Shown piece by piece: positions 1-64,000 of a DNA stretch of 64,000 nucleotides. Source of the stretch: a virus (lineage: Duplodnaviria; Caudoviricetes); IMG/VR virus record IMGVR_UViG_3300028888_000005, positions 36,590-100,589 of that record; one strand, written 5' to 3'. The position numbers and the translations under genes are program-made. The stretch's first letter is position 1. The number at the start of each line of letters is the position of its first letter. Below the pieces are notes generated by a model. That model saw only the letters and a program-made list of their open reading frames with translations. It searched no databases and was not told where the DNA came from.

Positions 1-698
1 TGCTCTCCATATAAATCCAGGGAGATAAGCGTACGGAGCTGTTTCACTGATAGACTTCTTGGTTGATGTCTTTCGTGGTATATCTTGAACTTCCTGAACG
101 GATAATTGAGTGTGATTCCGTCATCTATGGCTGCGTTGAACACAGCACGGAGATTACGGAAGTGTACAGACCTTGCATTAAGTGACGGACATCCATGTTC
201 ACTGAGCCACTTATCAAACTTACGTAACCAACCGGGGTTAATGGAGTCAAACAGCACAGTGCCCATAGCAGGATTGTACTGAATCAGTCTGCTAATGGTA
301 GACTTATACACGGACCTTGTGTTTGGTTTAGGTCTTGTTTCCATGAACTGCATCATGTAGGGAAGCACAAACTTAGTGCCTATATCTCTGTGCAGTTCAG
401 TTATGATAATCTCCTTCAGTTGGGCGGCTTCTATATCCCTCAGTGCATACCCACCACCGAGCCTAAGCATCACATCCTGTGCAGACAGGAGCATACGATT
501 AGCGTCTATGGTGAGCTTCCTTGCGTCAGGATGCCGTACAACAACCAGCCTGCGTTGGTCCCACTGATCTTTACGCAACTTGATACCAGTAGGAGCATAG
601 CAGGTCTTACCGTTAGATGAGAATGACAACTGTAGTGAACGTAGGCTGTCCACGGTGTACCTAGTCCCGCGTGACAGGCATAATGTTATCTTGGCCAT
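1..698 (-). CDS. int: Tyrosine recombinase/integrase, Bacteroidetes type (N-terminal arm-binding and SAM-like domains; catalytic C-terminus lies beyond the window edge)
   Basis: Not in the ORF track; translated by hand from ATG at 698: MAKITLCLSRG...TCYAPTGIKLRKDQWDQRRLVVVRHPDARKL...KPNTRSVYKSTISRL...FDSINPGWLRKFDKWL...NARSVHFRNLRAVFNAAIDDGITLNYPFRKFKI...RSLSVKQLRTL, the typical Bacteroidetes integrase pattern. Open to position 1. Confidence 0.9.
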   Translation of the reverse strand, partial: MAKITLCLSRGTRYTVDSLRSLQLSFSSNGKTCYAPTGIKLRKDQWDQRRLVVVRHPDARKLTIDANRMLLSAQDVMLRLGGGYALRDIEAAQLKEIIITELHRDIGTKFVLPYMMQFMETRPKPNTRSVYKSTISRLIQYNPAMGTVLFDSINPGWLRKFDKWLSEHGCPSLNARSVHFRNLRAVFNAAIDDGITLNYPFRKFKIYHERHQPRSLSVKQLRTLISLDLYGE

Positions 699-725
699 AG
701 TGTGAAGTATTGAGGTTGAAGGCCG

Positions 726-733
726 CAAAGTTA
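726..733 (-). promoter_or_regulatory. Bacteroidetes sigma-A -7 element (TAACTTTG) for int
   Basis: TAnnTTTG consensus about 28 nt upstream of the int ATG. Confidence 0.7.
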
Positions 734-811
734 ACAAAAATGTCTACAGTTTTTCTACCATAACAGTAAAAATATCTACGCATTTTGTTCAGTGAGCAGT
801 ATGTAGAAAGA

Positions 812-844
812 AAACACAGGAGCTTTCACAAGTCCCTGTGTTTC
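812..844 (-). terminator. Intrinsic terminator after the tRNA 3' fragment (GUGA-loop hairpin)
   Basis: Minus strand reads ACACAGGGACUU-GUGA-AAGCUCCUGUGU followed by a U-rich tail. Confidence 0.75.
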
Positions 845-908
845 TGGCGGAGTGACCGAGATTCGAACTCGGGATACGCTTTTGACGTATACACGCTTTC
901 CAGGCGTA
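845..908 (-). mobile_element. attP core: 3' part of tRNA-Ser(GGA), from anticodon arm to CCA
   Basis: Minus strand TACGC-CTGGAAA-GCGTG, long variable arm ATACGTCAAAAGCGTAT, T-arm CCGAG-TTCGAAT-CTCGG, then TCACTCC-G-CCA. The 5' acceptor strand (GGAGTGA) and D-arm are absent, and the fragment is adjacent to int. Confidence 0.85.
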
Positions 909-989
909 TCACCGCCATCAGTAAGTGCCTAATAATCCAATCTTTAACATTATGAAGAAAAATAGTTCTACGCTTCTTCTATATTTGAG

Positions 990-1170
990 AGAGAAAAACC
1001 GCGCCGCTTCACAGGGGCACGGCTTCAACCTTCTAATACCATTAACATAAACCTTTTATCACTTCATCATGCTTATTACGGCCTAAACATTGATTTCCCA
1101 ATCAGATAAAAAACCAATAAACCAATGAATCATTACTACTTTCACTCATGAAAAAATCTTACACTTCTTA
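990..1170 (-). ncRNA. Putative sRNA A (promoter, anti-start-codon segments, GUGA-loop terminator)
   Basis: TATCTTTG at 1177-1184 (-); no convincing ORF; ends in CCGUGCCCCU-GUGA-AGCGGCGCGG-UUUUU (999-1022). Confidence 0.6.
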
Positions 1171-1219
1171 CGTGTGCAAAGATAGCATGAATATCCGTAA
1201 ACACCAAATATTTATCAGA

Positions 1220-1580
1220 AAATCATGCAGATTAGTGTAAACTTTTTGCTGTGCAGATAGGGTGCACAGGCACTCGTAGTAGACATTCTGCGCAGAAAAA
1301 CACCCCCATATAGTTCCATTTCTGTGCATATCCCCCACCCTTTTGTACGGAATTTCTTGTTGTGTACAGGTTCACAAAGTGCCCACTATTAGTACAGAAT
1401 CATTACGTACAGTACATAATGTACATGCAATAATAGCGTACAATCTGTGCAGAAAATGTACGGTAATTTGTGCAGACGATTTGCAGAGAGTCTATTGTAT
1501 ATCGCGTATGAGAGAAAGGGTTAATTTGACAGGATTTATTATATGTCGCGTATACGGAAATAGTCCCCCCGTACCCCACC
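1220..1580. repeat. Non-coding region with iterated GTAC/TGCA(G) motifs and C-tracts; candidate genome terminus or origin
   Basis: About nine GTAC between 1345 and 1574, repeated TGCAG, and tracts such as ccccccgtaccccaccc; lies immediately before the first early gene. Confidence 0.45.
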
Positions 1581-1653
1581 CTATTACAGCGCGAAGGGTA
1601 ATGCCCCCCTCTTCGATGCTGTTATGTTCGGGGGCGCATAGGAGAACCAAGTT

Positions 1654-1911
1654 ATGCAGATCAACCTGCAAACCCCAATCAGTGCCCTGAAGGGCCAGTC
1701 ATTCGTCCTGCTTCAGGACGGCAGTGTTAAACTCAACGGCACCAACGCCGACCTGTACATCAGTCCTGAGATCTTCGCGATGCTCAAGGCTGAGTTCGCC
1801 AAGGCTGAGGCCAAGCGCAACCTGGGCCAGTTCGTGGTCAACCGCAGGGTTAAGACCGTGAACGGCAAGGAGTTCACGAGGTATGAGGTGCGCTTAGGCA
1901 TGACGCTCTGA
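1654..1911 (+). CDS. Early hypothetical protein (85 aa)
   Basis: Strongly biased codon usage; followed by a terminator. Confidence 0.8.
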   Translation: MQINLQTPISALKGQSFVLLQDGSVKLNGTNADLYISPEIFAMLKAEFAKAEAKRNLGQFVVNRRVKTVNGKEFTRYEVRLGMTL

Positions 1912-1920
1912 GTAAATCCC

Positions 1921-1942
1921 AAGAGCCCTTCGGGGCTTTTTT
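1921..1942 (+). terminator. Intrinsic terminator
   Basis: aagagccc-ttcg-gggctttttt. Confidence 0.85.
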
Positions 1943-2084
1943 ATCAATCCCATCAGCCAGATATTGCTATCTTTACATTAACGCAAGGATAACAGCACTG
2001 GTTGGTGGGGCTTACAATTAGCTATTAACTGGCACAAAATAGGCACTGAATGTGTTGAAATGTGCATAAAACTGAAGCAAAACT

Positions 2085-2171
2085 ATGAATATTTACGTTC
2101 TTGCTGATGGTACACTGAGCACTCCATGCACACCAGAGGATGCACAGCAGTACAACAATGAGTGGAAGTAA
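2085..2171 (+). CDS. Small hypothetical peptide (28 aa)
   Basis: MNIYVLADGTLSTPCTPEDAQQYNNEWK with an A-rich leader. Confidence 0.45.
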   Translation: MNIYVLADGTLSTPCTPEDAQQYNNEWK

Positions 2172-2285
2172 AGTACACTCACCGCACTAGATTGAATCGA
2201 GCCGTCTGCCTAAGCAGCCAAATGCTAATAATTTTTTCATGAGTGATTGGGGGATTGCGTTGTGAAACGTGGTCCCCATTTTATT
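2172..2285 (+). ncRNA. Putative sRNA B (anti-start seed plus GUGA-loop terminator)
   Basis: attttttcatgagtga (2231-2246) is identical to the seed in sRNA A; hairpin GGGGAUUGCGUU-GUGA-AACGUGGUCCCC followed by AUUUUAUUU. 5' end not defined. Confidence 0.55.
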
Positions 2286-2415
2286 TATATAACCCGTCAG
2301 CCAAGGAGACGTAAACATACTACCTGATGAAACTTGGACGAAATAGAGATATCGTAGAAATAATTCAAAAACAAGAAAGAGGTCATTGCGAGACCATAAA
2401 CACTGCAAGCACACT

Positions 2416-2742
2416 ATGAAGCATTTCACTATGGAGATGGAAGTGGAATACACTGACATGATTTCTGACCTTGTGATCAGTGATCACGTACGTCATTGTC
2501 CGAGCTTTGATACTGAAGGTATGATTAGTGCTTTCATTCAAAAATCATTAGGATGCTCCGGATGCGTAGCAACCAAAGAAGCAGAACGTTGGGTATCATC
2601 TGAGAATAGTTTCATCACTGTGAATGGCAAACTCTATTCAATAGAGTGGCAATACGAGGATGAAGACGCCATTAAGTATGAACTCTACGAGACATCAATC
2701 AAGTACAAGATGGTTGAACTTGAAGAGGACATGCCGTTCTAA
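2416..2742 (+). CDS. Early hypothetical protein
   Basis: ORF with ATG at 2416; acidic, ends in DMPF. Confidence 0.7.
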   Translation: MKHFTMEMEVEYTDMISDLVISDHVRHCPSFDTEGMISAFIQKSLGCSGCVATKEAERWVSSENSFITVNGKLYSIEWQYEDEDAIKYELYETSIKYKMVELEEDMPF

Positions 2743-2759
2743 CCAGATACACAGCCATT

Positions 2760-2792
2760 GCGCAGGTATGATGGACCTGCGCTTTGGTTTTT
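2760..2792 (+). terminator. Intrinsic terminator
   Basis: gcgcaggt-atgatgg-acctgcgc followed by tttggttttt. Confidence 0.65.
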
Positions 2793-2847
2793 CGTTATCC
2801 CATCACCTAAACGTGGCGGCAACACGTTAAATACCGACAACAGAGTT

Positions 2848-3132
2848 ATGTTCGCATACTCAACTAACCCGAGTGTTAAGACACAGTTCAGCATCCAGAA
2901 GGAGCGTGAGGAGAAAGCTGCACGTATCGCTGATGAAGTAGCCATGCGCAGAGACATGCAGGCAGCTATTGCACGCTACTACAGTGACGATGAATACTCA
3001 TCATGGGACCTTGATGCTGATGTTGAGGCAGCTGTGTTCCATCACCTACACATGAACAAAGGTGACAGAGCCAAACGCCTTCGTGGCCTTCAGAATGCAG
3101 TTGTACGTGCATTCATGAAGAAGTACGCATAA
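2848..3132 (+). CDS. Early hypothetical protein
   Basis: ATG at 2848; phage-like codon usage. Confidence 0.75.
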   Translation: MFAYSTNPSVKTQFSIQKEREEKAARIADEVAMRRDMQAAIARYYSDDEYSSWDLDADVEAAVFHHLHMNKGDRAKRLRGLQNAVVRAFMKKYA

Positions 3133-3310
3133 TAGATATGAACCGTTCCACACTACAGACAGTGGCATTGCTGATTGCGGCAGTGTCACTGCTGTTTCTG
3201 CTAAAAGGCATTCTGTTTCCCATAGTCCTCCCATTAGCAGGACTGTGGTTAGCCTACAAACTGTTCCGTTATTCACAGCGGAAATGAACATACACTTACG
3301 TGTCTTACCT

Positions 3311-3350
3311 CAGTGGGATAGTCTATGGTGGAGATTGTCCCACTGTTTTT
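3311..3350 (+). terminator. Intrinsic terminator
   Basis: cagtgggatagtct...agattgtcccactg followed by ttttt. Confidence 0.8.
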
Positions 3351-3393
3351 ATGCATTCCATCAACTACAATAATTTAAAACATAGAAAGAACA

Positions 3394-3582
3394 ATGAGGA
3401 ATTACAAATTACTTGGCAAGCTTGAGTCTTATGCATCAAGCTGCCGTGATGCGTTAAACACAGCAAGCAACAAGCTGGCTAATCTACAAAACAAGGTAAT
3501 GGTTAAGCGCATTGAGATGCTTGACAAGGAGCTGGAAGAGCTGCGTGGTAAAGTATCACTACAAATCACTGAAAGCAAATGA
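3394..3582 (+). CDS. Hypothetical coiled-coil protein
   Basis: ORF track; ATGA overlap with the next gene. Confidence 0.7.
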   Translation: MRNYKLLGKLESYASSCRDALNTASNKLANLQNKVMVKRIEMLDKELEELRGKVSLQITESK

Positions 3583-3947
3583 AAAAGTATATTATTTCAA
3601 TGGCAATCCCTATTATTCTGGGATGTGCAGTAATATTCTGGCCACGACCTATTAAAGCAGAGCCAGCGCCTATCGTATCCTACAGCGAGGAGGTCATAAC
3701 TGAAATATTTGACCTTGTTTCCCAGTCCGAGAATCTACGTGATGAACTGTACAAAGCCAGTCCTGAGATAGCAGAAGCAGCATTGGTTGAGTCGCCTAAC
3801 TGTCTCGTCTGTAAAGCAGCTGCTTTACTCCGCCTCCGCAGTTACGATGAGAACTGGGCAGATACACTAGGTGAGTGTATCGATGATGATGAGCTGGACT
3901 TCTGCATCTCGTACACGCTATATAGTGCCTGCCATGAAGTACATTGA
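3579..3947 (+). CDS. Hypothetical membrane-anchored or secreted protein
   Basis: MKKYII followed by a hydrophobic N-terminus. Confidence 0.7.
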   Translation: MKKYIISMAIPIILGCAVIFWPRPIKAEPAPIVSYSEEVITEIFDLVSQSENLRDELYKASPEIAEAALVESPNCLVCKAAALLRLRSYDENWADTLGECIDDDELDFCISYTLYSACHEVH

Positions 3948-4521
3948 CAGATATCCCGGCTGCACAGGTTGTCCACATCTCAGCTATTGTGGCAAAATGG
4001 TGAGCAGCCTACGCTTGTGCAACAGCTACGAGAAAGATCAAGAACTAAGCAAGGAAGAGAAGCTTCCGTCAGTGATGGGTCAGCTTATCTATCGCGCCCA
4101 AATCAACTATGACTTGTGGAAATGCATCCTTGACTTCGCCACAAAAGAAGCCAACGATGGCTATCCTGGTCTTGTTGAGTACCTTGACGAGGCTGTTAAC
4201 TGTCAGTGCCATTTGATTGAAGGCACACCATGGTGTGAGATTGAGCTAGGTGCAAACTCATTCCGTGAGGAAGAGTGGGTAGCGCTTCATCGCATAGTAT
4301 CCTGTATTCAATGGCACTATGAGAATGTCTCCAATTCTGATGTTCAGTACCAATCCTGTGAAGGACTGCAACTGAACTGGGACTATATGATGCCTAAACC
4401 ATTCACTCCTACAAAGGAGTATGAACAGTGGTTTGCAGATAATGTGGAAAATCTCACACCTGAACAAGCATCACGTGCAGTGTGTGTATTCCTTCCATTA
4501 AAAGAAGTAGTGCATGAATAA
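3934..4521 (+). CDS. Hypothetical protein with N-terminal Cys cluster
   Basis: MKYIDRYPGCTGCPHLSYCG...LC. Confidence 0.7.
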   Translation: MKYIDRYPGCTGCPHLSYCGKMVSSLRLCNSYEKDQELSKEEKLPSVMGQLIYRAQINYDLWKCILDFATKEANDGYPGLVEYLDEAVNCQCHLIEGTPWCEIELGANSFREEEWVALHRIVSCIQWHYENVSNSDVQYQSCEGLQLNWDYMMPKPFTPTKEYEQWFADNVENLTPEQASRAVCVFLPLKEVVHE

Positions 4522-5146
4522 CCTAGGTGTGTTCATTTACAATATCGTACTTGACACAACACACACACCAGACGAAAAACAGCTGTACGGAATCTTAGAG
4601 CGCTCAGCACCTGAGTACGAGTTACGCAGGCTTCTGGGCGCTTTTAAGATCCCTTACGTCACATATCTCATCAACAAGATATATGATAAGCGCTATATAT
4701 GTGTCTGTGCTGATACCGAGACAGCTAGAGCCCTGTTTATGCATTCCATGATAGGCAGTGCCTGTGCACTCGGCGAGAACAGTGACATAGATGAGCAGAA
4801 CATCAACCGATTCAATAAAGGAGACGTAGAGCACCTGTTCATTACACCGCAGACATATATCCCTGAACTTAAGGATGTTGATGCTGTTGTCTTTGCGCAA
4901 CCATCAGTAGATGATATTGCAACGCTGAACGGCATATTGCCAGCGATGCATGAATCAGAACATCCTAAAGTGTACTTCTTCATGCACCATGATACAATAG
5001 ACTGTGCACTGAAGAATGATGTGTGGGACATCAGTCCAACCACAACGGAAGTGGAATTTCCGTATAACCGCTTAACAAAAGAAAGAACATGGACGACGGC
5101 TACATCGTTCACACAAGAGAAGGCATGTTCCTCGGTGCCTTCCTAG
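4514..5146 (+). CDS. Degenerate stand-alone SF2 helicase C-terminal-like domain protein
   Basis: INRFNKGDVEHLF...LKDVDAVVFAQ...PKVYFFMHHDTID resembles Helicase_C but lacks the Q..GR motif VI. Confidence 0.45.
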   Translation: MNNLGVFIYNIVLDTTHTPDEKQLYGILERSAPEYELRRLLGAFKIPYVTYLINKIYDKRYICVCADTETARALFMHSMIGSACALGENSDIDEQNINRFNKGDVEHLFITPQTYIPELKDVDAVVFAQPSVDDIATLNGILPAMHESEHPKVYFFMHHDTIDCALKNDVWDISPTTTEVEFPYNRLTKERTWTTATSFTQEKACSSVPS

Positions 5147-5346
5147 ACATTCACGAAGCCGCAAGATTCCGCTATGAATGCAAAGACAGTGATAAGCTCG
5201 AGATCTCCAAGGAGAGCAGCTATCGTCAGAGGTTCCTGAAGCCGGTGCAGGATAAGGTCACTGGTAGGTTATTACAGATAGTCGATAAACGCTATGAAAG
5301 AAAAAGAGTTGAGCAAACAAGCACAGAACTTTGTGAGTGCATGTAA
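5089..5346 (+). CDS. Hypothetical protein
   Basis: ORF track. Confidence 0.6.
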   Translation: MDDGYIVHTREGMFLGAFLDIHEAARFRYECKDSDKLEISKESSYRQRFLKPVQDKVTGRLLQIVDKRYERKRVEQTSTELCECM

Positions 5347-5473
5347 AGGTGGCAGCATCAACACCATCCACGGACTGTTACATTATCAGTCACAGTCCAT
5401 TAAGGATGAGCTTATGGTGCATTATAAAGCCGACAGCTATGACGAACTTGCACTCAGGCTGTCACAAGGTTAG
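5294..5473 (+). CDS. Small hypothetical protein (59 aa)
   Basis: MKEKELSKQAQNFVSACKGG...LALRLSQG; not in the track; ends in TAG. Confidence 0.55.
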   Translation: MKEKELSKQAQNFVSACKGGSINTIHGLLHYQSQSIKDELMVHYKADSYDELALRLSQG

Positions 5474-5693
5474 AATTGTACCTGACACCAGGGTCTCTGC
5501 ATTCACCTATGCGGAGGCCCTTAAATATCTGAAGGAGCATAACCATCTGTATCGTGATTTCACATGGGACATGTGGCTATTCCTTCAGCTAGACCCTGAC
5601 AAAGAGCTCCTGCAAGCTGTGGATGACTACTGGATGCCGTCAGCTTATGCAGAACTGGAAAATAAATATCCAGAATTGGCTGAGAAAACGTAA
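5439..5693 (+). CDS. Hypothetical protein
   Basis: 3' part of track ORF 5337..5693, with ATG at 5439. Confidence 0.55.
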   Translation: MTNLHSGCHKVRIVPDTRVSAFTYAEALKYLKEHNHLYRDFTWDMWLFLQLDPDKELLQAVDDYWMPSAYAELENKYPELAEKT

Positions 5694-5702
5694 GAATATT
5701 CT

Positions 5703-5710
5703 TAACTTTG
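5703..5710 (+). promoter_or_regulatory. Bacteroidetes -7 promoter element (TAACTTTG) for the replication operon
   Basis: TAnnTTTG 18 nt upstream of the helicase ATG. Confidence 0.7.
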
Positions 5711-5728
5711 CATATTCAATAAGGCAAG

Positions 5729-6970
5729 ATGGAATTAGAACGTACATCATCGTTACTCGATAAGACGATGGATGAGATCCATGAGAACATCACTCGTCTT
5801 GAACAGGGGAATATGAACTGTATTCCCTATCCTTTCCAGAGAAGTCGCAAAGACTTCCCTGGCATTGAGCGTCGTTGTTACTATGCTGTGATGGCTAATA
5901 CCAAAGTTGGCAAGTCACAGTTCGTCAATGATGTGTTCGTCTTTGAACCCATCATGGAGATGTACTATGGCGCAACTGACCTTGAGGTTAATATCCTCTA
6001 TTGTGCCCTTGAGGAGACTCCTGAGCGCATCATGCAGCGCTTTATGGCGTGGTTGCTGTACAGGGAAAGCGGAGGTAAGGTCCGTGTATCCCCTCGACAA
6101 ATACGCTCCACGCTGCACAAGTGTCCGCAAGAGGCACTTGATATGCTGCAAGATGAACATATCAAAGAGATTCTTGAGTTCTTTGAGAACCATATTACTT
6201 TCCTGCCACGCAGTGAATCCAACCCGACAGGTATCTACAATTACTGTAAAGCCTGGGCAGAAGAGCGTGGTGACACGATCTACAAGGAATATGTAACTAA
6301 AGATGTGTTTGACCAAGAGACCACAAACAAGGTGTTTGAGCGGTATATCCCGCACAATCCTGACGCATTCAATATCGTGATCATCGACCCCATTAACCGC
6401 GTCGATAGAGAACGAGGGATGGATGAGCGCCAGAGTATGCGTAAGCTCTCAGAGTATTGCTACAGGTATCTTCGCAATGACTACCTGTTCTCTGTTGTCA
6501 TCGTACAGCAGCAAACCTTTGGCAGCTATTCACTTGATGCCCGCAAAATCAACCATTTTGAGCCCAACATGGGTGATGCTGGTGGTAGCAAGGAAATCCT
6601 GCAAGATGTGGATGTAGCCATGTCGCTCTACAATCCGAGTGAGTTCGGTGTTGAGAGCTATGGCGGCTATGACATCCGCAAACTAGGTAAACGCAGCCGA
6701 TTCGTGAAGTATATGGCTGCACGAGATGGCGAAGGCAGTGGCATCACGTCACTGTTCTTCGATGGATGCTGCGCTCAATTTAATGAGCTCCCTACTCCTG
6801 GTAATGCGGCCGAGATGCAGGCAGTGTACAACTACTGCGAACAGATGAATCTCAAGCACACACCAGAAGAACTAGCTGCACTGAATCCGTTTATACGGAA
6901 ATACCAGCAGCCACAACAGCCTAAACAAGGCATAATTGACAGTTTTATTAACTTAATGTTTAGTCATTAA
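5729..6970 (+). CDS. dnaB: DnaB-like (SF4) replicative helicase
   Basis: Walker A variant ANTKVGKS, ALEE, Walker B IVIIDP, VVIVQQQ, DVDVAMSL, ARDG. Confidence 0.85.
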   Translation: MELERTSSLLDKTMDEIHENITRLEQGNMNCIPYPFQRSRKDFPGIERRCYYAVMANTKVGKSQFVNDVFVFEPIMEMYYGATDLEVNILYCALEETPERIMQRFMAWLLYRESGGKVRVSPRQIRSTLHKCPQEALDMLQDEHIKEILEFFENHITFLPRSESNPTGIYNYCKAWAEERGDTIYKEYVTKDVFDQETTNKVFERYIPHNPDAFNIVIIDPINRVDRERGMDERQSMRKLSEYCYRYLRNDYLFSVVIVQQQTFGSYSLDARKINHFEPNMGDAGGSKEILQDVDVAMSLYNPSEFGVESYGGYDIRKLGKRSRFVKYMAARDGEGSGITSLFFDGCCAQFNELPTPGNAAEMQAVYNYCEQMNLKHTPEELAALNPFIRKYQQPQQPKQGIIDSFINLMFSH

Positions 6971-7554
6971 TGGCAGTAACAGTAAACAATGCTCCGTCTT
7001 CACTCGATGAGCTTGGTGTGCTTTTGGTCCTAAAAGCAATGAGTGAGACAAAGGCAAAAAGCGCAACAGCGTACTTCACTAGAACGCTAAACAAGCTCAT
7101 TAATCAAGGATTAGTAATCTCGCAAGACGGCAGAATGGTCATCACTGAACAGGCGCAATCCATCATGGACACAATCGATGAAGGAGAAAAGCCCACAAAC
7201 CTCACAGCACTGGCATCGCAGATGCGTGAAGTGTATCCCGCTGGTGAACAACCAGGTACAGGACACTTGTGGCGTTGTTCAGTCCCGACAGCCGTTGAAA
7301 GGCTTACTAAACTCATCAAGAAGAAGAACTTCTCATTCACAGCCGAAGAAGCCATTGAAGCAACCAAGGCGTATGTGAACAGCTACAGCAACGGAGCCAA
7401 AATCCGCACCATGCAGTACTTCATCTTCAAGAACGTCATTGAAGACGGCGAGGAAGTGATGAAGAGTGAACTCATGGAATGGATTTACCGTATCCGTGAC
7501 GGCATTGAAGCACAGCAATCCTATCAGCAAACAGAATTATCTAACTTTTATTAA
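6970..7554 (+). CDS. crAss-like protein next to DnaB (possible replication initiation factor)
   Basis: N-terminal wHTH-like segment and YPAGEQPGTGHLWR motif; position after the helicase. Confidence 0.45.
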   Translation: MAVTVNNAPSSLDELGVLLVLKAMSETKAKSATAYFTRTLNKLINQGLVISQDGRMVITEQAQSIMDTIDEGEKPTNLTALASQMREVYPAGEQPGTGHLWRCSVPTAVERLTKLIKKKNFSFTAEEAIEATKAYVNSYSNGAKIRTMQYFIFKNVIEDGEEVMKSELMEWIYRIRDGIEAQQSYQQTELSNFY

Positions 7555-7569
7555 TCAATAACCAATCAA

Positions 7570-7857
7570 ATGAAGATTATAATTGTAACATTCGGCGTTG
7601 CAGAAGCCAGACCCAACTGTACCAAAAAGTACCGTTTCCGTACCAACTCAGACCTGAAGCCCGGTGACGTGCTTCGTTCACGTGACTACGACAGCGAGAT
7701 TACTGTTGTGGATGTACTCGAGAAGGACTATAAGTACTACAACCAAATCAATGGTGAGATGAGCAACGAGATTACCTCGACTTTCCAGTGGCCCATCAAG
7801 ACCCTCGAAGTGTGTGAGAAGAAGAACGATATCGTTTACGCAACAATAGTGAAGTAA
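7570..7857 (+). CDS. Hypothetical protein
   Basis: ORF track; coupled to the next gene. Confidence 0.75.
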   Translation: MKIIIVTFGVAEARPNCTKKYRFRTNSDLKPGDVLRSRDYDSEITVVDVLEKDYKYYNQINGEMSNEITSTFQWPIKTLEVCEKKNDIVYATIVK

Positions 7858-8447
7858 TGAGTGAGACAACAGCACAGAGCGTTTACGCAACGCTAAGCAG
7901 AATCAACGTCAACGAACACGTTGAGCAGAAGAACGGCTTAACCTACCTCAGTTGGGCATGGGCATGGGGTATTGTCAAAGAGCACTACCCCAATGCTACG
8001 TACACTATTTACGAGAATGCCCAAGGCTGGAACTACCACACCGATGGCAAGACGGCATGGGTGAAGACTGGTGTTACCATCCAAGATATTGAACATATTG
8101 AGGAACTTCCTGTCATGGACTTCCGCAATCAGTCCATTCCCGCCGATAAGGTAACCAGCTTTGATGTCAATAAGGCTATTCAGCGCTCATTGACCAAGGC
8201 TGTTGCCCGTCATGGCCTCGGCCTCTACATCTATGCAGGTGAAGACTTACCTGAGGAAGAGGTAAGAAAGGCTCGTGCAACGTCTGAATCAGACCTGCCA
8301 ACAGCTATCGCTGAACTCGATGCCTGCAAGACTACAGAAGATGTGAGCAAGGTCTGGGAGAAGTGGAAGAAGATTCACCCTGAATATGTCAAGCAAGGAC
8401 ATAAGTTCTTCGTTCACTCCAACTCACTTGACGTAGAGTTCGCATAA
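7857..8447 (+). CDS. Sak-type (DUF1071, Rad52-like) single-strand annealing protein
   Basis: INVNEHVEQKNGLTYLSWAWAW...DVNKAIQRSLTKAVARHGLGLYIYAGEDLP. Confidence 0.9.
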   Translation: MSETTAQSVYATLSRINVNEHVEQKNGLTYLSWAWAWGIVKEHYPNATYTIYENAQGWNYHTDGKTAWVKTGVTIQDIEHIEELPVMDFRNQSIPADKVTSFDVNKAIQRSLTKAVARHGLGLYIYAGEDLPEEEVRKARATSESDLPTAIAELDACKTTEDVSKVWEKWKKIHPEYVKQGHKFFVHSNSLDVEFA

Positions 8448-8501
8448 TCAACATCAACTAACAACTAATTATCAATTCATTTATTAAACATTATTTCAAT
8501 T

Positions 8502-9428
8502 ATGAAGGAATTTAAGAACAACGAGAAATCTCAGATCTTGGCAATGGCACGCTTCCTGTACACCAACTACACAATCAAGCGTGAGAAAGTGGAGAACCAG
8601 CTCAAGACAGCCGAGGATAAGTTCGACTTTAACGGCAAGCTTGAGGCTTATCGTAAGAAGCTTGAGGAGCAGTACAACGAAAGAACCAAGAGCCTTCGTG
8701 CCAAGATCGAGGAATACAAGCAGCAGGAAGAGGTCATGAGTGGCCCCATCCGTACTCTGCTGCTCGACAATCATCCTATCGAAGAAGTGGTCAACGTAGG
8801 CTATGTAAGCGAAGGTGATGGTAAACGCAGGCTCACTGCTACGTTCAAGTATCCAGATACCATCCTGCCTCCTGAGGATAACCTCGGCATTGAAGGTACG
8901 GTTGACGAAGGTCCCGAGTATGACGGTGCTGGTTTCAACGGTAGTGCTGAAGAGCTTGCAGCTGACATAGAGCAAGAGCGCCTTGCTGACGAGGCCCGTG
9001 CAGATGCTATGCATGACTGCGAGGAGCGTGAAGCTGACATCGATGTTGATATGCAGGGCGAGTTCAAGCCTATCGAGGAAGGCCCTGCTATGCCTCCTAT
9101 GGACGAGGTAATGCAGGAAGTTGACGAGCTCGTAGACGAGGCTGCTGCCCTGACTGAGGCTTACGGTGACGAGAAGCCTGACTACTACATCCCCGAGGAG
9201 ACCAAGGAGATGGGTGACAGCTTTGTTGAAGCTATGCAGCAAGTCGTAGATTCCGATCCTGTATCACAGGAAGAGATGGAACAGCTTGAGCGTGAAGCCA
9301 ACGAGATGGAAGCCATGTTCGATGATCCCAGCACTGATGACGATGACAGTGAGTCTCCTTGGGACGATGATGACGACGCATCCGATGAGGATGGCGGTGA
9401 AGATGACGATAACTTTGACATCTTGTAA
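8502..9428 (+). CDS. Hypothetical protein with coiled-coil N-terminus and very acidic C-terminal half
   Basis: D/E-rich from about residue 125 to the end. Confidence 0.8.
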   Translation: MKEFKNNEKSQILAMARFLYTNYTIKREKVENQLKTAEDKFDFNGKLEAYRKKLEEQYNERTKSLRAKIEEYKQQEEVMSGPIRTLLLDNHPIEEVVNVGYVSEGDGKRRLTATFKYPDTILPPEDNLGIEGTVDEGPEYDGAGFNGSAEELAADIEQERLADEARADAMHDCEEREADIDVDMQGEFKPIEEGPAMPPMDEVMQEVDELVDEAAALTEAYGDEKPDYYIPEETKEMGDSFVEAMQQVVDSDPVSQEEMEQLEREANEMEAMFDDPSTDDDDSESPWDDDDDASDEDGGEDDDNFDIL

Positions 9429-9442
9429 TATATAGTGACCTG

Positions 9443-9480
9443 TGGGGTGGTTACGCGTCTGTGTGCCACCCCATTTTTAT
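9443..9480 (+). terminator. Intrinsic terminator
   Basis: tggggtgg...ccacccca followed by ttttt. Confidence 0.75.
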
Positions 9481-9544
9481 TACTAATAACAAAATATTTA
9501 TTCACAAACCAAACATTTTTATTAACTATTTAAACGTTTAAATT

Positions 9545-10390
9545 ATGGCTTTATCACAAGGAAGAGGAACCGAGACCAGTAACAGTTACAAACTGTATTC
9601 AGGCATTGATAGGTTTAAGGTGTTGGGTGTTAACCCTGACCTAGAGACACTCAAGAGCTGGGGCGTGAATTTGAAAAACGAACCCAACTATACCCGTACA
9701 GATGATGACGGCACTAAGTGTGCTGACATTGTTGTATGGGTAAAGTCAGTGAAGTTTCCTGATCTCGTAACTCACGTGGACTTTACTGTCCGTAACAAGA
9801 AGAACGAAGCCACCATTGAAGGTGTGCACAAGACGGAAATGATCGACTGCTTCGGCAACACAGCTTGGTTGTCTGATGACGAGGTACGCAACAAGATTGT
9901 CCCTCTGCTCAAGAGCGGCAAGCCGTCTCCGTTCTATCCTCAGAATATGAGGCCCAGTCGACGTGGTGAACGTGCACTCACTGAGTTCTTCAAGTTCTTC
10001 GTGAACGTGGCAGACAGCCATGATTACAAGGACGGAAGCTGGGTACTTCGCGGTAACGCAGAGAATGACGCAAACTACCGCTTTGAGGAGATCAACAAGT
10101 ATTTCCTCGGCGATGTAACCGAGCTGCGTGGCGAGATTGAGAAGTGGCCCGAAGACACAGTCAAACTGCTTTGCGGTGTCTATAGTGACAAGTCTGGGCG
10201 TATGCGTCAGACTGTGTATCCTGACCTGTGCTTCAGAGCAGCAGCTGCCACTGCTAAGATTGGACCTAAGTTCTCTAAGGAGATCTCATCACGTAAGGCT
10301 AAAGGCCGCCTGAGTAACCACGACTACATCTTTGACGAGATTCAGGAGTGGGGAGTGACTCCCTCATCAAAGGAAGAGTCCAACGAGTAA
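9545..10390 (+). CDS. Putative crAss-like ssDNA-binding protein
   Basis: YKLYSGIDRFKVLGVNP N-terminal motif; located before the primase. Confidence 0.55.
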   Translation: MALSQGRGTETSNSYKLYSGIDRFKVLGVNPDLETLKSWGVNLKNEPNYTRTDDDGTKCADIVVWVKSVKFPDLVTHVDFTVRNKKNEATIEGVHKTEMIDCFGNTAWLSDDEVRNKIVPLLKSGKPSPFYPQNMRPSRRGERALTEFFKFFVNVADSHDYKDGSWVLRGNAENDANYRFEEINKYFLGDVTELRGEIEKWPEDTVKLLCGVYSDKSGRMRQTVYPDLCFRAAAATAKIGPKFSKEISSRKAKGRLSNHDYIFDEIQEWGVTPSSKEESNE

Positions 10391-11382
10391 TGCTATCCGA
10401 AGGCAGACCGAGTATCTCTGCTGAGGACCTCTACAACCGCATATCCGGCGAGGAAATACTTCGCCGGTATGTGGGAGTGGAGTATATCCCGTCACTAATC
10501 CATTCCCCGCTACGTGAGGATGAACATAAATCATTCTCACTGTTCTATTCACAGGACGGAACAACTGTACTGTGGAAAGACCATGCCAGTGGAATGGCTG
10601 GTGATGCGATAGGTCTGCTATCATTAATGTGGGGTAAGCCCCGTGAGGAAGTCATACAAAGTGTTTGGTCTGAATGTGACTGTGCCTCACGGGAGCTTGT
10701 TCCCGTTAAACCAAGACCACCAGAGCCCACAGAGATCCAGATTAAGGTACGCAAAGCTACTAAGCAGGATATAGAGTATTGGTCCGGCTATGGCGTGCCT
10801 AAGGAATGGCTGAAGTTCGCAGGTATCGTACCCATATCGCACTTTGTGCTGGTATGCGGATCACGGTGCTGCATCTATAAAGCCGATGATCTTGCTTATG
10901 CGTACACATCCGATGCAGGTATCAAGGTATACCAACCACACCATCCGACAATCAAATGGCGGTCATCACAGAAGAAAGGATATGTCCAGCTGTATGATAA
11001 ACTGCCTTCATACGGAAACATTGTAGTGGTATGCTCATCTATGAAAGACGCTCTGTGCCTGTGGGCGCAGACAGGAATCCCAGCTATAGCACCAGGTAGT
11101 GAAGGAACATCCCTTCCGCCATCTATGGTCGATGACCTAAAGCAACGATTCCACAGATGTTGCATACTCTACGATAACGACAAAGCAGGACAAGGCTATG
11201 CAAAAGAAGCCGCGCTTGAGACAGGATTTGAACTGATTACATTACCTCAATTCAATGAAGGCAAGGATATCAGTGACCTGTACAAGAGCCTCGGCAACCC
11301 TACTGAGTTTAAACATCAAATGATTAGGTTGATTGATGGTCCCACACAGGTACCGGAAACAACCGATGAACTGCCCTTCTAA
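10390..11382 (+). CDS. DnaG-like DNA primase
   Basis: SPLREDEHKSFSL, WKDHASG, TOPRIM SSMKD...LYDNDKAG...KDISD. Confidence 0.85.
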   Translation: MLSEGRPSISAEDLYNRISGEEILRRYVGVEYIPSLIHSPLREDEHKSFSLFYSQDGTTVLWKDHASGMAGDAIGLLSLMWGKPREEVIQSVWSECDCASRELVPVKPRPPEPTEIQIKVRKATKQDIEYWSGYGVPKEWLKFAGIVPISHFVLVCGSRCCIYKADDLAYAYTSDAGIKVYQPHHPTIKWRSSQKKGYVQLYDKLPSYGNIVVVCSSMKDALCLWAQTGIPAIAPGSEGTSLPPSMVDDLKQRFHRCCILYDNDKAGQGYAKEAALETGFELITLPQFNEGKDISDLYKSLGNPTEFKHQMIRLIDGPTQVPETTDELPF

Positions 11383-12693
11383 ATGGAAATCGAGAAACTA
11401 GTAAAGAAAATGATGATTGAAGACCCGTTCTATGGGTTCATGCTCACCACACTGGAACGCAGGTTTACGGACCGTGTAGCCAGAATGGGAGTGACCTTCA
11501 ATCATAACATGAATGCAGAGCTCCTTATCAACAAGGAGTTTTATGAGACCCTCACAGACGTAGAGCAGTTAGCCTGCCTTAAGCATGAGCTGCTGCATCT
11601 TGCGTTTCATCACTTAACAATGATGAATGTGTTCCCTAACAAGGAAATAGCTAATATTGCTATGGATCTTGAGGTGAACGGATACATCACAGGACTGCCG
11701 AGCTGGGTCTATCGTGCATCAGATTATAATCTGAATAACAGGCTAGGAACTATGGCCTACTACAGGGCATTAACCCAACCTCAGCAACAGCAGAAACAAC
11801 AAGGCAATCCAGACAAAGAGTGTAATGGAGGAGCCGGTCCGTCACAGCAGAGCCAAGAACATGGTGATAGTACGCAGAATCACCAACAGAGCAGACAGAA
11901 TCAACAGGATGATTCCCAAGATGGCGACCCTAAACAGGAAGACCAAGAACAGCAACAGCCGTCTGCACCAAAGCCACAGCAAGGCTTCGATAAAGAAAAG
12001 GCTGTCTGTGACCATAATGTATGGGAAGAAGGCGCTGATGAAGCACAGGAGAATGTTGATCTCATCAACAGTGTGATTGATGATATGCTTATCCGTGCAG
12101 CTAACAGCGTAAAGACACGCGGTTTTATTCCTGCTGAGCTGGCCCAGTATATATCTGAGCTAGAGAAACCACTGGAACGTGTATTCGACTGGAAGAAGGC
12201 ATTCCGCCGTTTCCTCGGCAACTCATACACTGAGAATAAGAAATCTTCACGAAGGAAAGAGTCACGCAGGTTTGTCGGTGCTGCTGGTTCCAAACATACT
12301 AAACGTGCAGAAGTCCTAGTGGCTATTGACACTTCAGGCTCAGTGAATAAATACGAACTGCATGAGTTCTTTAGTGAGCTTACGTACATGTATAAGACAG
12401 GTACAAAGATCCACGTGCTGGAATGTGACGCTGCTATTCAGCACGAGTATGATTACAAGCCAGGATGCGTCACTAAGGTGCATGGTCGTGGCGGTACCCG
12501 CTTTGAGCCCGTCATCGACTATTACAAGAAACACTATAAGCGCTATGAAACGCTTATCTATTTCACGGATGGAGAAGCTTCGTTGAACTTCACCGTTCCG
12601 CAGAACAACATGTTATGGGTAATCTCTTCGCAGGGATCGAAGAACAATTATCCTGGAGGAAAAGTTATTTATATCCCAAAACGTAATCATTAA
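11383..12693 (+). CDS. vWA-domain protein with N-terminal HExxH metallopeptidase (DUF2201-like)
   Basis: LKHELLH, NIAMDLEVN, MIDAS DTSGS, GRGGT, YFTDG. Confidence 0.9.
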   Translation: MEIEKLVKKMMIEDPFYGFMLTTLERRFTDRVARMGVTFNHNMNAELLINKEFYETLTDVEQLACLKHELLHLAFHHLTMMNVFPNKEIANIAMDLEVNGYITGLPSWVYRASDYNLNNRLGTMAYYRALTQPQQQQKQQGNPDKECNGGAGPSQQSQEHGDSTQNHQQSRQNQQDDSQDGDPKQEDQEQQQPSAPKPQQGFDKEKAVCDHNVWEEGADEAQENVDLINSVIDDMLIRAANSVKTRGFIPAELAQYISELEKPLERVFDWKKAFRRFLGNSYTENKKSSRRKESRRFVGAAGSKHTKRAEVLVAIDTSGSVNKYELHEFFSELTYMYKTGTKIHVLECDAAIQHEYDYKPGCVTKVHGRGGTRFEPVIDYYKKHYKRYETLIYFTDGEASLNFTVPQNNMLWVISSQGSKNNYPGGKVIYIPKRNH

Positions 12694-12695
12694 TC

Positions 12696-13910
12696 ATGGC
12701 AGAATCAATTAATCCGAATCAAGCAAAGAGGTTACTTAACCATTTTATCGACACTAATCGTATGCTACAGGATGCAGGACAGTCTCCTGTTGCTATCGGT
12801 CTTACAGGACAACATGGCATCGGCAAAACCGATATCGTCGAGCAGGTAGCAAAAGAGCGTAACATGGGCTTTGTGAAGCTTTCCCTGCATGAGCTGGAAG
12901 AAGTCGGTGATCTTGTAGGATATCCGGTCAAGGAGTATCGCATCATCAACAAGGAAACCAACAAAGGCGTATGGGTAGCGGCTGACATGCTTGAATCAGT
13001 CAATGATGCTAAGTGGAAGAAAACACCGAAGTCCCGTATGGCCTATGCAAAGCCTGCATGGGTGCCTGAGTTCAACGAGAACGGCACTATCCTGCTGCTT
13101 GATGACTATGCCAGGTCATCGCAGATGTTGGTGCAAGCAACTATGGGGTTGATCAAGGAAGGCAAATATGTGTCATGGAGCCTTCCTAAGTATACTACTG
13201 TAGTCCTGACAGCTAATCCCGATAATGGCGAGTTCAATGTATGCAGCCTTGACTCGGCACAGAAGACCAGGTTTGCCGACTATAACCTTGAGTTTGAGAT
13301 TGACTCATGGGCCAAGTGGGCAGAGGCAGCAAACATTGATTCACGTGCAATCAATTTTGCCTTGAGCTACTCACAGGACCTGTTCTATGAAAAGAACGGT
13401 GTGACCATTGCCTGCCCACGCAGCTATGTAACGTTTGTAAAGGCAATATCAAGTATTAAGGACTGGAAGAAAGACCTCGCCCTTATTCTGCTTATCAGTA
13501 AAGGATGCTTTGACGATAAGGACAATGCTGTCGGCACCATCTTCACAACATTTGTGAAAAACGGTTATGATAAGCTGATCAGTCCCAAGGATGTCTTTAT
13601 GCAGAGCTGGGACACTGTACAATGGAAGCTGAAGAAAGCCATTTATGGCGAAGGTGACGACTTCAGCGACTACAACGCAGCCATTGCATCTATGATGTCA
13701 ACGAGACTTGTCAATTGGCTTAATGTGTATTTCAACACTAAGGGATACGAAAGTAAACCTATCGTTGAGAGGTTAACAGAGCTGTTTAACAGCCATTTGT
13801 TCTCAGAAGACCTTATGTTCCACATCATCAAGACCAGTATCAGTAATCACCCACAACAGCTTGCTAAGCTGATGCAGAATCCAGAAATCACTCAAAAGAT
13901 TGTGTTATAA
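12696..13910 (+). CDS. MoxR-like AAA+ ATPase
   Basis: GQHGIGKT, LLLDDYAR, TANP, D.AQKTRF, PRS; paired with the vWA gene. Confidence 0.88.
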   Translation: MAESINPNQAKRLLNHFIDTNRMLQDAGQSPVAIGLTGQHGIGKTDIVEQVAKERNMGFVKLSLHELEEVGDLVGYPVKEYRIINKETNKGVWVAADMLESVNDAKWKKTPKSRMAYAKPAWVPEFNENGTILLLDDYARSSQMLVQATMGLIKEGKYVSWSLPKYTTVVLTANPDNGEFNVCSLDSAQKTRFADYNLEFEIDSWAKWAEAANIDSRAINFALSYSQDLFYEKNGVTIACPRSYVTFVKAISSIKDWKKDLALILLISKGCFDDKDNAVGTIFTTFVKNGYDKLISPKDVFMQSWDTVQWKLKKAIYGEGDDFSDYNAAIASMMSTRLVNWLNVYFNTKGYESKPIVERLTELFNSHLFSEDLMFHIIKTSISNHPQQLAKLMQNPEITQKIVL

Positions 13911-14935
13911 TGAGAAGAATACCAATGCACTTATTGGAGTATCCAGAATATGATTTGTATAAACTGGACGAAACCTTTGTAGATGAACAACTGTTCATGC
14001 AGAAACTGGCTGCTGGGCAGCTAGATTTCTACGAACCCTGGAATCGCTATTCTGACTACCCGAGGTTTTTCGTAAACAGCATTCCAACGACATCGTCAAC
14101 TGTACCGGAAGGCGCAAAGATAATGTTACACAAATCATGCTCTGTGCCTTCTACTATGCTGAAGAAATACGATGTAATCACATCAGCAAGAACTGATGCG
14201 CCTGATTACTTTGTGTTTCCTAACACTAATTCGACATTACCTACACTGACAGAAGCTATGTTGTTCATTAACCATATGGACAAAATCATCATAGGCATTG
14301 AACCGTTGTGGTACTATAAGCAAAAAGGACTGACACCTGATCAGTATCTCCCAAGTATAGTCAATTTCATGCTTAACGGCAACAAATGCGAGCATCCACA
14401 TCACTTTGAGGTATTTGATGAAGAGCTGCATAATGTCAGGTATTCCGAGAACCTCGATGACACGCTGCTCTTATATGCAAAGGATATGCTTCCGCAAGAT
14501 AGGATAGTGAATGAAGACGCGTTGTTCATTGGCGAGGATAAGCTGACCTATGATGTATTCAAGTCTTGCTATCTAATGTCAAAGAGTTCAGACCTGGAGA
14601 TGTGTAAAGCTGCACTGATCACATTAGCACAACATGACTGTCATGGTTGGGAAGAGTTGATACATTGGCTTCTGTTCTACCTGTGCGATTATTATAAGGT
14701 AATCCAGCCTGTTAAGCGAAGTCATTCGCCTTTCCGCTGGTTATATGCTCATACAGGAAAAAACAGAAGAAGTATGCCAACTATGTTTGTTGACATGACA
14801 AGCATCAGCATGGGAAGAAAGCTCGTAACTGAGATGACTGAAGGTGCGTATAAATGGGAAATGGGCGTTCTTATGAAAGAAAGTTACTACAGACCAAAGG
14901 AAGAAATTGAACAACTGGCTAACCTATTGAATTAA
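13910..14935 (+). CDS. Hypothetical protein coupled to MoxR
   Basis: 341-aa ORF with TAATG overlap. Confidence 0.75.
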   Translation: MRRIPMHLLEYPEYDLYKLDETFVDEQLFMQKLAAGQLDFYEPWNRYSDYPRFFVNSIPTTSSTVPEGAKIMLHKSCSVPSTMLKKYDVITSARTDAPDYFVFPNTNSTLPTLTEAMLFINHMDKIIIGIEPLWYYKQKGLTPDQYLPSIVNFMLNGNKCEHPHHFEVFDEELHNVRYSENLDDTLLLYAKDMLPQDRIVNEDALFIGEDKLTYDVFKSCYLMSKSSDLEMCKAALITLAQHDCHGWEELIHWLLFYLCDYYKVIQPVKRSHSPFRWLYAHTGKNRRSMPTMFVDMTSISMGRKLVTEMTEGAYKWEMGVLMKESYYRPKEEIEQLANLLN

Positions 14936-14995
14936 TATTCGCATCTTTATGAGAAAATAGTTGGATAAACATTCGATAATCTCGATAATTTCAAA

Positions 14996-15003
14996 TAACT
15001 TTG
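14996..15003 (+). promoter_or_regulatory. Bacteroidetes -7 element (TAACTTTG)
   Basis: Consensus match in an intergenic gap. Confidence 0.7.
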
Positions 15004-15028
15004 CAGAAGTTATTCATTTATCGGGAAT

Positions 15029-15490
15029 ATGAGCAAATTTCACAGCGACAAAGTCTACGTAGTTAATCTGGGACAAGACTCAGAGCAGACATTCAGCAAT
15101 AAAGCTAAAGCTCTTGAGTACTGTCTGGATAACAACATACAGACTGAGATCGCTGTATTTGACTCTAAGAAGGAATACCGCAGATGGGGCATCCTATGCG
15201 AGGCTGAGCTAAGCGGAGAGATCAGCGACCTGCAAAGACAGGTGCCCTATCTATTGGTACCCACACAGTATGAAGAAGTACTCATAACAGGGAAACGCAA
15301 GACACGCACAAAGAAAAGGCGTGTCGAGGCCCCTGTAATCTACAAGGCTGATTTTCAATATCAGCTGAATGACGGGACTCTGGTCGTCGAAGACGTGAAA
15401 AGCAAGGCGACCAGAAAGCTCCCCGAATACGTAATTAAACGCAAATTGATGCTGCACGTTCATGGCATCAGACTAAAAGAAATCATCTAA
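15029..15490 (+). CDS. DUF1064-family PD-(D/E)XK nuclease
   Basis: FDSKKEYRRW...LQRQVPY...YKADFQY...VVEDVKS...YVIKRKLM. Confidence 0.85.
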   Translation: MSKFHSDKVYVVNLGQDSEQTFSNKAKALEYCLDNNIQTEIAVFDSKKEYRRWGILCEAELSGEISDLQRQVPYLLVPTQYEEVLITGKRKTRTKKRRVEAPVIYKADFQYQLNDGTLVVEDVKSKATRKLPEYVIKRKLMLHVHGIRLKEII

Positions 15491-15501
15491 AACAAAACAA
15501 C

Positions 15502-15900
15502 ATGACTGAAACTCCAAACATTAAATTCATTAATCTCGGAAGAACTAGCGCAAATGCGCTGCCAGAAGACATCATCTCACTATACATTGACGATAAGAAC
15601 TCACGGCGCATTACCCTAAACAAAACACTGACAAAGAGACTGAAGGATGAAGACTTCCGTTTCCTGCGTGTAGGATTTTCCGATGTAAGCACAGATGCAT
15701 ACTTCGTGTTCTGCAAAAAACAGACACCAGATGCACTAATGATTAACCCGGACGGAAAGAATCTTGTCATCAACAGTAAGTTTCTGGTTGATACAATGAT
15801 CGAGAAAATGGGACTCAGCGCAAAATCACAGTTGCTGAAAATCACGGATAACATCGCAAATAACTTAGAATATTTAACTTTTAGAGTAAACAAAGCATGA
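15502..15900 (+). CDS. Hypothetical protein
   Basis: ORF track. Confidence 0.75.
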   Translation: MTETPNIKFINLGRTSANALPEDIISLYIDDKNSRRITLNKTLTKRLKDEDFRFLRVGFSDVSTDAYFVFCKKQTPDALMINPDGKNLVINSKFLVDTMIEKMGLSAKSQLLKITDNIANNLEYLTFRVNKA

Positions 15901-16937
15901 AAGAGATTTCAGAGATTTCATGGCAAGTGACGGAGCCTGAGTACCGTCAGCATCCAGCATTGTCGCAATCCACATTGGGTAAGTATGAGCGCAATGGCAG
16001 ATTCGATTCAATCCCAACTCTGTTCGACAAGGAGAGTTCCCCATCTTTGACATTCGGCTCATTAGTGGACGGTCTGCTTACCGGCACGCCAGAAAAGCTT
16101 AAAGAACGTTTCCTTGTCGCCGAGTTCCCTAAGCTGGAGCCCAAAGAACTGACCGCAGTGATGGCTATGTATGAAGGCTACCACGACAAGTACGCCACAG
16201 TGTTTGAGTTCACAGAGGAAGACCTCAGAGCAGTGCTCGATGAGGCTGACTTTTACAAGAAGTGGACAGACGATAAACGCTTTGCCAAGGTTTTGTCAGA
16301 AGATTGTGCTCTGTACTACAAGCTGCTCAAGGAGAAGGAGAACAAAGAGCTTATCAATCAAGAGCTTTACAACGAAGCGGAAGCTACTGTACAGGCTCTA
16401 CGCGGCTCACAGGCATCGTTCCATTACTTCCGTGCAGACAAAGGCAATATTAAACGTTATTATCAGCTTAAGTTCAAAGATGTCATCGATGGTGTCGAGT
16501 ATCGTGGTATGCTTGACCTTATCATCGTAGACTATGAGAACAAAGTGGTTATCCCGTGTGACCTGAAGACCAGCTCATACAGTGAGCACGGCTTCTTTAA
16601 GAGCTTCATCAAGTGGCGCTATGACATCCAAGCCCGTTTGTACTGGAGACTGCTCAGGATGGCAATGGATAAGGATGAGTATTTCAAGGACTTCAAGCTC
16701 CTTGACTTCCGCTTCATCGTCGTCAATAAGGAGAACCGTAATCCTTTAGTATGGGACTTTGCTGATACACAGAAGGACGGAGACTTATCCTATCCTGCTT
16801 GTAGTTATCCACTTCGTGCTCCGTGGACTATCGGCAAGGAACTCAGGCACTATCTTGATGATACGCCTAAGGTTCCTGATGGTATCACACGTGTAGGAGT
16901 AAACCACCTGTGCGACTATCTGAACCAGAGACCATGA
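15897..16937 (+). CDS. PD-(D/E)XK exonuclease (RecE/ExoVIII-like)
   Basis: YRQHPALSQS, FGSLVD, RGMLDLI, CDLKTS, YDIQARLY. Confidence 0.82.
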   Translation: MKEISEISWQVTEPEYRQHPALSQSTLGKYERNGRFDSIPTLFDKESSPSLTFGSLVDGLLTGTPEKLKERFLVAEFPKLEPKELTAVMAMYEGYHDKYATVFEFTEEDLRAVLDEADFYKKWTDDKRFAKVLSEDCALYYKLLKEKENKELINQELYNEAEATVQALRGSQASFHYFRADKGNIKRYYQLKFKDVIDGVEYRGMLDLIIVDYENKVVIPCDLKTSSYSEHGFFKSFIKWRYDIQARLYWRLLRMAMDKDEYFKDFKLLDFRFIVVNKENRNPLVWDFADTQKDGDLSYPACSYPLRAPWTIGKELRHYLDDTPKVPDGITRVGVNHLCDYLNQRP

Positions 16938-17344
16938 AGCTGATACTCAAACAAACGAATCCAGGCAATCTGCCTTATATAAGCCTGTATCACGGGACTA
17001 ATCTGTATAATTTCCTAGTTGATACAGGCAGTACGTCTAACTGGATTGACCCAAAAGTGATGTTTAATTTCATGCAAGAAGGTGAGTCCCGTGTTGGTAC
17101 CCGTACACTAAATGGCGAGAATTATAAGACACTGATTGCAACGCTACGTGTTGAGCCTCGTGTGTATACGGAAAAGGATGACACAGCGTATAAGTTCAGG
17201 GCATCATTCGCAAGCGGATTCTTGGAGAACCTTGAACAGCTGAACAACAACGTGAACTGCAAAATGCATGGCATCCTTGGCATGGAGTTCCTGCAAGAAA
17301 ATGGAAGTGACATCGACTTGAAGACACTAACGATGATAATATGA
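16934..17344 (+). CDS. Retropepsin-like aspartyl protease
   Basis: FLVDTGS and GILGMEFL motifs. Confidence 0.8.
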   Translation: MKLILKQTNPGNLPYISLYHGTNLYNFLVDTGSTSNWIDPKVMFNFMQEGESRVGTRTLNGENYKTLIATLRVEPRVYTEKDDTAYKFRASFASGFLENLEQLNNNVNCKMHGILGMEFLQENGSDIDLKTLTMII

Positions 17345-19368
17345 TCTTTTTCATCACAAACCGTGGATATACTGGTGCCCATCAGAGGATAAGTGTGGAG
17401 GATAGTCTCTCCGCACTGTCCTCTATGGACATTATCAGTGTTGACACGGAGACTACAGGTCTAGACCCGCATAAGGACACTATCCTTTCCCTTCAGCTCG
17501 GCAACAAGGAAGACCAGTACGTAATCGATTGCACAAGTGTGGACATCGAGAACTACAGGCCCATCCTGGAGAACAAAGACAAGCTGTTGCTCCTATGGAA
17601 CGCTAAGTTTGATTTGCAGTTCTTCTTCAAGCACAAGATTGTGCCGTACAAGGTATGGGACGGATATGTGGTTGAGCAGTTGATGCACCTCGGCCTTTCA
17701 CACCAGGAGTACAGCGCATCATTAAAGACAGCGTGCAAGACGTACCTCGGTGTGGACATGGATAAAACCATACGAGGTCAAATCAACTGGAAGGGACTGA
17801 GCGACGATGTCATCACCTATGCGGCAGGAGACGTAGAGCATCTTGAACGCATCATGGACTTACAGAAATCCAAACTCGCTAAACTTGGGCTCACAAAGGC
17901 TGTGCCTTACGAGAACAAATTTGTGATACCGTTGGCTTACATGGAGTATTGTGGTATCCGCATGGACACTGAGCGATGGAAGGCTAAGATGGCGCAAGAC
18001 GCTAAGCGCAGAGACGAAGCCCTGCTCAAGTGTAACATGTGGATTGTCAACCACTTCAAGGAAGGTGACCACATCTGGGTCGGTGATATTAAGAAGCGAA
18101 AGGTCATGCTGGTGTGGATTAACCGTGAAGGCAACCTGTGGACAGGATATGACCTCACACCGCAAGTAGGCTTGAACTGGAACAGTACAGACCACATGAC
18201 TACTCTGTTCAATATGCTTGGCGTAGACACGTCACAAGGAATAGAAGCTGACCTACTGAAGAAGCAGAAGGACAAGTGTTCGCTTATTCCTCTGTACGTG
18301 GCTTATAAGGAAGCAGCCAAAGCTACATCAGCATTTGGGCAGAACTTCTTAGACCAGCTTGATGAGGAGAGCAGGATTCACACTCGCTTTCATCAGTTCG
18401 GCACTAAGACAGGACGTATCTCGTCTGGTGGAAAAGACGGAAGCAGTCAGAAAGTAAATCTGCTGAACCTGCCACGAGATGCAGAAACCAGAGCCTGCTT
18501 TGTGTCTAACCCAGGCAACAAGTTTGTCAGCATCGACTATTCAGGTCAGGAGTCATTCATCATGGCTGATATTACTGGTGACAAGGCTATGCTTGACGAG
18601 CTGAACCATGGCGAAGGTGATATGCATACCCTGTCAGCCAAGATGTTGTACGATATCCCTAAGGACATGAAAGCGTCTGAGGTGAAGAAGAAGTTCCATG
18701 ATGAGCGACAACAGGCAAAGACGCTTGAGTTCGCTGTATTCTACGGCTCACAAGGAATGGCTGTAGCCAATAAGCTGAACCTATCCAACGAGGAAGCCAG
18801 CGAACTGTATGAGAAGTTCATGGATGGCTTCAGCGGATTAAGGACCTATCAGGACTTCCGCCGTAAGGATTGGACAGATAAAGGCTATATCCTGATCAAT
18901 AAGAAGACTGGACATAAATCATTCGTATCCCACTTCGGTGAATACAAGAAGGATGCTAAGGAGTTTAGCGGAAACGCTTTCTGGAATGAATACCGTACAA
19001 GGAAGAAAGAGAACATACATGACCCGTTAGTGCAACGTGTTCGTGAGTTCTCCAAGCGTAAAAGCGGTATTGAACGTAACTCAATTAACTATCCTGTTCA
19101 GGGCACGGGAGCGCTGTGCATGAAGACAGCGATGGTTAATTTCTTTGAATGGCTGCGCAGGGAAGGACTTCTGTTTAAGGTCCTACTCTGTGTCATGCCC
19201 TATGATGAAGTGTGCTTTGAGGCACCGGATGCCGTAGCAGACAAATGCGCAAACAAGATGCGTGAGTGCATGGTGAAGTCCGGTGCATACTTTGTAACCA
19301 AATGCAGCCTAGACGCTGAAATCTCTTATGACGAAGCTGGCAAGCTGCCTAATTATTGGATTCATTAA
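17341..19368 (+). CDS. polA: Family A DNA polymerase with 3'-5' exonuclease domain
   Basis: DTETTG, NAKFD, YAAGD; TKTGRISS, DYSGQE, RQQAKTLEFAVFYG, NYPVQG, PYDE. Confidence 0.95.
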   Translation: MIFFITNRGYTGAHQRISVEDSLSALSSMDIISVDTETTGLDPHKDTILSLQLGNKEDQYVIDCTSVDIENYRPILENKDKLLLLWNAKFDLQFFFKHKIVPYKVWDGYVVEQLMHLGLSHQEYSASLKTACKTYLGVDMDKTIRGQINWKGLSDDVITYAAGDVEHLERIMDLQKSKLAKLGLTKAVPYENKFVIPLAYMEYCGIRMDTERWKAKMAQDAKRRDEALLKCNMWIVNHFKEGDHIWVGDIKKRKVMLVWINREGNLWTGYDLTPQVGLNWNSTDHMTTLFNMLGVDTSQGIEADLLKKQKDKCSLIPLYVAYKEAAKATSAFGQNFLDQLDEESRIHTRFHQFGTKTGRISSGGKDGSSQKVNLLNLPRDAETRACFVSNPGNKFVSIDYSGQESFIMADITGDKAMLDELNHGEGDMHTLSAKMLYDIPKDMKASEVKKKFHDERQQAKTLEFAVFYGSQGMAVANKLNLSNEEASELYEKFMDGFSGLRTYQDFRRKDWTDKGYILINKKTGHKSFVSHFGEYKKDAKEFSGNAFWNEYRTRKKENIHDPLVQRVREFSKRKSGIERNSINYPVQGTGALCMKTAMVNFFEWLRREGLLFKVLLCVMPYDEVCFEAPDAVADKCANKMRECMVKSGAYFVTKCSLDAEISYDEAGKLPNYWIH

Positions 19369-19688
19369 TGACTGAACAAGAAACCAGGAACCCTGATGTT
19401 CCCATCGAGACCGTATTTAAGTGGAAGCAAGTTGAGTGTTGGAAACTACGTAACGAGAACAGGAAGCTGAAAGCGACTGTTGAGTCCCTGCGCAGAAACA
19501 TCACTATGATGCTGCGTGATAAGGAAACCCGCAAAGAAGTGGCCAAAGAAGCCGCTGTAAGGCGTAGGACAATAGAGATCAACAAACTCAACGAAAAGCT
19601 CCACAACGCATACGAGAGCATTGAACAACTTATACAAACCAAACTAAAACTGGAGGCAAAACTGAAGGAGTATGAAGAATGCATGTAA
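19368..19688 (+). CDS. Hypothetical coiled-coil protein
   Basis: TAATG coupling to polA. Confidence 0.7.
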   Translation: MTEQETRNPDVPIETVFKWKQVECWKLRNENRKLKATVESLRRNITMMLRDKETRKEVAKEAAVRRRTIEINKLNEKLHNAYESIEQLIQTKLKLEAKLKEYEECM

Positions 19689-19902
19689 GGCAATGGCGCA
19701 ATTTGCTGCGTCACTAGAGACTGCCCATGACGAGTGGGCAAAGAACAACGTACCTAAATCCACGCTTGATGCGGTAGAGCATCTTGTCAGCAAGTACGGA
19801 GGTATAGACAACCTGCTGATGATGCTGGCTGTGCTTATCACAAAGCCAGAGGATAAGGACGATGAGTATCCACCAATCAACTTCCTGAAAAGTGAAGGGT
19901 AA
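19672..19902 (+). CDS. Hypothetical protein
   Basis: ORF track. Confidence 0.6.
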   Translation: MKNACKAMAQFAASLETAHDEWAKNNVPKSTLDAVEHLVSKYGGIDNLLMMLAVLITKPEDKDDEYPPINFLKSEG

Positions 19903-20314
19903 ACCAGTGAACCGAGTTGAGCTCCTGCACGCTATCAATGAATGGTGTGCAGGGGTATTCAACCCGTTGATATCATTTCCTGATGTCAATGGGTATCCTA
20001 ATGTAGTGTATCTGTTTGACAAGAACAACAGAGAGATGCTGGAAGATGCCGAACTGCTCATCCAGCATATACAGAAAAGACTGAAACAACCAGTAATGGT
20101 ATTCATTGAACCGTTTGATAACGCACCAAAAGCAGCGTTAACATATAAGCAATGGATAGAGGCAGGAGACAAGATGAAAGCAATAGACTTAAACACAAAT
20201 GAACAGGTATATGTAATGCCTGTATATGATGACAACGGCAGTATAGCCAAGTATGTAAGCAGTAACAAATCGTATAACCCAACTGATCTTAAATTATTTG
20301 ACAATCAACTATGA
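19892..20314 (+). CDS. Hypothetical protein
   Basis: ORF track. Confidence 0.6.
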   Translation: MKGKPVNRVELLHAINEWCAGVFNPLISFPDVNGYPNVVYLFDKNNREMLEDAELLIQHIQKRLKQPVMVFIEPFDNAPKAALTYKQWIEAGDKMKAIDLNTNEQVYVMPVYDDNGSIAKYVSSNKSYNPTDLKLFDNQL

Positions 20315-20952
20315 AGAAGTTTTTATTAATGCTGTTCTTGAGTGCAGCTTTTACAACTCAAGCAATTGAACAGGTAACAGTCTCTTATGGGCCTAACTGG
20401 AATGGGTGTGTTACTTTACCTGCGACAGAAGACACTGTTACATTGAGAGTGGAGATTCATCACTGGGATTACGTTCTTGATGAATTTTCATTAGAGTTCT
20501 GTATGCCTGATGGATTAGAACTTATGTCAATCAGCAGAGGCAGAGACCTTAATGTGGTGGTATTTGATGAACAAGGTGAGCCTTATACTTATTTAACGCC
20601 TATCCAAGTGGATGATAATCATGTATCATGCAAGATAACTGATCTAGGCTATGAAGATTTAGATGGTGATGGAACCTTTGAATCTTATGGAACAATTAAA
20701 TTCCCTGAAGGCAACCAAGAGGTATTACTCATCAATGTAATTATACATGATAACTTTGAGAAAGGAGTTATTACTGTTAATGGATACTTTAACTCTACTA
20801 GTGATCAACGACTATATACTCCTACCTGCAGATTATTTGAGTTTACTTCTTATTCATTCGTTATGATAGACTATAAAAATGGAGATGTGAATCACGATGG
20901 AGAAGTAACTATATCTGATGTAACAACACTTATTGACAATTTAATGAGATAG
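20311..20952 (+). CDS. Secreted protein with cohesin-like beta-sandwich and a C-terminal dockerin-like repeat
   Basis: Signal peptide MKKFLLMLFLSAAFTTQA; C-terminal GDVNHDGEVTISDVTTLIDNL (dockerin type I Ca-binding repeat); ends at 20958 if the TAG is read through. Confidence 0.7.
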   Translation: MKKFLLMLFLSAAFTTQAIEQVTVSYGPNWNGCVTLPATEDTVTLRVEIHHWDYVLDEFSLEFCMPDGLELMSISRGRDLNVVVFDEQGEPYTYLTPIQVDDNHVSCKITDLGYEDLDGDGTFESYGTIKFPEGNQEVLLINVIIHDNFEKGVITVNGYFNSTSDQRLYTPTCRLFEFTSYSFVMIDYKNGDVNHDGEVTISDVTTLIDNLMR

Positions 20953-20954
20953 TT

Positions 20955-21545
20955 ATGAACTACTACATTCAAGGCGATGCAGCAAACGCCGACAAAATCA
21001 AGGCTGCGTTTGAAAAACTGGGGTATGACACATCAAGGCATCTTTTCAATGTCAAGTCAGTTTTGTACTTCACACTTGATGGTAGAATTAGGGCTACAAC
21101 TTGCAACTGTACTCCTGCTATCATCAAGACCCACCCCGACTACCAGGAGTTGGAGTTACCAGTTCAACCCAAGTTCAAGGTTGGTGATTCGTTGCAATCA
21201 GGTTCTCATTTTACCAAGATTCTATCCATAAACCTTGAAGAAGGGAGGTATTATTGCGATAATCACATCATTTCATTTAAGAACCAAGACTTGTGGCATC
21301 TTGCGCCGAAGCCTCACTATGACATCAAGAACTTCAAACCATTTCAGAAGGTGCTTGTGAGGGATGCAGATGATGGTAAGTGGATGGCTGCTTTTTATAG
21401 CCATTACATGTATGAGGAGAAAGGTTATCCTTGCCAATTTGCTACGATTGGTACTGATATTTATGAACAGTGCATTCCCTTTGAAGGGAATGAGCATTTG
21501 TTTAGAACTATCGATATGTGTGATGAAATGTACATTAACTGGTAA
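20955..21545 (+). CDS. Bacteroidales phage hypothetical protein
   Basis: FKPFQKVLVRD...W...FYSH...CIPFEGNEHL motif familiar from Bacteroides/Prevotella phages. Confidence 0.75.
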   Translation: MNYYIQGDAANADKIKAAFEKLGYDTSRHLFNVKSVLYFTLDGRIRATTCNCTPAIIKTHPDYQELELPVQPKFKVGDSLQSGSHFTKILSINLEEGRYYCDNHIISFKNQDLWHLAPKPHYDIKNFKPFQKVLVRDADDGKWMAAFYSHYMYEEKGYPCQFATIGTDIYEQCIPFEGNEHLFRTIDMCDEMYINW

Positions 21546-21742
21546 AGATTATGGACTCAACGGATTGAGGTTAATACACATCACGCATCCAGTGTATTCC
21601 AAGACCACATTGCGCCTGACATGAAGGAGTTTCGTGATATTGAGAAGAAAAACCAAGAACTTCTTATGCCTGTCATTAAATGGCAAAGGAGATTAGTTGG
21701 TGCTGATAACCCAACGTGTGAAACAACTAACAAGGACTGATC

Positions 21743-21931
21743 ATGAAGTTTATATTTCTGATTTTACTGATAACAGGAGTATCCTTGTTATCCTATTATA
21801 AGATGTTTGACGCTCTAACCATTACTGGGGGTTGGGCATGGTTTGGACTTTTATGTATCATCTACTTTGTAGGCGATACGTTGGAAGAACTTGGTAAGTG
21901 GATTGGAAAGAGAAGAAACAAAAAGGCTTGA
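21743..21931 (+). CDS. Small two-TM membrane peptide with basic C-terminus
   Basis: Two hydrophobic stretches and a KRRNKKA tail. Confidence 0.65.
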   Translation: MKFIFLILLITGVSLLSYYKMFDALTITGGWAWFGLLCIIYFVGDTLEELGKWIGKRRNKKA

Positions 21932-21985
21932 GCGATGCCCAAGCCAAGTGTCTTAAAGAAGTATCTGACAAAAGTTCAATTATGT
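21918..21985 (-). ncRNA. Putative short convergent antisense RNA
   Basis: TATCTTTG at 21991-21998 (-), internal hairpin ctgaca...tgtcag, terminator ggcttg...caagcc followed by UUUUU. Confidence 0.5.
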
Positions 21986-22025
21986 CAGTGCAAAGATAAC
22001 AATTATTTTATAAATCACAAAAAAT

Positions 22026-22448
22026 ATGAAGGTAAAATTTGATTTTAGTCCTTGCTTGACCTTTCACGGTTGGGAGGACTACAACTACTACAATATCATT
22101 CCAAGACTAACCCTGTTTACTGCACCAAGATTCCGCAGCAACTGGGACGAGACACTTATCGGCAAGCACTTCGATTTAACTATAGGGTGGTTGGTGTTTG
22201 AGGTTAGCGTCGGGATGGAATGTCTTTGGAAAGAACCTGCTGCTCCTAAGTTCAATGTTGGAGACCATATTTGCAACGAGGATTGCCATGATGCGGTTGT
22301 TGAAGCGGTAAACTTTGACAAAGTGAGTGATGGTCATTGGTGTTACGAATGTATTGACCTTGATCCAAATAGTGAGGATTACAACAAGTATTTCTACATC
22401 AATGCCGAGATTGAACATTTGTGGTACTTTAAAACCAGAAAGTTATGA
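22026..22448 (+). CDS. Hypothetical protein
   Basis: ORF track. Confidence 0.7.
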   Translation: MKVKFDFSPCLTFHGWEDYNYYNIIPRLTLFTAPRFRSNWDETLIGKHFDLTIGWLVFEVSVGMECLWKEPAAPKFNVGDHICNEDCHDAVVEAVNFDKVSDGHWCYECIDLDPNSEDYNKYFYINAEIEHLWYFKTRKL

Positions 22449-22729
22449 TAGCAAGGATTAAAGCGACAGGTAAATTTATTGATGTAGTTCCTTATGGCGA
22501 TGAGTATGTTTAGTTGTTCCCTGAAGGATCTTTTAAATTTTACACAAAAGATGAATTGGACTTTCGTGTGGACATTGATTGGCAGCACTACCGCATCCAA
22601 GCGGCTATTGAATTTGCTGCGCAGATACTTGGAAATCACGGAGGCGCACCTACATCCGTTGCCAAAGATGCGGTTGATTATGCCGATGCTTTGGTGGCAG
22701 AACTTCAAAAGAAAGGAGAACAACAATGA
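22445..22729 (+). CDS. Phage protein of the W.HYRIQAAI...AVDYADAL family with an in-frame TAG at 22511-22513
   Basis: MIARIKATGKFIDVVPYGDEYV*LFPEG...IDWQHYRIQAAI...AVDYADALVAELQKK; ATGA-coupled start lies upstream of the TAG. Confidence 0.7.
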
Positions 22730-22893
22730 AACCGAGTAAGGGAATAGTAGTCACATTCCTTAAAGGGAAGGACGGATTGTGGCATTCATATACAGCATAC
22801 GCTGAGGATGTTGACTATGAAACAATGGTCAAATTCATGGATTGTATAGGCAATGCGGTTGATGTGCTTAACAAGAAAGGAGGAGAGAAATGA
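22726..22893 (+). CDS. Small hypothetical protein (55 aa)
   Basis: MKPSKGIVVTF...LNKKGGEK with ATGA overlaps at both ends. Confidence 0.7.
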   Translation: MKPSKGIVVTFLKGKDGLWHSYTAYAEDVDYETMVKFMDCIGNAVDVLNKKGGEK

Positions 22894-23558
22894 ACTTCGG
22901 CGACGTGTTTATGGCATTCTTCTTAGGGATGCCACTTGACAAAGAGGAATTTGATAAATTCTTCGACGAGTATTTTGTCAAGTACTTCCAAGATAATCCT
23001 AACGGCTATGACGAGGCAATGAGGCTTATTGACGAGCAATTCCCAGCAGATTCAAAAGATATGATAAGAGAGAGAATGAATAAGATTTACGAACAATCAA
23101 AGAAAGGAGGAAAAATGATAGCAACTAACATCGAACAGTCAAAGCATCTGCTTGAACTTGGGTTAGACCCAAAGACAGCGGATATGTTTTGGAAGTATTC
23201 TGCATCATTAGGCAACACCGACATCAACGGAAAGATTGCCGTAAGTTACCACGATAATCTTTTTGTCGGTAAATATGATGGTGCTATCCCTGCTTGGTCA
23301 CTCACCGCATTGCTTGGGGTGATGCCGAAAGTCATCGTACATGATATGGACAAACACGTCCTTTGCTTTAAATATGCGGAAGGTGTCGCACCATTCATGT
23401 ACTATGTTGTAGAAAGTGGAAGAAACAAAGGTAAGTTGATTAGGTTTGACAATGGCAGATGTGTGCCCGATGCCTATGACGCTTTAGACGCAGCCTACAC
23501 AATGGTGTGCTGGCTCCTTGAACAAGGACTGATTAAGAAAGGAGGCAACGATGAGTAA
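22890..23558 (+). CDS. Hypothetical protein, probably a fusion of two cassette genes (second start at 23115)
   Basis: Internal KKGGK-MIATNIEQSKHLLELG junction. Confidence 0.65.
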   Translation: MNFGDVFMAFFLGMPLDKEEFDKFFDEYFVKYFQDNPNGYDEAMRLIDEQFPADSKDMIRERMNKIYEQSKKGGKMIATNIEQSKHLLELGLDPKTADMFWKYSASLGNTDINGKIAVSYHDNLFVGKYDGAIPAWSLTALLGVMPKVIVHDMDKHVLCFKYAEGVAPFMYYVVESGRNKGKLIRFDNGRCVPDAYDALDAAYTMVCWLLEQGLIKKGGNDE

Positions 23559-23715
23559 GCCAATGGTTGTAATTCCTAAAGAGGAGTACGATAGATTGCT
23601 TGGCATTGAGCGTGGATTGATGGATTTGCTTGAGCGTCAACGGGCAGAATATACCCAGACTATACATTGCCAAATGGCACAACAGGCGATAAATATAGTA
23701 ACACAACAGATGTAA
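23551..23715 (+). CDS. Small hypothetical protein (54 aa)
   Basis: MSKPMVVIPKEEYDRLL... Confidence 0.65.
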   Translation: MSKPMVVIPKEEYDRLLGIERGLMDLLERQRAEYTQTIHCQMAQQAINIVTQQM

Positions 23716-23720
23716 TAATC

Positions 23721-23903
23721 ATGGATGAGATTGAAATTAAAATCACATTTTCAGACAACCTTTGTGGTTGCGAGATAACCAAGAGTGGAAAAACCGAACA
23801 ATTTGAGAAACTTAAGCGCAAAGAACAAATTCACGTTTGCAATGCTTTGGCGCAGTTCTACAAACTGTTTGTTCCGGTTATTAAGGAAGATGACAATGAG
23901 TGA
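23721..23903 (+). CDS. Small hypothetical protein
   Basis: ATG at 23721 within the track ORF. Confidence 0.6.
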   Translation: MDEIEIKITFSDNLCGCEITKSGKTEQFEKLKRKEQIHVCNALAQFYKLFVPVIKEDDNE

Positions 23904-24159
23904 ACAAGAAATAATAGACAACTGGCTTAATATGAGGCAACAACCAGTACAACTGGCTACACAAGACGCTTGCTGGCAGCACTACCACATTCAGGCTGCT
24001 ATTGCTGCGATGCAAGCAGAATTAAGCAATCCTAACAATACTTTTATGATGTGTGAAGATAAGCGGACTATCATTGTGTAGAGTGCTGTTGATTATGCAG
24101 ATGCTTTGATTGAAGAACTTCAAAAGAAAACAGGACAAGATGACAACAGAAGAGATTAA
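23896..24159 (+). CDS. Paralog of 22445..22729 with an in-frame TAG at 24079-24081
   Basis: WQHYHIQAAIAAMQ...TIIV*SAVDYADALIEELQKK; homology continues past the TAG. Confidence 0.7.
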
Positions 24160-24262
24160 ACAAGAAGCCGCTAAGCATTACCTGCCAGGATCAGCAAGTT
24201 ACGTTGCATACTGTCGTGGTGCTGAATGGGCATTTTCAAAGAAAGATGAGAGTACCGAGTAA
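24140..24262 (+). CDS. Small hypothetical protein (40 aa)
   Basis: MTTEEIKQEAAKHY...AYCRGAEWA. Confidence 0.6.
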   Translation: MTTEEIKQEAAKHYLPGSASYVAYCRGAEWAFSKKDESTE

Positions 24263-24611
24263 CCTAATGGAGCTGGTCAATGATACAGTGACCAGGGTAT
24301 GTGCAGCTACTGGTGTGTCAAAGTGCAGAATAATGTCCCGAGAACGAAGTGCGCCTGTGGCTACTGTAAGGTTCATGGTGTATTACATCCTATGCAAGCA
24401 CCATAAGCTTTCCTGCTCACATGTCGGTAAGGCGTTAGGCAGAACACATGCCACAGTTATGCATGGCATTAAAGTGGCTGAATACTGGCTTAATCCTGGT
24501 ATTAGAGACTGGGATAGTAAACTTAACGGAGAAAAGCTAACGCAGATAATAAACGAACTAAATTCAGAAAACGAAGAACTAAAACAACAAAACGATGCTG
24601 ACAAACCTTGA
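24246..24611 (+). CDS. Stand-alone DnaA domain IV-like (Bac_DnaA_C) HTH protein
   Basis: IMSRERSAPVATVRFMVYY...VGKALGRTHATVMHG. Confidence 0.75.
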   Translation: MRVPSNLMELVNDTVTRVCAATGVSKCRIMSRERSAPVATVRFMVYYILCKHHKLSCSHVGKALGRTHATVMHGIKVAEYWLNPGIRDWDSKLNGEKLTQIINELNSENEELKQQNDADKP

Positions 24612-24795
24612 ACAGCAAACGCTAAGCCTAATTAAGGCTGCATGTAAACAGTACATCAGTGAGGAGGACAAATGGGAGCAGAGGCGATGGGAGCTGGCTA
24701 CTCGCCTATATGCTGATGTGTGGAACGGAAACGCTGAAGCCGCTATACAGGCTGCTGATGGTTTCATAGAACAATACAAAAAGACACTGAAATGA
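24595..24795 (+). CDS. Third, more distant member of the WEQRR/ADAL family
   Basis: WEQRRWELA...AAIQAADGFIEQYKK. Confidence 0.65.
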   Translation: MLTNLEQQTLSLIKAACKQYISEEDKWEQRRWELATRLYADVWNGNAEAAIQAADGFIEQYKKTLK

Positions 24796-25349
24796 AACAA
24801 GAAACTATTATTCACCTATTTATAACGAACGCGTGCAGACATAATTGTCCGTTATGCTGCAATAAGCTGTATAATATCGATGAGATACCTGTGGTGACAG
24901 TTGAATTGCTCAAGAAGGCAACAACTGTATGTCTAACAGGCGGCGAGCCATTCAGTATTAATCCTATGATACTTGGCCCGTTTATCAGAAACTTACGCAA
25001 CCAGTACAAAAACATTGAGAACCTGTACATATACACAAGCGGGTATGATCTTATGATTGCTAAACTTATGTTACCAAGTCTTATAAAAGAAGGGTATATC
25101 GATGGTATTAATGTAGCGCCTAAGGACAATGAGAACTGGAACTCATTCTACTCTGCGTTGCTTACACATCCTGATATCTTTCGTGGAAAGTCTAACAGGT
25201 TGTATGTGTTTGACGAACAACGCAGTAAGTTTGACAATCTAAGCATCTCATTTAAAGATGTGAACATTGAGGTCCTTGGCCGTAAATGGCAACAGACATT
25301 CAATACACCAGACAATGAACATTTCGTAAGACTACCAATTCTATTTTGA
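24792..25349 (+). CDS. Small radical SAM protein
   Basis: CxxxCxxC (CRHNCPLC), LTGGEP, YTSG. Confidence 0.85.
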   Translation: MKQETIIHLFITNACRHNCPLCCNKLYNIDEIPVVTVELLKKATTVCLTGGEPFSINPMILGPFIRNLRNQYKNIENLYIYTSGYDLMIAKLMLPSLIKEGYIDGINVAPKDNENWNSFYSALLTHPDIFRGKSNRLYVFDEQRSKFDNLSISFKDVNIEVLGRKWQQTFNTPDNEHFVRLPILF

Positions 25350-25351
25350 GC

Positions 25352-27230
25352 ATGGAACTATACAGATTAGTTATCATCTTCAGCAAGACCCACAATTATG
25401 AGGGCGTCTATAACGATAAGAGTGCCGCCAGCAGGGCATTCAATGAGGCTATAGATCATCCTTTTGCCGTTGGTGCCAACCTCTATGAGTGTGAGTGGGT
25501 GAACAACAAGTTAGAGGACAAGAACCGTATTATAAACTGGATAAAGAAATGAACAAACTGAAGACGACATATAAGCTGCTGAGCCGCTTTGGATTTAGCA
25601 ACCATAGTAATACGGTTCCTGGTGCAGTATGGTATATATGGCCGTCATTGTCAGTCCTATATATCCGTGACTTTAATAAAGAGGTATCCGTTTCATTATC
25701 ATGGTTATGCTTTAGTGTGTATTTCAGAGTAACTAAATTAAGAATTTACGAACAAGATGTTTCAACCGAGTGAAGAAGTAAAAACAGCGTGTCGAGCATA
25801 TATCGACAGCGTTAAAGGTGAGGCATGGTATAACCCTGACCTCGATGATATCATCCTAGACGCATTCTGGGAAGGTGCAATGTGGTACAAATACGTTTAT
25901 CCTAATAATAACAACAATGACAAGAGCAGCGAAAACAAAGATTAACTTACAGACATGCCAACACTGTGAGCATTACATGTGCGGATTCTATAAGTCCACA
26001 CAACTCATCCCTGGCAATGTGTGCAACCTGCGCAAAAAGGAAATGAAGCATATGAAGAATATGTTTCCCAAGCGTGTGTATTACTACAAGGCAAAGCCAG
26101 ATGGCTATTGCAATGAGTTCAAAGAATGGAAACAACCTACTATCAATGAAATCTATGGAGACAACAAAGACTGATATTGGACTGAGGGAATCAGCTAAGC
26201 TGTTCTCAGAAGCTATGGCTGAACGCTACTTTAAGTACGCAAAGAAGGGCAGCAGTATGTTGCTGATTACAGGAGAAGACGGCGAACTGTCAAGCTGTAT
26301 GCTTGGAAAAGGAGGAGATTTGATTAACGCAATAGCGTCATCAATGTCTGAAACTGAAGAAATCAACAGGATTGTGGGCACGGCATTCATGCTGGCTAAC
26401 AATGAAAGTTTAGCGGAACTTTTAAAACAAGACAATGACAATGGAACAGGCGATGTATGAAACAACAATTACAGTTACAGCACTCCTTTGCTTAGCTGCT
26501 GTGTATATCTTCAGTTTAGTTGTTAAGCAAGGTATCAATAAGCGTAAGCTGGCTGAATGCAAGGAAACCATCAGGAAGCTGGAGTTCAGCCTTGACGAGG
26601 CTTCCAGAGTGCTAGAAGCACAGAACAATCAGATCAGTGTACTTAACAGGAAACTGAAGGAGAGTAGACTGATAACAACAATAGAGGACCTAAACAAAGC
26701 ACAAGATGAGCAAAGAACCATACTATAACAGCTACCAACGGGCTGACTACATCAAGCTACAGGCGTATAAGAACGTCATAAGTGAACTGCATAAGCAGCG
26801 TAACGTTTTTGTCAGGACAGGACTTACAGACGCAGCGCAGAGAGTCTGGGGTGAGATATCTATGGCACAGCAGGAACATGATGCACTGAAGCAGAAAATG
26901 GTCCATGACAGAGAAACAATGGCCGCAAGTCTGCTGGAAGTGATTCTGATTGCCAATCTTGCATACGCCAAAGCGATGGAGTTTAGCGAAGTGGTGAAGA
27001 AATGCACAGGCTCGTCGGAGGACGCTCTTGCTCTGGACGTACAGCGTATCTGTAAGATATGCGAAGAAGTGGCACTCAGCGTAGACACCGCAGGCAATGA
27101 CAAGCAGAGCAATGCGTTTAGCGATGTTATTGACGAGATAGAGGAGCAGTATAACAAACAGCTGACACCTATCGTTGACGAAGTGATGCAGAAGTTCAGA
27201 AAAACTAAGCGGTATCAGTCATTATTCTGA
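25352..27230 (+). CDS. Run of seven overlapping small hypothetical genes (25352-25552, 25549-25773, 25757-25945, 25917-26174, 26155-26460, 26435-26728, 26706-27230)
   Basis: Tiled + strand ORFs with overlapping starts and stops; 26435 has a TM helix plus coiled coil. Confidence 0.65.
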
Positions 27231-27262
27231 CGAAGAAACTTGCATAGTTTACGAATGATTAT

Positions 27263-27270
27263 TACCTTTG
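27263..27270 (+). promoter_or_regulatory. -7 element TACCTTTG driving sRNA C
   Basis: Consensus match with a TTG -33-like element near 27240. Confidence 0.7.
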
Positions 27271-27274
27271 TGTG

Positions 27275-27407
27275 TTGTTTTTCATCATAACTATACTTTT
27301 TGCTATTGGTTTTTATAATGTAGTATGAGGATTAAGAGTTCATATTCATAGATAGAAGATGTGTTATTATACCCCACCGTCTGTGAAGATAGTGGGGTTT
27401 TTATTTT
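27275..27407 (+). ncRNA. Putative sRNA C (promoter, anti-start segments, GUGA-loop terminator)
   Basis: U-rich with no convincing ORF; tttttcatcataa and gttcatattcatag; hairpin CCCCACCGUCU-GUGA-AGAUAGUGGGG followed by UUUUU. Confidence 0.6.
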
Positions 27408-27453
27408 ATATTACTAAAGCACTAATATGTTTAGCACCAATGAATAGCTGCAC

Positions 27454-27461
27454 TACTTTTG
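27454..27461 (+). promoter_or_regulatory. -7 element TACTTTTG
   Basis: Upstream of the ATG at 27481. Confidence 0.65.
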
Positions 27462-27480
27462 CGTAAAAATATTGAACATT

Positions 27481-28617
27481 ATGCCACTAAAGAACAATAC
27501 ATCAGCGTATCAGCGTCTGAAGCAGGACATAGACAACAGGGCAGCACAGTATAACCAGACACAAGAAGCTTTGTACAATGCTGTACATCCTGTATCATCT
27601 AATGCAAGACCTAAGACTGAGGAAGCTAAGCGTGTACGTCAGCGCCAGCTTAAGAACATGGGATTGTATAGCGGAGAGATTGACGGTAAGTGGGGCAAGA
27701 AAAGTGAAGCCGCACACCGTGAGGCATTACGAAGGGGATACACTTATAGTAATGGAATGTACTCCCAGAAGCCGAAAGCAATGCAACCTATTGCAGGAAA
27801 GCCACTGACTGACACACAGAAGCGCCAAGCACAACTCAAAGAGATGGGATTTTATCAAGGTAAGATTGATGACAAATTCGGTCCTATGAGTCGTGCTGCA
27901 CATCAACGGGCTTTAGATGCGGGGTACATATATGATAATGGAACATACACACGAGTAAAGCCAGAAGAAGAAAAGAAAGAACTTGGTCTTGACGATAAGA
28001 TAGTTAATTCGGTTTTGCGCATATTTCCAGCTGCACGTCAGATACGTAACTCGTTACTTAGCACGGGATCAGGATATACACAAACCAATAAGGATTTTTC
28101 AGATAAGTACTTAGAAAACCTTTCTCAGCTCGGACAAGTAGCCTACAGACAACACGTAAGAAAACATGGTTATCCAAAACCAGGTGAATTGTTTCCACTG
28201 TCCTTAACGCCAGAAACTTATATGGAGATTAATCCAAGTGGAAAGTATGCAAGCTTTAAGGATATCCCTGCATTACTGAACGCTGCTGTCGGAGGAAACA
28301 GACAGGTTGAATACACAGACGGTGGTATGTCGGGGCAAGCGTATGTCGATGAAAACGGAACCGTGCACTGGAATGCAACCGACAATGCCGCATGGGACTT
28401 CGATTCGCCGGAGCAGATTGAAAGGCTAAAAGGAGCCGCCAAGAGAGCCCATCCAGGGTCTGCATTAAGATACGCAATGGGGAAGCTTCAGGAGAAACAA
28501 AACGAACATGGTTATCAGCCAATACGTCAAAACCTTAAAGTTACTTTCCCATTTGATACAATAACAGTAAATCCAGCACGTTATGATAATGTGCCGAGGT
28601 ATAAACAGAAACGATAA
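27481..28617 (+). CDS. Protein with two peptidoglycan-binding (PG_binding_1-like) repeats and an unknown C-terminal domain
   Basis: QRQLKNMGLYSGEIDGKWGKKSEAA and QAQLKEMGFYQGKIDDKFGPMSRAA. Confidence 0.75.
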   Translation: MPLKNNTSAYQRLKQDIDNRAAQYNQTQEALYNAVHPVSSNARPKTEEAKRVRQRQLKNMGLYSGEIDGKWGKKSEAAHREALRRGYTYSNGMYSQKPKAMQPIAGKPLTDTQKRQAQLKEMGFYQGKIDDKFGPMSRAAHQRALDAGYIYDNGTYTRVKPEEEKKELGLDDKIVNSVLRIFPAARQIRNSLLSTGSGYTQTNKDFSDKYLENLSQLGQVAYRQHVRKHGYPKPGELFPLSLTPETYMEINPSGKYASFKDIPALLNAAVGGNRQVEYTDGGMSGQAYVDENGTVHWNATDNAAWDFDSPEQIERLKGAAKRAHPGSALRYAMGKLQEKQNEHGYQPIRQNLKVTFPFDTITVNPARYDNVPRYKQKR

Positions 28618-28808
28618 TGGAACAATTAGCTTATTACTTAAGCCATACAGCAAGTATCCCGGACCAAATATTCGGGATACTTTGTTTTATATTGGTATTT
28701 ATAGTGTTTCCGGTAGCCGTACTGTATCTAATTGTACGATTGCTACTGTGTGTAATTAATTACTTAACTAAAACTAATGACAAGAAAAGAAAAGAAAAGC
28801 TTAAATAA
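28617..28808 (+). CDS. Small membrane protein
   Basis: Long hydrophobic segment; TAATG coupling. Confidence 0.6.
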   Translation: MEQLAYYLSHTASIPDQIFGILCFILVFIVFPVAVLYLIVRLLLCVINYLTKTNDKKRKEKLK

Positions 28809-29322
28809 GAAAGTGACTATTGTAGCAGCTACGCTTATCATGTTGCTTGTGTTTACATCCTTTGTTCTGGTGAAAGAGCATAACCGAACAACAAAGTATA
28901 GACTAAATAATAAACTGGCGGAACGAACCCGCATAGAAACCAAGGGCATGGATGTTCATGGTATAATCCAATATAGCTTAGATCTGACCTCAGCAAAGCT
29001 CAGGTTTTCCAGGTATAACGATATAGAGAATGGAAAGGCAAACTGTGTTGGGTATGCCAAAATGTGCGCAGAAATATGTAATTACGGGTTACGAGCTAAC
29101 AATATAGACGGATCTGCGCACTCGGTTGTAGGCCATATAGAATCTGGTGGAATAAATTGGTGTAAGGTAGCACAATCGCTATGCACGAAACAAAGCCATA
29201 AGAACTTTGTTAAAAACCATGACTTTGTGGAGTTGACCACAAAAACCGATATCTATATGTTTGATCCGTCAATGTATGATGTGCTCGGTGTAAGCTGTTT
29301 ATCCCATCAATCCAGGAATTAA
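28777..29322 (+). CDS. Membrane-anchored transglutaminase/papain-like protein
   Basis: N-terminal TM; ANCVGYA (Cys), NHDFVE (His), FDPS (Asp). Confidence 0.6.
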   Translation: MTRKEKKSLNKKVTIVAATLIMLLVFTSFVLVKEHNRTTKYRLNNKLAERTRIETKGMDVHGIIQYSLDLTSAKLRFSRYNDIENGKANCVGYAKMCAEICNYGLRANNIDGSAHSVVGHIESGGINWCKVAQSLCTKQSHKNFVKNHDFVELTTKTDIYMFDPSMYDVLGVSCLSHQSRN

Positions 29323-30987
29323 TCCGCGTTGTTTTCTCCCATTAATCGGATCCCATCCTAGATTAAACTGAGAGAAATCAGGAACTAAGTTAGCGTACTG
29401 TGTGGCTTCAGCCTCGACCTCTGGTGTGTTCTGTGACCACCAGGGGTTGAACTGAGGCTGCTCTACGTTTCCGCCAACTACAATGGGTTGTATCATGCCC
29501 ATATATGGCTGGGCTTCGCTTACACTTGGGTTGCCCATGTGGCCGTATGCCTTCTCATAAGCTTCGGCAAACAACTGCCGTTCTTTTGCTCTACGTGTTC
29601 TAAGACCTTTCATCTTTGGCTCACGGTCTCTGGTGCCGTACATAGCGTTAGTGATATCAGCCACAGTACCTTTACCGTTGACAAGTACGCTACGCAGTTT
29701 GGGTACTACACGTTTTTTAAAGTTCCCAGCACCAATATTATAGGACGTTGAGAACAGTGCGTCTGCCATCTCTTGTGTAAGATAAGGCTTTACATCGTCA
29801 GGAATGGTATTCCAGAAGTCACGTTCTTCTGCACTAAATGGCCTATTCACTTTGCCTGTATCTGGAGCTGGCTTGTACATGGACGAACCTTCCCAACTGG
29901 CTATTTGACTCCTAATCGCAGGTGATGAAGTGTAGCCACCTTTAGCAAACATATTGGGATTCCAATCAAGGTTAAATGCGCTGAAGTCCTGCGTAGGCAC
30001 TCCACCTGCACCAGCAGCAGAAGCGTACAGAGCCTCTGTGTCGGCTTCTGTCATTGCAGATGGTCTGTCCCACCAGGAAGGTGAAAAAGTGCCGTCAGAA
30101 CCGCTGCTAGTGACGATAGGCTGCATTGGTCCATTGGCGTATGACGGATAAGCGATGTCTGCTGGCTGATGGCCATATCCGTTTATATGGAAGCCACCGC
30201 CTTTGATGCCCTGTCCAATATGAAAGTGGGCACCAGTAGCACCAGTCTTTCTCATAGTTGCAGGATCAGTTTCGTCAAGAATGCCAAACCCGTTAGCCGC
30301 CAATTCACGCTGAAGCTCAGGATTGGTGAGCTCCTGACGCAGACGGTCCATGTTGTCACTAACGATATCAAGCGCAGCCGATGACCCATCATCGAGGAGA
30401 TGTGCATGAGCACTCTTGCTTCCTAGCTTACCTACTCTGTTGTTCTTGCCACGATAGCCACTAGTGATGCGGTAATTGGTAAGGTACTTGTCGAGGATAG
30501 ACTTAATCTTCCCGTCTTGGTGTGACATGGAGCCACCGCGAGCAAAGGTGTTAATAGGGCCACCAAAGGCATGATGCCATTTAGCCGCATTCCTGGCAAA
30601 GTTCGCCTTACGCCGCATCGCAGGGCTGTAGTTCTCAGGATGTGCATGAACGTGTGAGGCAAACTCCTGTACACCCATTCCGTGCCTAGATGCTGCGGCT
30701 GTGAATGTACCCTTCTTGCTAGGGTCAATGTGGATACTTCCACCACCTGCGTGTTTAATGCAGCCACCACAGGCATATTCCACCTCATTATAGAAGTTAG
30801 CTAAGCGCCTGCGTACAGCTTCACGTTCACGTTGCTGCATGACATTATTGATGATGCCCTGCACGTCTGGCGACAGCTCCTGCTGAGCCTGTTCCTGCTG
30901 CATGGCTTTATTATATAGTGTGGTATTCTGGATCTGTTGTTGTTCAAAACTGTCCAGCAATGCCTCAAGTTCGTCTAGTCCTGTCAT
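29299..30987 (-). CDS. Virion cargo-type multidomain protein with an M15-like peptidase and a phage lysozyme (GH24-like) domain
   Basis: crAss-type IHIDPSKKGTFT...RKANFARNAAKW motif; ITSGYR...SAHAH...ALD...HFH; IASWEG...DALFSTSYNIG...GLRTRRAKERQLF. Confidence 0.75.
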   Translation of the reverse strand: MTGLDELEALLDSFEQQQIQNTTLYNKAMQQEQAQQELSPDVQGIINNVMQQREREAVRRRLANFYNEVEYACGGCIKHAGGGSIHIDPSKKGTFTAAASRHGMGVQEFASHVHAHPENYSPAMRRKANFARNAAKWHHAFGGPINTFARGGSMSHQDGKIKSILDKYLTNYRITSGYRGKNNRVGKLGSKSAHAHLLDDGSSAALDIVSDNMDRLRQELTNPELQRELAANGFGILDETDPATMRKTGATGAHFHIGQGIKGGGFHINGYGHQPADIAYPSYANGPMQPIVTSSGSDGTFSPSWWDRPSAMTEADTEALYASAAGAGGVPTQDFSAFNLDWNPNMFAKGGYTSSPAIRSQIASWEGSSMYKPAPDTGKVNRPFSAEERDFWNTIPDDVKPYLTQEMADALFSTSYNIGAGNFKKRVVPKLRSVLVNGKGTVADITNAMYGTRDREPKMKGLRTRRAKERQLFAEAYEKAYGHMGNPSVSEAQPYMGMIQPIVVGGNVEQPQFNPWWSQNTPEVEAEATQYANLVPDFSQFNLGWDPINGRKQRGLIPGLMG

Positions 30988-31007
30988 CTTTTAAGTGATT
31001 TGATTGA

Positions 31008-31116
31008 CAAAATTAAACTAACCAGCTAATGGTTTACGGTTGAAAAGTAAACCGCTAACGTGCTGTTAATATTTTAGTATAGTCATTAGCCACGATTGCT
31101 ATTGTGCCTACCTTTG
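31008..31116. promoter_or_regulatory. Divergent host-type promoters
   Basis: TAATTTTG at 31008-31015 (-) and TACCTTTG at 31109-31116 (+). Confidence 0.65.
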
Positions 31117-31143
31117 GCGCAAAATCATAATACGTATTATAAT

Positions 31144-34100
31144 ATGGCAGAGACTTTTTGTACGCAGATAAGGGACGATGAACTCGAACCCATTGTGGAC
31201 CGTTGGCTTGAGGACCTGGACAGCAACGATGAAAAGCAGGACATCCTGAACTTCCCAGGTACACTTCCACGTGGCAGCAGTCTGCTCGGTAAAGGAAAAG
31301 ACAAGATAATGAAATATTTCGGTGAGGTTATTCGTTCTCATAGTACAGACAAAGCAAATCCGACTATGCCGAAGAACGTGAACCAAATGACCTCATGGAT
31401 AAAAACATACCAGTCTAAACAAAAGGACCAAGCACAGAGAGAAGCTGAAGGTAAGAACGGCTCTATTCTGATCAGTGACACCACAGAGGATATGACAGAG
31501 ATTACAGGTATCCTTGACCAGCCGTTAGCGGTTACGTCTTCAGGAAGCTATAAAGGCAGTGTGCGCAAAAACATTGCTGATTTAGTGCGGACTAAGCTAG
31601 AAGAACAGTGGCCCGGTGATTATGAAAGCTTCATGCAGAGCAAAGAGATGCAGGACATTGTCAAGGCGTTCAGCTCAGGTGATTATAACCTAAGCCTGAA
31701 TGACTTGATGGCTATCATTATTGTAGCGTCTGGTGTCAATAAAGACGGCAATCCACAGCTTACGGCTAAGCAGGTAAAGCAGATACTTAACGGCAACGGT
31801 GTCGGATTGATACACGGTAAGTATAATAACTACGCATTAGCCAATCCAGGCATCACTGAGTTTGAGCGCACAGTTATGCAGACACTTGTCAGTCTGTATG
31901 CAGCAAAGAACCCTAAGTTCCTGACTGATTTACAGAGTACAGGAGATAAAACGATTAAGGCTAGCTCAGGAGCAAGTAGGCAATATAAGCTGTTAGCTAA
32001 CGCTCTGCGTATGGTACGCAGTAAGTCTGAGCCGGTAATGGTGAACGATCCAGATAATATGGCTCTTGGTCCTTGGGCGCACATTCCATTTATCCCTAAT
32101 GACAGTTTCTTTAATAAGATAAGTCGTATTGTAAACGCATCATTAGCACGTAAGGGTAAGGCTCCTATCACTGACCTGGCGCAAAAGCTACGTACAGACT
32201 ACGACTATGCACAGGCATCAAACAGTGACTTCGAGGGCTTCTATTCACCATACTCTCTGTTGCTAGCGTTGCAGGAATATATCGCAGCAGACGGTATTGT
32301 CGTTAATTTCATGGACAAAGCCGCAAACCAAGCAACAAACCTTGATACTGAACGTGACAGCAATGGTGAGTACACTGGACTGCTTGATGCACAGGCTGTG
32401 ACAGAGATCCTGGATGAAGGTTATAAGGAAGCTCTTGACCCGTCAAAGTCTGGTTTTGCTGTTGATAGTGTGCGCCAAGCCATGATACGTTCAGGCATTA
32501 ACGAACTTCAGGACAGCGATGAGGAAGACGGTTACCGTAGGGAACTTGTGCAGGTAGTCACTAAGTACAGAAACAAAGTACTGGCACAGGAAGCGTCGTT
32601 CCAGGATGAGACGGCAGGCGATATGTTGTTAGACGAAGTAGAACTCTCAGAACAAGGAGAGCGCTTCCGTAAACTAACAACTCGTATTTGTGAGGCAAGA
32701 TTTGATCCCAATAGATTGCGTGAACACACAGACTGTATAGCAGCTAATCTGCTTAAGTTCGCGGAAACACAGCGCTACTATATGGTCTACGAAAACAACG
32801 AGACCATTGCCACCAAAGAAGCCGACATAGAAAGAATGAAGGCAAGGTTGGCTAAGATCGAAGCTGATGAAAGCCGTACCGAGGAAGATGAACAGGCTGT
32901 GGCTAAGACACGTGAAAAACTTGAACGTTGGGAAAGGGATATACAGAAACTCAAACAAGAGAATGAAGCCCTTCGTGGTGAGCATACCTGGCGCAGAGCT
33001 GCACTGAAGAAGTGTATGTACACTCAACGTGATAAAGACGGTCATGTTATATTTAAGGGTGCCATTGATTATGCCATCGGTAAGGCAATGGATACTCCTG
33101 CAAAGCAAGAAGGTGAAACTGATGAGCACTACGAGGGTAGGAAGCAGGAAGTAGCACAGATTGGTGCTATGCGGGACCAGTTGCTATGCAGAGCCTTTAT
33201 GAAACTTGAGATGATGACAGGTATCCACATCATCCTTAACTCACAAAATGAGTTTGAAGTAGCTGATGATGAAACTGAAGTCCAGATTCAGGACAACCAG
33301 AACGAAAATGATGAGTACTCAGGTGAGGTAAGGTCAAAGGACATGATGGACTTTGACACTGAACAAGACCCTGTAGCACATCTCACTCAGAATGTAAAAG
33401 CCGAATTTGCGCTTATTCCTATGGTTGATGCCAACAACCAGCCGTTGCTGGACAGCATGGGCCGTGAGCAGTACTATGACGTACAGCACATCTACATATC
33501 TATGCTTTCCATGCACAATAGGAAAATCACTGAGGCTTCTGACTTCATGGTGAAGATTAAACCGGAAGAGTATGCCGAGAAACTCACCGCAAAGAAACGT
33601 AACGCCAGGATTTATCCCTCACTTTATGACGAGGAAGGAGACAGGTATGAGTATCAAGGCAGGGAAACTAAGCACATGAGGACATTAGAGCAGGCGTTCC
33701 CTGACGGATTTCCCACGTTCCCTGTCCTTGAGGCTAACCGTGGCAGGTACCCGTGGATTGACCAACTCATCTACAAGCTCGAGTGTAGCTACATGCAGCG
33801 CACTGAGAACCAAGATGATGTCGATGCCTTAACAAAGACAGCGCTTATTACAGATATTGCAGCAGCATTAAGTTATGACTATGAGGTGAGGGCTATGTAC
33901 CGTGAAAGCCCTGGCGGCCATTCAAACAAAGTGTTCTTGACTAACAGGGTAGCTGATGTTGAAGGTCTTCGTGCCATGCAGAGAATGAACTACTTCAACC
34001 GTATCATGCTCTCAGAGACCAGCGTATACAACTCAGATGGCTCAGTTAATGAGAAGAATGTACGAAGACTACGTGCTAGATTAGCCGATCTCCCATCAGC

Positions 34101-37100
34101 TGAGTCTGTTCCTTACGATGACAAATGGACACCGGCTAAGTATGCCAAAGAGTTGGTTAGCATCCTTAATAGTTTCGGTATTAGTGCAGACATCAACGCT
34201 ATTACCGCTGAGTTGAAGTCAGTCGGTAATGTAGACGGGCTTGTGCGTATGTCTAAACTTGTGAGTGCTACCGATACGCTTGCAGCATATCTGATTGGCG
34301 AGCAAGGAAGCTGGCCTAACGGCGTACCAATGGACGATATCTATGCAGAGCGTGGTGGTGCATGGAATCGCTTCTATGACTCAGTGGGCTTTTATGTTAA
34401 TGCGGAGTTCTTCCCAATAACCACAAGTGAGGCTGGTGTGACAAGGCAGAATATGATTGCTAAGAATACCTTTATGAAGATACGTGACATCATCACATAT
34501 AACCACGAAGAACTGCGTATTACACCAGAGTCACATAAGGCGCACAGAAAGAAACTACTCGATGAGCGTCGCAAGAAAATTGATAAGCACTTTAAGGCTT
34601 CATTGTGGGATGAGACCACAGGTCGTTACAGGAACGAATTGCTACAACAGCTATACGACGGGAAAGACGTTGAGTTTAGGCAGGCTGACGGCACCGATAA
34701 GTGGGCAGAGAACTCGACACGTATCTCTAATATAGCAGGTAGTATGATGCTATCTGCAATGGATGAAAAGAAAAAGGAGCAGTTCTCGCCTACGGATATG
34801 CTGGCAGTACAGCTTTCGGCTTTCCTTCGCCACTTAGAGAGCCCAACAACAAACGGCTCTGCGATGTTCTCATTCCCTATCCTAGCTGATGCTCCTGTCT
34901 TGCAGTTCACGTCTGGTAAGGTGCGCTCAGAAGACGAGTGTATTGATACAATGGTAAGGTTTACCGAGGATGAGCTGGATAGGATTGAGCATAACACAAT
35001 GCTTAAGCGTGACTGGGCTCGTGTTCAGGCTCTCAGTGCTGAGCCGCAGAAGTACAATGGAAAGCGCTACTATGATGCCGCCGACAAAGAGTGGAAAGAT
35101 GTGCCCACAGAAGATAAATGGATGTGGAAACGTGATGTGCTCATCGGCAAATATCTTGCCGCAGTCAAGGAAGGTGATACTGAAAAAGCTGATAAATACC
35201 GTAATCAGCTTGAGGCACTGTCGCAGCAGCATCTTGTAGAAGCCAAGAAAGAACAAAACAACGAGAAGATATGGACCGTAGACGAGGCCATTAAACTGTA
35301 TCAGGACCTCGCTAGGTACATACCCGCCAGTACCATGTTCACCCGTGAGATGCAGCTGTGTCAGATACCGGAACTGAACGTCATGCGTATGAAGCTAAAC
35401 ACCATCGTAGATAGGGTAGCTGAGCGTATGGCTGCACGTGAATCAACAGAGGCAGGCAAGGAAGCCACCATCATGGAAACAACCGTATATTTAGGCGAGT
35501 TGTTTAAGCGATATAAGGACGATGACAAGTTCACTATGCGTGGTATGCTTGACGCGGTTCCTATGGAAGATAGCGACATGAGGAGGGAAATTATCCGTGC
35601 TTATGTTGCGGAAGCTATGGAGCGTGAATACAAACGCTATCTCGGTGACAAGGAGTTGCAGATTACAGAACCTCATAGCAGACATAAAGAGCTTGCTAAC
35701 CTGAACAGACTAGAGTCAGTACTGCAAGGCACGGTTGATTTCAATGGTGAGCGCTGGGAATTGGTAGCGGCTAACATGGCCGGTGAGATTGATATCGACG
35801 GTGATCCTATCTCCACATGGAAACTGCGTAGCCTTGATAACCCTGAACGTGTAATTGCGCTCACTGATAAACAGATACAGTATTATGAGAGCAGAGAGGC
35901 TGGCATTCTTCTTGGTTCCAGTACATTCAAGGGTGATGATAATACATACAATGTAAATACTATCAGGAACTTCAGGCCAAGATTCTCTAACCACGAGCAG
36001 CTGTGGGGCATACTTAAACACGTTGTAGGTAAGCAGAAGAAGCCCGGCACAAACCAGAACTACACTCAGGATGATGTGCATGACGCAGTACGCAGTATGC
36101 TATACAATACGTTTGCGCACAACACTGAGATGATGCAGATTATGGGTATTGACCCATCGCAGTTCAACGGAGAGGATGACGTTACTAAGCGCCTTAAAGG
36201 TCTGCACTCAAACGGAACCACGTTATTCTCAGGAGCCGAGATTGGCTTTGATGTAGATTATCAAATCATCGTAGATGACGATGAAGGCAGGGTATCTGAT
36301 GACCTCCCTAATGTAGCTGAGAAGATATTCGCTGACAGGAAAATCAGGACTGACGATGCCGTAGACAGGATTACCGCATGGACCAAGATGAACGCAACCA
36401 ATGCGCAGGGTCACACCACACTTGAAGGACACCGTGCAAAATGCGCTATGGGCGGCTCATCCAACTATGACTCGCAAAAGGAAAAGAACTATCAGGATCT
36501 GAAGAACAACGGAGATCGACACCTAGGTAGGGATTACAATCCATACGCGCAGGGTGAGACTACCAAGCCTATGGACTTTGCCATGATTAACGACACTGAT
36601 CCGTATGGCAGGACAGTACGTAGGTGCTACTATGGTAAGAACTCTGAGGCCCCAATGGTGACAAGGTTTGGTGACGCTAATGTATCAGCACAACTGATGG
36701 CCATTGACCAGTTTGCGACAGAGACAGAGTTCAGCGGTAAGAGGAAGATTACAACAGTACAGCGTCCTTCCGGTGTCAAGTCGGCTAAGAAGGGTGTGCT
36801 TAAGCTGCACTACCTGAAGTCTAGAGTCGGTGCATTAGCTGCGCTTGCTAAAGGTGAGATTACGCCTGAGCAGTTCAAGAAGAAGTACCAGAAAGAACTT
36901 GGAGACGCAGTCAAACTTGACACTAACCTAATCAAGTTCTTTGGTGACTTCGTTGCGGCTATGGCTGACCTGTACGGAGTTAATCTTGATTACTTGACAT
37001 TTGAGGACGTAGATAAGTTTATCCGAGCAGACAAAGCGAAAGCCGCACAAGGAAGGAAAAAGTTGCCTAAGTTTTCTGACCTTGAGTTTAATGGTCTTGA

Positions 37101-40100
37101 AGGTATTATCGCTGCGTGGGCTAAAGGCCGTGACAACTACACAGCCAAAGACATTCAGAATGCGAAGAACATGATGCAAGCGCTGATGTCTCTGCGTAAG
37201 TTCATGCTTCCTGTGAAAGCCACTAAGAATACAATCAACGAGCTCAAGCAAGAGATGCGCAGTAAGCTTGTTGTGGAAAGGCAGACAGAGAACGGCACTG
37301 AATTTGACATGAATGACCAGTACATCTATGGCGTGGATGTGAACTTCGAGTGCTTCCAGGTACGACAGAGTAACCACTTCTATGAGTCTACCATTCATAT
37401 GGGTTCTCAGGCATCGTTCCTGTTGCCGTCAGGTATCAACCTTGATAGAGCAGAGATTAATGGCTACGATGTTGAAATCAACGGAACCAAAAAGAAAGTA
37501 TCAGGTACTGATTTATACACTAAATACAATCAGGTCCTGGCCGCTAGGCTTGTAGTCGGTGTGCTTAAGCTACGTGAACTGTTCGGCACTGATAAGAAGG
37601 CGCTAAAAGCGTTACAGAAGCGTATCGTAAATATTGCGCAGAACAATCCTAAGTATGGCCCTGATGTTGTGCAGGCAGTACAGATTGTCATCGACAAGGT
37701 AGGAGATACCGATGGAATACCTCGCTTCAGTACGCCACTTGGTAGTGTTGCTGTACTGTATAAGGTATCTGACTTGCTAACATCCTTTGTGCGTGCAGAA
37801 ACACATAGAAGTAAAGTGAACGGAGGTGTAGCTATCATCGAAGGTGATGTAGGCTATGATGATAACCTGCATATCGTACGTGACAATGGTAAGATTGTCG
37901 GCATTGAGTGCTATCTGCCGCCGCATACGCGTGCTATCATTGAGAAGTGTCTGGTTGAAAAGACCATTACTGACAATGGACAGAAACGCAAGGTTAAGGT
38001 ACTTGACGTTAACAAGCTGAAAGAGATTGGTGCCGATAAGCTGATCGGTTATCGTATCCCTACTGAGGAATACCACTCTATGCTTCCTCTGATTGTAAAG
38101 GATTTCTTTCCGTCATACCGTGGCGGTTCAGTTGTAGTAGCCGGTGAGATTACCACACTGACTGGTGGTGATAACGACGTTGATAAACTGTTCCTCATGG
38201 TTAAGAACTTAGCCAAGGACGCTGAAGGAAACCTTAAGCCAGTTGAATACGATTGGGATACACCGCTAAGCGAACAGATTAAGAACCTTGATGTCAACGA
38301 CAAGAAAGCGCTGAAGACATTCATGGCTCAGCTTGAGAACATGTATATCGATATGTCTCTTGCATTGCTGACAGACAAAGAGAATGAGTCCCGCTTCCTG
38401 TCACCTCAGAATCCCGACAAGTTCAAGGTGGCTAGTAATAGGGTTGCCTACCTTACGCTTCCTGCTGACATGAAGATGCGTATTAGGCGCACTGATATGA
38501 AAGCTGTATGGGCTCCAGATGATCCTAATTGGGACAATACTGATTACTATCTACCGAGTGACGGTAGAAACCTAGACGATGCGTCTATTAAGGCACACCT
38601 CGATAGGATAGCTTCCTATCCTGTGCAGAGTTTGCGCTCAATTACTCACTATAACCAACAGTATGCTTTGGCGGATAGCGGTGTGGCTATCGGTGCAAAC
38701 CGTCTGTCCATTGCCACTAAGATACGCACTGGTCTTAATGTAGTGAAGGGCACAAACTATCCAGGAATGGAAATCACCAAAGGTAAGAACATGGGAACTA
38801 GTGGCTTACGTTGGGGAAAAGATGACGGCGGAAGTGGAACACCATTACTATACGCAGCGGAAGTCGATGAGGAGAACAACAGCGTACAGGACAACATGAC
38901 TGACTTCATCGCAGCCATTGTGGATAGTGCTAAAAGCCCGTGGGCCATTAACGCAGGACTGACACCAGATAACGCTGATTTTGCAGCATTCCTACTGATG
39001 TGTGGCTTCTCAAAAGATGCCATGTGTTATGTGATGAAGATCCTGAATAGGAATCCTAACTTCATGGCCAGATTTGGAAAGCTACGCAAAGAGTTAATCG
39101 GTGAAGGAAAGCCGTATGCAGATGACCAAGACTTAGGCTACTTGAATAAGGATAAGTTCCCTGATGCACTGCTTTGCGGTGTGAGCAGACCGGCGCTTTT
39201 GAAGAAAGAAACACTTGAGAAAGATGCGGACCTTATGGCTCTGTGTAATGTGCTTTATAATTTACAGCAAGTCTACAAGTCAATGCGACCCTGGGAGAAG
39301 ACGTTAGGCTTTAACAGCGCCAAGAACGGACTGAGTAATGAACCAGCCTCGGCACTCCTTGCAATTATGCAGGTAACTGACGTGAACGAGAAGGTTATGG
39401 CAGATAAGCTCCCAGTAGCAATACCACATGAACTGGCACTGAAAAACGGTCTGACATGGGAAGAGATTGTTGAAGGCAAAGCAGGAGATGACAGGCTCGG
39501 TATGTGGCTGTCTCAGATGTATTATACGTTAGGTGTAGAGTCGTTCATGGATGTGATGAATGGTAAACTATTCTACGCTAACCCAGCCTTCTTTAAGATT
39601 GTGCTTCAGTTTAAGGATACGATTAACTCGATGTCCAAGGAAGACGCGATTAAGTTCATCAGACATCTGCATGATAACTTCGCCGCTTACTATCTCAGCG
39701 ACATGAAGATGGTCACCGAGACCGTTAACGATGCTGGTGAGACTGAGAAGAAAGGCTTTACTGAGATGCGTAACTACTATAGGTACAAGTATCCGAGACT
39801 CGTACAAAGTGGTAGAGCATTTGACCGCAAGGGATTGGCAAGCAAATATCCCATCATCCGTGCCATTGACTTCAAGGACGGCAAGATGTTCATCAATCAG
39901 GAACTTGTACGTAATGAAGCTACAGCCGCTGCCGTCAAGAGCTCCTTGGTTAAGATGGCATACAGTCCGATAGCATCGGAGCGCAGGATAGCCAGGGATC
40001 TGTTCCTGTACTCGTTCTTCACCGACGGTCTGAGGTTTGGCTTTGGCTCCGTATCTAATTCATTTACGGCTGCGTTTCTTGCTTCTCCCGCCTTCAAGGA

Positions 40101-43100
40101 GTACAACATGGGTGTATTTAACATGGTGAACGCACAGATTAGCGGTAAGGATATGCGCAGGTTCTGCGAACAGTTTGTTAGGGCTCATTACAAAAAGTAT
40201 CAGTTTGGCCCTCTGTTCCGTATGGTATGTGCTCCGTATAACGCAGAGAAACCAGACGAGGCTGTTAAGGAAGAGACACTGGCTAACAACGTGTATGACG
40301 AGGTTACTCCTCAGGAAGTGGCAAGGCTTGAGAAGTGGTTATCTAATCCAGCGTCTAACGGTGTGCTTCCATTAACTAAACCGACTGAGAATGTACTGGA
40401 TAAACACGGAAGAGTAGCATTGCGTGCAGACGGTGACTATCCGTCACAGCTTGTATCACGACTTGCTAAGAAAGAGGACGGTTTCATCTTCCGTGTACAG
40501 GAGTCTTACGAGGTGTATAACCAAGGTCTGTTCATGCTGAGGAAGTTTGATGACCAGATGTATATAGTTAAGCTGAACGACATGGCTTCACGTGACTCAT
40601 GGTTCTGCCGTGATATGACCATTGAGGAACAAGCCGCAAAAGACTGCTCTGGTAATCCTCTCGTAGGCAGAGTCGGTGATTGGGACCGAGTAGCCCAAGG
40701 CAGAAAGATGGTTGAGGAAGAACAGAAACGTCCACGCTGTCTTAAGGGTATCCCAGAAAAGCCGTGGTGGGCTAAGTATGGATCTGAGGATGCTGTTGAG
40801 AACGGCGGAGACGAGGAAGCGCCTGGTGCAGATGATGATATGCCCGAAGACGAGGGAATGTGGCCAGAAGACGAGGACTCATTCACCGAAGAAAGCTGGG
40901 GCGATGAGACTATGGACGGCGATGAAGAGGAAATCACGTTTGAGTATGTTCCTCGCAGAGGTGATAAGACACGTGAGATTAACCTCAATAACTTTGCTGG
41001 ACTTACCGCACCAGAAGGTGAAGAAGAAAACAAAAGCCAGGACACTGATGATGATACTGACGGTTGGACAGAAACAGGTGAAACTGTACGCTTTATGATG
41101 GACTCAGATGATGTGTCAGAACGTAAGAAGCAATGGAAGGAAAAGTACCATGCCGTAGATGGATTCACAGACAGGAAAGAAGCCATTACAGCTGCATACA
41201 GAATCAACAAAGATACTGAGCAGACTGAGTTCATAGCCACTGTGCAGAGAGCACCCAGAGGTGATAAGTACATCGTGATACTGAGTGATATAAACAACGA
41301 GAGTAAGCAGCGTGTATGGAGGAACCAGTATGGTGTCAGCGTAATGACAGGCACACAAGGCATCAACTCTGTTGTTGGCGCAGTAGGCAATCGTGAGGTA
41401 AACATGGTTGAGGACGATGGCAGTACTATCGATGATTACAATGAAGAGGTGAACGACCTTATTGATATCCTTGAGGCGGTGTTGTCTGGTGAGCCATTGC
41501 AGCCAATGAGTGCCAAGGCTTCACTTGACATTGCACGTAAGATATACAATGTAGGTGACCGAATGGTTGCGCTGAGAGACACGCTGTGGTACATGATGAA
41601 GAACGGAGCGGCTGGTCACTCTGGTACAGATATTATCCGAACCATTATGCCTAGAGATGCTGATGTGATTATTGATATGGTGAACAACTCATCTGAGCGC
41701 AACGACGAAGCAGTACAGCGAATGATTGCAGCCATTCTTGAACTTGGTCCAAGTGCGGAGACAGCGTTCAGTGACATGGGAATAACGACATATAATCCCG
41801 CATGGATTGACGGTGCTGTGCGTGATGCATTCTCTGTCCTTCCTGTTGAAGATGCAATCATCCAGTTGCAGGAAGTTAAGCGCAGGGCTTCAGTTGAAGA
41901 ACGAAACACAAGGACGACAGAAGAGCGTAGACGTGCCCAGCAGTTCCACGATGAGGTAAACCGTGGTGTGACCGTTGCCACTAAACTAAGAGCAATCCTA
42001 GAGACAGCGGTCATCAACGAGGAGAGACTAAGCAAGATGTCAGTTGAGCAGCATGTAAGTGTAGACACAGTACATAGCATCAATAGTCGTGTGTCACTGC
42101 TCGATGGCATCCTTAAGAACGGCACAATAGGTATCCGTGACATTGCTTCATATCTTATGGCTGTAGCACAGGAATATAAGAACTGGGAACCGTTTATGAC
42201 ATCACTTGGTGACGGCTCAAATGACTGGCCAAAGCAGCGCCAGGTTGATGCATTGGCACGAGTATTGACTATTCTACGTGCACATGAGGAGACCATTGGT
42301 GAGCTAAAAGAATTGATAGCCGGTGACCAGACACATACACTTAGTGCAGGGGACAAAAAGGCTCTGAATGATTTGGTGAACACCATTGATGCTATGCACA
42401 AGATGATGCAGGATGTATTCGACGAGCACGCTGGTGATGTGTTTATTGGCTTTGTTGAAGAGTTCGCGGGTAAGCTTCCACAATTCTACAGAGATGGGCA
42501 CCGAATGACATGGAAGCAACTCATGGAAGCTATGGACGGTGATATCAGTTGGCTTGACATGAGAGCAAGGTCAATGGGTGAAACCAATGACCCTGTTGGT
42601 CAAATCTTCGACAGGATAGTAAAGCTTGCCAAGGATCAGGTACGAGAAAAGGTAATCAAGCGCGTGCAGGGTGAGATACGTGACCTGAATCAAATGATTC
42701 TTGATAAAGGCATCAGTGACTTCGAGTTCGCTTTTGAACATGATGAGAACAGCAAGAAGACGGGCTACTATCTGAGTAAACTGAACTGGGGTGCATTCGC
42801 CAAGGAACGTGATGAGCAGAAGCGTAAGTTTGACGAGGCTGACACGAAGTACAGGAACGGGGAAATATCCGAGGATGAGTATAAAGCAGCTAAGGATGCA
42901 TGGGATGCGTGGAAAAGTGCTAATGCCATCGAGGATGAGCAGATGCACACATTGTCACCGGCTGACATTGACAAATGGAGAAACCCTGAATGGGTACGTC
43001 TTCGTGACAATGAGCCTGATAAGTTCGCTATCCTACAAAAGTTCACCAAGATTAAAGAGGACCTGGACAAGAACCTCGGCAGACAGACTGTGCATGAGCG

Positions 43101-44925
43101 CTGTATCCAAAGACGTATGACATCGGAGCAACGATTCAGGGCCAACTTCACATTGAATCCTAAGCAGCTGTGGGACAACATAACCCAGCAGCTAGCAGCT
43201 GACTACATCGTCAAAGAGGATGACTACATGGAAGCAGGAGAAGCTTCGGGCACATTAGACTTCCAAGGTAATGAGCGTCTGGTTATACCTGCGCCATATA
43301 TAAGAATGCTCAAGAACCCAGAGGAGCTCAGTACGGACATTGTAGGCTGCCTTGTGGCTTATGCCTATGCGACAGAGAACTACAAGGGTATGCGCGGCAT
43401 CGCTAACCCGCTTGAGGTGGCATTTGAGGCTGTAGTATCAAACAAGGTACAGACTCAGTACAGAGGTAACCGTCCTGTGGTTGAACGTTACAGGTCAGGA
43501 AGAAAGTCAAAGGCTGTGGTTAAAGAAAGCAGGTTATTGCAGAAGATGCGTAGCTTCATGGACACCCAGTTATACATGAGGTACATCCAGGATGAGGATG
43601 ATATTGTGACATTCTTCGGCACTCAGTTCCGTAAGTCTAAAGCGGTTAACGGGTTCCTGCGCATCTCAGCTGTGACTAAGCTTGGTTTTAACTGGCTTGT
43701 GGACCTTGCAAGTCTTGCTAACGGCATCTTCCAAACCAACATCGAAGCTGCTGCTAGACGCTATTTCAGCGGCACAGCACTACGTAACGCAGACGCTGTG
43801 TACTGGAAAGAATTACCATCATTTGTGGCTGACCTGGCTAATCCCATTAAGCAAAGCAGACTTGCGCTGATCAGTGAGAAGCTGAATATCATGCAGAACT
43901 TTGACGTGAAGGTCTACAATAACAGGCGCAACAATACTGTGGCTAAGATATTCAACACTCAGGTAGCGTTTATGGGCACCACATGCGGTAATCATTGGTT
44001 GTATCATCGTGTTGCCATAGCCCGTATGCTAAGCACTAAAGTGATTGTAGACGGAGTTGAGACAAACCTATGGGATGCGTTTGAGGTTGTAGACCTGCCA
44101 AACGGAGGAAAGGAAGCAAGGATAAAAGCAGGCGCAAAGCTTGAAGACGGAACCGCTATCGACGGCAAGTGGTTGTCTGAGTTTGGCAGGGAAACGGACC
44201 ATATCAATCATCAGCTCATCGGTATCTATAACCGTGATGACATGAACATGGCGCAGAAGATCAGCTGGATGCGTTTGTTGCAGGCATTCCGTAAACACAT
44301 CGTACCACAGATGGACAGGCGCTGGAGAGCCAAGCACATGAACGAGTTCGGTAAAGAGGAAGAAGGCTTCTACCGTACATTATTATCCTATCTGCAAGCG
44401 GTTAAGTCTGCTCAGTTTAAGTTCCTTGCTGTATACGATGAACTCAGCGAGGAGGACAAACAGAATGTGCGTGCAGCAATAACCGACATCGTTCAGTGGG
44501 GCTCACTGATACTGCTCACTACACTTGCGTCAATGATTGGTGACGATGACGATGATGACGATAAGGAAGCGTGGCTGATGAAGATATGTAAGTATCTGTT
44601 GGCACGTGAGAAGCACGAGCTGGGTAGTATGTTCAATCCTCTGGACTTTGGTGACGAGGTTGTGAACACACTGGACCAGCCATTCATGGGCACCAGTGTA
44701 CTGGCTGACGTGTTTAACTTCACTAAGACTGTGGTTACTCCGTGGACGTGGGGAGACACGGTTAATGCAGGACCATTCCAAGGACAGTCAGAGCTGGAAA
44801 TGCGTTTCCGTAAACTTCCTATTCCTATCTTGTCCTACTATAGGAACATTGACAAATCGCTGCATGGGGTGGATAACTCTACGTGGTTCTATAACCGTGG
44901 TTATGTTGGCGGAACGGCCAGATAA
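31144..44925 (+). CDS. Giant virion-associated DNA-dependent RNA polymerase (crAss/phi14:2 gp66-like) with a fused C-terminal helical region
   Basis: IGYRIPTE...GEITTLTGGDNDVDKLF catalytic DxDxD at 38170-38184; IVDSAK; about 4590 aa from the ATG at 31144. Confidence 0.9.
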   Translation: MAETFCTQIRDDELEPIVDRWLEDLDSNDEKQDILNFPGTLPRGSSLLGKGKDKIMKYFGEVIRSHSTDKANPTMPKNVNQMTSWIKTYQSKQKDQAQREAEGKNGSILISDTTEDMTEITGILDQPLAVTSSGSYKGSVRKNIADLVRTKLEEQWPGDYESFMQSKEMQDIVKAFSSGDYNLSLNDLMAIIIVASGVNKDGNPQLTAKQVKQILNGNGVGLIHGKYNNYALANPGITEFERTVMQTLVSLYAAKNPKFLTDLQSTGDKTIKASSGASRQYKLLANALRMVRSKSEPVMVNDPDNMALGPWAHIPFIPNDSFFNKISRIVNASLARKGKAPITDLAQKLRTDYDYAQASNSDFEGFYSPYSLLLALQEYIAADGIVVNFMDKAANQATNLDTERDSNGEYTGLLDAQAVTEILDEGYKEALDPSKSGFAVDSVRQAMIRSGINELQDSDEEDGYRRELVQVVTKYRNKVLAQEASFQDETAGDMLLDEVELSEQGERFRKLTTRICEARFDPNRLREHTDCIAANLLKFAETQRYYMVYENNETIATKEADIERMKARLAKIEADESRTEEDEQAVAKTREKLERWERDIQKLKQENEALRGEHTWRRAALKKCMYTQRDKDGHVIFKGAIDYAIGKAMDTPAKQEGETDEHYEGRKQEVAQIGAMRDQLLCRAFMKLEMMTGIHIILNSQNEFEVADDETEVQIQDNQNENDEYSGEVRSKDMMDFDTEQDPVAHLTQNVKAEFALIPMVDANNQPLLDSMGREQYYDVQHIYISMLSMHNRKITEASDFMVKIKPEEYAEKLTAKKRNARIYPSLYDEEGDRYEYQGRETKHMRTLEQAFPDGFPTFPVLEANRGRYPWIDQLIYKLECSYMQRTENQDDVDALTKTALITDIAAALSYDYEVRAMYRESPGGHSNKVFLTNRVADVEGLRAMQRMNYFNRIMLSETSVYNSDGSVNEKNVRRLRARLADLPSAESVPYDDKWTPAKYAKELVSILNSFGISADINAITAELKSVGNVDGLVRMSKLVSATDTLAAYLIGEQGSWPNGVPMDDIYAERGGAWNRFYDSVGFYVNAEFFPITTSEAGVTRQNMIAKNTFMKIRDIITYNHEELRITPESHKAHRKKLLDERRKKIDKHFKASLWDETTGRYRNELLQQLYDGKDVEFRQADGTDKWAENSTRISNIAGSMMLSAMDEKKKEQFSPTDMLAVQLSAFLRHLESPTTNGSAMFSFPILADAPVLQFTSGKVRSEDECIDTMVRFTEDELDRIEHNTMLKRDWARVQALSAEPQKYNGKRYYDAADKEWKDVPTEDKWMWKRDVLIGKYLAAVKEGDTEKADKYRNQLEALSQQHLVEAKKEQNNEKIWTVDEAIKLYQDLARYIPASTMFTREMQLCQIPELNVMRMKLNTIVDRVAERMAARESTEAGKEATIMETTVYLGELFKRYKDDDKFTMRGMLDAVPMEDSDMRREIIRAYVAEAMEREYKRYLGDKELQITEPHSRHKELANLNRLESVLQGTVDFNGERWELVAANMAGEIDIDGDPISTWKLRSLDNPERVIALTDKQIQYYESREAGILLGSSTFKGDDNTYNVNTIRNFRPRFSNHEQLWGILKHVVGKQKKPGTNQNYTQDDVHDAVRSMLYNTFAHNTEMMQIMGIDPSQFNGEDDVTKRLKGLHSNGTTLFSGAEIGFDVDYQIIVDDDEGRVSDDLPNVAEKIFADRKIRTDDAVDRITAWTKMNATNAQGHTTLEGHRAKCAMGGSSNYDSQKEKNYQDLKNNGDRHLGRDYNPYAQGETTKPMDFAMINDTDPYGRTVRRCYYGKNSEAPMVTRFGDANVSAQLMAIDQFATETEFSGKRKITTVQRPSGVKSAKKGVLKLHYLKSRVGALAALAKGEITPEQFKKKYQKELGDAVKLDTNLIKFFGDFVAAMADLYGVNLDYLTFEDVDKFIRADKAKAAQGRKKLPKFSDLEFNGLEGIIAAWAKGRDNYTAKDIQNAKNMMQALMSLRKFMLPVKATKNTINELKQEMRSKLVVERQTENGTEFDMNDQYIYGVDVNFECFQVRQSNHFYESTIHMGSQASFLLPSGINLDRAEINGYDVEINGTKKKVSGTDLYTKYNQVLAARLVVGVLKLRELFGTDKKALKALQKRIVNIAQNNPKYGPDVVQAVQIVIDKVGDTDGIPRFSTPLGSVAVLYKVSDLLTSFVRAETHRSKVNGGVAIIEGDVGYDDNLHIVRDNGKIVGIECYLPPHTRAIIEKCLVEKTITDNGQKRKVKVLDVNKLKEIGADKLIGYRIPTEEYHSMLPLIVKDFFPSYRGGSVVVAGEITTLTGGDNDVDKLFLMVKNLAKDAEGNLKPVEYDWDTPLSEQIKNLDVNDKKALKTFMAQLENMYIDMSLALLTDKENESRFLSPQNPDKFKVASNRVAYLTLPADMKMRIRRTDMKAVWAPDDPNWDNTDYYLPSDGRNLDDASIKAHLDRIASYPVQSLRSITHYNQQYALADSGVAIGANRLSIATKIRTGLNVVKGTNYPGMEITKGKNMGTSGLRWGKDDGGSGTPLLYAAEVDEENNSVQDNMTDFIAAIVDSAKSPWAINAGLTPDNADFAAFLLMCGFSKDAMCYVMKILNRNPNFMARFGKLRKELIGEGKPYADDQDLGYLNKDKFPDALLCGVSRPALLKKETLEKDADLMALCNVLYNLQQVYKSMRPWEKTLGFNSAKNGLSNEPASALLAIMQVTDVNEKVMADKLPVAIPHELALKNGLTWEEIVEGKAGDDRLGMWLSQMYYTLGVESFMDVMNGKLFYANPAFFKIVLQFKDTINSMSKEDAIKFIRHLHDNFAAYYLSDMKMVTETVNDAGETEKKGFTEMRNYYRYKYPRLVQSGRAFDRKGLASKYPIIRAIDFKDGKMFINQELVRNEATAAAVKSSLVKMAYSPIASERRIARDLFLYSFFTDGLRFGFGSVSNSFTAAFLASPAFKEYNMGVFNMVNAQISGKDMRRFCEQFVRAHYKKYQFGPLFRMVCAPYNAEKPDEAVKEETLANNVYDEVTPQEVARLEKWLSNPASNGVLPLTKPTENVLDKHGRVALRADGDYPSQLVSRLAKKEDGFIFRVQESYEVYNQGLFMLRKFDDQMYIVKLNDMASRDSWFCRDMTIEEQAAKDCSGNPLVGRVGDWDRVAQGRKMVEEEQKRPRCLKGIPEKPWWAKYGSEDAVENGGDEEAPGADDDMPEDEGMWPEDEDSFTEESWGDETMDGDEEEITFEYVPRRGDKTREINLNNFAGLTAPEGEEENKSQDTDDDTDGWTETGETVRFMMDSDDVSERKKQWKEKYHAVDGFTDRKEAITAAYRINKDTEQTEFIATVQRAPRGDKYIVILSDINNESKQRVWRNQYGVSVMTGTQGINSVVGAVGNREVNMVEDDGSTIDDYNEEVNDLIDILEAVLSGEPLQPMSAKASLDIARKIYNVGDRMVALRDTLWYMMKNGAAGHSGTDIIRTIMPRDADVIIDMVNNSSERNDEAVQRMIAAILELGPSAETAFSDMGITTYNPAWIDGAVRDAFSVLPVEDAIIQLQEVKRRASVEERNTRTTEERRRAQQFHDEVNRGVTVATKLRAILETAVINEERLSKMSVEQHVSVDTVHSINSRVSLLDGILKNGTIGIRDIASYLMAVAQEYKNWEPFMTSLGDGSNDWPKQRQVDALARVLTILRAHEETIGELKELIAGDQTHTLSAGDKKALNDLVNTIDAMHKMMQDVFDEHAGDVFIGFVEEFAGKLPQFYRDGHRMTWKQLMEAMDGDISWLDMRARSMGETNDPVGQIFDRIVKLAKDQVREKVIKRVQGEIRDLNQMILDKGISDFEFAFEHDENSKKTGYYLSKLNWGAFAKERDEQKRKFDEADTKYRNGEISEDEYKAAKDAWDAWKSANAIEDEQMHTLSPADIDKWRNPEWVRLRDNEPDKFAILQKFTKIKEDLDKNLGRQTVHERCIQRRMTSEQRFRANFTLNPKQLWDNITQQLAADYIVKEDDYMEAGEASGTLDFQGNERLVIPAPYIRMLKNPEELSTDIVGCLVAYAYATENYKGMRGIANPLEVAFEAVVSNKVQTQYRGNRPVVERYRSGRKSKAVVKESRLLQKMRSFMDTQLYMRYIQDEDDIVTFFGTQFRKSKAVNGFLRISAVTKLGFNWLVDLASLANGIFQTNIEAAARRYFSGTALRNADAVYWKELPSFVADLANPIKQSRLALISEKLNIMQNFDVKVYNNRRNNTVAKIFNTQVAFMGTTCGNHWLYHRVAIARMLSTKVIVDGVETNLWDAFEVVDLPNGGKEARIKAGAKLEDGTAIDGKWLSEFGRETDHINHQLIGIYNRDDMNMAQKISWMRLLQAFRKHIVPQMDRRWRAKHMNEFGKEEEGFYRTLLSYLQAVKSAQFKFLAVYDELSEEDKQNVRAAITDIVQWGSLILLTTLASMIGDDDDDDDKEAWLMKICKYLLAREKHELGSMFNPLDFGDEVVNTLDQPFMGTSVLADVFNFTKTVVTPWTWGDTVNAGPFQGQSELEMRFRKLPIPILSYYRNIDKSLHGVDNSTWFYNRGYVGGTAR

Positions 44926-44962
44926 GTTACATTGAGGTAAGTTACATAAAGGTAATATAGAC

Positions 44963-45030
44963 GAACCAGGGACTTCATCACGAGGCCCCTGGTTCTGCTC
45001 CAAAACTAATTGATATGAAAAAGTATTACA
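44963..45030 (-). terminator. Terminator between convergent genes; putative 3'UTR-derived sRNA D
   Basis: Minus strand uacuuuuucauaucaauuaguuuugg, then GAACCAGGGGCCUC-GUGAU-GAAGUCCCUGGUUC. Confidence 0.6.
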
Positions 45031-48000
45031 TTACGCACTTCCTTAAGCGCTCCTTACTTTCATCGGAAAGACTAAAGTACAGACTCTTATCGTACCCAGC
45101 CATTTCGAGGTATTCTACGTCACGTGGTGTCAGCATATCTAACAACTCGTGCTGCATACCTTCGATGTTATCGAGTTCATAGAACGGATCAGTTGGTGAT
45201 GAGAACACATGACTTGTTGCTTGGATAGCCATCTCATCTACGCTGAGGTCCTGTTCCCTGCCTTCGTACTTTCTGATGGAAGATTTGAGTGTCTTGAACA
45301 GATTGTCCAGCGTCTTGTTTCCTGTCTTGTTTCCTTGCAGGTAGTCATGGAACAAACCCTGGATACGTGCAGCGAACCTGTGGTTGCTGTTAGAGCCTTT
45401 GCCTAATACAGACTTGGCTGCGTTCCACATGTCGTTACGCTGCTGCTCTGTTAGTAATAGTTTGACAGCATCAATGAACTGTTCTGCGTTCATGTAACCA
45501 GCCCTAACACCATCTGCAAAGTCAGCGATTCTGCCAGATAGACCATCATCGTCATCAAGCAGGAACTCTCTGCCGAGATTCTCTGCAAGCACTGAGTCGG
45601 CAATGGTTAGTTCGAGCTCAGCCTCGGACCTGTCAATGTCCAGTGCAAAGTTAATAACAAACCCTTCATCACGCAACTCTTCCTTTGTATCTTCATTATT
45701 GGGTATGGTAACATTGTCGCCATCAACAACAACACCGTCCACGTTATTTAGTCGTTTAACGGCTTTATCGTGGCGCATACCACCAGAGATACTATCTATG
45801 GTAACAGTAACAGTATCTGATGCTTTTTCCGGTTCTGACTCTACTTCAGCCTCGTTCTCTGTTTCGTCTGATTGTTCAGTTTCAAGGTTGCCAAAGTTAG
45901 TCAGAGGATTGTCGCTTAGCATGTCACGCATAACAAGGTCTTCCATTCTCTCCACATAGTTAGGAACGTGGAAGACACGGGTCTTAATAAAGTTGATGAA
46001 ATCATCAACAATGTTTTTGAGTTCCTTCAGTATTTTGGAAGCATTGGTTGCATTATCATCAACATTACGCATTACCCACTCCTCGCCATGTTCACCAGTA
46101 AGCTTGGCAAAGACCTCATCAGCTATGGCATCGTCATCCCATGAGCCATCGTCTTTCTGAACATTCTTACCATACGTATCCTGGATGTCCTGCCATAGGG
46201 ATGCGTACTTTTTGTTTGTACTGAGTTCCTTAACAAGACTGTTCCACTTGGCTTTCTGCTCATCTGTACCGTTACGCAATACGTATGACCAGAGATGTGT
46301 GTACTCATGGATAAGAGCCTCTGGTTTCATAATGTCAGGATCAAGATAGATTGACTTCTTGTTCGCTAATGCAAAACCGTACACGATAGTGCCGTCAGAG
46401 GAAAGGAAGAATCTTACACCGTTTCGTCTGCCGTATTCCTTAACAGCATCCTCACCAAAGTCACGTAGCATCTGGTGTGCTTTAGCTACTAGCTGCTGGC
46501 CTTTTTCACGGTCCTGATATATCTTAATGCCATGTGATACAAGATGCTTAACTAGAGCATCAGTAACTCGTTTCTCTTTCTCCCTACGTTGCCTGTCATT
46601 AAGAGCATTCAGCAGTTGCGCGGAAGCAACGGGGCCAATGCCGAATGTAGTCTTACCAGCCTTGATATCTTTCAGTACCTGCTCTAGTGCCTTATATAGC
46701 TCAGAGCCTTCAGGAATCATGCTTCTTTTGAACCACTTGTCAATGATTCTGTTTAGCGTCCTGCGCTTGCGCCTACCATCATAGTGTCTGGCAGCAAAAG
46801 CGAGTTCCTGCGCAAGCTTAGCGTCAAGCGCACCTTTCTTGTTCAATGCTGTGTCTTTCTCGGAGAACTTGACGTCCTTGACAGTGCCGTTAGGATTCAT
46901 CTCAAAGACATACACGATGCCATTGTACGAGAACCTGTTTCTGCCATTATAGTCTGTGCCACTTCTCTGCGACAACGCTTGGGCTATAGCTTTGAGCACA
47001 CGGTTCTTGTTCAACTCGGTGATTGTAATCGGGGTGAACTTAGAGCCGCTTGTTGTCTTGATAGATACAACGGATGGCATATTCTCATCCGCTTCACTGA
47101 CCTCAACTGAGTATGTGGCACCAGTCTCACTATCCTTGGATGTATACTCATAGTTACCACGATTGTTGAACTCAATGCGTTGTGACTCTAACGGCAGCTC
47201 TTCCTCGATAACTTTACCGTCCACGACATTCAGCGGATTAATGGTAACCCAACTGTCATGCATCCTGAGGTCATCAAGCTTAACATGGCAAATCTGTTTG
47301 AGCAGTTCATTGTAACTCGATGGTACATCTTCTGCACCCTTAACAGCTTCTGCGTACAAGCTGCCTTCCATAAGCCTCGGCGATACATTGGCACGGAGAT
47401 GTCCCATATCACCGTTAAATGTGACTGCGCCGGTAGCATTGTTGACCGTAATCTTAATACGCTTACGTCCGCCAGTCTCATTGGTCCTCGCAACTACAGT
47501 GAATGTGGTTTGTGTGGCTACAGTTTCTTCATCTGTAAACAAACCAACGCCAACTTGCTGTGCACCTTCAGTATATACGGTCCTACAGTTAAGGAAATGT
47601 TTGAGGAACTCTACGGCTTTCTCAGGGCTGAGATTCTTCAGTGCGGCAGAGATAACTTTGGCTTCAACACCATCTGGAGTAAAAGGTTTGGTACTGGCTT
47701 TGATGCCAATCCTGCGTGTATTACCGTTGTTGCCAGGACGTTTAAGTACGACAAGGGGCTGTCCTGTTTTACCGCTGCCAAGCATATCGTTGAACATTCT
47801 GCCTGAGCCTACAACAGCAAACTCGACATCCTTTGCTTCATCGCCAAAGGACGCTACTGTTCTTGTTGGTACTTCACCATCAACAGCAGTACTGAACTTC
47901 GGGAACCCAGCATAGATATTAGCTGCATGGCTGATATGTTCAGATTCAACTTCCTGCTTGTCACCGAGTTCTTTCTCGAACACATCATACATGGCTTTAA

Positions 48001-51000
48001 GGCGTGCTTTCTCCGTAGAGTCAGTAACACCGTAGTTGTAGTGTGTGAGGTCACCGATGATATGCTCTACACCGTCCTTATCAGTATGGACCATAAACAC
48101 CATCAACTCACCGTCTTTGGTACGTGTGATACGGAACTTAATCTCATCACCAGCTTTCACGTTACCGGCATCAACGTAGCCGAAGTCATCCTTCATGCGC
48201 TCATAGGCTTCCTCACTGCGTGCTGCATATCTACGCCACTCAGCAATGGTTCTAGGTCCGCCAAATCTTCCAAGGTCAGGTACTTTAATCCTCTTGGTGT
48301 CTTTAGCGTCAGGGTATTTTGCCAATTCATTGTTGATGATGGTGTGATAAGGAAGGTAAGTTCCGTTGCTCCATCGTGCCACTTCGCCAGTTACTGTTTG
48401 CCACTGGTTACCAAATCTGCTGCCAGAGTCGCCGAGGTCACGCATCTGTGCAGTCATTGCAATGTCTTCTGTTGTGGCATCGGGGCTTTGCAGATATTGT
48501 GTTTCAGGTGTATCGAAGTCATCCACTTCGTCAGGTGACTGAGGGGACTCAGCTTCATCAGATGTAACAACAGGTGCTGGAGTGTCAGGAGTGTTGTCAT
48601 CATACTTAACATCCTGTTCATTTTCCTTCAAACTGCTGCTTATTTTAGCTCTGATTTTACGGATAGTATCCCTAAGCATACGTGCAGCAGGGCTGTTGCT
48701 GTCTTTCATCTTGGACAGTTTCTCCTCCATTACAGAAAGTAAGTCACCCAACGTCTTGTTTTCAGCTACAGTTGTTCTTGCTTTACCGAAGAATGCAGAA
48801 GCTTTATCGCACAGAGACTGGACACTATCATTGCTATCAATGGCTTCCTTGGCTTTGTTACGCATCCTGTTGTAGAAATTGGATACAGTAGCAAGTGTCT
48901 TATTGTACCCTTTGATAATGATAGGAATAGCTTTGTTAAGCGCTTTCAGACCAGACTCAATCTGCTTTTTCAATTCATCGCTTAATGTTGACCATTCGAT
49001 ATCACTGAAGATATCAGAGGGATTGATACTGAATGAGACTTTACGCTTGGTACCGTCACTCATATCAATCATCATGCTGATGTTGCCATCCTCGTCTGTC
49101 TCAAGACTGTTCTCATCAATGCGTGTAGGTGTAGCTGAGTCCTGTACCTCGGCAATAAGTTCCTGCAGTCTGTTCTTCACACGTTCAATGACAGCGTCTC
49201 GCAACTCTTTGTCTTTGATATGCATGAAGTATCCAGCAATCTCACGCTTAATGGCGTTCCCTGCTTTCTTTCTAAGGATCTCACCACGAGCACGACTGAA
49301 GTGGTAGTCATCCATGTCAATCAGTTCCTGCTCATCAAGTGCAGCAAGCTGGTCTGCTGACATGGTCCTGTAGCGTATATTGTTACGTGTTTTGTTCCAT
49401 TTGTTCCTAAGGAAACGCATAGCTCTCTCCTTTGCATTGAGAATGCCTTCAGGATTAGACATAGCTTCCTCAAATGCTTTGGCAAACATGTCGCTCTTGT
49501 CGTAGCACTTCTGCACGTCTTCCATGTCACGAATGAACTCAGCCTTGTCAAACGGAGTGCCACTGCGCATGGCTTGATCTAGGGCCTCGTCAGAGAGCCT
49601 GCGGCGAGCTTGGGCTACAGCGTCCTCGCTTGCGTTATTCCATGTGAGATATTCTTGTCCTTGTAACGCATGGAGCGTGAATGTGGCAAACTGGTCATCA
49701 GTTAAATCTTTGGTGTTAACAGTAGCAAAGCCGTCTTCAGTCTCAGTGATGGTACCTTTAGGTAATCCGTATCTACGTTCAAGCACCTCTGCGTTTCCTT
49801 TAGGTACACGAATACGGATAACATCAGGAAGGATACCACGCCATTTCTTCATCAGGCCATTGGCTCTGTCGATATGTGCCTGTGACAGGAACTGGGTGTA
49901 TGCAAGGTAGTCTTCCTGCTCTTTAGATAGACTTCCGCGTGTAGACTGGTTAATGCCCTCGACAATCTTCAGATAACGCTCAACGGCTTTTCTTGTCTTT
50001 TCGGTGTTGTGTGCGATCTGTGCCTTAACCTGGTCAGCTTTTAAGCGGTTGCCCTGCTTATCAACAAACGGACCTTCATAGTATGATTCAGGCGACATGC
50101 CATCAATAGCCTTAGACCTGCGGTTATATTCATCAAGGATGCCTTCAGTGGTATCAGTTGAGCCACTGAGTGTGTGCTCATATTCTTCAACAGCTTTTGC
50201 TGTCTGCTCTTCCGCTTCAAGTATACGACGTGCAGCTTCACGTTTCTCTTCGTCTTTGCTTCTTCTTGCGATGCGCCTTAGATCATCATGTTTACGTTTG
50301 TCTGTAGCGATATCACCGAGCACTGCGGAAGCCTCCTGCTTTACTTGTTCCTCGTTCTGTCTGGCCTGCTGCGCCTCACTGCGTCTGTCAAAGAAGTCCT
50401 GCACAGAAGCACCTTCACGGAGCTGTGACTGGATACGTTTGTTTATCTCATCACGTAGGTCTTTGCGAACCAATGCCTTCTGATCCTCAACACCAACCTC
50501 ACGTGTACTGTTGTTTATGAGGTCAGCTACATCATCGTCACTCATTTGTCCAGTGTAGGAGTCAAGGATATGGTACAGGTCATCCATCCTACCAGCTCTA
50601 GCAAATGAACTGATAAGAGCGAACACAGCTTTGTCATCTTCAGTCTTCCAATCATTCTGGTTACCTTCGTCTGCAAACCTCTGCTTGTTATTATCATAGT
50701 AACCCTGTGCAACGAGGTGTTGTAACAAATTGGGCAAGCGTTTGTCGGCTAGCTGTGCATTGAGTTCCTTGGCTGATTGCTTTGCAAACCTTGTGTCACG
50801 CAATTCATCACGCATCTCTGATGTAGCGAAAGCCATACCAGTAATACCGCCAATGAAACCCTCACGCCACCCTTCAGCAGAGCCGTAAGTTTCTTTGAGA
50901 CCCTTGCCAACTGCACTGAGGAAGTCGTGGCTACCATCTGCCGTCCTGTCTATGCTGTCAGGATCAAGTCTTGCACGCCAATAGTTATCAGCGTTTTCCC

Positions 51001-52462
51001 AGCCATGATAAGCTTTAGCACCAGCTGATGCGGCTCCTTGCCCCATCTCTTCGTATACACCTTCAGATAGCATGGTGCTTCCAATGCGTTTGCCGTAGTT
51101 GCCGATGAAGGAGCGGCTGCCATAAGTCTCACCGGCAGCTGCACCTTTCATAATCTCATCATAACTCTTACCAGCTATGTCGCCAGTGACGTTACGTTGC
51201 CCTATGGCGTTCTTTTCGTGGAACATACTGTTTCTATGTGCCCATGAACGGCCAGCAGACTTCTCGGCATTACGGAAAGACTTGTCAATAAGCCTGCCGT
51301 ACATATTGAAGTTGCTGGGAATAAGGATAGCGAGGTTAAGAAGAGCAGTAGCATTACCTGCTTTGTCCGCAGAGTCATTAAGTTCCTGCATAGCTGCTGC
51401 ACGGCGCTGTTCCCATTGTGCAGTAGCTGCTGCCCTTTGCTGGTTGTACTGCTGGTCTAACTGCTGTTTGTATTGCTGATACTGAGGGTTGTTCCTGTTG
51501 TACCCAAACATTTGGTCGAGTGCAGACATCTGTGCCTGATACTGCTGGTCAAGCATCTGCACATTCGGGTCCTCGGCAATGTGTTGGTCTATGGTTGCAT
51601 TGATGCGCTGGGTTTCTTCATCAACCATCTCACGCTTAGTGGTCAGACCCTCCAGTGCTGCTTCACCTGCTGAGCTGTTAAACAGAGTAATAGCTTTGGC
51701 TACTTGTGGGCCATATTTCTCGGCGATACGTGCAGCGTTTACACCAGCTGATACAGAACCCATCGTAGCACGGAGAGCAAGCTTAGGGGCGGCTTTTCTT
51801 GCAGCAAGCGCAACAGCACCAGCTGCACCACCAGTGACAGCAGCTGCACCAGCCATACCGATCATAAAGCCAGTGTTGGTTACGACATCATCCATCCACA
51901 TATTGAGGCTGTCAAGGTTCTTCCACCACTCACCGTTCTCGTTGTTCATCTTCTGCGAGATACTTTGGTAGTTCACAAAGTTCTCGTTACACCAATCGTC
52001 GAGGTCAGCAAGCGCATTACTTAGTGGGTTATCCCACAAACCAGACACACGTCCTTCAACAAGTGCAGTTCCGATACCGGCAACAGAGCCAACCACGCCA
52101 GAGATGAAGCTGGTAGCTGCGCGTCCAGCAGCTTTGGCAATACCGTTAGCTGCGACATCCCACGCAGATTGGTTCTCATACCTGCTTTGGTTAAGTTCTT
52201 CAAAGCTGGTAGGAGTGGTGAGAACATCTTCTTCCCTGTCGTATCTGCTGAGGCCCTTCTCGTATCCAGGTGTTCCAGGCTCGTAGTGCTTGGATTCAGT
52301 GAACGTATCAACCTCAGGACGGTAGTTTGTATTAACGCCCTTCTTTGTTGTCTTGAACTCCTGTTGCAGACGTGCATACTCCAGTTCTTCTGGTGTAGGC
52401 TGGGGAGCACGGTTAAGCCCTCTGAGAGGAGCCAGTCCGTTTTGTCTTGGATCTACTGCCAT
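45026..52462 (-). CDS. Large virion cargo (ejection) protein with a zincin-like HEYTH motif
   Basis: 2478 aa; N-terminal Gly/Ala-rich TM-like helices; IYLDP...LIHEYTHLW...DEVFA. Confidence 0.8.
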   Translation of the reverse strand: MAVDPRQNGLAPLRGLNRAPQPTPEELEYARLQQEFKTTKKGVNTNYRPEVDTFTESKHYEPGTPGYEKGLSRYDREEDVLTTPTSFEELNQSRYENQSAWDVAANGIAKAAGRAATSFISGVVGSVAGIGTALVEGRVSGLWDNPLSNALADLDDWCNENFVNYQSISQKMNNENGEWWKNLDSLNMWMDDVVTNTGFMIGMAGAAAVTGGAAGAVALAARKAAPKLALRATMGSVSAGVNAARIAEKYGPQVAKAITLFNSSAGEAALEGLTTKREMVDEETQRINATIDQHIAEDPNVQMLDQQYQAQMSALDQMFGYNRNNPQYQQYKQQLDQQYNQQRAAATAQWEQRRAAAMQELNDSADKAGNATALLNLAILIPSNFNMYGRLIDKSFRNAEKSAGRSWAHRNSMFHEKNAIGQRNVTGDIAGKSYDEIMKGAAAGETYGSRSFIGNYGKRIGSTMLSEGVYEEMGQGAASAGAKAYHGWENADNYWRARLDPDSIDRTADGSHDFLSAVGKGLKETYGSAEGWREGFIGGITGMAFATSEMRDELRDTRFAKQSAKELNAQLADKRLPNLLQHLVAQGYYDNNKQRFADEGNQNDWKTEDDKAVFALISSFARAGRMDDLYHILDSYTGQMSDDDVADLINNSTREVGVEDQKALVRKDLRDEINKRIQSQLREGASVQDFFDRRSEAQQARQNEEQVKQEASAVLGDIATDKRKHDDLRRIARRSKDEEKREAARRILEAEEQTAKAVEEYEHTLSGSTDTTEGILDEYNRRSKAIDGMSPESYYEGPFVDKQGNRLKADQVKAQIAHNTEKTRKAVERYLKIVEGINQSTRGSLSKEQEDYLAYTQFLSQAHIDRANGLMKKWRGILPDVIRIRVPKGNAEVLERRYGLPKGTITETEDGFATVNTKDLTDDQFATFTLHALQGQEYLTWNNASEDAVAQARRRLSDEALDQAMRSGTPFDKAEFIRDMEDVQKCYDKSDMFAKAFEEAMSNPEGILNAKERAMRFLRNKWNKTRNNIRYRTMSADQLAALDEQELIDMDDYHFSRARGEILRKKAGNAIKREIAGYFMHIKDKELRDAVIERVKNRLQELIAEVQDSATPTRIDENSLETDEDGNISMMIDMSDGTKRKVSFSINPSDIFSDIEWSTLSDELKKQIESGLKALNKAIPIIIKGYNKTLATVSNFYNRMRNKAKEAIDSNDSVQSLCDKASAFFGKARTTVAENKTLGDLLSVMEEKLSKMKDSNSPAARMLRDTIRKIRAKISSSLKENEQDVKYDDNTPDTPAPVVTSDEAESPQSPDEVDDFDTPETQYLQSPDATTEDIAMTAQMRDLGDSGSRFGNQWQTVTGEVARWSNGTYLPYHTIINNELAKYPDAKDTKRIKVPDLGRFGGPRTIAEWRRYAARSEEAYERMKDDFGYVDAGNVKAGDEIKFRITRTKDGELMVFMVHTDKDGVEHIIGDLTHYNYGVTDSTEKARLKAMYDVFEKELGDKQEVESEHISHAANIYAGFPKFSTAVDGEVPTRTVASFGDEAKDVEFAVVGSGRMFNDMLGSGKTGQPLVVLKRPGNNGNTRRIGIKASTKPFTPDGVEAKVISAALKNLSPEKAVEFLKHFLNCRTVYTEGAQQVGVGLFTDEETVATQTTFTVVARTNETGGRKRIKITVNNATGAVTFNGDMGHLRANVSPRLMEGSLYAEAVKGAEDVPSSYNELLKQICHVKLDDLRMHDSWVTINPLNVVDGKVIEEELPLESQRIEFNNRGNYEYTSKDSETGATYSVEVSEADENMPSVVSIKTTSGSKFTPITITELNKNRVLKAIAQALSQRSGTDYNGRNRFSYNGIVYVFEMNPNGTVKDVKFSEKDTALNKKGALDAKLAQELAFAARHYDGRRKRRTLNRIIDKWFKRSMIPEGSELYKALEQVLKDIKAGKTTFGIGPVASAQLLNALNDRQRREKEKRVTDALVKHLVSHGIKIYQDREKGQQLVAKAHQMLRDFGEDAVKEYGRRNGVRFFLSSDGTIVYGFALANKKSIYLDPDIMKPEALIHEYTHLWSYVLRNGTDEQKAKWNSLVKELSTNKKYASLWQDIQDTYGKNVQKDDGSWDDDAIADEVFAKLTGEHGEEWVMRNVDDNATNASKILKELKNIVDDFINFIKTRVFHVPNYVERMEDLVMRDMLSDNPLTNFGNLETEQSDETENEAEVESEPEKASDTVTVTIDSISGGMRHDKAVKRLNNVDGVVVDGDNVTIPNNEDTKEELRDEGFVINFALDIDRSEAELELTIADSVLAENLGREFLLDDDDGLSGRIADFADGVRAGYMNAEQFIDAVKLLLTEQQRNDMWNAAKSVLGKGSNSNHRFAARIQGLFHDYLQGNKTGNKTLDNLFKTLKSSIRKYEGREQDLSVDEMAIQATSHVFSSPTDPFYELDNIEGMQHELLDMLTPRDVEYLEMAGYDKSLYFSLSDESKERLRKCVM

Positions 52463-54237
52463 TAGCTATTCAGATTTGTGGTTGATATTGTGTTAGTTCC
52501 TCCGATTGCTTCCTGCAAAGCGAGAACAGCATTACGGTATGCAAGCTGAGCGTTAAGCTCTTCGTTGGGTGTCTGGTAGTTGTAAGCATCTTCCGCAAGC
52601 CTGTAGAACTCATCCGAGGTGATACCCTTCTGCTTCATAATGCGCTCTCTATTTGCTGCGGCTCTGTTCACAGCTTGGATAGCGGACTTGATGCTACCAT
52701 CACTGATGCTCTCGGTCTTGATGAAATAGTGCTGCTCTTTGTTGTCCTTAGTCACCTTAAGCATCAATCCGTTGTTGCTTGCAGTCGAACTTACACCAAT
52801 CTGTACACTCCCCGCATCTTTATCCGCTAGTACTGCACCGATTGATGTAGCCTTTTTGTCATCAGTGTAATAGGTACCATCCTTATTAATCTTTGATACA
52901 GGATATACTTTAGTGCCCTTCAGTGATTGGTTGTAATCATTGAGTGAAACATCCTGCACAGAGTGGTAACGGCCAATAGCGTTTTCTGCTTGCTTGCCTA
53001 ATGCTGTGGCAACCTCTGTTTTTGGTACAGGTTTTCCGTTCTTGGTGAACATACCAGCGGCACTATGTCCGTAAGCGGGTGTATAAGTCCAACCATTAGC
53101 TGCCGCAATCTCTTCAAATATCTCATCAGCACTACGTCTAAACGGAATCATGTTAGAGAATCTTCCCTGCAATGCATCTATGCCACCAGAGAGTGTATGG
53201 GGATTATACGTGAATGTATTGGTGTCTTTGTCGTAGGTGATACCGAGCATAGCAGCAGCATTCTGTAGCTTGTCTAGTTCAGTACCGTTAGTCAAGCTAT
53301 CACCGACTGTCCATGTATGGTCATTACGAACCCAAGGAGCATCATAACCGTTACCGCTTCCGCTGCCTGAGCCAGCACCCTTTGCTGCATTCTTCATAGC
53401 CTGCATGGCAAACTGGTCAGGAATGATGCTTACATCGTCCTTACCTGCACCGGCAGCGAAGCCAGAAGCAGCGGCTGCGATAACCCTATCTGTAGCTGAT
53501 TGGCTCCATGTGTTATTGCCTACACCGAACCCGTTATCATCAATACCCATTCCGTATGCGCCAAGAGCCTCACTCATAATACCACGAAGAACTGGATTGC
53601 TTCGCCAGTTCATGATATCATCAGCAGACAATCCGTACTGAACAATGGAAGAAAGGTAGCCCTCAGGCAGACCCATAGTCTTTTCAAGACGGATAGCCTG
53701 ATCAGGATTACCACGCAGCTGACTGAGGAAGGATTTAGCTTTGGCCGCTACGATACCAGTCACAGTGGTTGGATCAACAATCTTATACCCACCTTCTGGA
53801 TGATTAAGGTAATAGTCAAGACCAGAAGACTGTGCGTCATGTGAAAACTCCAGTAGAGGATTCTTAGCCAGAGCAGTCTGCTGTGCGGTAGCCTCGTCTT
53901 TACGCAACTTGTACGCAGCCTGAACAGGCATCATGTCACGGGCATAGCTGGCACGTACATTGCTGAACAGGTCACGTTGTCCCCATGCGCCATTACGCAT
54001 CAGTGTATCCGTGCCTTTATTGAGCCAATCCATGTATGCGTTAAATCTACGCCGAGCCTCGGCATTCTCTTCATCATCAGGAATGTAGGCTCCGTACAGC
54101 TCAGAAGACATACGCATTTCATCGTACTTATCCTGTAGCGCCTGATGGAAGGCTGCGGACTCTTTGACAGGAGCTGATATCTCCTGATAGGTCATTGGGT
54201 CATATGTAGCATCTACTACTAAACTATAGTTAGGCAT
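52462..54237 (-). CDS. Virion cargo protein
   Basis: MPNYSLVVDATYDPMTYQE N-terminus; position in the crAss cargo cluster. Confidence 0.7.
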   Translation of the reverse strand: MPNYSLVVDATYDPMTYQEISAPVKESAAFHQALQDKYDEMRMSSELYGAYIPDDEENAEARRRFNAYMDWLNKGTDTLMRNGAWGQRDLFSNVRASYARDMMPVQAAYKLRKDEATAQQTALAKNPLLEFSHDAQSSGLDYYLNHPEGGYKIVDPTTVTGIVAAKAKSFLSQLRGNPDQAIRLEKTMGLPEGYLSSIVQYGLSADDIMNWRSNPVLRGIMSEALGAYGMGIDDNGFGVGNNTWSQSATDRVIAAAASGFAAGAGKDDVSIIPDQFAMQAMKNAAKGAGSGSGSGNGYDAPWVRNDHTWTVGDSLTNGTELDKLQNAAAMLGITYDKDTNTFTYNPHTLSGGIDALQGRFSNMIPFRRSADEIFEEIAAANGWTYTPAYGHSAAGMFTKNGKPVPKTEVATALGKQAENAIGRYHSVQDVSLNDYNQSLKGTKVYPVSKINKDGTYYTDDKKATSIGAVLADKDAGSVQIGVSSTASNNGLMLKVTKDNKEQHYFIKTESISDGSIKSAIQAVNRAAANRERIMKQKGITSDEFYRLAEDAYNYQTPNEELNAQLAYRNAVLALQEAIGGTNTISTTNLNS

Positions 54238-54249
54238 AATCTTGTCTGT

Positions 54250-57195
54250 TTATTGATCGATTCTCCACGGGTTGTACATTACACCATTACCACGATACAG
54301 ACCGTAGCCGAGGTTAGCGGCATTGGTATTTACCATATTGTAGTAAGCATTCTCTTTACCAAGTGCGCCAAGGCTCTTGACAAAGTTGCTGAGGTTAAGT
54401 GAACGTGCAGCATTAGCTCTGTCTCTAGCGGCTTGGTGTGCAGCAATAGACTCACCCATCAAGGACGCAAACATATTATTCTGCCTTGCCCAGTTATTCG
54501 CGTTCTGTGCATCAGCACCGAAGATACCCTGAGAGTTACGAGTATTGACTCCGTTGTTGAATTGAAGCACATTACCCATTTGTTGGTCATTGTACATCCT
54601 GCCCTGTAAGCCAAGCTCTCCGTTTGCCTTCATTGCATTGCGGTTCAGCGCTATTCCATAGGCATTAGCCATAGCGCCGTTACCGTTACTGTTACCCTGG
54701 ATGAATCTGCGCTGCGCAGCGACATCAGCCTGATTGAGTATGTTCTGCATCACGGGGTCATAAGGTCTATAGATCATCTGCTCACCATTTGTGTGGTAAG
54801 TGACGGGTATATAGTTATTGTTCTGACGTGCAAGGTTAGCATACTGGTTACCAGCTGTATAGTCTGGTCTGTTGGTTATGCCAAACAAGTCAGTAAGAGC
54901 AGCGATACCAGAAGCCCAGATAGGAGCATAACGTAATGACTCATCATATAGTCTGGTTCCTGCTGCATGGGAGCCATACCGATCGTCAATGTCTTCCTCT
55001 GGATTAGTGCCATCTCCTGACGGAGTATACACCTCACCATTACCATTAGGATCGTTCTGGAAAGCTTCTAGCTCAGACTCAGTAAGATAATCTCTAGGGG
55101 CAGAACTGTCAGCGCCGTCAACATAAGGCGACATCAGGTATGCGCCTGTCTCCGCGTCAGGGAAGAAGTTAATCTGTTGTCCACGCAGATAGTTTGTAAG
55201 TTCTGGGTCATGGAGTTCACGCCAAGGACCATGTCGTGTGAATGTGAATCCACCTGCGATGTTGTCTTGGAATGTGGGATCAACGTCACCAGTCCTGCCT
55301 TGATGGTTTGTGAAGTATTTGTTGATGTTCTCGTCAGTGAAAACATCATTGATTCCCATTTGATTGGCGTGTTTCTGAAGTCTGCCGATAGCGTCTGACT
55401 TTCTTGTAACCTGTGGGTCGTAGGCAGTCATGCCAGCATCATAGAACAGTTGCTGAAGGTTATTGAACTGTTCCATTTTCAGCCTACGTTCCTCAGGTGA
55501 TTGGCCTTCATAGATATTATCCCTAACCCACTGACGGATGCGGGGAGCCATCATTTCTCTCCATATATCGTTAGAATCTATGGCGAACTGATTGCCAACT
55601 GGTTTGTTAACCACTGTGGCAGAGTATGGGACATAAGGACGTGTAGGTGTACCATCAGCAAATATGTTTACAGAACCACCAATGCCGTACATGTTACCAC
55701 CGAATGCCATTTGCGGTTGCGTCATCGGTATGCCTTCCTGCTGTGCGCCGAGGGCATCCATAGCATCGCCTTCCAACGGTTCTTGTTGTGGCATCATCAT
55801 TGGTTGTTCTTGCGGCATACTCATCATCTGCTGAACAGCCATTTGCTGCATCTGCTCCTGCTGCTTGACCTCCTCCTGGTCCTGTACAATCTCTTTGACA
55901 ATAGCTTTGTCTGTATTCTGAGCAATAATGTCAGTCGGGTTTTCCCTGCTCTCTTTCGTTAATGCTTCAAGGGCTTCAGCATGAGTCATACCAGCAACCT
56001 CAGGATACTTAGCGGCTAACCTATCTGACACATAAGTGCGATTGGATACGACAAAGTCACTCTGCTGTTCCATGCTACCACCGTTAGCAAGCATCTTTGC
56101 AGGTACGATGATCTCATCCTGTTCGACTACATTAGGTACACCCTGTGAATCATAACCCATAGGTACGCCCTGATAGGGGTTATCCTCATGCCTACCACCA
56201 GACGTGATGTACATCAGTCCGTTAGTGAAATCACTACCATGAGTATTCATAGAGCCACCTTCGGCATACATCTTGCCACCACATGCATAAGGGATAGAAC
56301 CGCCGAAGCAGAAAGCACGCTGCTGATGTGTAGGAATACCATAATTCTGCTGCATCTGCTGTACCATCTGTTCCTGATTCTGTAGGTTCCTTTGCTCATT
56401 GCCGTAGGCTATAGTCACACTACCTGGATGGCTAAAGGGATTATCAAAGAAGCCACCCATAGCCCTCTGATTGATTAACAGGTTATCCATTCTGTCCATG
56501 TCATTGTTGTATACTGCATTCTGTGCACCGGCAGAAGCATACATATTTGAGCTTGCCCTTGCACGCATCATCTTGTTAAACTCATCCTCAAATGCACCTT
56601 TGTTCAGCAGGCCAGTCTTGCCCATGTCGCCGTATCCGAATGTGTCTGTTTGAAGAACATTCATCATTTGGTCGGCTACTTGTTGGTTGGAGCCACCAAA
56701 ACGTGCATTGTTTCTCTTGGCTGTATCATCGTTGAACGCATTAATGTTCCAATCAAACTTCTTGGTACCAACCAAAGCGTTGCCTATTCCGCCTATGAGG
56801 TTGCTGCCGATGGTTATGGCACCGCCAAGCAACGGGTTAACCTTACCGACAAGGCCACCAACAGCGTTGCCTATACCGCTGAATGCTTTGCCAAAACCAC
56901 TACTAAGGCCACCACTAATGCCCTTATAAGCCAAAGAGCCCAGTCCCTGTGCTACGCCTCCGACAATGCCGCCACCGCCGATACCAAACTTACCACCAAA
57001 CTTATCCAATGTGCCCATTATTTTTCCTGCACCTGAGTCTGGATTGTTTGCACCGAATACGCCGCCTAACTTTGATGCGGCTGTGTCAAGAATACTACCG
57101 AATCCGTATTTGTTCACAGGCACATGCGGGTCAGCAAAGTACCGCTGCACAGGAGCAGTGGTCGGAACGTGTATATATTGTGGATAATATTGCAT
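54250..57195 (-). CDS. Virion cargo protein (C1-like) with TM-like helices and repeated xAxGG motifs
   Basis: Gly-rich N-terminal helices, GGRHEDNPYQGV motif, LRYAPI...TNRPDY. Confidence 0.75.
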   Translation of the reverse strand: MQYYPQYIHVPTTAPVQRYFADPHVPVNKYGFGSILDTAASKLGGVFGANNPDSGAGKIMGTLDKFGGKFGIGGGGIVGGVAQGLGSLAYKGISGGLSSGFGKAFSGIGNAVGGLVGKVNPLLGGAITIGSNLIGGIGNALVGTKKFDWNINAFNDDTAKRNNARFGGSNQQVADQMMNVLQTDTFGYGDMGKTGLLNKGAFEDEFNKMMRARASSNMYASAGAQNAVYNNDMDRMDNLLINQRAMGGFFDNPFSHPGSVTIAYGNEQRNLQNQEQMVQQMQQNYGIPTHQQRAFCFGGSIPYACGGKMYAEGGSMNTHGSDFTNGLMYITSGGRHEDNPYQGVPMGYDSQGVPNVVEQDEIIVPAKMLANGGSMEQQSDFVVSNRTYVSDRLAAKYPEVAGMTHAEALEALTKESRENPTDIIAQNTDKAIVKEIVQDQEEVKQQEQMQQMAVQQMMSMPQEQPMMMPQQEPLEGDAMDALGAQQEGIPMTQPQMAFGGNMYGIGGSVNIFADGTPTRPYVPYSATVVNKPVGNQFAIDSNDIWREMMAPRIRQWVRDNIYEGQSPEERRLKMEQFNNLQQLFYDAGMTAYDPQVTRKSDAIGRLQKHANQMGINDVFTDENINKYFTNHQGRTGDVDPTFQDNIAGGFTFTRHGPWRELHDPELTNYLRGQQINFFPDAETGAYLMSPYVDGADSSAPRDYLTESELEAFQNDPNGNGEVYTPSGDGTNPEEDIDDRYGSHAAGTRLYDESLRYAPIWASGIAALTDLFGITNRPDYTAGNQYANLARQNNNYIPVTYHTNGEQMIYRPYDPVMQNILNQADVAAQRRFIQGNSNGNGAMANAYGIALNRNAMKANGELGLQGRMYNDQQMGNVLQFNNGVNTRNSQGIFGADAQNANNWARQNNMFASLMGESIAAHQAARDRANAARSLNLSNFVKSLGALGKENAYYNMVNTNAANLGYGLYRGNGVMYNPWRIDQ

Positions 57196-57198
57196 AAC

Positions 57199-60100
57199 TT
57201 ATGGAATAAAATACGTTACTGATATGTCATGTAATACGTGTCTGTATTTGCTTACATCTTCACCAAGGGTGAGTGTAATGTGGCACCATGTGTCACGGAT
57301 ACGGTCACGTGCAAACGTGGATGATGATTCAGCCCTAGGAATGGTAATGTACCATACCTTGAACTTCTTACGCAGATTATGGGCAGGACCTGGCTTCTGT
57401 GTGCCTGTACCCTCAGTCGGGTTAACCAAAGCCTCGCTGAATGTCTGGTAGTTATCAAAGCCGTTAATGTGCGTGAATGTAGTGAATGGCATGTATTGCC
57501 AGTCATTGTTGCTCCATTCCCATGCGTCGGCTCTCCAGCTCATATTGTCAAACACTTTGCTTAGTCCGTAGTCACTGCCTTCATTGTTGCTGTTGCAGAT
57601 AATCTCTACGCTGCTTGGAAACTGTTTGTTGAACAGGTAGCAATAGTTCTGCCTGTTCTTTCTGTGCAGCCACAGATTGATGAACCTTGTAGTATCAGGA
57701 TCATAATCGTATCTACCTTCAGGACCGTTGTCACGAGCAACTGTGATGACAGTATCGCCAAGAGTAAACATGGCGTCCATGTATCTGTAGTCATAGAAAC
57801 TGCTGAATACGCCCATACCTGTATCAAAACACAGACAGTTAGCGTCAGACATAAGGAATAGCTCACCGGTTGTATTGTCCCAGTGTGAACGATATCCTTT
57901 CCAGTCTGACGGATTCCATACATCGAGCAGATTGCCCTGTGTTTTAAACCATGATGCCATACCTTGCGCAGAAGATATATCCTGGATACCTTCGCCAAGC
58001 ATGTACATCTTTCTGCTCTTGCCGTCAAGGAAATAGATGCCATTAGGCGCTACCGAGATACTCCACTTGTTCTGACATCCAACCTCAGTGGTATAGTATC
58101 GAAGGCCCTGCATCTTTCCGCTGTTAGCAAGCTCAAAGGGGAGCCCGTCTGTAGCCTGTACCTGCGAAGTCTCATTGAACAGAATCTGTGATACACCATC
58201 GTTCTGGAAGGCCACAAGCATATTATCAAGGCGTACAATACGGTTAAGGCTACCTTTGTTACCGTCACAGTCGTAACAGTTAGCCATAGTGACACGGGTC
58301 CATTCGTCACGCAGAGAGCCAGCAGTTTTAGGAACAGACCATGTAAAGCTATACCTAAATGTGTCAAGGTTAATCTTCTTTAGATTTTTGGCATTGTAAG
58401 TGAAGAAGTTATCCTGTTGAGAGTAGGCATAGTTCATCAGGTTAAAGTTCTTTGGACGTACATGATTGTTGTTCTGAAGTCCCCTGTTCCTGTCATATCT
58501 GCCATCAATGTTGACATGAGTCTCGGTCATGAAGGATACGATATCAATAACCTTGTTCATATCCTCTTCCGTTTGCGGGTATGTGCGCAGTGCATCATAA
58601 CGTTGATAGTAAGTATCACCAGCAGACCAGATTAGGTCAATACCAAGCCATTCATCCTCATCGTCTTTATGTGACGCAGGGTTATCTAGATATACAGCAT
58701 TACCAGCAGGCATCCAGATATTCTGTTCTAGGGCTTCGTCACTGTCACCACCGAACTTATTAGGCACTGCGGTCTTCCTGCATAACTGGCCCATATATAG
58801 ATAGCCAGCATACTTACCTTCAAAGTTAATATAGTCAAAGCTGCCATGATGTATTGACACACCGGGAACCTGACTCCAAGCACTATCGACAAATACGGCC
58901 TCTTCATTGAGCATAGCCATTTCAGCGAACCTTGGATAGTTGGAGTCAGAATCTTCTTTCGACCAGAAACAAGTCGACAAAGGATACATTTTGGTCTCAA
59001 CCCCTCCCCAACCAAGAACAGGTCTGCATTTGTGATTGCTCTGATCGGTAACAGGATGATTAAATGACACAACCACATGACTGCATGAATTGTATCTCAT
59101 TGGAATTGGTGACATACTCTTGCCAACACCAGGCTTTAGGCTGAAATCATCAGGATCAGTGCTACTATCACCGCTGAGGGTATTAAACTGACTGAGAGGT
59201 GAATACGGGGAACCAAACGCTAAGTGCGCTAAGTTGTCGCCAGAGAATCCTTTCACGAAGTGAGGTAAGTAGGAAACCATACGTGGATAACCACCTGCAC
59301 GTGACAGTTCAGGAGCTGTCCAAGAATCATTCTGTTGCACATACCCGTCAATTATAGGAACAATCAACTTATCAATCTGACCGAAGTAGTTGACAGAATC
59401 AAACACATCATCTTTAATTTTATGCAGTGTTTGCGCTTGTGAGTCAAGCACGGTATCCGCATACACCTTAAACGTATTACATAGATTCGGATTCTCAACA
59501 TAAAACGTTTTGTTGCTATAATGCAGATTGGCTATTGTCTTATATTTTAGTTCAGCCGATATGTAGTTATCCCCGACATTACTCTTAGACTCAGGATCCT
59601 GTGTCGTGTTCTCGTGGTTTGGGTATGTCTTCCTGCTACCGATGCTATCATTATTAAGCGACCCCTGACCCTGCCAAGGATACACAGCAAACCCAGTAGC
59701 TTTAGGCGGATCATTCTGATAGCCATTACTATTAACTGTGCTCCACGTTAGATCATCATGCCAAAGACCTGCGCTAATCAAAGACTTCCATCCGAATCCA
59801 CAAAGTTCCATAGGAGCACCTACTGTCTCGTTGTTGTAGAAACCTTGTGGCATCTTCAAGCTGTCGTTATTTTTGTTATAGAACTTATTGGGGGGCGTAT
59901 TTGTCCTGATGTCACATGAGGATATGAAGGAATGGATCGGAATAAACCCAGTCAGCTTCATGTGACAGTCACCAAACTTAACAGCCTGAAGTGATTGGTC
60001 AAACTCGATATCAGCACTGTTGAGGGTGAGGATGCTCTGGTCAACATAGAAGAAGTCACCGAAATGCTTAATGAAATCATCTATAGCTTCTACTAGGGAT

Positions 60101-62637
60101 GAGTTTTGTGGAACAGTCACATAAGGGAGTGTGATTGTATATTTAGACGACTCGTTAAACGGATAAACACGAGGATTATACATAGACTGTATCTCTCCGT
60201 TACGCTGCTGGCTGTCACCAAGCGGATGGTTATGCCTAAACTCAGCCCACGAACCGTGTGTTGTAAAGTCATACATCCATTTATTAGAGTAACCATCAGC
60301 ATCACCTAATAAACTATCTATTGCTATATAAGATAACGGGTTATACCAATTCCCATCCCAATCTATTTGATCCTTAAACTCATCACATTCTGGGTAAGGA
60401 ACTTTATATGTATCTCCAACGTTTCCATAAATATCAGTACTGAAGTCAGTAACAGTAACAGTAGACATATCCACGGGAGAGAAGGGCCTGAGAAACCACG
60501 AGCTTTGGGCAAACGGAGCATTGTTTGCCCTATCTTTCACGTTGTATACAGTCGGATTAAGCAAACCATCAGTGTAGATATTTCTCTCCCACGGCTTTGG
60601 ATATACGACAACTGGTCTTACTGTCCTGTATCCAGCGTCCCTGAGAGCAGAAACAATGGCGGGACTAAGCGTAAGTTTTGCGTGCACTGGTTTAAAATAC
60701 CCATCATTGAACTGAGGGTAAGCCATGTCATTTAGCTTGTCACCAATCCACCACACATCACTCCACCTACCTGTTCTGTCCTGTGCCTGGAATCCGAAAC
60801 GATAATCCTCACCACGGCGGAAAGACGTTATCTGATATGAGCTGTACAGCAACTGATTCTCGTGACTATAGTAACCAGAGAATTTATCTGCTGGAACCTT
60901 ACTGCCCTCATTGAAGAACTCGATGTTGTTGTCTTTATGCCCCCACGGAAGCAGGGACTCCAAATCAACATCGCGCAGATATTGGTAATTGTTCTTCAGA
61001 TTGCCGAGAAACAACGTATTGCTCTTCTGCTCGATGGTATATGGTATGATACTGTTGCCGCCGAGATATAGGAGTTCGTTAGGATCTACAGCTTCACCAG
61101 TTGTGTTAGTGTCTGTAAACGTAATGGTGTCACTCCATTCAGCAGGGACAGCAATGTCAGCAACTCTACGCACTTCAGCTTCGGCATCGAGGGTTGTGCG
61201 CATGATGTGGTACAGACGTATATAATCAAACCTGCTATCAGGCTCATATCTGCGTATCTTGATTGTGAACGAGTTGGCACAGATTTCATCAGGAGCACCA
61301 CCTCTGTCATCAGGGGATGAATAGTAGATAGGACTTATCCATGCTATGTTACTCTCAGCGCCATACTTGTTCAGATAAGTAAAAGCGAACTGTACAGTAC
61401 CACTAGGAAATACACCGCCAGAACTGTTGCGTGTAACCTTGACATCTTCCTGAAGATGCAGCATAGGCACAGAGTCGAACATAAGGTTATTAGTCCACGG
61501 AATAATTGCTGTACCTTGCTTGTTGAGTCTGGCAATATTAGCATAACGCAACGGTCTCTTGCCATCAACCCAGTAGACCTTCTTAACCTCATCGTTCTCA
61601 AAGTATACAGTGCTCTCTATAGGATACTCAACATCGAAGCCTAAATTGCCACGGAAGTACTCAGTTACTGTGATGTCGGCATCATACCCACGCTGATCTT
61701 CCTGTTTCTTGGTTGCTTCAACAAGATAGATATGGTCGGGACAAGCACCGCCAAGCTCCTCATCATAGCGCTCAACAGGAGTAATTGGAGTCTCTTGCTC
61801 CTCTTCTTCCTCTGGGTCTTCACCTGGAGTTGGTTCACTGCCACCACCACCACCGCCTTGAGGGGGTGCACCATATGGAACGACATTAAATGAGATAACC
61901 AGGTCTTCGTATGATACTATGTCTGTTACGCCTACTGAACTTGGGCGCAAAGTAATGGAACTCATCCTCGCGCCCTGTGCAGTGGTTGGGATTATTATTG
62001 TGAGGTTGATGGTGACTGGTTCGCCAAAGCTGGAGATAGCGTTATCCTGTATGTCATCGATGGTGAAGGAAATGAACGGGTCACTGGTGACACGAACTAC
62101 TCCAGAATAGCCAGCAAAGAAGCTGAACTCAGTTATTGTCAGTGTAACAGATACAGTAGAAAGATTACCAGAAGTGCTTGCTGTTCCTCGTATGATTGTG
62201 GTGGTACTGGTACGGCTTGAGCTCTGATTGCCATTATACTCCAGTGTATACTCACACCATGTATCAGCAACAAATTCCTGCTGCGGTCTTCTGCTGGGAA
62301 CACCGACAGGAATCGGAGTATCAGAGTATGAGAACTGTGTGGGCTCGTTAGGTGAACTATAGCCAGCATAACTGATGCCATCCTCTTCGTGTGTGAACAG
62401 AATACCCGTGCTGCCAATAGTATTAAACCCAATAACAGTACCCTTAATACGAACAACTTTGCCGTTCTTATCCAATGCCTTTAGCGTGCCGGGTTCATTG
62501 ACCAGTGCTGTGAGCGTATTTTTATCATCGTGACGCAGCCTCATGTTGCGTATGTCAAAAGCGTGCTGCTTATCCATTGCTGAATCCGCAACATCTTTCT
62601 GCATACCAACTATCTTATATAAAGCATTCTGTTTCAT
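57199..62637 (-). CDS. Tail muzzle / tail stabilization protein
   Basis: GMQKD...AFDIRNMR, YFENDEVKKVYWVDG, GDTYYQRYD, ETHVNIDGRYD, RKKFKVW...RDRIRDTW...YF C-terminus. Confidence 0.85.
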   Translation of the reverse strand: MKQNALYKIVGMQKDVADSAMDKQHAFDIRNMRLRHDDKNTLTALVNEPGTLKALDKNGKVVRIKGTVIGFNTIGSTGILFTHEEDGISYAGYSSPNEPTQFSYSDTPIPVGVPSRRPQQEFVADTWCEYTLEYNGNQSSSRTSTTTIIRGTASTSGNLSTVSVTLTITEFSFFAGYSGVVRVTSDPFISFTIDDIQDNAISSFGEPVTINLTIIIPTTAQGARMSSITLRPSSVGVTDIVSYEDLVISFNVVPYGAPPQGGGGGGSEPTPGEDPEEEEEQETPITPVERYDEELGGACPDHIYLVEATKKQEDQRGYDADITVTEYFRGNLGFDVEYPIESTVYFENDEVKKVYWVDGKRPLRYANIARLNKQGTAIIPWTNNLMFDSVPMLHLQEDVKVTRNSSGGVFPSGTVQFAFTYLNKYGAESNIAWISPIYYSSPDDRGGAPDEICANSFTIKIRRYEPDSRFDYIRLYHIMRTTLDAEAEVRRVADIAVPAEWSDTITFTDTNTTGEAVDPNELLYLGGNSIIPYTIEQKSNTLFLGNLKNNYQYLRDVDLESLLPWGHKDNNIEFFNEGSKVPADKFSGYYSHENQLLYSSYQITSFRRGEDYRFGFQAQDRTGRWSDVWWIGDKLNDMAYPQFNDGYFKPVHAKLTLSPAIVSALRDAGYRTVRPVVVYPKPWERNIYTDGLLNPTVYNVKDRANNAPFAQSSWFLRPFSPVDMSTVTVTDFSTDIYGNVGDTYKVPYPECDEFKDQIDWDGNWYNPLSYIAIDSLLGDADGYSNKWMYDFTTHGSWAEFRHNHPLGDSQQRNGEIQSMYNPRVYPFNESSKYTITLPYVTVPQNSSLVEAIDDFIKHFGDFFYVDQSILTLNSADIEFDQSLQAVKFGDCHMKLTGFIPIHSFISSCDIRTNTPPNKFYNKNNDSLKMPQGFYNNETVGAPMELCGFGWKSLISAGLWHDDLTWSTVNSNGYQNDPPKATGFAVYPWQGQGSLNNDSIGSRKTYPNHENTTQDPESKSNVGDNYISAELKYKTIANLHYSNKTFYVENPNLCNTFKVYADTVLDSQAQTLHKIKDDVFDSVNYFGQIDKLIVPIIDGYVQQNDSWTAPELSRAGGYPRMVSYLPHFVKGFSGDNLAHLAFGSPYSPLSQFNTLSGDSSTDPDDFSLKPGVGKSMSPIPMRYNSCSHVVVSFNHPVTDQSNHKCRPVLGWGGVETKMYPLSTCFWSKEDSDSNYPRFAEMAMLNEEAVFVDSAWSQVPGVSIHHGSFDYINFEGKYAGYLYMGQLCRKTAVPNKFGGDSDEALEQNIWMPAGNAVYLDNPASHKDDEDEWLGIDLIWSAGDTYYQRYDALRTYPQTEEDMNKVIDIVSFMTETHVNIDGRYDRNRGLQNNNHVRPKNFNLMNYAYSQQDNFFTYNAKNLKKINLDTFRYSFTWSVPKTAGSLRDEWTRVTMANCYDCDGNKGSLNRIVRLDNMLVAFQNDGVSQILFNETSQVQATDGLPFELANSGKMQGLRYYTTEVGCQNKWSISVAPNGIYFLDGKSRKMYMLGEGIQDISSAQGMASWFKTQGNLLDVWNPSDWKGYRSHWDNTTGELFLMSDANCLCFDTGMGVFSSFYDYRYMDAMFTLGDTVITVARDNGPEGRYDYDPDTTRFINLWLHRKNRQNYCYLFNKQFPSSVEIICNSNNEGSDYGLSKVFDNMSWRADAWEWSNNDWQYMPFTTFTHINGFDNYQTFSEALVNPTEGTGTQKPGPAHNLRKKFKVWYITIPRAESSSTFARDRIRDTWCHITLTLGEDVSKYRHVLHDISVTYFIP

Positions 62638-63347
62638 TTGCTGTGTCTTCTGATGTACTCTCTGTTGCCTAAGCCCTCAAACTGCCTGTCAAACTCCGTG
62701 GTTCTGGGAAGCAGGGTGTTCCACATCCTTGTGATGCCTTCCATCTCGCTGATGCTGGGAACCTTGAAGTGTGTAGTGAGTCTAGCTGATGCCCATGCAT
62801 AGCGCTGCTCTGCGCTGTGAAGGACAGGCTGTGCAATCTTGCCTTGATCGAATAGTATCACGAATACCTCACGTTTGATATACGCATCAAGTGCCAACAT
62901 ATAGTGTGGATCATCGATGAGTAACGGCAAGCCTTCCTCATCAACGGGAATGGCAAGATAAGCTAGGGCAACATCACCTTCAGGAAACGAAGCGAAGAAG
63001 GTCCTACCCTGTGTCTTGAAGCTGAGTTCATGGAATCGTCTACGTTCCTCAACGCTTATGTCATTACGCCGAGGATTAAACACGTCAGTCATTGACCTCA
63101 TGCTGATACCACTCTTGCAATCCTTTACCATTTCAATGCTGATGCAGTCGCATGGGAGCTCAGCCTTGAAGTCTTTGATGTGAAGAATCTCTTCCTTGTG
63201 CTGATACATATCAGGCAGTCCATGTATGCCGATAAAGTCAAGGGCATACTGGATGACCTGCTCGAGGTCTACGTCCTGAAGCAAAGGATGACGCAGTGTC
63301 CTCGACAGCGCCTCACGTATGTTGATGTATCTTATCTCGTTGTTCAT
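62634..63347 (-). CDS. Tail ring (tail tubular) protein
   Basis: LRHPLLQD...AELPCD...AYLAIPVDEEGLPL...Q.YAW. Confidence 0.85.
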   Translation of the reverse strand: MNNEIRYINIREALSRTLRHPLLQDVDLEQVIQYALDFIGIHGLPDMYQHKEEILHIKDFKAELPCDCISIEMVKDCKSGISMRSMTDVFNPRRNDISVEERRRFHELSFKTQGRTFFASFPEGDVALAYLAIPVDEEGLPLLIDDPHYMLALDAYIKREVFVILFDQGKIAQPVLHSAEQRYAWASARLTTHFKVPSISEMEGITRMWNTLLPRTTEFDRQFEGLGNREYIRRHSK

Positions 63348-63790
63348 AGTGTGTACATGTGATCAATTTGTTTCATCTTACCTTTGCAGGGCCTTACATC
63401 CAGCATAAGCGGATAATACCACCAGCTACGCCTTGAGCCTATAGTACTGTGTTTGACTCTAAGGTACTTATCAGTCGGGATAGACCGCACAAGAAGCTTG
63501 TCCTTCTTTGCCTCGGCATCTTCTTCCCACAGTTTCAGTGTACGCTTCCAGTCAACACGCCTTGGCCACTTGATACTGTTAGGGCGTATCTCCATGTTGA
63601 ATAGCCCAGGTATGGCTACGTTATGTCCAGCATAAACTAAGTCCCACGCGCAGTCACCTACAGTACGAAGAATGTTGCTGAGTTCAGTGGCAGTCATATT
63701 GTTAGGTATCATACCACGTGATTTCATGATACGATGAATAAGTGCTATGGGATTACGGCTCCGTGACCCTATGTTCCTACCTGCGCTCAT
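63344..63790 (-). CDS. IHF-like tail-module protein
   Basis: Helix plus G.N.AIPGLFNMEI, VDWKRTLKLWEEDAEAKKDKLLVR; crAss tail synteny. Confidence 0.65.
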   Translation of the reverse strand: MSAGRNIGSRSRNPIALIHRIMKSRGMIPNNMTATELSNILRTVGDCAWDLVYAGHNVAIPGLFNMEIRPNSIKWPRRVDWKRTLKLWEEDAEAKKDKLLVRSIPTDKYLRVKHSTIGSRRSWWYYPLMLDVRPCKGKMKQIDHMYTL

Positions 63791-64000
63791 TGCTTAGTAC
63801 TTTGTGGTGATGACATCTTGCCAAAATCATCACCTGCATTATTGTTATAGTCCTCAGGACGATATACACTTCCTGAAAGTTCTTTCACGCAAAGCTCCAC
63901 TAATGTTGGTAACAGAGCTGACTCAATAGGGAAGTTGCTGTCAAGGATATCACAATGCTTGCCTTCAGCGTCACATAGCAGGTCAGCAACCGCACTGGGA
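63787..64000 (-). CDS. Tail ring protein, C-terminal part (truncated by the window)
   Basis: ...CDILDSNFPIESALLPTLVELCVKEL...PEDYNNNAGDD...*, with ATGA overlap. Confidence 0.75.
   Translation of the reverse strand, partial: PSAVADLLCDAEGKHCDILDSNFPIESALLPTLVELCVKELSGSVYRPEDYNNNAGDDFGKMSSPQSTKQ

Follow-up and report, generated by a model that had tools for sequence, protein, structure and literature searches.

A putative chimeric FopS-like small RNA beside the attP site of a temperate crAss-like phage

Does a temperate crAss-like phage encode small RNAs built like those of its host? In Bacteroides thetaiotaomicron, FopS sRNAs pair beside the start codon of mRNAs for SusC-like outer-membrane transporters and block translation (Ruettiger et al., Nat Commun 2025; PMC11697453). 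FopS is the best-understood post-transcriptional switch of polysaccharide-utilization transporters in gut Bacteroidota, and SusC-like proteins and surface glycans are the first contact of Bacteroidales phages. The window, the 64,000-nucleotide stretch analyzed here, comes from a crAss-like phage of the sheep gut with a circular genome of 100.6 kb, an integrase and a tRNA-Ser(GGA) attP. The genome record has a terminal overlap of 127 bp. A preliminary description of the window grouped four non-coding loci, A to D, as one family of putative phage sRNAs directed against host start codons.

The hosts are likely ruminant Muribaculaceae because of the att core, the identity of a seed in locus A with host sRNAs (below), and the sheep origin of the phage. 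The attP contains a 3' fragment of tRNA-Ser(GGA) at 846-925, and this tRNA core has an exact match in 55 host species, in which the intact gene is tRNA-Ser(GGA). The G+C content is 53% in the candidate host versus ~45% in the phage. No phage sequence adjoins tRNA-Ser at the 55 host loci, and a search for lysogens with the exact terminator sequence of A gave no match in 185,579 species genomes.

An abundant small RNA beside attP

We found that A gives rise to an abundant, discrete RNA. A metatranscriptome contig of 132 nt (depth 140) matched A exactly over 128 nt, at 1030-1157. In the same run there was zero cover on both sides (600-842 and 1167-1571), the integrase included. The preliminary description had predicted discrete transcripts, and this is one. 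The RNA evidence consists of assembled contigs; we infer that A is read from the minus strand as an RNA of ~175 nt (994-1172), with its ends placed by the promoter box and the terminator. A depth of 149 at 1005-1085 in another run (X2) was not counted as expression of A; host sRNA genes that share the seed may contribute to it. Such genes are also a possible source of a spike of 967 at 1005-1085 in a DNA run (X4).

A appears to have its own promoter, as had been described for both A and C. The putative box, TAtcTTTG at 1177-1184 (minus strand), reads as the Bacteroidota sigma-ABfr -7 type and is unchanged in two sister strains (L004 and L005). RNA cover of A ends at 1157, just downstream of the box. 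An intrinsic terminator with a U-GUGA-A loop and a U run lies at 995-1026 (minus strand). Host RNA polymerase would most likely transcribe A from this box leftward to attP and stop at the terminator.

The 3' part of A is well conserved between the phage and the two sister strains, which are 90-93% identical overall. The last ~75 nt (seed and terminator) are nearly invariant, the only changes being the loss of one C and a T>C shortly past the terminator U run, and the 29-nt seed (AAGGUUUAUGUUAAUGGUAUUAGAAGGUU, 1027-1055, minus strand) is invariant. In the middle of A there are 7 substitutions and 3 indels. The 5' half carries phage-specific U-rich CAU boxes (UUUUUUCAUGAG and others). Among them is an R1-like box (AUUUUUUCAUGAGUGA, 1142-1157, minus strand), a phage version of the core of the FopS 5' seed that is identical to a box in B; one A is lost from it in both sister strains.

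A coding reading of A and B was rejected. The mini-ORFs are short (sense, 15 aa in A and 8 aa in B; antisense, 30 aa and 17 aa), and in L004 and L005 they are frameshifted, truncated or without their ATG; those across A are frameshifted on either strand. CATG is a palindrome, hence an ATG is available on either strand.

Host relatives of the 3' half of A

We found that the 29-nt seed of A is identical to module 2 of a multicopy host sRNA family. This Muribaculaceae two-module ("tandem") FopS-like family was delineated in the present analysis from 19 host copies (L096-L114), which are promoter-to-terminator units located between housekeeping genes. The seed is invariant among the 19 copies, and the terminator helix shows compensatory changes at 5 of its 10 pairs, with 93.7% of cells paired. 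A 24-nt core of the seed was present in 26 of 151 genomes of the candidate host family, at 2-7 copies each; the reversed-pattern control gave one match.

A covariance model built from the host copies only (R1) had a sole match in 104 kb of phage genome. This was A (990-1067, minus strand; 34.2 bits, E 9.6e-5, spanning the full model), which has both parts of module 2, the covarying terminator and AAGGUUUAUGUUAAUGGUAUUAGAAGGUU with 29/29 identity. In contrast, module 1 is missing in A: a profile of GUUUUUCAUGGUAUUAGUUUUUAAGGU plus the middle GNRA hairpin (R2), which does detect the units of six other phage contigs, matched neither the window nor the remaining phage genome at E<=10. In A, the place of host module 1 is taken by CAUGAG and UUCAUUGG boxes together with a variable 8-nt tandem repeat. 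The host sRNAs otherwise resemble A in having the same 29 nt followed by a GNRA-type terminator, the same promoter type, and a total length of ~170 nt. As judged from these comparisons, A is a chimeric relative of the host multicopy FopS-like sRNAs, with the host seed in its 3' half and phage boxes in its 5' half.

The preliminary description had not picked out the conserved host-identical element at 1027-1055. It had suggested mimicry of a host sRNA class like the B. thetaiotaomicron family, and this holds for A in its 29 nt, its layout, and its kinship to host units that are themselves sub-threshold FopS matches. Scored with the Rfam FopS model (RF04319), the host units reached 35-49 bits, and one canonical FopS copy in a host genome (G018) reached 78 bits. 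RF04319 had no match at E<=5 within 780-2400 or 27200-27480, and B, C and D were unmatched; its best match in the phage genome, in A (989-1052, minus strand; 14.5 bits, E 0.66), missed the gathering threshold of 56 bits. Rfam at gathering thresholds found nothing in the window, and relaxing the thresholds brought no sRNA family match to A, B or C.

Related units were found in other phages. The 24-nt core was exact in 7 IMG/VR contigs. The unit of one distant relative (G002; integrase 64% identical) is shorter and shares with A the promoter type, CAUGAG box, 24-mer and GUGA terminator; its R1-like box reads UUUUUUUUCAUGAGGUAAAG. An IMG/VR search for the phage-variant box TTTTTTCATGAGKKAAAG returned only this relative and four chance matches. 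Among GenBank phages, the host two-module unit had no match, and a canonical FopS copy matched 5 records, none crAss-like and none annotated.

These findings might also indicate that the phage units are passengers, that is, pieces of host FopS-like genes acquired by recombination and disseminated without regulatory benefit, with the RNA of A coming from a host promoter that was kept. Such an origin would account for a seed that is 29/29 host-identical between unrelated flanks. It also fits the location of the unit, which varies in related phages (at attP here, at the position of C in G002), the resemblance of C to a decaying copy, and the exact FopS seeds in >109 IMG/VR contigs. A phage copy of FopS has been remarked on, and dissemination proposed, for a Bacteroides phage (PMC11697453; Ruettiger et al.). 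However, seed and terminator are constant in the sister strains while the body drifts, the phage-specific CAUGAG box is common to two phages with integrases just 64% identical, and the RNA is highly abundant. Nor was there a FopS-like seed or gene in the 8-kb stretches around the attB tRNA-Ser at the 55 host loci; therefore simple imprecise excision does not explain capture, and the attB flank was ruled out as the source of A. We consider passenger copies rather unlikely.

The position of A might instead point to an element acting as DNA, in which GGTATTAG-type motifs by attP bind integrase arms, excisionase or a host factor, or serve as recombination hot spots, with the RNA a by-product. A sits 70-250 bp from the attP core, and in other phage contigs the motif adjoins partial tRNAs and sits within tRNA arrays. 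This is extremely improbable in view of the host motif, which always lies within a promoter-to-terminator unit far from tRNA-Ser, of G002, which has the same attP and lacks the motif there, and of the abundance of the RNA of A.

Boxes and hairpins at loci B, C and D

The preliminary description took a 16-mer shared by A and B as key evidence for a family. The 16-mer (ATTTTTTCATGAGTGA) is at 1142-1157 (minus strand) and 2231-2246 (plus strand), as described. The phage genome, with the 127-bp terminal overlap left out, contains 4 exact repeats of at least 16 nt (one palindrome and one tandem repeat among them are trivial) versus ~2.3 expected, so the shared 16-mer alone is not significant. It also decays in the sister strains.

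We found that UUUUUCAU boxes and U-GUGA-A terminators occur together more often than chance allows (P about 5e-4). Across the two strands of the 100-kb genome there are only 6 occurrences of TTTTTCAT, of which 4 fall within A-D in sense orientation. Of 26 terminator-like hairpins, 3 have TTTTTCAT within the preceding 130 nt, whereas dinucleotide shuffles predict 0.16 (P = 5e-4). These 3 are all among the four GTGA-loop hairpins (P ~0.0015 by hand count). In 415 kb of candidate-host DNA around tRNA-Ser, none of 52 tetraloop terminator-like hairpins had a GTGA loop. Of the four hairpins that had been described as GUGA-capped, those of A, B (2250-2277, plus strand) and C (27371-27398, plus strand) have 11-13-bp stems, the U-GUGA-A loop and a U run; that of D does not have the loop. 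The list of hairpin loci was also incomplete. Another U-GUGA-A hairpin with a T run is at 811-844 (minus strand), after the attP tRNA-Ser(GGA) 3' fragment, and shares the loop and not the sRNA module.

Rather than being a separate locus, B forms the 3' end of an abundant early mRNA. The mRNA runs from ~1619 and contains 85-aa and 28-aa ORFs; an RNA contig over 1619-2252 had a depth of 323, and the following contig had a depth of 32. The conserved block of B (2222-2283, plus strand) contains the R1-like box at 2231-2246, the terminator and a U tail. It is retained in L005 and in run X6 although the upstream 28-aa ORF region is replaced there. B is possibly a 3'UTR-type FopS-like module.

C is a stand-alone promoter-to-terminator unit of ~130 nt (27275-27405, plus strand), as read from its sequence. 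A putative promoter box, TAccTTTG, is at 27263-27270 (plus strand), and UUUUUCAU, predicted to be single-stranded, is at the extreme 5' end (27278-27285). R1 scored C at 21.1 bits with filters off only; weak matches of C to BTnc201 and PyrR were set aside as terminator noise. The position of C is syntenic with that of the A-like unit of G002, which is preceded by the same TTACCTTTG box and upstream TTGCAT as C. C is probably a diverged family member.

Past the stop of a 2478-aa gene, D (44963-45022, minus strand) combines a hairpin (44963-44995) with a UUUUUCAU box (45015-45022). The apex of the hairpin is CUC-GUGAU-GAAG, with no GUGA tetraloop; the U tail is absent, and neither model matched D. 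The simplest reading of D, a weak sRNA candidate, is a hairpin in a 3'UTR where two giant ORFs converge. With B at an mRNA 3' end, D between convergent genes and C only weakly alignable, A-D do not stand as one homogeneous family. B and C are probably looser modules of the design of A, and D probably is not one.

One could also regard B, C, D and the hairpin of A as ordinary GNRA-loop terminators, with the CAU boxes and the 16-mer arising by chance in AT-rich DNA. The genome-wide repeat count, the features missing from D, the roughly tenfold fall in depth where B ends an mRNA, the boxless GUGA terminator behind the tRNA fragment, and the lack of a match of B and D to any family model all agree with this. 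However, it leaves A unexplained (the host-identical 29-mer, the model match and the discrete RNA), and it does not fit the co-occurrence of box and GTGA loop (P = 5e-4 by shuffling), the conservation of the B box next to a replaced ORF, or the position of C, the counterpart of a clear family member in G002. We judge it very unlikely.

Possible targets, role and known systems

Searches for targets of the phage RNAs gave none. Inside the phage, complementarity tops out at 11-12 nt, which is the chance level; ORF 3579, the sole phage gene beginning ATGAAAAA, has matches of 8-9 nt only. Two candidate-host genomes contained no near-perfect sites, and the 16-mer had 0 candidate-host target sites at <=1 mismatch. 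Exact matches to the FopS-type seed in the host were the sRNA genes themselves, with a few sites at 1-2 mismatches, and exact matches to the shared seed were likewise the sRNA genes alone. When 12 SusC-like start regions of the candidate host were compared with ~300 other genes, they showed no better pairing with the seeds (p = 0.4 for the shared seed, p = 0.04 for the 5' part of A). A perfect site of 11 nt, ACCATTAACAT, lies in one susC leader within ~30 nt upstream of the AUG.

The preliminary description anticipated that the seeds would be complementary to host start regions beyond shuffled controls. By an ungapped pairing score this was clear for B (z 4.3-7.4; equaled in 0 of 200 shuffles), and not for A, C and the 29-mer (z 0.5-2). 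The test had low power because a bona fide host seed, used as a positive control, also gave just z ~1.4.

The lack of a good mRNA target might mean that the phage RNAs act mainly as decoys for a protein. RbpB, an RRM protein, recognizes the conserved 5' region of FopS, which is single-stranded, in a sequence-specific manner and works against the repression (PMC11697453). Phage RNAs that titrate RbpB or another FopS partner could release or strengthen host FopS repression of transporter synthesis, and several copies of the conserved box are kept on abundant phage transcripts. However, the RbpB motif is 41 nt and the phage boxes retain 8-12 nt of the module-1 part, and the reported affinity of RbpB is low, in the micromolar range (PMC11697453). 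We think that a decoy function is quite unlikely.

On balance, we favor the explanation that A is a ~175-nt phage regulatory RNA, a chimeric FopS relative, that most likely pairs with host initiation regions. By analogy with FopS of B. thetaiotaomicron, the phage RNAs would pair with A-rich translation-initiation regions of host mRNAs, typically those of SusC-like and other envelope proteins beginning MKK, and so prevent ribosome loading. They may also engage the host protein RbpB. Start-codon blocking, as proposed in the preliminary description, is published for FopS (PMC11697453), and our searches found no host or phage target of the phage RNAs. The idea of FopS-like, start-codon-directed host mimicry was largely right in kind, and the function of the phage RNAs would follow from that likeness.

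It is possible, if doubtful, that temperate crAss-like phages, along with many other phages of Bacteroidales, deliberately encode chimeric mimics of the FopS regulon and that A is a lysogenic-conversion factor. If so, the host-identical seed would give entry to the host SusC-type transporter network, and the CAU boxes would provide new targets at start codons. With its expression coming from the end of the prophage next to attP, A could remodel the surface, leading to receptor loss and superinfection exclusion; alternatively, A could redirect the uptake of glycans in infected cells. The roles first suggested for these RNAs, namely receptor silencing, superinfection exclusion and anti-defense, are speculation.

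The expression evidence, the host-identical seed and the temperate crAss-like setting are new. In the literature searched, FopS in a phage was mentioned once, in passing (PMC11697453), and a 2026 review of sRNAs in Bacteroides is silent on phages. The A locus offers a test case that combines an abundant temperate crAss-like phage, a highly expressed sRNA, a host-identical seed and conserved phage boxes. If the phage RNA regulates host transporters, it would add a layer of phage-host interaction in gut and rumen that is probably widespread. If it does not, phages would at least be vectors that spread the FopS-like sRNA family.

Prophage sRNAs that plug into host post-transcriptional networks have precedents in enterobacteria, among them DicF, IpeX and the anti-sRNAs AgvB and AsxR of EHEC. 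They belong to other phyla and are Hfq-dependent, and some act through mimicry; AgvB and AsxR are mimics of targets and not of the sRNA itself. We know of no sequence relationship between these sRNAs and the phage RNAs studied here.

Closer comparisons are with two sRNAs of B. thetaiotaomicron. GibS shares the seed R1 with FopS (PMC11697453, citing Ryan et al. 2020). Compared at the R1 core only, GibS resembles the phage RNAs in its U-rich R1 seed, which in GibS targets translation-initiation regions; it differs in having a second seed (R2) and a non-canonical promoter.

FopS itself differs from the phage RNAs in length and setting. It is 65-70 nt long, whereas C is ~130 nt and A is ~175 nt with its seed in the 3' half behind phage-specific boxes. 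FopS is known from a Bacteroidaceae setting, whereas A is phage-encoded in a probable Muribaculaceae setting and is known here from sequence and RNA contigs. Of R1', the single-stranded 5' seed conserved in FopS (consensus GUGUUUUUCAUGGUAUUAGAU), A, B, C and D have just the core UUUUU(U)CAU(G). What appears to be shared is a U-rich single-stranded segment with UUUUUCAU(G), the words AUGGUAUUAGA and AGGUUAA of the seed (in A, AUGGUAUUAGA and AGGUU stand in the 3' seed), and a terminator capped by GUGA(A), which follows the seed region as a GUGAA loop in A, B and C and not in D. The TAnnTTTG promoter of FopS has its apparent counterparts in the boxes of A and C. FopS is also present in several copies per genome, one of them 3'UTR-derived (PMC11697453), and B, at the 3' end of its mRNA, would parallel that member.

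Locus A and its host family

We found that locus A (994-1172, minus strand) is expressed and chimeric, a phage-encoded relative of a host family of sRNAs resembling FopS (Rfam RF04319, from Bacteroides thetaiotaomicron). Phage-specific U-rich boxes containing CAU are followed by a host 29-nt segment (1027-1055; the shared seed) and a GUGA terminator.

The host family was delineated with the 24-mer AAGGTTTATGTTAATGGTATTAGA, which is present in 26 of 151 genomes of the candidate-host family, at 2-7 copies each and on both strands. A reversed control pattern gave a single match in the same genomes. The host copies are uniform ~170-nt units between housekeeping genes. Each has a TAnnTTTG promoter, GUUUUUCAUGGUAUUAGUUUUUAAGGU at the 5' end, a middle GNRA hairpin, an invariant AAGGUUUAUGUUAAUGGUAUUAGAAGGUUAAUUAG, and a terminator whose stem has compensatory changes at 5 of 10 pairs; the second seed is invariant over 35 nt. 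With RF04319, the first (5') module scored 35-49 bits and the second (3') module 24-27 bits, both below threshold, and a canonical FopS copy in the candidate-host MAG G018 scored 78 bits. This two-module FopS-like family of ruminant Muribaculaceae (L096-L114; MAGs G001, G018 and others) appears to be undescribed. AAGGTTTATGTTAATGGTATTAGA was also found intact in seven viral contigs, most of them unrelated to this phage; in the unrelated contigs it lies within tRNA arrays or beside partial tRNAs.

A covariance model of module 2, built from 19 host copies only, had one match in the phage genome. This was A (34.2 bits, E 9.6e-5 over the full model). Locus C (27275-27405, plus strand) reached 21 bits with filters off only, mostly from its terminator. 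The host module-1 profile had no match in this phage, and A scored only 14.5 bits with RF04319.

The preliminary description had proposed a common layout for A, C and two further loci, B (2222-2283, plus strand) and D (44963-45022, minus strand). Four strong hairpins in the genome share the loop hexamer U-GUGA-A and a T run: the terminators of A (995-1026, minus strand), B (2250-2277, plus strand) and C (27371-27398, plus strand), and one following a tRNA fragment (811-844, minus strand). TTTTTCAT occurs six times in the genome, counting both strands, and four of the six are sense-oriented copies within A, B, C and D. It lies no more than 130 nt upstream of 3 of 26 terminator-like hairpins, where dinucleotide shuffles predict 0.16 (P = 5e-4), and these three hairpins all have a GTGA loop. 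This co-occurrence indicates that the layout is non-random for A, B and C. D is a weak candidate. Its hairpin, between two convergent giant genes, has the apex GUGAU and no U tail. A 16-mer common to A and B is present as claimed, but such a repeat is close to chance expectation; ~2.3 exact 16-mer repeats are expected in the 100-kb genome versus four observed, two of them trivial.

Phage setting and relatives

The phage genome, from sheep gut, is a single 100,589-bp contig (the window is its bases 36590-100589) with a 127-bp terminal overlap, indicating that it is circular. It encodes giant ORFs of 4609, 2478 and 1812 aa. Over 82% of its length, the 1812-aa protein shares 33-35% identity with 'stabilization'/virion proteins of crAss-like phages, which places the phage in Crassvirales. 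On the minus strand, the left edge of the window has an integrase gene (start at 737) and the 3' portion of a tRNA (846-925), which is followed by a terminator. ARAGORN called no tRNA at this fragment. Its 55-nt core has an exact match in MAGs of 55 species of ruminant Muribaculaceae and Sodaliphilus, in which it is part of tRNA-Ser(GGA). The fragment is a classical attP. The sheep MAG G001 contains the exact att core and three exact copies of AAGGTTTATGTTAATGGTATTAGA.

Both A and B are retained in L004 and L005, two metagenome contigs from sister strains with an overall identity of 90-93%. The promoter, first box and last ~75 nt of A are nearly invariant; within the 3' ~75 nt, the sister strains differ only by one deleted C and by a T>C directly past the U run of the terminator. 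Seven substitutions and three indels fall in the middle of A, and one of the indels, the loss of one unit of an 8-nt tandem repeat, frameshifts all small ORFs. The 16-mer has decayed in these strains, lacking one A in locus A and altered at one or two positions in B.

G002 (IMGVR_UViG_3300021255_002777), a distant relative whose integrase is 64% identical, shares the attP layout but lacks A at that site. Searching G002 for TTTTTCAT revealed a 95-nt unit elsewhere, containing a TTACCTTTG promoter, UUUUUUUUCAUGAGGUAAAG, 24 nt identical to A and a GUGA terminator. The unit is in an interval syntenic with locus C, and the two promoter regions can be aligned. The promoter type of C, its GUGA terminator, its position matching the G002 unit, and UUUUUCAU at its very 5' end, where FopS also has it, are best explained if C is a diverged family copy.

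Expression of A and B and the early region

Run X3, a sheep-gut metatranscriptome, contains a 132-nt contig (depth 140) identical to the phage over 1030-1157. In the same run there was zero cover at the integrase start (600-842) and at 1167-1571, so the contig is not carried-over DNA. Its overlap with the host-shared seed is only 26 nt, shorter than the assembler word length, which we take to be 31; the contig should therefore be specific to the phage. Strand and exact RNA ends are not readable from contigs, and we infer the minus strand for A from a TAtcTTTG box (1177-1184) and the terminator. In a DNA run (X4), summed depth was 967 in the bin 1005-1085, where phage depth is otherwise about 8. 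This spike would best be explained by short matches from many host sRNA copies with the 29-nt seed and terminator.

An RNA contig covering 1619-2252, whose first letters are adapter, had a depth of 323, and the next, starting at 2232, a depth of 32. B therefore forms the 3' terminus of an abundant early mRNA that contains the 85-aa and 28-aa ORFs, and transcription partly reads through it. It combines a FopS-like box with a terminator and is placed at an mRNA 3' end much as the 3'UTR-derived FopS-14 is; it could equally be merely a conserved terminator module. The block 2222-2283 is retained in L005 despite a replaced upstream 28-aa ORF region and an absent downstream cassette.

The early region of the phage is a cassette-wise mosaic. 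In L005 and a further run (X6), an unrelated allele of about the same length takes the place of the 28-aa ORF (2085-2171), which lies between a UUCG terminator (1921-1945) and B; the flanking promoter region and B block are retained. Directly 3' of the B terminator is a full-length match to RF03152 (RAGATH-1 hammerhead ribozyme; 2294-2358, plus strand; 49.1 bits versus a gathering threshold of 56.3, E 9.4e-7); the cassette from 2295 to ~2847 is absent from L005. A C-run-rich 42-nt element (1556-1597), 90% identical to G002 (L002 5381-5422), lies 22-63 nt upstream of the adapter-tagged RNA contig end at 1619 and is probably the promoter/operator of the abundant early transcript (85-aa ORF, 1654-1911). 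Between this promoter and the divergent A promoter, about ten copies (counted by eye) of CTGTGCAG or GTACAG-like motifs occupy 1200-1500, and G002 has similar motifs in the corresponding position (L002 5440-5790). These motifs may serve a lysis-lysogeny switch or an origin, as operators or iterons.

Targets, mechanism and FopS in other phages

The single-stranded 5' seed of FopS sRNAs pairs beside the start codon of SusC-like mRNAs and blocks translation (PMC11697453). No phage-internal targets beyond chance were found, nor any near-perfect site for the 16-mer or shared seed in the two candidate-host genomes searched; the FopS-type seed had a few sites with 1-2 mismatches in candidate-host genomes. 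Twelve SusC-like start regions of G001 paired no better than ~300 other genes, and one of the twelve has an 11-nt perfect shared-seed site upstream of the AUG, within about 30 nt. Complementarity of the seeds to host starts, asserted previously, was clear against dinucleotide shuffles for the B box (z 4-7) and not for A, C, D and the shared seed (z 0.5-2.4); windows inside genes gave no signal. A genuine host seed used as a control scored no better, indicating that the shuffle test is underpowered.

The loci might instead be passenger copies, plain terminators, a DNA-level site, or a decoy for RbpB, the host RRM protein that binds the FopS 5' seed region and counteracts FopS sRNAs (PMC11697453). 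The original 'anti-start-codon' proposal follows the same logic as the published FopS mechanism. Given that shared logic, A most likely acts like FopS, and would pair beside start codons to block translation.

Five unannotated FopS copies are present in GenBank phages, none of which is crAss-like. Among IMG/VR viral contigs, more than 109 (L132-L211) have an exact match to the FopS seed TTTTTCATGGTATTAGNTTT; in them the seed often precedes a GUGA hairpin and adjoins tRNA-like sequence. None of 77 inspected viral contigs had a TAnnTTTG box just upstream of the seed, and none of 13 tested seed-bearing contigs reached the RF04319 threshold. Bacteroides phage BX-TP2 (PQ571285.1; an isolated phage of Bacteroides xylanisolvens) has an unannotated FopS-like stretch at 44803-44851, which matches a canonical host copy at 90% identity over 49 nt. 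Rumen phage contigs L090 (1380-2460), L089, L091 and L093-L095 have tRNA arrays with a repeated inter-tRNA module of GUUUUUCAUGGUA, a GNRA-capped hairpin and often AAACAUCAC. Each array has one fused FopS-like unit without a host-type promoter or U tail; these units may be sRNAs processed from tRNA-array transcripts.

The FopS family is already known, and the authors who described it mention one phage copy in passing. New here are the transcription evidence for a phage FopS-like sRNA, a phage seed identical to that of the candidate host's own, apparently undescribed, two-module family, a conserved phage-specific box, and a location in a temperate crAss-like phage, at the prophage end.
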